A DNA stretch of 38,116 bases, taken from NCBI GenBank assembly GCA_013265495.1, contig MU057584.1:908608-946723 (forward strand). The letters are read 5' to 3'. Below, in pieces: positions 1-38,116 of this stretch. The stretch comes from Vicugna vicugna (taxonomy: Eukaryota). The position numbers were made by a program, and so were the translations under genes. How positions within the stretch are numbered: the stretch's first letter is position 1; the number at the start of each line of letters is the position of its first letter. Under the pieces are notes generated by a model. It was given only the letters and a program-made list of their open reading frames with translations, was not told the origin of the DNA and did no database searches.

Positions 1-3000
1 CCACGAAGGTCAAGATGTAGAAGAGAAGGGCCAGCTGAGGGTGAGGGGCAGGGTCAGCAGAGCTGACGGGGTGCTCCCCAGGCTGGGAACTTCCCCAGCA
101 ATGGCCCTCCTACCCACCAGGAGCAGGGACAAGAATATTGGGAACCCAGGAGGGAGCAGGGGCTTCCAGGCACCTTGAGGGAGTCCACGAGGTCTTCTAC
201 CAGGAAGAAATGCCGCAGCTGCGTGGCCGCAGAGACCACGTGGGAGGCCATCTGCTGGGACAAACGTTCTGTCTGCTCCCGAGTCAGGGTCAGATCCACA
301 TCCAGGTAGGCCCTGAGATAACCAGGGTGTGGGAGGTGACTCAGCAGGTGGCAGGGACAAGGGCAAGAAATGAGGGTTGGGAAGAAGGCCAGGCCTAGAT
401 AGAGGTGGGGGTCAAGAGACAGGATCAAGGATTAAGGGTCAGAGGTTAGGGCTGGAAGTCAAGGATCATGTGGGAGATAGAAGCGGGGATGGGATGCGTC
501 AGGGCCAGGGTGAGAAGTCAGAGCCTGATTTGAGGTCATGGGTCCTGACTTAGGTCCAGTGCTAGGGTCTGGGCCAGGGGTTCTCACTGGAAAGGGTTGG
601 CGCCGTCCCCCCGGTGCACGGCCTGCAGCACTTTTCGGTAAACCCTGAGAGAGATGGTGCTGCAGAGCAGCAACAGGGCCACGTGGGCGGCCACGGACAC
701 GATGCTAAAATGCAGGAGGCAGAGCAGGGAGACCATGAGGCCCGTGAAGACCACTCCCGACGTCCTCGTGTCCTTCCAGTACAGCAGGTCCGCCACTGTG
801 GAGGGAGGGGGTGGCGATCAGGCTGGGGTTTGGAGCTGGTCTGGCTGACCTCTTGACCTCCTATTTCCTGTCTCAGGGCTAAACCATGACCTCTTGACGC
901 ACCTGTCTGAGCCTTAATCCAATTACCCGATTTTTATTTGTCATCTTTTATTCTATTCTTGCCTCCTCTCTTCTCCTCCTGAAAAACCCAAGTTAACTGT
1001 CTAGTAAGTCCCCTTAAGCTTATTTCTGCCCATAGATTATGGGCGGACACAATTTGGGGGTTAAGATGGTACCATATATATACTCTTCTACATCCTGCAT
1101 ATCTCACTCTACTTTTCCTCCTAGAATTCCCTCTTAGTCAACTGGAATAGCTTTTTTTCCTGTTCTATTCTTTGTATATAATTGAAGTATAATTGGTTTA
1201 CAATGTTGTGTTAGTTTCTGATGGACAGCATAGTGATTTAATTATATATATACATTCCTTTTCAAATCCTTTTTCATTGTAAGTTATTATAAGATATTGA
1301 ATGTAGTTCCCTGTGCCATACAGTAGGGCCTTGTTGTTTATCTATTTTATATGGACTAGCTTTTAATTCATTCTTTTTAAAGGCTACATACTATTCCGTG
1401 GTGTGACTTCACCATCATTCATTTTATTGAACCACGTATCTATTGCTGGGTCATTTACTTTGTTTCCTCCCCCATCCCCTTCCCCAGCAGTACTGCAAAT
1501 ACCAGCCTCCTACAGATATTCTTACCTCCAAGAGGTTCTATTTCTGAGACAGAATCCAAAGGGTGGAATCATCACTGGGTGGATTAATTATGTATTTTCA
1601 AATGTCATAAATATTACCAGATCGCTTACTAGAAAGACTCTAACAATCCTTATTTTCATGAGTAACATGAAAGTGATCTTTTCCCAGCATCCTGCCCAGC
1701 AATGGGTGTTATTGTTCTGTTTATTTTTTGCACCCTGACCAGTGTAGTTAGCTCCTTGATACTCCTGCCAACACATTTATCTAAGTCTAAAATATGTTAA
1801 TAACACTATCCTCCTTCCTAGGCCTTAACTCAAATTTTTGATATCTTTCTGAGACTCATCTCCCTTTTTTTTTCTTTTTGTATTCATGCACATTTTAAAT
1901 TAAATTCTCCCAAGCCCAGCCTAAACCCTGACCAGTGACCTCCAGACCCCAAAGTTTTTCATCTCACTCATCTAAACTTTGAACAGTCCTCCCTGTAATC
2001 CACTCCCCTTTGAGACCTGAACTGAGAGCCCAGTACTCTTCCTTCTACTTCCAGTCTCCATCCTCCAACCCTTACTCCAATCAAACTGATCCATCCCAGC
2101 CAGTCCCCCTTAGAGTCTGACTCCCTTCACTTTTGTATCCTCCCTATCACATCCTCCCACCTGCTTCTAACTAGGGCAGACCTCCCCCCAAACCCCTTCC
2201 CTACAGGCTCCCCTACAACACCAGAGCCAGTGAATGGGGGAGGGACGGGGTCGCCTGAGGCGGGGGCTAAGTTTAGGCAGCTGGGGGGAGGGAGCCTCAC
2301 CCGCAGCTGTGCTGGCCCGTCTAGCTCCTGAGTGACAGCGCCGCCTGGGCCTGAGGCTGGGGGAAGGGGCCTCCCCGCTCTTCGGTCCCAAAGCTCCAGC
2401 TCGAGAGGGAGGGGACCCCACACCCTCTCCACGCACTCCTTAGACACCCCTGCAGCCCCTTAGCCCCAGCCTGCAGCTCTGGGGAATTTGGGACCAATAG
2501 GAAACATCCCCCAGACTTGAGGGAGATAAGAGCGAATATGGACCCCTTTCCGCGATCCCCCAGCACCCCCGTCCCGGCCCGCCCCGAAGGCCCACCTTTA
2601 CTCCCCATCTCGGCTCCGAATGAGAGGCTACGGACACCGCTGCTTCTCAGGGATTTTGCCCACTTCAGTGGAACCAGAGGGAGGGAGTAGGGGGGCGGGG
2701 CCCCTCTGTACCCAGCCAATAGCTCTCCACAGAGGTGGGAACAATTCCAAAATGGGATGGCTGTCTTTGTAAACAGCCAAAATCAGTGATGTCTACAACT
2801 AACCCACAGGAACCGTTTGTGGAGGCTGAGCATACTTTAAAATAAGGCGGGGTCTATTTACAACTGGCCAATGCATGTGGTCAGGAAAGAGGAGAGTTTT
2901 TAAAAGGTGTAGAGTTTACTTTTAAATGCCCCATGGCTACATTCAGAAGAGAGCCTTTTTTCTCCTCCCCCAGGGATTTGGCCTCTCCAAAAATCAGCCT

Positions 3001-5997
3001 CTAGGGGGAGCACTCCAAAAGAGGGATTTTTTTTTTTCAGCAATCAGCCAATGCTAATGATCCAAGGAGGGCTAACTTCTCAAATGGGCGGGGGAACTGT
3101 ATAAAAAGAGCCAATGGTAATCTTAGGTAACAGGAAAAAAATTTAAGGGCAGAGTTTATGATGTCTTGCCAATAGCAATACCTCCTCCCTTCTCCACTCT
3201 CCTCCGTTCCTTCGCGAGGCTGGTTCCTTAAAAATTCCAATCCTCCACCCTCGCTGTAGTCCAAAGGAGCACTGTCCCTGACGCAGTTTACCTAGAAGGT
3301 ATGGTTCCAATGTGAATTCTGATTGGTCCGTGCTATGGAGGCACTGCCCCGTGATTGGCTCCCGCTCCAGCTGCCCCCACAGCTCTTCCTCCTTCTCGAC
3401 CAGCGAGGACTCATCCGGCCAAGAGTTTGAATCCCGGGATCGGGGAGGGGATGGAGTGCGGGCCTGAGGGGTCCCAGAGCCAGGGCTGGGCTGCGGAGTC
3501 AAGACTTCGGGCGGTGAAGACTGAGCGAGTCCAATTTGTAGGTCCAGTTCTGGTGCGTTAGAGAGAGAAGGCTGTAAGCTTTCACCTTGGAGGTGCCCGA
3601 AGGAGAGACCACCCACCCCTTGTGGCTTTGGTTCCAGCACCTGGGACATCTCACCTTTCCTAGCCTCTCCAGCCTCCGATCCATCCGGCTCCTCGTCTTC
3701 TAGTGGGGTGGAGCTACTTGTGGCAGAGTCCTCCCCGGACCCTGCTCCCCGGGCCGCCCAGCCCAGCTGGTCCAGCTTGAGCCCCAGGTCCTCCAGGGGA
3801 CGCTCCGCCGGAGGGGCAGAATTGGGGTCACCACGGCGCCCAGGCTCCGGGGATTGGCTCAGGCTGGGGATGCTCTCCAAGCTATCGCCCAGGCCAGGCT
3901 GAGGGGGTGGGTCTCGCGGCTCCGAGACTGAGCGGCCCTGGGGCCGTGGGCGGCGGGCAGCTGAATCCCTGCGGGCCGCAGAGCCCACCACGCCATCAAA
4001 GGCGATGTAGGAGAAGGTCAGCTCCCGCGGAGTGCCCCAGTCCTGCGATGTGGTCTCTTCCTCGTCATCCTCTGAGAATTCCCGGGCTGTGTGCAGCTCC
4101 CGAAAATCCGAGTCGTCATTCCCTCCTGCCGTGAGCAAAGGAGGGCATGAACTCCTCTGACCAAGACCCTGACCCATTCCCCTTAACCCGTTTACCCAGC
4201 TTTGAGCCTCCTCAAGTCCCACTCTCACATCCTCCCTCTCTACTTACCTTCTGTAGAGTCAGGGGTAGAGGACGCTGTAGATGGAGCTTCTTCTGCGAGA
4301 AGGAAAGAATCAAGGACTCTTAGAAGCTTAGACTGCCCGAATTACAGAAGTAGTGTGCCAGTCGTGGAAACTTGTCCGAAATAAGGAATCTTAAAATTTT
4401 AATCACAGGACCCTTAGAACATTCTGCATACAGACTGTAAAACTTTAGTATCCTTACTATCAAGAAGCTCAGTCTTAGATTACCCAGTCCGGGAATCTCC
4501 ATCTTCAAATTAGGGATTTTAGGAGGTTTCAATTAATTAATTCTTTCACCATTAATTGGGTGCTTACTATATGGCAGGCACTGTTTTAGAACCTGAGGAT
4601 ACAACTGTGAATAAAACAGACAAAATCCCTACTCCCATAGAGCTTATACTCTATAGGAAAGACAGACAATAAACAACCAACTTATGGTACTGGGTGCTAA
4701 GCATGGGGAGAAAAAATCAAGACAAGGGAGGAGAAAGTAAGGGGGTGCCATTTCAGTCAGGTTGGTGAGGAAGTCTTCTCTGATAACATTTGAGCAGAAA
4801 CCTGAATCATGTGGGGAAGCCACAGGATGTCAAGAGAACTGCCTTCCAGGCAGAAGGAAAAGCTACTGCAAGCACTATGTTTTGCATATTTGAGGAACAG
4901 AGAAGTGTGCAGGTGTGAGTGAAGCATAGTGACTGAGGGAGAGAGGGATGGGACATGAGGACAGAGAAGTAAGGCCAGGGTGGCAGAGGCAGGTAGGGAG
5001 ATCAAGTAGGGCCTTCCTTTGTAAGCCCAGGTAAGGAAAATATCTTAGAATGTTGGGATGATACTCTAAAATGTTGAAGTAAAAAATTCTCAGGATTTTG
5101 GCATCTGGACTCCCAAGACATGCAAGTGGCCAAGTCAGCGTTGAAATCCCCAGCTGTGAGGGTGTGAGACAGAGAATGTTAGACAAGGACTGTTATAGCC
5201 CTGGGCTCGGAGATCATGAGGATCAGATAAGACATTTTCATTTGTGGAATCCAGCCCCTTGGAGCTAGCTTTGCCTACAGGAGATGCTCAATACCACTTG
5301 GAAAGTGAAATCAGATGTCCCCCACCCCCACTTCGTTTCTTCAGCTGGGAAATAGGAGGCCAGGAATCAGAGGCAGGGAGCGGAGTGGGTCTCCTCCTAG
5401 GTAAAGCCACTGGTAATCAATGGTATTAAAGCCTGCTAAGGACCCAGGTGTCCTAGCCCTAAACCAAGGATGGCTGTTTCCCGGGGACAGAGCATTGGGC
5501 AATTTGGGCGAGGTCGGAGCTTCCTCTGAATGTGGGCAGAAAACGGAGGTGGGATGCAAAGATGGGTGATGTGGGAGTGGGGGATTCAGATCCCTCTTCT
5601 CCATCCTGGCTCTACCCCTCCATTCAAATCCCCTCCCCGCCGGCGGCGGCCAGCACCAGGGCGAGGGGACAGCTCCCGGCGAACATTCTCAACCCCCGGC
5701 GGAGCCCTGCGGCGCATCCCAGCGCCCAGCGCGCCCACCGCCGCTATCTCCGTGCCCCCCACTTCTGCCCTGTCTCATTCAGGTTCTCCTGGTCAAGTGG
5801 CCCCCATCGCCTCTAGAACACGGAGGGAAGGGAGAGCTTCCTTTGTCTCCTTCGCCTCCTCCCCCATCTCTTCTCTCCCCCGGCCTGAGGCTGAGGAGAA
5901 ACCCGGGAGGAGCCCACCCGGGCCTCTGGGCCCCACACCAGGCCTGAGCCTCCCCCTACTCACTGCAGTGGGCGAAGACCGGCAGGACCTGCCCCAT
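1..5997 (-). CDS. RTN2: Reticulon-2, exons 1-8 (3' part outside window). Coding exons: 5964-5997, 4248-4292, 3655-4125, 3292-3549, [2596-2608 short-isoform start], 588-795, 174-312, 1-34 (partial)
   Basis: Spliced translation MGQVLPVFAHC|KEAPSTASSTPDSTE|GGNDDSDFRELHTAREF...|ELDLQ...EPYLL|VADLLYWKDTRTSGVVFTG (reticulon domain)...NPFQ|AYLDVDLTL...VDSLK|LALLFYILTFV. All junctions are GT-AG with consistent phases; Kozak gccATGg at 5997. Confidence 0.97.
1170..1352 (-). mobile_element. L1 3'-end fragment in RTN2 intron
   Basis: attgaagtataattggtttacaatgttgtgttagtttctg...gttccctgtgccatacagtagggccttgttgtttatctatttt is the antisense of a typical laurasiatherian L1 3' terminus. Flanks tggaatagctttt (1143-1155) and tggactagctttt (1352-1364) resemble a target-site duplication. 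Confidence 0.8.
1360..1740 (-). mobile_element. Old L1M(E)-like fragment
   Basis: Degenerate antisense L1 motifs (ttcattctttttaaaggctacatactattcc; ggtggaatcatcactgggt; ttcccagcatcctgcccagca). Recognised by eye only. Confidence 0.5.
2596..2608 (-). CDS. RTN2: RTN2 short (RTN2C-type) isoform start: ATG GGG AGT AAA G, spliced to the 588-795 exon (MGSK|VADLLYWKD)
   Basis: ATG at 2608-2606 and GT donor at 2595; phase 1 matches the acceptor at 795. The short RTN2 isoform is recalled to begin MGSKVADLL. Confidence 0.8.
4545..5030 (-). mobile_element. L2 3' fragment
   Basis: attgggtgcttactatatggcaggcactgttttag...gatacaactgtgaataaaacagacaaaatccctactcccatagagcttatactcta resembles the antisense L2 3' consensus. 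Confidence 0.75.
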
Positions 5998-6360
5998 GGC
6001 CCACCTCGGGCCTGCATCGGGACCCCCGCCCACTCCGGCCACGCCGCCCTGGGCCTGGGGCCGCGGGCGCTCATCTCCGCCGCGCCCAGGACGCCGCCGC
6101 CGCCATCCTCGCCGACTCCTCCTCCCGGGCCGCTCCAGCAGCCACCGCCGCCGCTGCTGCCGCCGCCCTCAGTTCGGCTTGGCGGAGGCGGGCGGGGCCG
6201 CTGGTGGGGGAGGCCCTGCAGCGCGAGGGCTGGGGGCGGGGCCAGAGAACGGAGGGGAGGAACCTGAGGGATGGCGAGGGGGCGGGGAAACTCGAGTGGA
6301 TGGAGGGGGCGTGGCCTTTCTAATAGAGGAGCTGAGCTAGGACCGTAGGTTGCCGGGCCA
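5620..6360. promoter_or_regulatory. CpG island at RTN2 exon 1 and promoter, with GCC-rich leader and GC boxes
   Basis: Dense CpG, (ccg)n runs at about 6090-6168, GGGGCGGGG boxes near 6233, 6279 and 6385. Confidence 0.85.
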
Positions 6361-6831
6361 AGAAGGCATGGAAGGCGGCCTGAAGGGCGGGGTCTAAAGG
6401 GAAGAGGGTGGGGCCTTTATGGAAGAGGCGCCAGGCCTAGGGTAGGGTGAGGGGCTCAGGGAGAGAATGATGAAACAGCCTAGGTAGAGAGGATGGGGCC
6501 GTGGATCTCAGAGTGGTTTGGGGTGGAGCTTGAGGTGGCACTGAGAGGACGGTATAAAGATTCTACTGCTGAGAGGTAGAGTATGAGCCTAGATTCTCAG
6601 AGGGAGTGAGAAATGGGGCGGGAGGAAACTACTCAAAGTTTGAGACTAGGGGAAGAGCTCAGACATGGGTGGGGCTTAAGCCAATTTAGACTTATTCAGG
6701 TTGGGCGGGGTCAGTCAGAGACAGAGAAGGTAGAGGCACAACCTTATCGAGAGTAGCGCAGAACAGGCAAGGGAGGAGGCGCGGCACAGAAGATGGACGT
6801 AACCTGGAGTAGGGGGCTGGGCCTGTAGTTA

Positions 6832-6864
6832 AGAGGCGGGGCTAGAGGCGGGGCTAGAGGCGGG
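6832..6864 (+). repeat. Tandem 12-mer AGAGGCGGGGCT x~2.8 (stacked GC boxes) between RTN2 and PPM1N
   Basis: Directly visible: agaggcggggct agaggcggggct agaggcggg. Confidence 0.85.
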
Positions 6865-7405
6865 TCCAGGACTGTCCCAATATTAGAAGCTTGTGAGGCT
6901 GTGGGTTTGAATGAATGAGCGGAACCTGGAAGAGAAGAAACTAAAACAATTAAGGATTTAAAGCTTTTGAAACCGGGGACGGGACCACTGATATGAGCGG
7001 AGCTTGGACAAAGCAGGGCTGAGGACCCGAAGCCTAGGGTTGTACTGAGAATACGAATTCTAGAGATCGTTTCTCTGTAACCCTTGTTTACTTCTGTGAC
7101 TCAGTTTCCTCTTCAGTAAATTGGAGAAGATGATATGAAACAGTGTGTAGCTCATGATAAGTGCTAGTGTGTTATTATTATTATTTTTCCCTGACCCAAA
7201 CTTCAAATCTCGCTTTGAAGGTGCGAGAGAGGAGACCGAGGAGTTCAATCCCTTCTAGTGACTCGACTTGAGTGTAGGTCAAGGGCATAGGAAGATTTAG
7301 GTGGTTTAAAATCTCAACGGTGGAGGGGATTAGTGGAGGTGACGAGGGTGAGGGAGCGGTTAGCAGGTGCAGAGGGTGGAGTCTTCCTGATCCCCAGGCC
7401 GAAGG

Positions 7406-10400
7406 ATGGCGGCCCTCGCCCGCCTGCTGGAGCGTCTTCTCTGGCCATCTCGCAAGGAAGAAGAGGCGGAGGAGGAGGAGGAAGAGGAGGGGAGGTCTCC
7501 GGACAGGCCTCAATCCCTTCTGGACGCGCCGCGCTGCGCCCAGCGGCCGCACGGGGGTGTGGCGGCGTCGTGTGCCCTGAGCTTCGGGGCGAGCTCAGTG
7601 CAAGGCTGGGGAGCACACATGGAGGACGCGCATTGCGCTTGGCTCGCCCTACCCGGGCTGCCCCCAGGCTGGTCTTTCTTCGCAGTCCTCGACGGCCACG
7701 GCGGGGCGCGAGCCGCCCTCTTTGGCGCGCGCCACCTGCCGGGCCACGTGCTCGATGCTCTGGGCCCCGCGCCCCACGAGCCGGAGGGCGTGTGCAGAGC
7801 GCTGCGCCACGCCTTCCTGAGCGCAGACGCACGCCTGCACGCGCTCTGGCCCCGCGGCGAGCCCGGCGGCTCCACCGCTGTGGCATTGCTGGTTTCCCCG
7901 CGCTTTCTGTACCTGGCGCACTGTGGTGACTCCCGCGCGGTGCTGAGTCGCGCCGGCGCCGTGGCCTTCAGCACCGAGGACCACCGGCCTCTCCATCCCA
8001 GGGAACGCGAGCGCATCCACGACGCAGGCGGCACCATCCTCCGCCGGCGCCTCGAGGGCTCTCTAGCAGTATCGCGAGCACTGGGAGACTTTGCTTACAA
8101 AGAGGCTCCAGGAAGGCCCCCTGAACTGCAGCTCGTTTCCGCGGAGCCTGAGGTGACCGCCCTGGCACGCCAGGCCGAGGATGAGTTCATGCTCCTAGCC
8201 TCTGATGGAGTGTGGGACGCGATGTCTGGCACTGCCCTGGCGGAACTGGTGGCATCGCGCCTCTGCTTGGGCTTGGCTCCTGAGCTTCTCTGCGCGCAGC
8301 TGTTGGACACGTGTCTGTGCAAGGTCCTGAGGGCGGGGCTTGAGATCTTTGAAGAAAGAACCTAAGGGATTTTAGCGGGGGAGGAGCTTTGATGAAGAGG
8401 CACGAATAAAACTAGAAAAGGAGTGGCGCTCCACTAAGGGGCAGGGCCAAAATATGCAGAGCGCGGAGACTGAGGGAAGGCTTGTGGCAAGATGGGAGAG
8501 TAGTAGTGTTAGATAGGTAAGTGGGAGGGGTTTAAGAGAAAGGGCGTGGGTTTTTTGGAATGGGACAGCCCTTAGACTTCGGAGTGAGCCCTAAGGTGTG
8601 ATCAGTGGCTGAAAGAAGAGCAGCTAAACAGCAAAGTGGGAGGAGCTTTGGTGAAGGGAAGTGGTTCTCTTTAATAGAGTGGGGCTAGGACAGTGAGAGG
8701 GCATGGTCTCAGGGGCTTGTCCTTGTGAGAGGCCTGGTTTAGACTGGCAGAAAGTTGGGATTTGAGAGAAATGGATGTAACCAGATTGTGAAGAGGCACT
8801 AGAACCCAGGGAGTGTTGGGAAACTCTATATCCAAGGGCATCCAACCGTGTCCCACCAGGCCCTCTTTTCTCCACCTTCTCCAGGGCAGTCTGGACAACA
8901 TGACCTGCATCCTGGTCTGCTTCCCGGGGGCCCCCAGGCCTTGTGAGGAGGCCATCAGGAAGGAGCTAGCACTGGACGCAGCTCTGGGACACAGGGTTGT
9001 AGGTGAGCAGATGCCAGGAGCCCAGCAGAAGGGGTGGTCGCCAAGGAGGGGAACCCCTGTAACTCTTGCCTCCTTCTCAGAGCTATGTACCTCTACCCAG
9101 GAGCCTCCCAGCCTGAACACAGTTTTCAGGACTCTGGCCTCTGAGGACATCCCAGATTTGCCTCCTGGGGGAGGGCTCTACTGCAAGTAGGTTGGAGTGG
9201 GGTAGGGTGGAATGAGAGAAGGGGTGGTAGGGTGGAATGGGAGGAGGGTCTCCTCCTGAGGGCCTTCCTTTGCTCTGCAGGGCCACAGTCATCGCTGAAG
9301 CGTATTCTGAGTTCTGCCAGGCCTCAGGAGAGCGCTGGGTGGTAAGGACCCTGTGTTCCGTAATCTTTCTCTTAGAAGCATGTAATCCAGCCCCCTCACA
9401 CTGCCCCACCTCCTTAAGTGAGGGGGAAATTGAGGCCAGGGGGAGAAGGGCCTTGCCTGATACATTAATAAATTCTCACTCCTGGTCCTGAAATTTGTGC
9501 TAGACATGATGGGAGAGGGGGGATGCTGAAGCAGAGAAGAGACTATGCTTGCCCTTCAAGAAATGTACCCTGTACATTGCTCTGTGAAGCCCTATCATCC
9601 CAAACACCACCCACTCTATCCCAGAATAAGGCAAAAAAATTCAAGGAATGTTGATGACCCATACCAAAGGCTGATTGCGCTGCAGAGACCACCATAACAT
9701 CTCTGAGGGTGGTCCGGGTCTTAGATGAGAGAGGTTGGGCACAGACAGCCTATTTGGAGATGTCCAAAGAAGTGGTGGGCAAAACCAGATAAACTGAGGC
9801 ATTGGGTGGGAGTCAGGGAGGAAATGTGAAGTAGGAAACCTGAAAGCCTTTGCAGGGCAGAGAAGGAAGTTTGGTTATTACCAATTGGAGGAAGGCGGTG
9901 GGGGGTAGGGGGATTGTTGGTAGTTTCTCAAGAGTTAAAGGAGGTGTTTGTCAGGATTCTTTCGTGTTGTGAAAGGCAGAAACCCCTATTCAACCTGAGA
10001 AAACAAACCAGGGAATTTCCTGGGCCATGAAATTGAAGAGTTCAGAGACTTAAGGCATGACTGCTCCAGTTGTCGGATGATGTCATCAGGAATCGTCTCT
10101 TAGTTTTATTTTCTCTGAGTTGGCTTCATTCCCAGGCAGGGTCTCCGCTTGAGATAGCAGAGTTGCAGCTCCAGGCTCATATCCCAGGAGCCTACAATCC
10201 CCACTGGAGAGCGCGCGCCAGTTTCCCGGTAGTTGCAGCTGTGGTTCCAGAGCTGGTTCCCATTGGCCACACCAGATCACGTGCCTGACCAGTCACTGTC
10301 TCTGATTGGCTGGGCTAGGATCACAGGCCCATCCCCCAGCGCTCGGGCTTGGGGTTCACACCAGGCAAAACTGAGGGACTAAGAGATGAGGAATCCTGGT

Positions 10401-10562
10401 TCCTCAAAAGGAAAATAGGAGTGATGCTTCCAGAATACAGGGGAGTAAGTGCAAAGAGGTAAGGGGTTCCTATTCCCACATTTTATGTTACAGAAGGGGC
10501 ACAATGGGGCTGGGCAGCCCGCTGGCACCCTTTCAAGCTCTGCCTTGGACTTGGAAGCCTGA
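7406..10562 (+). CDS. PPM1N: Protein phosphatase Mg2+/Mn2+-dependent 1N (PP2C family), 423 aa. Exons 7406-8323, 8885-9002, 9081-9186, 9281-9341, 10494-10562
   Basis: PP2C motifs MEDAH, VLDGHGG, HCGDSRA, LAVSRALGD, LASDGVWD, GSLDNMT. Exon lengths 918+118+106+61+69=1272 nt with consistent phases; ends ...SALDLEA-TGA; syntenic between RTN2 and VASP. Confidence 0.95.
9950..10440. mobile_element. Probable MaLR/MLT-type LTR remnant in PPM1N intron 4
   Basis: Motifs tgtcaggattctttcgtgttgtgaaaggcagaaacccctattcaa, ttggcttcattcccaggcagg, ctctgattggctgggctaggatcac resemble MLT1 LTRs. By eye only. Confidence 0.5.
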
Positions 10563-10617
10563 CACGTACACAGCTGTCATCCTCTGGGGATCCTCTGCCC
10601 CACTGGGGCCTCAACAG

Positions 10618-10623
10618 AATAAA
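10618..10623 (+). terminator. PPM1N polyadenylation signal AATAAA
   Basis: AATAAA 56 nt after the stop codon. Confidence 0.7.
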
Positions 10624-11539
10624 GGAAGAAAACTCCCCTTCCTCGGCTGTGCAGACCAGCGGAAGGAAGGCAAGCCAATGGAGGAATCCCAGAATGTTTA
10701 TTTCCCTTTCTCCTACTTCCCTCTCACATAGTCTTATGAGATAGGGGAAATTGCACCCGTCAGCTAGACTGCCCCCCACCAAAAAACCCCAAGCACAACA
10801 CCCCCCAAACCAAATGTTTCTGAAATATTTAGAGCTGAATGGACCCTGAGAAATCATCCAGTTCAATAACCTTCTCTTCCCTTTCCATTTTTTATCTGTT
10901 TGGGGGTAGGTAGGGGGAAGTTTGATTAAATTTTCATTACATAATTCAAAATACATTTTTCTTGCGGAGGTGGGGGAAATACAAACATTATTTGCCCAGT
11001 CCTTTGGCAACTATATATTGGGCACCTGCTGTCTGCAAGGCCCTGCTCACAGCCATCAACTAAGGAGACCCACTGAGGTTCCTTACCCCCAAAACCTCCT
11101 AGTGTGAGGGGTGGGGTGGGGGACAGTAAACAAGGGAACCCATAAATAAGGTCATTTCAGACACTGACAAGTGTCTCAAAGAAAATGAAACTAGGGGACG
11201 TGATAAGTCAATGTCTAGGGGAACTACTTTGGTTTTTTACATTATTTATTTTTCGAACGGGTAATAAGTTCACTTGGTTTGAAATTTAAAGGGCACAAAA
11301 TGGTATAAAATGAAAAGTCCCTCTCGATCCCCCATCCCACGGCCACTCAATTTTCCACCTGGGGATGAAGAGGGGACCACTGAGAAGGAACCTAACACAG
11401 AAGTAGCCAACCATGCAAAACCCCAGGGAAGAGTGTCCCAAGGTGAAAGGAACAGTCAGTGTGAAAGCCTAGAGGCAGGACTGAATTTGACATTTTCAAG
11501 GTGAGGCTTGAGATTACAACCATCAAACTCCATGATCGC

Positions 11540-11915
11540 ATCCCCTGTCCCCAGTGGACACCCCTGCAATGAGTCGGAGTGATTTTTTTTTTTCAGATCT
11601 TTTATCGGGCATGTACACACACATATATATGGTACCTTAGGTGTTTCCTTGATTTTTTTCATACCCTATGTATCATTTGGCAGTCTGGGTTCTTTGGTTT
11701 GTTTGTTTTTTACTCAGTAATGTGTTGGAGAATTCTTTCATGCCACTTGCACATCTCATTCTTTTTAGCTGCTGCGTAGACACTTCAGACAATGGTTTCA
11801 CCATTCATCATCCTCTTGATGGACATTTAAGCTGTTTTCAATTTCTTGCCCTTACGTCACTGCTGCCATAAAGATCCTTGATCAGGCTCCTGTGTCCATA
11901 TGCAAGAGTTTCTCT
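11540..11915 (-). mobile_element. Old L1M fragment
   Basis: ctcattctttttagctgctgcgtag...gatggacatttaagctgttttcaatttcttgcc...tcctgtgtccatatgcaagagtttctct resembles antisense L1M 3' sequence. Confidence 0.6.
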
Positions 11916-12002
11916 AATACAAGAGTCTGCTACATCTTTTGTGTGGCACTTGAGCTAAGAATGAGTTTTACATTTTTAAAGGCACACAGAAGTCCTCCCC
12001 TC

Positions 12003-12075
12003 CTATTTCACAGATGGGAAAGCTGAGACCCAGAGAGGAGTAAGGACTTGTCCATGATTACACAGAACAGGGGTT
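12003..12075 (-). mobile_element. MIR fragment
   Basis: ctatttcacagatgggaaagctgagacccagagaggagtaaggacttgtccatgattacacag is the antisense MIR core. Confidence 0.75.
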
Positions 12076-12569
12076 CTCATACAGCTAGATAAATGTGTGT
12101 TGAGCTGCTGTTCTGGGCCTGGCTGGGTTAGTAAGACCCCAAAATCAATCAAATCTACCTCTGCCCCCAAAGACCTCACTACCTGAGGAGACATACAGAC
12201 AAACAATTATAACCTACTGTAAATCAACGGTTCAAGGTCTCCCAGAGTGGGGTGGAGAAGGGGAGAGGATTACTCAGCTCTTTGGAAAACAATTAATGTC
12301 AGAGCATGGCCTAGGAAAACGAAGTCCAGGAGCTCAGGACGCAGGCACGCAGGCAGCGGATTCCACTTGGAAAAAGGCTGGGAAGGTTGAACCCTGAGAG
12401 TAGTTGGTTTTACACTCATACCTTGCACCCAAGCACCACTGGAATTCTGGTGGCTCAGGCACGAGGCAGGCCTCAGTTTACCCATTTCTAAACGTCAAAC
12501 TGATGATTTCCCAGACTCCTGCCCCTGCCTTCGGCATCTTATCCAGGCCAGGTGGCGCTCTACGGGAGG

Positions 12570-12910
12570 GGCGTGACCATATTGGTGACGTCACGTGGGG
12601 CGGAGCCGGCAGGACCCGCTGCGGAAGCCTGGGAGGGTGTAGGGACTCAGTCGAGTCCCTGGCGCGTGGGGGAGGGGGCTCGCAGGAGCCGGCACTCTGG
12701 GAGGGGTCTCCCCGCATCCGTGTCCTCCGATTGCTGGATGATCCCGCCATCCTCCTCAGACGAAACTGAGTCACGGCGGAGCGTGCATCGGGAAGGGGCC
12801 AGGGACCTTATCCATACGGGGACCGGGAGTCCCATTTCCACCCAGGTCCAGCGACGCACCCTCTCCCCCCTCGCCACACACACACACACACCCTGCGGCT
12901 GTGAGTCAGC
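12570..12910. promoter_or_regulatory. Upstream VASP regulatory module: CCAAT (ATTGG 12581), CRE TGACGTCA 12586-12593, E-box CACGTG 12592-12597, GC box 12597-12603, AP-1 TGAGTCA 12767 and 12902
   Basis: Exact consensus matches clustered in CpG-rich sequence 0.9-1.2 kb upstream of the VASP ATG. Confidence 0.7.
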
Positions 12911-13810
12911 GGCCGGCCGCACCCCCTCGGCCCACTTCCTCCTCACCTTCCCAGGGCGGGCGGGGGGTGGGGGGACAGTGAGAGGGGTGGGGCCCCTCCC
13001 CACCCATCCCCCTCCTCTGCAGGGGGTGAGGGAATTCACCCTTTAGTAACCCTTCATAAATTGGCAGAGAAGAGAGACGTTGCGGGGTCCGAAGGCAGGA
13101 GGATTTAAGGGAGAACATTTGAGAGAATCTATGCTTAACCAGAGGGTCCTCCTCGCCCCCCAAATTAAGTAGAATGTAAAGAAATGGAGAAGATGACGGG
13201 GAAATCAGAAGAAATGGTACCCCCATTCAGATTCCCGTAAGAATTTCCATCGTGGGAGTAAACTAAGGATCAAGGAAGGATCCCTTCCCCTCTACCAAGC
13301 TTCCCCCCTAATTTGGGGGTGACCCCCCCAGAGTGCATTGCTATGCAGTAACATTGGGGAAGAGGGAAATAGCGGAAGTCTAAGGTTCCGCGTCGCCCTG
13401 TTAAGCACCCTGCACCTCCCAACCCTACCTCCTGGAGATGTCCGCGGCCCCTTTAAGGCGCGGGGCATTGTGGGTGTGGGGAGTGGAATTTTGGAACGAA
13501 ATGTAGCGAAGAGAAGTACAGTAGTAAGAGTAACATTGTAGCCGCCGCCGGCCGAGGGGGCGCGCCGGGGAGTGGACGCCGCACCCCCTTTCTGCAGGAG
13601 GGACCCCGGATCACAACCCCAGAGGGAGGAGGCGCCTGAGGACCCGCCCCGGCCCTGTCCACGTTCCCCCCAGGAAGCCGGACTCTATGGGGCGGGACCC
13701 TGGGGGAGACTGAGCAGAACCTGGAGCCAGCCCTGAACCCCTGAACCTCGAGCTAGGGGCGCCCCGGGAGCACCTACCCCGTGGGCGCTCCGCCCGCCCG
13801 CCCAGCAGCC

Positions 13811-25328
<11,518 letters not shown>

Positions 25329-26111
25329 CCACAGGGCCCCAGAAGATCCAGTTTCTCCTTTCCGCACATCCCCTTGCCTGTCACCTGCTTTCCCTGCCTC
25401 AACTTGACTTGGAATTGGCTGAAGGCTACACAGGAATGCATTTTCCCCACTCCCCATCTCACCTGGAAAATTCCAAGGGGGTGTGGCTTCCCTGGCACCA
25501 TGCCCACACCCATACTGGCTGCTGATTGGCTGGGGAGGCCCCCACCCTTTGCTCCCTTTGGTCCTTCCCCTCTGCCATCCCCTTGGGGCTGGTTCCTCTG
25601 CTGGGGATGTACCAATTAACCCCACAGTGAGGGGGAAGGAAGGAGGGAATTTCACATTCCCTTGTTCTAGATTCACTTTAATGCTTAATGCCTTTGAAGT
25701 TTTGTTTTTTTAAGGAAAAAAAAATATATATATATATTTAGGTTTGGGGGGAGGAAATTTTTTTCTCTTTGGTTTTGATAAAATAGGGTGTGGGAAGTTT
25801 TTAATGCTGTGCCCCAGGCTTGTCCCATTTGAGACAGCTATTTAATGGGGGGGATGTCCCACCAAGGCTGGGGGCGCCTCCCCCCACACCGGGACTTCCC
25901 TTCCCTCTGGCTCCTTCCCTTTTTCTATGAGGAATTAAGATGCTGTAACTTTTTGGAACCTCAGTTTTTTGATTTTTTTATTTGGGTAGGTTTTGGGGTC
26001 CAGACCATTTTTACCCTCTGGGGAAAATAAGATGAGGGAGAAAGGAAAAGGGGGAGGAAACCTCCCCTCTCCCACCTTCACCTTTAGCTTCTTGAAAATG
26101 GGCCCCTGCAG

Positions 26112-26117
26112 AATAAA
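26112..26117 (+). terminator. VASP polyadenylation signal AATAAA
   Basis: AATAAA about 780 nt after the stop, followed by U/GU-rich sequence. Confidence 0.75.
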
Positions 26118-26566
26118 TCTGCCAGTTTTTATAAATGCTAAGATTTCTGGAGTGATTTTGATGGGCTGTGCTCATGAGGAAGGGGGCCCCTCCCTCCCCC
26201 AGTAATCTGCCTTCTCATCTTCCTCCCTCGCACTTGAACCTCCTTCCTCAGGCTCCGGCAGCCAGGATGGCCTTTGCCCCCTCTCAGCCTCCCTCTCTTC
26301 CTCCCAGTACCTCTCACCAGGCAGCCTCCTCACTCCTCACCCTGGCCCAAGCACTTCGCCACCCTCAAGAAAGCCAGGGGCAAGACCCTTGGCTTTCCCC
26401 AGGCCTCAGTTTCCCTATCTGAGAAAGGGCTCAAAGGGTGACTCTGGCCCCTTTCCACCAGAACCCTCCCAGCTTCCCCTAATTCTAGTGAGCCTTGTAC
26501 CCATTTTGCATGTATATCATGGTTCTCTGACACATTCTTAAGATGATTTCTTTCCCCCAGAACTCC

Positions 26567-26572
26567 TTTAAT
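26567..26572 (-). terminator. Candidate OPA3 distal-isoform polyA signal (ATTAAA on minus)
   Basis: tttaat on plus in an AT-rich patch about 1.2 kb downstream of the OPA3 stop. Confidence 0.4.
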
Positions 26573-27798
26573 TATAAAACATTTACAGTCTAAAACATAT
26601 ATACATATAGAATTCAGAAGTCATAGAACTCATACAAACCCCCTTCAGTGGCTCAGTTGGTTGGCAGGGGGTAGGTGAGGTAGGTAGCTCTGCTTGGTGG
26701 AATACTCCATTTGGTTGGAGGTAGGAAAATTCAGGGGTGAGGGGCAGGTGGTCCCACTAGAGGAAGCCTTTGCATGAAGGAGGGAGGTGTGTACTGGGTG
26801 TCCAGGCCAAAGGCAAGAAAGGGGAATCCCTGAGTACTCTGAAGAGCAGATTTGGATGGAAGATAGGGCTTGTGACAATGACCCATGTAGCAGGGGGACA
26901 GCTGGGTCCCCATGAGGGCAGCAGGGGAGGATGGTGGGAAGGTTTAGAACATTCAGACGGGTAAACAGGGTGCTGAGACAAAACACAAAATGGTTCAGCC
27001 CAAGACAGGGCCAATGTTCCCACTCTAAAGGGCCACAGAACATTGGGGGGCGGTCAGTCTGGTGGAACTACACTGGAAGACACTGCGTGTCGGACTAAAA
27101 GCCTGTATATGTGTGGAAGGAGGTTCTGTTGGAATGATCCACTTACGGAGGGGAGGACCCCAGTGAAGGTACCAATGGACTACAGATGGGAGCCACAGGG
27201 TGACTCGCTGGAGCTGATGCACTCCAAGATCCGTCCTTCTATTCCCTGTCCCCAACAAAAGAGTGAAGTAGATGGAAGGTGGTGGGGGTGGTCAAGTCCA
27301 TCAGAAGTTTCTGCATTTTCATTACAATGGTCTGTACCAGTGAAGAAGGGGGAAGCTGTCCTGGTGTAATGGATGAGGTCCCGGGGAAAAGATCACTCCT
27401 CAGAAAAGTTGGAAGTGTGAGTGACAAAATGAGAAATGGTCCATGTGTCCTGCTAGCCCTCCCAGTGGTGGGTGGGTGGGGTCCGATGAAAGACACTGCT
27501 TTTCCATTCCAAAGTGCTAAACCAGTGGATGGGGCGGGGGGCAGTTGGGGGGGCCTGGAAGGTTCCATAAGTGGATGGGGGAGTCCCAGCAAAAGGTACC
27601 CCTCACTGGGCAAGTTAGTAGGGAGGTAACCGATAAGCCTAGTTGGATCAGCCCCAGTCCAGGATCACTTCTGCCCCTAAAGGGACCTAGTGGTATTAGC
27701 TGGGCGGGTTCAGGTAGGGACCCTGCGGACAGAAGGCCGTGTTGGACACATGGCGGCCCAGACAGCTGTCACTCACAAGACCAGGGCCCTACGGCTTC

Positions 27799-28181
27799 CT
27801 ATTCCTCCGGCGCGGGCGGCGGATCCAGGGCGCAGAGCTGGGCGCGCACCTCCCGCATCTGCGCCTGCAGCTCCTCCAGGGCGCCCCGCGGCGGCGCCGC
27901 CTGCACCTGCGCCTGCAGGGCCTCGAGCGCCAGCGCCAAGTGGTCCACCTCGTCCCGCATCGCCGTCCAGGCGGCGCGCCGCTCCCCCTTCTTAAGACGC
28001 AGGTTCTTCTGGTGGCGCCAGTACTCCAGCACCAGGCAGCTGCAGGCCATGACGAAGATGGTGGCCTCGCCCAGCAGCTCGGCGCCCAGCTCAGCAGCCG
28101 CCTCCTCGTTCAGCGGCTTGACGGATTCGGCATTGAAGCCCATGAGGCGCATCTTGGTCCGCATCTCCATCCAGTGGTACA
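27799..28181 (-). CDS. OPA3: OPA3 distal terminal coding exon (OPA3B-type); exon 1 lies outside the window
   Basis: CAG acceptor at 28184-28182, phase 1, then [15 protein letters not shown]...[22 protein letters not shown]...LEYWRHQ...[11 protein letters not shown]; tail-to-tail with VASP as in human. Confidence 0.93.
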
Positions 28182-29049
28182 CTGCCGGGGGAGAGAGGGG
28201 TCAGGGATCTTTGCTGGGGATTGCAAGCCCAGTCCCTCGACGCCTCGGCGTCTGGATCAGAGCACTGGGGACGCGGCAGCCAGAATCGCGGGCGCTGGGG
28301 ACTGGGCGCCATAACCAAGACCCTCGTCGGGCCTGACACGCGGAATGCCGAATTAATTACTGGGCCAGGGGTAGCCCGGAGGGCATCTTTTGAAAACGTC
28401 CAGAAAATTCTGGTTAGCGGCCAGGGATGAGAAGGATTGCCCTAGAGGGGAGGTCCAGTGTGGGGACCGCTCTTCTAGAGGGGAGGGTCACAATCCAGAG
28501 CAGGTATAAAGCTTGCCCCCTCGCCCCTCTCACAGCCGACCAGCCAGGCCCGTCCTCAAGTGCGTTCACTGTGGGGTTTGGGGCTTTGGAAGGAGCACAG
28601 GGCTGGAGCGCTGCTGCTCTGATGCCAACTCCTTCTTTACCTAATCACTTATTCATGAGAACAAGGATTATCAGCATTGTTTGTCATCATTTGTAGGCAC
28701 AGCATAAACATAGAGCTGAGGATGAAACCTGATTCACTGCAGTAATAATTAATATTCATCCACTGATACACGAACTGATGGGAATAATCTGCCTCCTTGG
28801 GGTCATTAAGGGATGAATTTCTGAAAACATTTGATACTTGACCCCTTCCAGCCATCCTCCACAACAGCTGGGCTGATGGAAGTACCTTCCTTTAAATTAG
28901 AAGAATAACAGATACACCTGGCGGGATTACTTAGACTATAGAGGCGGGTATACTGAGAGACAGACGTCCGTCTTTCCACCTCCAGCTTTAGTCCTATTTC
29001 TCAAAGCTTAACCACTTTTGATCTTTTTTCTGTTAATATTTGTTAAACA

Positions 29050-30030
29050 AAACATTAAAAGGACTAGCAATAAAGAAAAAGTTTGACACGCTGGAATACA
29101 CTGAAATTGAGAACTTCCATTCCTCAAAAGATCCCAGCAAGAGAAGGAAAAGGCAAGTTCTGGACTGTGGGGAGCCATTTGCAACACACCTATCTGACCA
29201 AAAAAACTCAGATTCAGGATATGCAAAGACCTCCTGGGTCAATAAGAGAACAGCAGACCTCCCGATGAGAAGGACGTGAATCCCCTAAGAGGGTAAAATC
29301 TACAAGGCCACTAGGCTTGTGAAGAGGTGCTGGCCTCTAGTACGTATCAGGAAAATACTAATTAAAGTCACAAAGAGAAAGCACCATAAACCCACCAGAA
29401 TGGCTAAAATAAACAACCCACACATGCTAAGTGCTGGCAAAGATGTAGTTGGATCAGACTCGGAAAAGGTAATTAAGAACACCCACTCTGGAAGCTGGTT
29501 GGCAGTGCCTACTGAACATAACATTCGATGCTTTATGAGCTGGCAATTCTGCTCCTGGGAGGACACCCACAGAAACCTGTCACAGGTTCTCCAAAGACAT
29601 GTCCCGGCATATTCACCCCAGTGATATGAATAAAAGACTCACCACAACCCAAATGCCCATCAATAGTAGGATTGGTTTAAAAAAAAAAAAAAGATGGACA
29701 CAGTGAAACACTCAACAGCAGTGAGAACAAATGAACCCCAACTACATTCAACAAGTTGAATGAATCTCACAATGTTGAGTGAAAGAGGCCAGACAAGGGC
29801 ACATGCTGTGTGATTCAATGTATATATAAAGTCCCCAAACAGGCAAATTCAATCCGTAGGGTTACAAGTCAGGATGGTGGTTACCCCTGGGGGGCACAAT
29901 GACCAGAAGGGGCGCATGGTAGGGTTTCTGGGGGACTGGTTATGTTCTGTCTCCTGTTCATTCTGTGAGAGCTTATCAAACTGTACACTTAGGATTTGTA
30001 CACTTTCTTTATGTACATTGTATTTCAGTT
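29050..30030 (+). mobile_element. Degenerate L1M ORF2 end and 3'UTR
   Basis: cccaccagaatggctaaaat, tgctggcaaagatgt, acaacccaaatgcccatcaatagtagg, gaatctcacaatgttgagtgaaagaggccagaca, actgtacacttaggatttgtacacttt. Confidence 0.8.
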
Positions 30031-30040
30031 AAAAGTTTTT

Positions 30041-30150
30041 AAGCGTGTACCTAATGAGCATAAGGTACTGGGTTCAATCCCCAACACCTCCATTAAAAAT
30101 GAGTAAATAAAAAAACTTCGATTACCTCCCCCAAAATAAAATAAATAAAT
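30041..30150 (+). mobile_element. 5'-truncated tRNA-derived SINE (camelid Vic-1-like)
   Basis: B-box ggttcaatcc, then aaataa tail and attacctccccc end motif. Confidence 0.75.
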
Positions 30151-30163
30151 ATATACAATTTTT

Positions 30164-30280
30164 AGGGAGAAGGTATAGCTCAAGTGGTAGAGTGCAGACT
30201 TAGTATCCACAAGGTCCTGGGTTCAATACCCAGAACTTCCTCTAAAAATAAATAAATAAACCAACTACCAACCCCCCTCA
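30164..30280 (+). mobile_element. tRNA-derived SINE (camelid Vic-1-like)
   Basis: A-box tagctcaagtgg, B-box ggttcaatacc, (aaat)n tail. Confidence 0.85.
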
Positions 30281-30573
30281 AATTGTGCAGTTGGCTAATT
30301 TAAAATCACAACCCTCTACATCTTGTATGGGTCTTTCAGAGTGGCCCGATCTGAGTCATCTCATTAGCAATAACAGATACACCTACCATTAGGAATGAAG
30401 AATTTTGACTGTGCCTTAGAAATTGCGAAAACGCCTAGATGTATTCTTAACCAATAAAGGAGTTACTTGAGACATCAGCATCTAGCGCTGACTGGTGATT
30501 GACTCTGAAGATGGTGGTCAGTTTCAATCTCCTACCTGTCCAGTCTTCCGCAAGTGCTGCTGGCCTCCGGGAC

Positions 30574-32904
30574 ATGCGCCGACGCCAGCTGGAACCCAGG
30601 ACCAGTGCCAGTTGGAAGTCCCGATTCCTTCTCTTATCAGGTACAGGGCTTGCCTCACCCTCCTCCTCTGGCCCAGCTCCCCAACCCTCACGTCTCTCTC
30701 CCCTGCAGCTCTCTTCCTCCTGCTGTTCCCACTCGTGCCCGGATGGCCCCAAGACTCCAAAGGTGAGCGGGAGCATGGGGGACAGGGCACTGTGAGCCCT
30801 CTAGGGTGGCCGGGAGGCAGTGAGGGGCTCAACTCCCACCTCTACGCTCCTGCTCAGCTTAAATGTCAGCATGAGTGCAGAATTCTGACCCACCTCCCAC
30901 ACCCAGGTTCTGAGATGGCCTCTGGAGGATCCCCCATGCCAGCCCCTTGCGCTGAATGTGGGTGCTGGGGGTGGGGGAGTGCCAGAAATGGGGTGTCTGC
31001 TGAGCTGGGAAGGAGAAGGGCAGTGATCGGCCAAGTCAAGAGCCAAAGTCGAGTACCACCCCCCACATACCCAGCTGGGGAGATTTTGTATTATCCCTTA
31101 TTTTTTTTTCTCGGGGCAGCGTGGGGAGAGGTAATTAGGTTTGCTTGTTTATTAGAGGAGGTAACGGAATTGAACCCAGGACCTCGTGTGATGCTCTGCC
31201 ACTGAGCTATACTCTCCCCCCATCCCTTATTTCAACCTCACTACCTGACAGCCAGATTCTGTCTGGGTGATATGCCCATGAAGCAGACAGTCCCATTTTA
31301 GAGATGGACAAAGTGTGGCTCAGAGGGGCACAGTTACTTACCTGAGGTGAGGGGGAGAGTGGGGCTTAAACCCTGACCCAGTGATGTGAGTTTCAGCCCT
31401 AAAATCAGGTAAGTGCAGCCATGGCGTGAGGGACAGAATGCGGGAAAGGAGCCATAGGAGGCACGATCAGCTGAGGACTCTTCTGATGTGAGGAAGGTGG
31501 TGAGGAATGTGGTGCCACAATTCACCTGGGACAATGTGAGGCAAGAACAGCTGGGTGTGGACCTGCATCTCCTTGCCCCTGAAACTTTGCTAGCCTCCCT
31601 GCCCCACCCACCGACCTTGGACATGGTATGTTTGTTGAAAGATGCTGACCTCATGCCTACCCAGCCCAACCTGCTCCCCCTCGGGTGACATTTGGGGCTG
31701 GTGCTCCTCACACCCTTAGTGACCTCACCCAGCATCAGCCTGATCATTTGGCCAGGCCGATGTGTGGACGGGGCCACCTCACTGTCCAGTTCTCTTTCTA
31801 GAGCCTGAGTGAGGCTGATCATTGTCTTGTGTGACCACTGGCTATCTGCACTTCATCAGCTGTGACCGGGGTGCCCAAAGTGAGTGGCTGGCAACCTTGC
31901 CCACAGGATAGGAGCTCACTGAGCGCCTGAAAGCTCAGCACAGATCCTACCCCCTGGGCCAAGAAGAAGGCTGATGAGAAGGCAGCCAGAGCAGAGGGGC
32001 ATGACTGCTTTGGGGACAGAGGCCAACTGGCCATCGGACTTAAGTGCTGGGTAAAAGATGAATGGATGCAGGGAAATACAAATCAAAACCACAAGGAGAT
32101 AGCACGTCCATCCATTAGGGGATGGCTAGAATCAAAGAGTCATATAACAACTGTTAGCAGGATGTGGAGGAATCAGCACTCTGATATAGCTGATGGGAAT
32201 GGAAAATGGTACAATGTCCGGAACAGGCAGATCTAGAGACGGCAAGTAGATTGGTGGTTCCCCGGGGCTGGGGCTGCGGGGAGGTCGAAGAAAATGGAGA
32301 GCAAATGCCAGTGGACTGGGGGTTTCCTTTTAGAACATGTTCTAAAATTGATTGTGGGGATGATGGCACAACCCCACAAAAGTACTAAAAACCATTGACT
32401 CGTATGCTTTAAATGGGTGAATTGTACGATATGTGAATTCTATGCCAATGACAGTCTTAAAGTTAAAAAAAAAGAACGGATGCAAGAGAGATAAGGTACG
32501 GGAGAAGGGCAAGTGCCTAGGCCCTCCCGCTGAGCCCTGTCTGGCCCGCAGGGGAGGTGCTGGTGGTGAGAAAGGAGAAGTGGCGGCTCTGTGGCAGCAT
32601 GGCGCTGGACCCCAAGGATGGAAAGTGGAGCTGCTGCAAAGGTTTCTACCCTTTCCACCGCCCCACACAGAGGTGCTGCCAAACCTGGGGGAAGTTCATC
32701 ATCATCCCCATGGACCCGGAGAAGTCAGAGGCCGAAGACTGCAGGACATACACCCAGAAAACTCTAGGTAGGTCCTGGCCCCACTGCTAGCTTCCCTTTC
32801 TGCTCTAGGGGGTCTCAGAGACTCTGTTCTCTCCTTCCTTCCCAGGAGCTCTGCCCTCCATGGAGGGGTTTGTCTGCTTCCAGACAGGGCGTCTGTGCCA
32901 ATAG
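30574..32904 (+). CDS. Putative small secreted cysteine-rich protein (IGFL-like). Exons 30574-30640, 30709-30762, 32552-32767, then 32846-32904 (or alternatively 35410-35417)
   Basis: Phase-1 GT-AG exon chain gives MRRRQLEPRTSASWKSRFLLLS|ALFLLLFPLVPGWPQDSK|GEVLVVRKEKWRLCGSMALDPKDGKWSCCKGFYPFHRPTQRCCQTWGKFIIIPMDPEKSEAEDCRTYTQKTL|GALPSMEGFVCFQTGRLCQ*. Signal-peptide-like N-terminus, even Cys count. No expression evidence. Confidence 0.6.
31104..31221 (-). mobile_element. tRNA-derived SINE (camelid Vic-1-like) with 11-bp TSD
   Basis: Antisense A/B boxes (ttgaacccagg; cactgagctatac); direct repeat atcccttattt at 31093-31103 and 31222-31232. Confidence 0.88.
32075..32472 (+). mobile_element. L1M(B)-like fragments
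   Basis: aatacaaatcaaaaccacaaggagat...ggatggctagaatcaaa...gttctaaaattgattgtggggatgatggcacaac...aaatgggtgaattgtacgatatgtgaatt, followed by an A tail. Confidence 0.8.
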
Positions 32905-33122
32905 CTTAGCTGCGTTCCAGTTCCCACTGTGTGACCTTGGACAACTGTCCTGCCCTCTCTGGGCCCAGTCTACCTGTCACCAAGTGACAGATACGCACAA
33001 GAACTTCTCAGCCAAACAGGGTGGGGTTGGGGCTTTCGTAGTCCCTCCCCACAGTTCCAGAAGTGATCCCTTCCCACAGTTCTGGAAGTGACAATTGTTT
33101 TTAAATATTACTTAAAAAAAAA

Positions 33123-33248
33123 TTTTGGGGGGCGGCAGGTAATTAGGTTCATTCATTCACTTATTTATTTAATGGAGGTGGTGGATATTAAACCCAGGGC
33201 CTCATGCATGCTAGGTATGTACTCTACCACTGAGCTATACCCTCCCCC
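33123..33248 (-). mobile_element. tRNA-derived SINE (camelid Vic-1-like)
   Basis: aggtaattagg...ttatttatttaatggagg...aaacccagggcctcatgcatgctaggtatgtactctaccactgagctataccctccccc. Confidence 0.88.
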
Positions 33249-34559
33249 TAAAATAATTTTTTTAAAGATAAAATCCATAAGGAGAGAAAATGGAAGAGAG
33301 TTAATAAAAGGAATGATAGAAATAGTTGTGAATTACATATTATAATCATAATAGTGTAAACAATAAACATTAATTTTACCAAAAAAGTTGTGATACAATT
33401 ATATTAGGAAGATGAAGGGAGAGTTGGGAGCAACAAGATACGAAAACCATAGTGGGAGACAAGTGGTAATTGAAGAAAAAGTTCAAAAAATAGAAATAGA
33501 ATCACATTGTTAAGAAATATGGAAGTAAATACAAGGGGAAAGGGAAGAGGAACAGCTAAAATGAACACTTGTCTTGGGTATGGGACTCAGACAAATGGAA
33601 GAGGCAGAAAATGCCTGCTTTGTTATAAACCTTGCAATGTATTTGATCTGTAAAACTACGTGTGCTTTTTTCTTAGCGATTACTTTGATAAAAAATTAAA
33701 GATAAGTTTAAAAATCAACCCCAAGATTTTGTGGTGGGTATTAAGATAGAAATAATAAATAATCAGCACATTTACAGTGCCTATGCACATGGCGGTACCC
33801 AGCAAATACTAGTTTCCCACCTTTTGTCAGTTAGGCAGGGTAAGTGCTTGCAGTAATATGCATATGACTCAGAGGTTCGGTGGTTTGGCTAAGCACTCAT
33901 GTGAGGTATGTCACAAAGCAAATTATGTGCCCTTCTAATCTTTTTTTTTTTCCAATGAATGGTTTTATTGTGTCTGGGGAGGGGGTGTTCTCTCTGCAAG
34001 CTTTCAGGGGCCGCCCCTCTTGTGTTCAGCCCTCCTCTGAGCCCCTGCCCCATCCCAGGCCCATAAGAATGTCCCACAGCGGAGGGGGTCGGGGTGGGGG
34101 CAAAGGAAAGAGGCTCAACTCAACTCCCGGCTGTTGGGAGTCATGACCAGGCGGAAATCACTGAGGGTCCCCATGTGGCCGTGGTGCCTGCTGACCCCCT
34201 GCAAGGGTCTCACAGATACAGATACTGCCAAGGTCAGGGGAAGCCCCGTCTCTGAACCTGGGCTGGTGGTGACGTGGGTGTTTGGTTTTCTCTTCTCCAT
34301 ATGTTACGAAACAAAATGAAGACGGACGACGAGATTTTTGTACGTTCTCATGCAAGGATATCCTTGATGGAACGAGCCTGATACTGAGGGGCACACATTC
34401 TGATCTGGTTTTGATGAAAAGCAAATCATACTATTAACTGGCTGGGATTGTGGGACTTTCTTCTTTTCCTACTGGCTGATTGTATTTAACCAGCAGGTGT
34501 TCCAGAACAGGAAGGAACAAGAACAATCTCCTAAGAAGCAGAACCGCAGTGCCAGCTGG

Positions 34560-34950
34560 TGCCTGCCCAGGCCCTGTGACCCTCCAAAACTTCCTAGCCC
34601 TTAGGCATTGGCAGCATCCACCTGCTCCTCTTCAGAAGATAAACGCCAGATAGATGTTTGAGTAGCGAAACTAATGGCCTCGGGAAATCCCTGAATTCGC
34701 TGTAGCTCAGGCTGACTTCTGTCAGTCCATGTTTCCCCTGTCCCTTTGTGTTCACGATCCCTTCTTCAATAAAAAACCCTGCATGTTCACACTTGGGCAC
34801 TCACACAGGCACCTATTCTCTGTTTGACTCATTGTTCCCTAAAGCAGGGAACCTATTAAAAGCTTTCCTTTGTTCTTCAATTTCTCTTGGTTTCTGATAA
34901 ATTCTTTTTACCAACCCACGTCACCAGCCCACCATGTGTCCTCCAATAAG
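34560..34950 (+). mobile_element. Possible ERV LTR remnant
   Basis: aataaaaaaccctgc...attaaaagctttcctttg...tctgataaattcttttaccaacccacg...aagaacc resembles an LTR R/U5 layout. By eye only. Confidence 0.4.
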
Positions 34951-36534
34951 AACCTCTGTGGATCGATCCAAAAGTGAGCCTCTTCCAGGAGCCTGCACCC
35001 AACCCGCCCCAAGTCGTGCACTAACTTGAAGTCACGTGCAGTATTCCACGTGGCAGGGCAGTCCGTCCACCTACCGTCCAGTGGGTTGTTGCCACCTGAG
35101 CCGCACTTGGGATGGGAGACAGAAACCTTGGAACCAACCAGATGTTTTGAGTGTGACTCACCAAGCCTGGGACCTTAGCTCCCAAATTGCAAGATCACAG
35201 AGATAAGTGCATGGAGACTGGGCTTAAATATTCAGTGCGATCATGATTGGCGAGGGTCTGCCCCTGAGTGGGGATGGCTCTGGTGAGTGGTTGGTGTTGG
35301 GGGTCCTGGTCTCATGCTCCCTGGAAAGCCGGGGAACACTAGGGCTGCAATTCTTCCCTCCGTCCCCAGACACCCTTCTCCACTCTTGCCTGCCATTCTC
35401 TGCTCCCAGGAAGCTGAGTGCGTGGGATGGCATCGCCGAGACACTGTCCTCTATTTCTGGTGGGCACTGACTTGGGGCAGTGCCCTCAAGAGGGGGGACA
35501 AGAGAAGGTAAAGCTGGGGTAGTTTCCCCGGCTCCTCCATGGCTTGGCTGCAGCTTGCATCTGCCCATCTGGGTCCTGCTCCTGGTTTCCTTCTGAGATC
35601 TCCGGGTGGTGTCAGCTCTGCTATGTCCAGTTCCTGGGGGCCTCAGCCCCTCCCTGGCTCCCTTCAGCCTGCCCATACCTGCCCACGCTGCTGTCTTGCA
35701 CTCTCTTCAATAAACAAAATGAACAAAGCAAATAAACAGGAAAAACCCGCACAGCCCCCTAGGGCGCTAGGGGGCCATTAGCCTGGCCCTTGAGGTCTTG
35801 CACAAATCCAGCCTCACCAGCTCATCTCAGCCCACCCCACCCTGCTCCAGCCACACTGACCACTCTTGGTGGCAGCTGGAGCTTTGCACAGGCCCTGCCC
35901 TTTACTGGAACACCCTTCCCTCACAAACTGCTGTTCATGAGAGTGGTTCATAAATCCACCCTCACCTGGCCAGAGGGGGTCTGATGCCTTCTCCTCCGAG
36001 ACTTCTTATTGGTCACTTAAAATAGATACAGAACACTTTAGAGGATAAGTCCCACTTTGTACATACAGGTACATTGACCAATATGTATACAATTAATAAT
36101 TTTTTTCTCTTCACATACACAGGCTTAGGATCACGAAACACAGCTAAAAGTTAACAATGATCATCTCTGGGTAGTGGGATTACAGACGATTTTTTTCATT
36201 CCATTTTTTGTTTTTCAGTGTTTGCTGTGATTTCTCTAGAGAGCCTGCTGTGTTTGGAAATCTGTGGAAAATAAAGAAATGACCGGAATGGAGTTCCTTT
36301 CTGTACTCACTCCTCCAATTCCAAGTCAGCCCTCGGCTCTTAATCACGCAAGGCTTGGAGCCATACCCTCCTTTCCACAGCCCCAGGCCCTGTGTGATCT
36401 GGTCACTGACCCTTCATTTTGCCCACTATGCTGTACACCTTGAGCTCCAGGACAAGGTCATTTAAAAAAAAATTTTTTTTGCACATCCTTCCTCACTCTC
36501 ATCTCTGGACCTTTGCACATGTTGCTCCCTTTGC

Positions 36535-36702
36535 ACCTGGTTTCTGCAGGACCTCACCCCATGCCCCTTTTCCCTTTGTTGACTTTAACTTGTATCCTTT
36601 CACTGAAATGAAATATAACCATGTGTATATCACCTTTTGTGTCCTGTGAGTCCTTCTTAGCATATCATCAGGTCTGAGGGTGGTTTGGGGGAACCCCGAC
36701 AA
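36535..36702 (+). mobile_element. MER21-like LTR 3' end
   Basis: cccatgccccttttccctttgttgactttaacttgtatcctttc...tcctgtgagtccttcttagc...ctgagggtggtttgggggaaccccgaca. Confidence 0.55.
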
Positions 36703-36739
36703 AAGGAGATTCAAGGATTCAATGATATGATTCTTGACA

Positions 36740-37210
36740 ATGAGGCATCAAATCACACAGGTCAGAACAGCCACCACGGAAGAGTCCACAAATGATAAAT
36801 GCTGGAGAGGGTGTGGAGAGAAAGAACCCTTCTGTACTGTTGATGGGAATGTAATTTGGTGCAGCCACTATGAAAAACAATCTGGAGATTCCTTAAAAAA
36901 CTAAAAATAGATTTACCATACAATCCAGCAATCCCAGTCCTGGGCATATATCCAGAGGAAACTCTAATTCAAAAAGATACATGCACCCCAATAGTGCCTC
37001 ATAGCAGCACTATTTACAATAGCCAGGACATGGAAGCAAAGCAACACACAAGGGAATACTATTCAGCCATAAAAAAGAATAAAATAATGCCATTTGCAGC
37101 AACACGGACGGACCTGGAGATTGTCATACTAAGTGAAATAAGCCAGAAACAGAAAGACAAATATCATGTGATATGACTTGTATGTGGAATCTAAAAATAG
37201 GACACAAATG
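36740..37210 (+). mobile_element. L1 ORF2 C-terminus and start of 3'UTR
   Basis: aaatgctggagagggtgtggagagaaagaaccct...ggtgcagccactatg...ccagcaatccc...atagcagcactatttacaatagccaggacatggaagca...ggacctggagattgtcatactaagtgaa. Confidence 0.92.
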
Positions 37211-38116
37211 GAGTGCTCCTTGATCTGCAGGTTCAGGTTCACAGAAGGCTGCAGCCAGGCTCAAAATGGAACCATGTTTTGCAACCAGTAAGACAATGAA
37301 GTTACTGTTTGGAGCCCTCAGGGCAGGATTCATCAAACTGAATATGCAATGGAAGCTGTCAAACAAGGTTCAGCCACAGCTGGTCTGAAATACAAAACCC
37401 TTGCAGTGTCGGTTGCATTGCAGAGAGCACAGTCAGAACTTGCAGCTCATCAGAAGAAAATTCTCCATGTTGATAACCATATTGGTGTCTCAATTGTGGA
37501 ACTTACTGCTGATGCTAGACTGTTACGTAATTTTATGTGCCAGGAGTGTTTGGATTCCAGATTTGTATTTGACAGACCTCTCCCTGAGTCTCGTCTTGTA
37601 TCTCTAATTGGAAGCAAAACTCAGATACCAACGCAACGATATGGCCGGAGACCATATGGTGTTGGGTTGCTTATTGCTGGTTATGATGATATGGGCCCTC
37701 ACATTTTCCAGACCTGTCTGTCTGCTAACTATTTTGACTGCAGAGCTATGTCTATTGGAGTCTGTTCTCAGTCAGCTTGTACTTACTTAGAGACACATGT
37801 CGGAGTTTATGGAGTACAATTTGAATGAACCGGTTAAGCATGGTCTGCGTGCCTTACAGAAGACACTTCTTGCAGAACAGGACCTAACTACAAAGAACGT
37901 TTCCATTGGAATTGTTGGTAAAGACTTTACGATTTATGGTGATGTTGACATGTCTCCATTCCTGGAAAGGCTTCAAGAAAGACCACAGAGAAAGGCACAG
38001 CCTGCTCAACCTGCTGATGAAGCTGCAGAAAAGGCTGTTGAACCAATGGAACATTAATGATAGACCAGTCTATATGTGGATTATCAAACATGTAAGAATG
38101 CAGGAACACATACTGA
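37211..38116 (+). pseudogene. PSMA1: Processed (intronless) pseudogene of proteasome subunit alpha type-1; former CDS 37274-38057
   Basis: [38 protein letters not shown]...[28 protein letters not shown]...[11 protein letters not shown]...[29 protein letters not shown] at codon 6 (37289-37291), frameshift near 37790-37796, no introns, UTR-like flanks. Confidence 0.96.

Follow-up and report, generated by a model that had tools for sequence, protein, structure and literature searches.

The IGFL proteins (Pfam PF14653; IGFL1-4 and mouse IGFL), the ligands of IGFLR1, are small, secreted and cysteine-rich. In PMC3099712, they are described as having eleven regularly spaced cysteines and as being very divergent, with 21-38% identity between the mouse and human proteins. 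CC motifs are also found in the galaxin repeat (PF24748). The locus described here lies within a third system, OPA3, which has two alternative terminal exons and a mammal-specific alternative last exon that arose by duplication; statements on the OPA3 exons are taken from PMC3249181 and PMC3987911.

The DNA analyzed is a stretch of 38,116 nucleotides from Vicugna vicugna (contig MU057584.1, positions 908,608 to 946,723), referred to as the window. A sequence-only reading had proposed that it contains a multi-exon gene for a small cysteine-rich protein, and every element of that gene was found in place, with the splice sites and phases as proposed. Exons 30574-30640, 30709-30762, 32552-32767 and 32846-32904 join via GT/AG sites, all in phase 1, and the spliced frame is open over 131 codons, giving a 131-residue product with eight cysteines. 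The in-frame upstream ATG at 30511 that had been suggested as an alternative start is also present. The features are:

30511..30573, plus strand: optional upstream extension, in-frame, 21 codons from the ATG at 30511, where the Camelus ferus Gnomon models begin.
30574..30640, plus strand: coding part of exon 1, 67 nt, with ATG at 30574 and a GT donor, ending in phase 1; basic n-region and start of the hydrophobic core.
30709..30762, plus strand: exon 2, exactly 54 nt, phase 1-1, donor gtgagc; rest of the hydrophobic core, predicted cleavage region and first residues of the predicted mature protein.
30907..31047, plus strand: putative cassette exon of 141 nt, "2b", with phase 1-1, an open frame in the window and a weak gtcgag donor.
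32552..32767, plus strand: exon 3, 216 nt, phase 1-1, preceded by AG and followed by gtaggt; conserved cysteine-rich domain.
32846..32904, plus strand: exon 4, 59 nt including the TAG; short tail with two further cysteines, variable across lineages.
27937..28182, minus strand: OPA3 terminal exon beside VASP (exon 3 by position), Pfam OPA3 PF07047, 79.1 bits at C452:936544-936789.

Intron 1 is 68 nt long and ends in AG. The extension from 30511 begins the database proteins P0012, P0032 and P0115, and differs from the camel model at one of 21 residues. The open reading frame of the OPA3 terminal exon spans 27799-28200. A scan of the Vicugna genome found one intact copy of the gene in the whole genome. 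Twenty-four sequencing runs were listed, 18 of which cover part of the stretch, and one of these 18 was recorded as RNA (share 0.23); these shares are evidence of neither expression nor tissue.

Ten named mammals, namely camel, five bats, seal, arctic fox, wolf and donkey, have database proteins that contain the cysteine-rich exon, with identities of 49-96%; every one of these proteins is labelled "uncharacterized" or "hypothetical". A word search gave 15 relatives with E ≤0.01, comprising all ten of the near-length candidates and five of the six longer ones, while a profile search of 1.84 billion representatives returned 18 proteins at E ≤1e-3, all judged to be members of the same family, here called LOC116665673-like. 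Exon 3 of the window matches the camel protein at 96% identity and the 20 other members of the alignment (A2) at 49-89%, and has the cysteine pattern of the family, C-x13-CC-x12-CC-x20-C, with six cysteines, together with the surrounding motifs. The sequence-only reading had allowed that an uncharacterized-locus annotation might already exist, as proved to be the case: the relatives include LOC116665673 (Camelus ferus), LOC118706776 (Pipistrellus kuhlii), LOC132216732 (Myotis daubentonii), LOC106843761 (Equus asinus) and LOC144380324 (Halichoerus grypus). A literature search on the LOC numbers and on OPA3-intron or antisense genes found no papers. The relatives are computational gene models or open reading frames called on contigs, and the databases hold open frames only, so that intact copies are over-represented among them.

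The orthologues, XP_032341682-4 (LOC116665673, Camelus ferus), LOC118706776, LOC132216732, KAF6285869 (Myotis myotis), CAK7302432 (Vulpes lagopus) and XP_072630597 (Canis lupus baileyi), are computational models with neither a name nor a family. Their cysteine-rich exon is 72-96% identical to that of the window, and the signal exon and the exon 2-to-3 junction, in the models that include them, match those of the window. The camel isoforms depart from the window model by an additional cassette exon, and the reading frame of the seal models is disrupted.

The junctions in the relatives' proteins fall exactly on the splice sites of the window model. The exon 2-to-3 junction was seen as proposed in the bat models and in 25 short assembled contigs, and the same junction occurs in P0014, P0033, P0034, P0038 and P0051, all of which align to the exon edges of the window. 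Mapped onto the window, the relatives' proteins cover 30705-30767 for exon 2 and 32551-32769 for exon 3; P0013, P0014, P0038 and P0051 align to exon 2 at 30705-30773. The 25 contigs, which are represented by P0013 and P0017, are each no longer than 1365 nt, whereas in the window the unspliced interval between the ATG and the last base of exon 3 is 2194 nt, and they must therefore be spliced. Farther downstream, P0002 (camel) and P0006 (bat) jump 32768-32845 and land on exon 4, the acceptor of which is common to the canid and seal models, whose tails have lost the cysteines. All three Camelus ferus Gnomon isoforms have additional coding sequence inserted after exon 2 and before exon 3, which leaves the dominant camelid isoform uncertain. 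Exon "2b" is used only in these three isoforms and was not found in the bat models or in the P0013/P0017 contigs. The seal models translate exon 2 in a different frame, which probably reflects decay of the gene in some lineages.

The N-terminus of the spliced product resembles a signal peptide. By hydropathy, the hydrophobic core, about 15 residues long, is split across exons 1 and 2, as the sequence-only reading had described, and the 11-residue Kyte-Doolittle mean reaches 3.0 at residues 18-19. Small residues, V and G, occupy positions -3 and -1 of the predicted cleavage site, and there is no second hydrophobic stretch in the 131-residue product. At 17 residues, or 38 when counted from the ATG at 30511, the n-region is long. 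In P0045, from Glossophaga, the N-terminus is short, hydrophobic and of classical type.

The gene is nested antisense in OPA3, as had been claimed, and the host intron can now be specified as that between exons 2 and 3. OPA3 spans two contigs, with exons 1 and 2 on C9192 and exon 3 in the window, and the ends of the two contigs share a 94-nt overlap with 94.7% identity. The cysteine-rich exon and the OPA3 exon at 27937-28182 are on opposite strands, 4.4 kb apart. Given this host intron, the gene lies only within the transcript that joins exon 1 to exon 3. The position is the same in the wolf, where model P0047 starts antisense to the OPA3 exon and then splices into the cysteine-rich exon.

A second, decayed copy of the cysteine-rich exon was found on the minus strand at C9192:4385648-4385845, with one TGA and frameshifts. 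The relic precedes OPA3 exon 2 in the same order and orientation as the window gene precedes exon 3, and the two OPA3 terminal-exon regions are colinear, with 76.8% identity across 656 nt. Because this copy is placed and oriented relative to exon 2 as the gene is relative to exon 3, the event that gave rise to the mammal-specific OPA3 isoform most probably duplicated the gene and the OPA3 terminal exon together. The DNA similarity between the two cysteine-rich exons is marginal (44 nt at 79.5%; no match at word size 9), and no convincing signal exons of the decayed copy were found in C9192:4385000-4394000, where the best tblastn match had an E of 0.034 and the one DNA match was 27 nt long and pyrimidine-rich. 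The location of OPA3 on two contigs, that of the gene between exons 2 and 3, and that of a decayed copy before exon 2 are new here.

The Equus asinus protein LOC106843761 (P0043) and the C9192 relic share their cysteine pattern and domain with the window gene; compared with the window exon, P0043 is 60% identical, and the relic 44% over residues 17-53. The best single HSP of the relic was to P0043 (47.0 bits), as compared to 42.7 bits for P0013, 42.4 for P0044 and at most 36.2 for the other window-type proteins. In a midpoint-rooted tree, P0043 and P0044 fell outside the 18 other window-type rows, with support of 92/79 and 92/89. P0043 and the relic probably represent a paralogous lineage sited before OPA3 exon 2.

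The exon 3 domain, as modelled by AF2 (pLDDT 75.2, pTM 0.57), has two β-hairpins and then a C-terminal helix, with one CC pair on each hairpin. Neither this model nor the family profile led to a known structure: Foldseek against the PDB gave no match at E ≤0.001 (best E 2), VIA-align against 48,161 chains gave none at Z ≥2, and the profile of A2 had no match among PDB sequences at E ≤10. A model of the Vicugna IGFL1 exon, built from 39 sequences, was too poor for a fold comparison (pLDDT 47.9). Membership in the galaxin repeats, which the sequence-only reading had raised along with IGFL, was not borne out by PF24748, which matched none of the 22 family members at E ≤10 (membership threshold 28 bits) and had three matches in the Vicugna genome, none of them at the window. 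A galaxin-like cluster did come top in a language-model feature search with the domain of P0013, but its score of 0.76, the only lead obtained, falls within the range of shuffled proteins; the language-model atlas gave no usable match with P0014. Two other Pfam matches, each to one of the 22 members, were taken as chance, DUF2914 (E 0.011, 15.9 bits, below the cut-off of 23.6) and R3H-assoc (E 0.18). No structural or sequence match of known function was obtained, so that a ligand role can be proposed by analogy only.

The gene might instead be a divergent member or a sister lineage of IGFL, derived from the neighboring cluster, that lost five cysteines and kept the fold and perhaps the binding to a TNFR-like receptor, an explanation that we consider unlikely. 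The likeness in gene structure noted in the sequence-only reading is real: Vicugna IGFL1 has the same 5' architecture, a short phase-1 ATG exon, a 54-nt, phase 1-1 exon with the signal core, a single cysteine-rich exon and a short last exon, with lengths of 25/54/265 nt (L001) as compared to 67/54/216/59 nt in the window gene. Phase-1 introns are common after signal peptides, and thus only the exact 54 nt is unusual; this shared exon structure is a lead for distant kinship with IGFL, not proof of it. The two also have in common a short CG...P.Q.CC-like motif, and the only local alignments sit on the region of this IGFL motif (CG/..P.Q.CC). They share a chromosomal neighborhood as well, IGFL1 being about 0.34 Mb away on the contig with OPA3 exons 1 and 2, and both genes are on one chromosome or scaffold in three other species, as judged by contigs of equal length and, in Cnephaeus, by nearby locus tags, although the window gene itself lies inside OPA3 and outside the IGFL cluster. 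The divergence of the IGFL proteins, as reported in PMC3099712, would also accommodate a remote relative. However, Pfam PF14653 matched neither the window exon nor any of the 22 family members at E ≤10 (membership threshold 25 bits), an IGFL scan of the Vicugna genome, in which 20 candidates were scored, gave 103 bits for the true IGFL1 and no match at the window, and IGFL was absent from the 18 hits of the family profile search. The hhalign comparison with 39 IGFL1 sequences gave a probability of 2.2-4.7% over 20-21 columns, with a score of 18.0 versus 11.7 ± 3.2 for column shuffles, a value that 8 of 200 shuffles reached and that a reversed control exceeded (20.6). Moreover, the window gene has six cysteines in exon 3, or eight with exon 4, as against the defining eleven, which are present in the Vicugna IGFL1 exon, and its exon 3 ends in phase 1 rather than in phase 2 as in IGFL1.

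Another reading, that the Vicugna locus is only transcribed noise or a gene being lost, with a frame that has not yet had time to break, and yields no functional protein, is very unlikely, even though several observations point that way. The closest relative, the Camelus ferus model, differs from the window at 3 of 72 positions in exon 3 and at 5 of 95 in the translated intron, so that the camel pair alone shows no constraint on exon 3, while the signal exons change fast, with 8 of 40 positions different, the predicted cleavage residues among them. In addition, the paralogue in the same genome is decayed, the seal models are disrupted, and the 3' exons vary between lineages. Against this, all four exons, their phases and their splice sites are intact, and all eight cysteines are kept. 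Across orders, the mean identity of exon 3 is 0.64, compared to 0.35 for the read-through just past its donor, and was higher for exon 3 in 27 of 28 pairs. The frame of the exon is kept across 22 sequences, with indels of at most one codon, and its cysteine columns are invariant or at least 90% conserved. That chance open frames and splice-like sites in an intron merely simulate a gene is hardly conceivable: beyond the general frequency of GT/AG sites, nothing speaks for it, and it is refuted by the relatives in ten named species and in many contigs with matching junctions.

The locus is probably a true gene, intact and protein-coding, that belongs to a mammalian family as yet without a name, encodes a secreted, disulfide-rich, ligand-like protein and was copied with an OPA3 exon. 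The gene, presumably expressed in Vicugna, would use four exons, perhaps five in camelids, to make a precursor of about 131 residues. Its predicted signal peptide, encoded partly by exon 1 and partly by exon 2, would send it along the secretory pathway. Once cut past the hydrophobic core, the precursor would yield a basic mini-protein of about 97 residues with a pI of about 8.7, in which the six invariant cysteines of exon 3 and the two of the tail could form three or four disulfides. Hormones, cytokines and host-defence factors are common among small secreted disulfide-rich proteins, and by analogy with these the mature protein most likely would act extracellularly, as a soluble ligand or a host-defence-type factor. 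The gene lies antisense in OPA3 between its two alternative terminal exons, and the second copy, placed before the other terminal exon, has since decayed. A broader proposal, which we regard as distinctly doubtful, is that a secreted ligand family arose inside OPA3 before the orders that carry it split, was duplicated together with the exon to give two paralogues that were kept or lost by lineage, and is a remote sister of IGFL that has the signal-exon architecture of that family and acts through a TNFR-like receptor.

A conserved protein of probably secreted type that has no name, Pfam family or literature is a candidate orphan ligand. The locus probably also illustrates the copying of a nested antisense gene together with a host exon, and its link to the duplication behind the mammal-specific alternative last exon of OPA3 would provide a means to date the gene. 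Apparently kept in some lineages and decayed in others, as in the seal models and in one of the two Vicugna copies, the family may serve as a useful case of the gain and loss of secreted factors by lineage.

Analysis of the window showed a coding gene that is both conserved and spliced; its product has a hydrophobic N-terminus and a framework of invariant Cys. Each exon and intron element proposed in the sequence-only reading was found where that reading had placed it.

Elements of the gene, antisense to OPA3 (the ATG and exons 1 to 4 were seen in the window sequence)
30574 (+), ATG of the gene
30574-30640 (+), exon 1, 67 nt
between exons 1 and 2 (+), intron 1, 68 nt, GT..AG
30709-30762 (+), exon 2, 54 nt
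30907-31047 (+), candidate cassette exon in intron 2, 141 nt, open and phase-compatible, with a weak donor
32552-32767 (+), exon 3, the Cys exon, 216 nt
32846-32904 (+), exon 4, closing with TAG

Every junction was in phase 1 and the spliced product was 131 aa long. The hydrophobic core, about 15 residues long (11-residue Kyte-Doolittle mean up to 3.0), was divided over exon 1 and the 54-nt exon 2, and was followed by a predicted cleavage position with V at -3 and G at -1; the window sequence thus confirmed the phase 1 joins, the length of exon 2 and the split core. If cleaved at this site, the mature form would have 97 aa, 8 Cys, a pI of 8.7 and no N-glycosylation sequons. The upstream in-frame ATG at 30511 was also confirmed and would, if used, add 21 residues.

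At E<=0.01, a search with the exon 3 peptide (P0001) returned all 10 near-length candidates and 5 of the 6 longer ones, and the family profile, run against 1.84 billion representatives, matched 18 proteins at E<=1e-3, 16 of them at E<=1e-10. Judged by reading the sequences, all 18 belong to one family. The named relatives were from Camelus ferus (LOC116665673 and an older hypothetical protein), Pipistrellus kuhlii (LOC118706776 and two Bat1K models), Myotis myotis, Myotis daubentonii (LOC132216732), Cnephaeus nilssonii, Glossophaga mutica, Halichoerus grypus (LOC144380324), Vulpes lagopus, Canis lupus baileyi and Equus asinus (LOC106843761), and every one was labelled uncharacterized or hypothetical. 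No literature was found for the LOC numbers of the relatives or for a gene antisense to or within the OPA3 intron. The gene, which had been described as hidden, is therefore not wholly so: it has neither a family assignment nor literature that we could find, but the locus is already present in several genomes as unnamed computational models.

The proposed splice from exon 2 to exon 3 was present in the proteins P0013 and P0017, which jointly represent 25 contigs, none longer than 1365 nt. These contigs must be spliced, since the corresponding span in the window takes 2194 nt. The identical junction occurred in the models of P. kuhlii and M. myotis and in the X2 model of M. daubentonii, and the relatives with this splice, when mapped onto the window, had their breaks precisely at the exon borders predicted. 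Two proteins, P0002 of the camel and P0006 of a bat, jumped 32768-32845 to land on exon 4. The six Cys of exon 3 were invariant or at least 90% conserved across the family. In a rough control with eight sequences whose ORF continued past the exon 3 donor, the mean identity was 0.64 in exon 3 and 0.35 in the next 40 residues, with exon 3 higher in 27 of 28 pairs, which are not independent; P0048, which lacks the cutting motif, and P0004 and P0007, with tails shorter than 15 aa, were left out. By these comparisons, the gene is real and conserved.

The C. ferus model differed from the window at 3 of 72 positions in exon 3 and at 5 of 95 in the translated intron, so that this pair is uninformative about constraint. 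In the signal exons (30574-30762), 8 of 40 residues differed, those at the predicted cleavage position included, and the N-terminus is therefore unusually fast-changing, also at the predicted cleavage site. All three C. ferus Gnomon isoforms carried additional coding sequence after exon 2 and before exon 3, matched by the segment 30907-31047, which would add 47 residues including 3 Cys. This cassette was not found in the bat models or the spliced contigs. Inserted cassettes look lineage-specific, because the insert in one M. daubentonii isoform was different from and unrelated to that of the camel.

The 3' end was also variable. Both exon 4 Cys were kept in the camel, one bat and two other sequences and were lost in the canid and seal models, while P0013 and the remaining bat models had other last exons. 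The exon 4 stop codon and the sequence that follows (about 32880-33010, +) may belong to a MIR element; if so, exonised MIR sequence may underlie the differing 3' ends among mammals. In the seal models exon 2 was read in a different frame and the Cys exon was entered half-way, which suggests decay of the gene in that lineage. A long open frame at 27521-28336 (+) ran antisense to the OPA3 exon, and the N-terminus of the wolf model XP_072630597 (P0047) was its equivalent, joined by splicing to the latter half of the Cys exon; transcription of the gene in canids may consequently begin within or beyond the OPA3 exon.

The sequence-only reading had likened the product to IGFL and galaxin-repeat proteins. 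None of the 22 family members matched Pfam IGFL (PF14653) or Galaxin_repeat (PF24748) at E<=10. When the entire genome was scanned, PF14653 found the true IGFL1 exon (C9192:4046321-4046560, 103 bits) and did not match the window, and none of the three PF24748 matches lay in the window. A galaxin-repeat assignment is not supported. BLASTP of the window exon against the IGFL1 exon aligned 9 and 13 residues (E 0.056 and 0.16). Alignment of the 22 members with 39 IGFL1 orthologues by hhalign covered 20-21 columns at a probability of 2.2-4.7%; against its score of 18.0, 200 column shuffles gave 11.7 +/- 3.2, with 8 of them attaining 18.0, and the reversed alignment gave 20.6. The AF2 model of exon 3 (pLDDT 75.2) had two beta-hairpins with one CC pair each and a helix after them; neither it nor the family profile had a PDB match, and the AF2 model of IGFL1 was too poor for a fold comparison. 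Passages of PMC3099712 define the IGFL family by 11 regularly spaced Cys, a pattern that the window gene does not have.

The likeness in architecture was the one resemblance borne out, by IGFL1 of the same genome.

Coding exons of IGFL1 (locus L001, G000:C9192:4044821-4048060; positions within the locus)
717-741, exon 1, 25 nt, closing in phase 1
1314-1367, exon 2, 54 nt, phase 1-1, with the signal core, as in exon 2 of the window gene
1481-1745, Cys exon, 265 nt, closing in phase 2 (phase 1 in window exon 3), followed by a short last exon

Because introns in phase 1 commonly follow signal peptides, the shared length of exactly 54 nt is the only notable point. A distant common ancestry with IGFL is improbable, and the window gene is not classed as IGFL. 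As a separate point, the 5' end of the C. ferus RefSeq IGFL1 protein model (P0062) may be wrongly annotated, because exon 2 is read there in another frame than in the IGFL1 described here.

The mammalian window makes up the final 38 kb of contig C452 (C452:908608-946723), which terminates at 946723, in an assembly of 2.03 Gb; ORFs were read stop-to-stop, and among named relatives those from C. ferus came closest to the proteins found (96% identity). From the ORF translations, we take the neighbours to be an RTN2-like exon, a PPM1N-like exon, VASP exons (+) and an OPA3 exon (-, ORF 27799-28200). An open frame without introns, 178 codons long, at 37292-37828 (+), which by its translation we take to resemble proteasome subunit alpha type 1 (PSMA1), is probably a processed pseudogene within the OPA3 intron. 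Heads of tRNA-derived SINEs at 33173-33244 (-), about 31134-31219 and about 30143-30264 matched one another and copies on contig C9192, one attaining the Rfam tRNA gathering score (29.7 bits), and L1-like fragments lay at about 32040-32480 and 36737-37197.

OPA3 exons with a match to Pfam OPA3 (PF07047)
C9192:4365462-4365581 (+), exon 1
C9192:4394069-4394311 (+), terminal-type exon, exon 2
window 27937-28182 (-), exon 3, so called from its position and slightly lower Pfam score (79.1 vs 86.8 bits)

Contig C9192 ends 9 kb past its terminal-type exon, and its last 94 nt (C9192:4403518-4403611) matched the last 93 nt of the window (38024-38116) in reverse at 94.7% identity. With OPA3 split across both, the two contigs are neighbours, and the gap between them could be closed. 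The order is therefore OPA3 exon 1, exon 2, contig break, window gene, exon 3, VASP. Exons 1 and 2 form a conserved OPA3 transcript and exons 1 and 3 a mammal-specific one, as stated in parts of PMC3249181 and PMC3987911. Placed between exons 2 and 3, the window gene is thus intronic only in the exon 1+3 transcript.

The only other match to the Cys exon in the genome was C9192:4385648-4385845 (-) (L010/L017; E was 0.06 for the window peptide as query and 5e-5 for the donkey protein), with one TGA and, read in three frames, a frameshifted remnant of the Cys-rich domain. This relic and the intact gene are both antisense to OPA3, the former 8.3 kb upstream of exon 2 and the latter 4.4 kb upstream of exon 3. 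The two OPA3 terminal-exon regions were colinear, sharing 76.8% identity over 656 nt, and had more colinear matches on either side. Since the copies are alike in place and orientation and the exon regions colinear, the simplest reading is that the nested gene was copied in the same duplication as the second OPA3 terminal exon. The best single HSPs of the relic were with P0043 (47.0 bits), P0013 (42.7) and P0044 (42.4), other window-type proteins giving at most 36.2, and the highest summed bits were with P0044 (67.4), P0009 (47.8), P0043 (47.0) and P0016 (46.5); by these scores the relic stands nearest to P0043 and P0044, the donkey-type proteins. In a midpoint-rooted tree of 21 rows, built without P0048 and with Glossophaga as a long branch, P0043 and P0044 fell outside the 18 window-type rows (support 92/79 and 92/89). 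The model of two paralogues, donkey-type and window-type, is moderately supported.

The precursor would enter the ER co-translationally, lose its signal by cleavage, form 3 or 4 disulfides and be secreted, to act outside the cell as a putative ligand or host-defence factor. The gene represents an orphan family of small proteins, predicted to be secreted and disulfide-rich and without a structural relative; its probable evolutionary tie to the duplication of the OPA3 exon gives it some interest.
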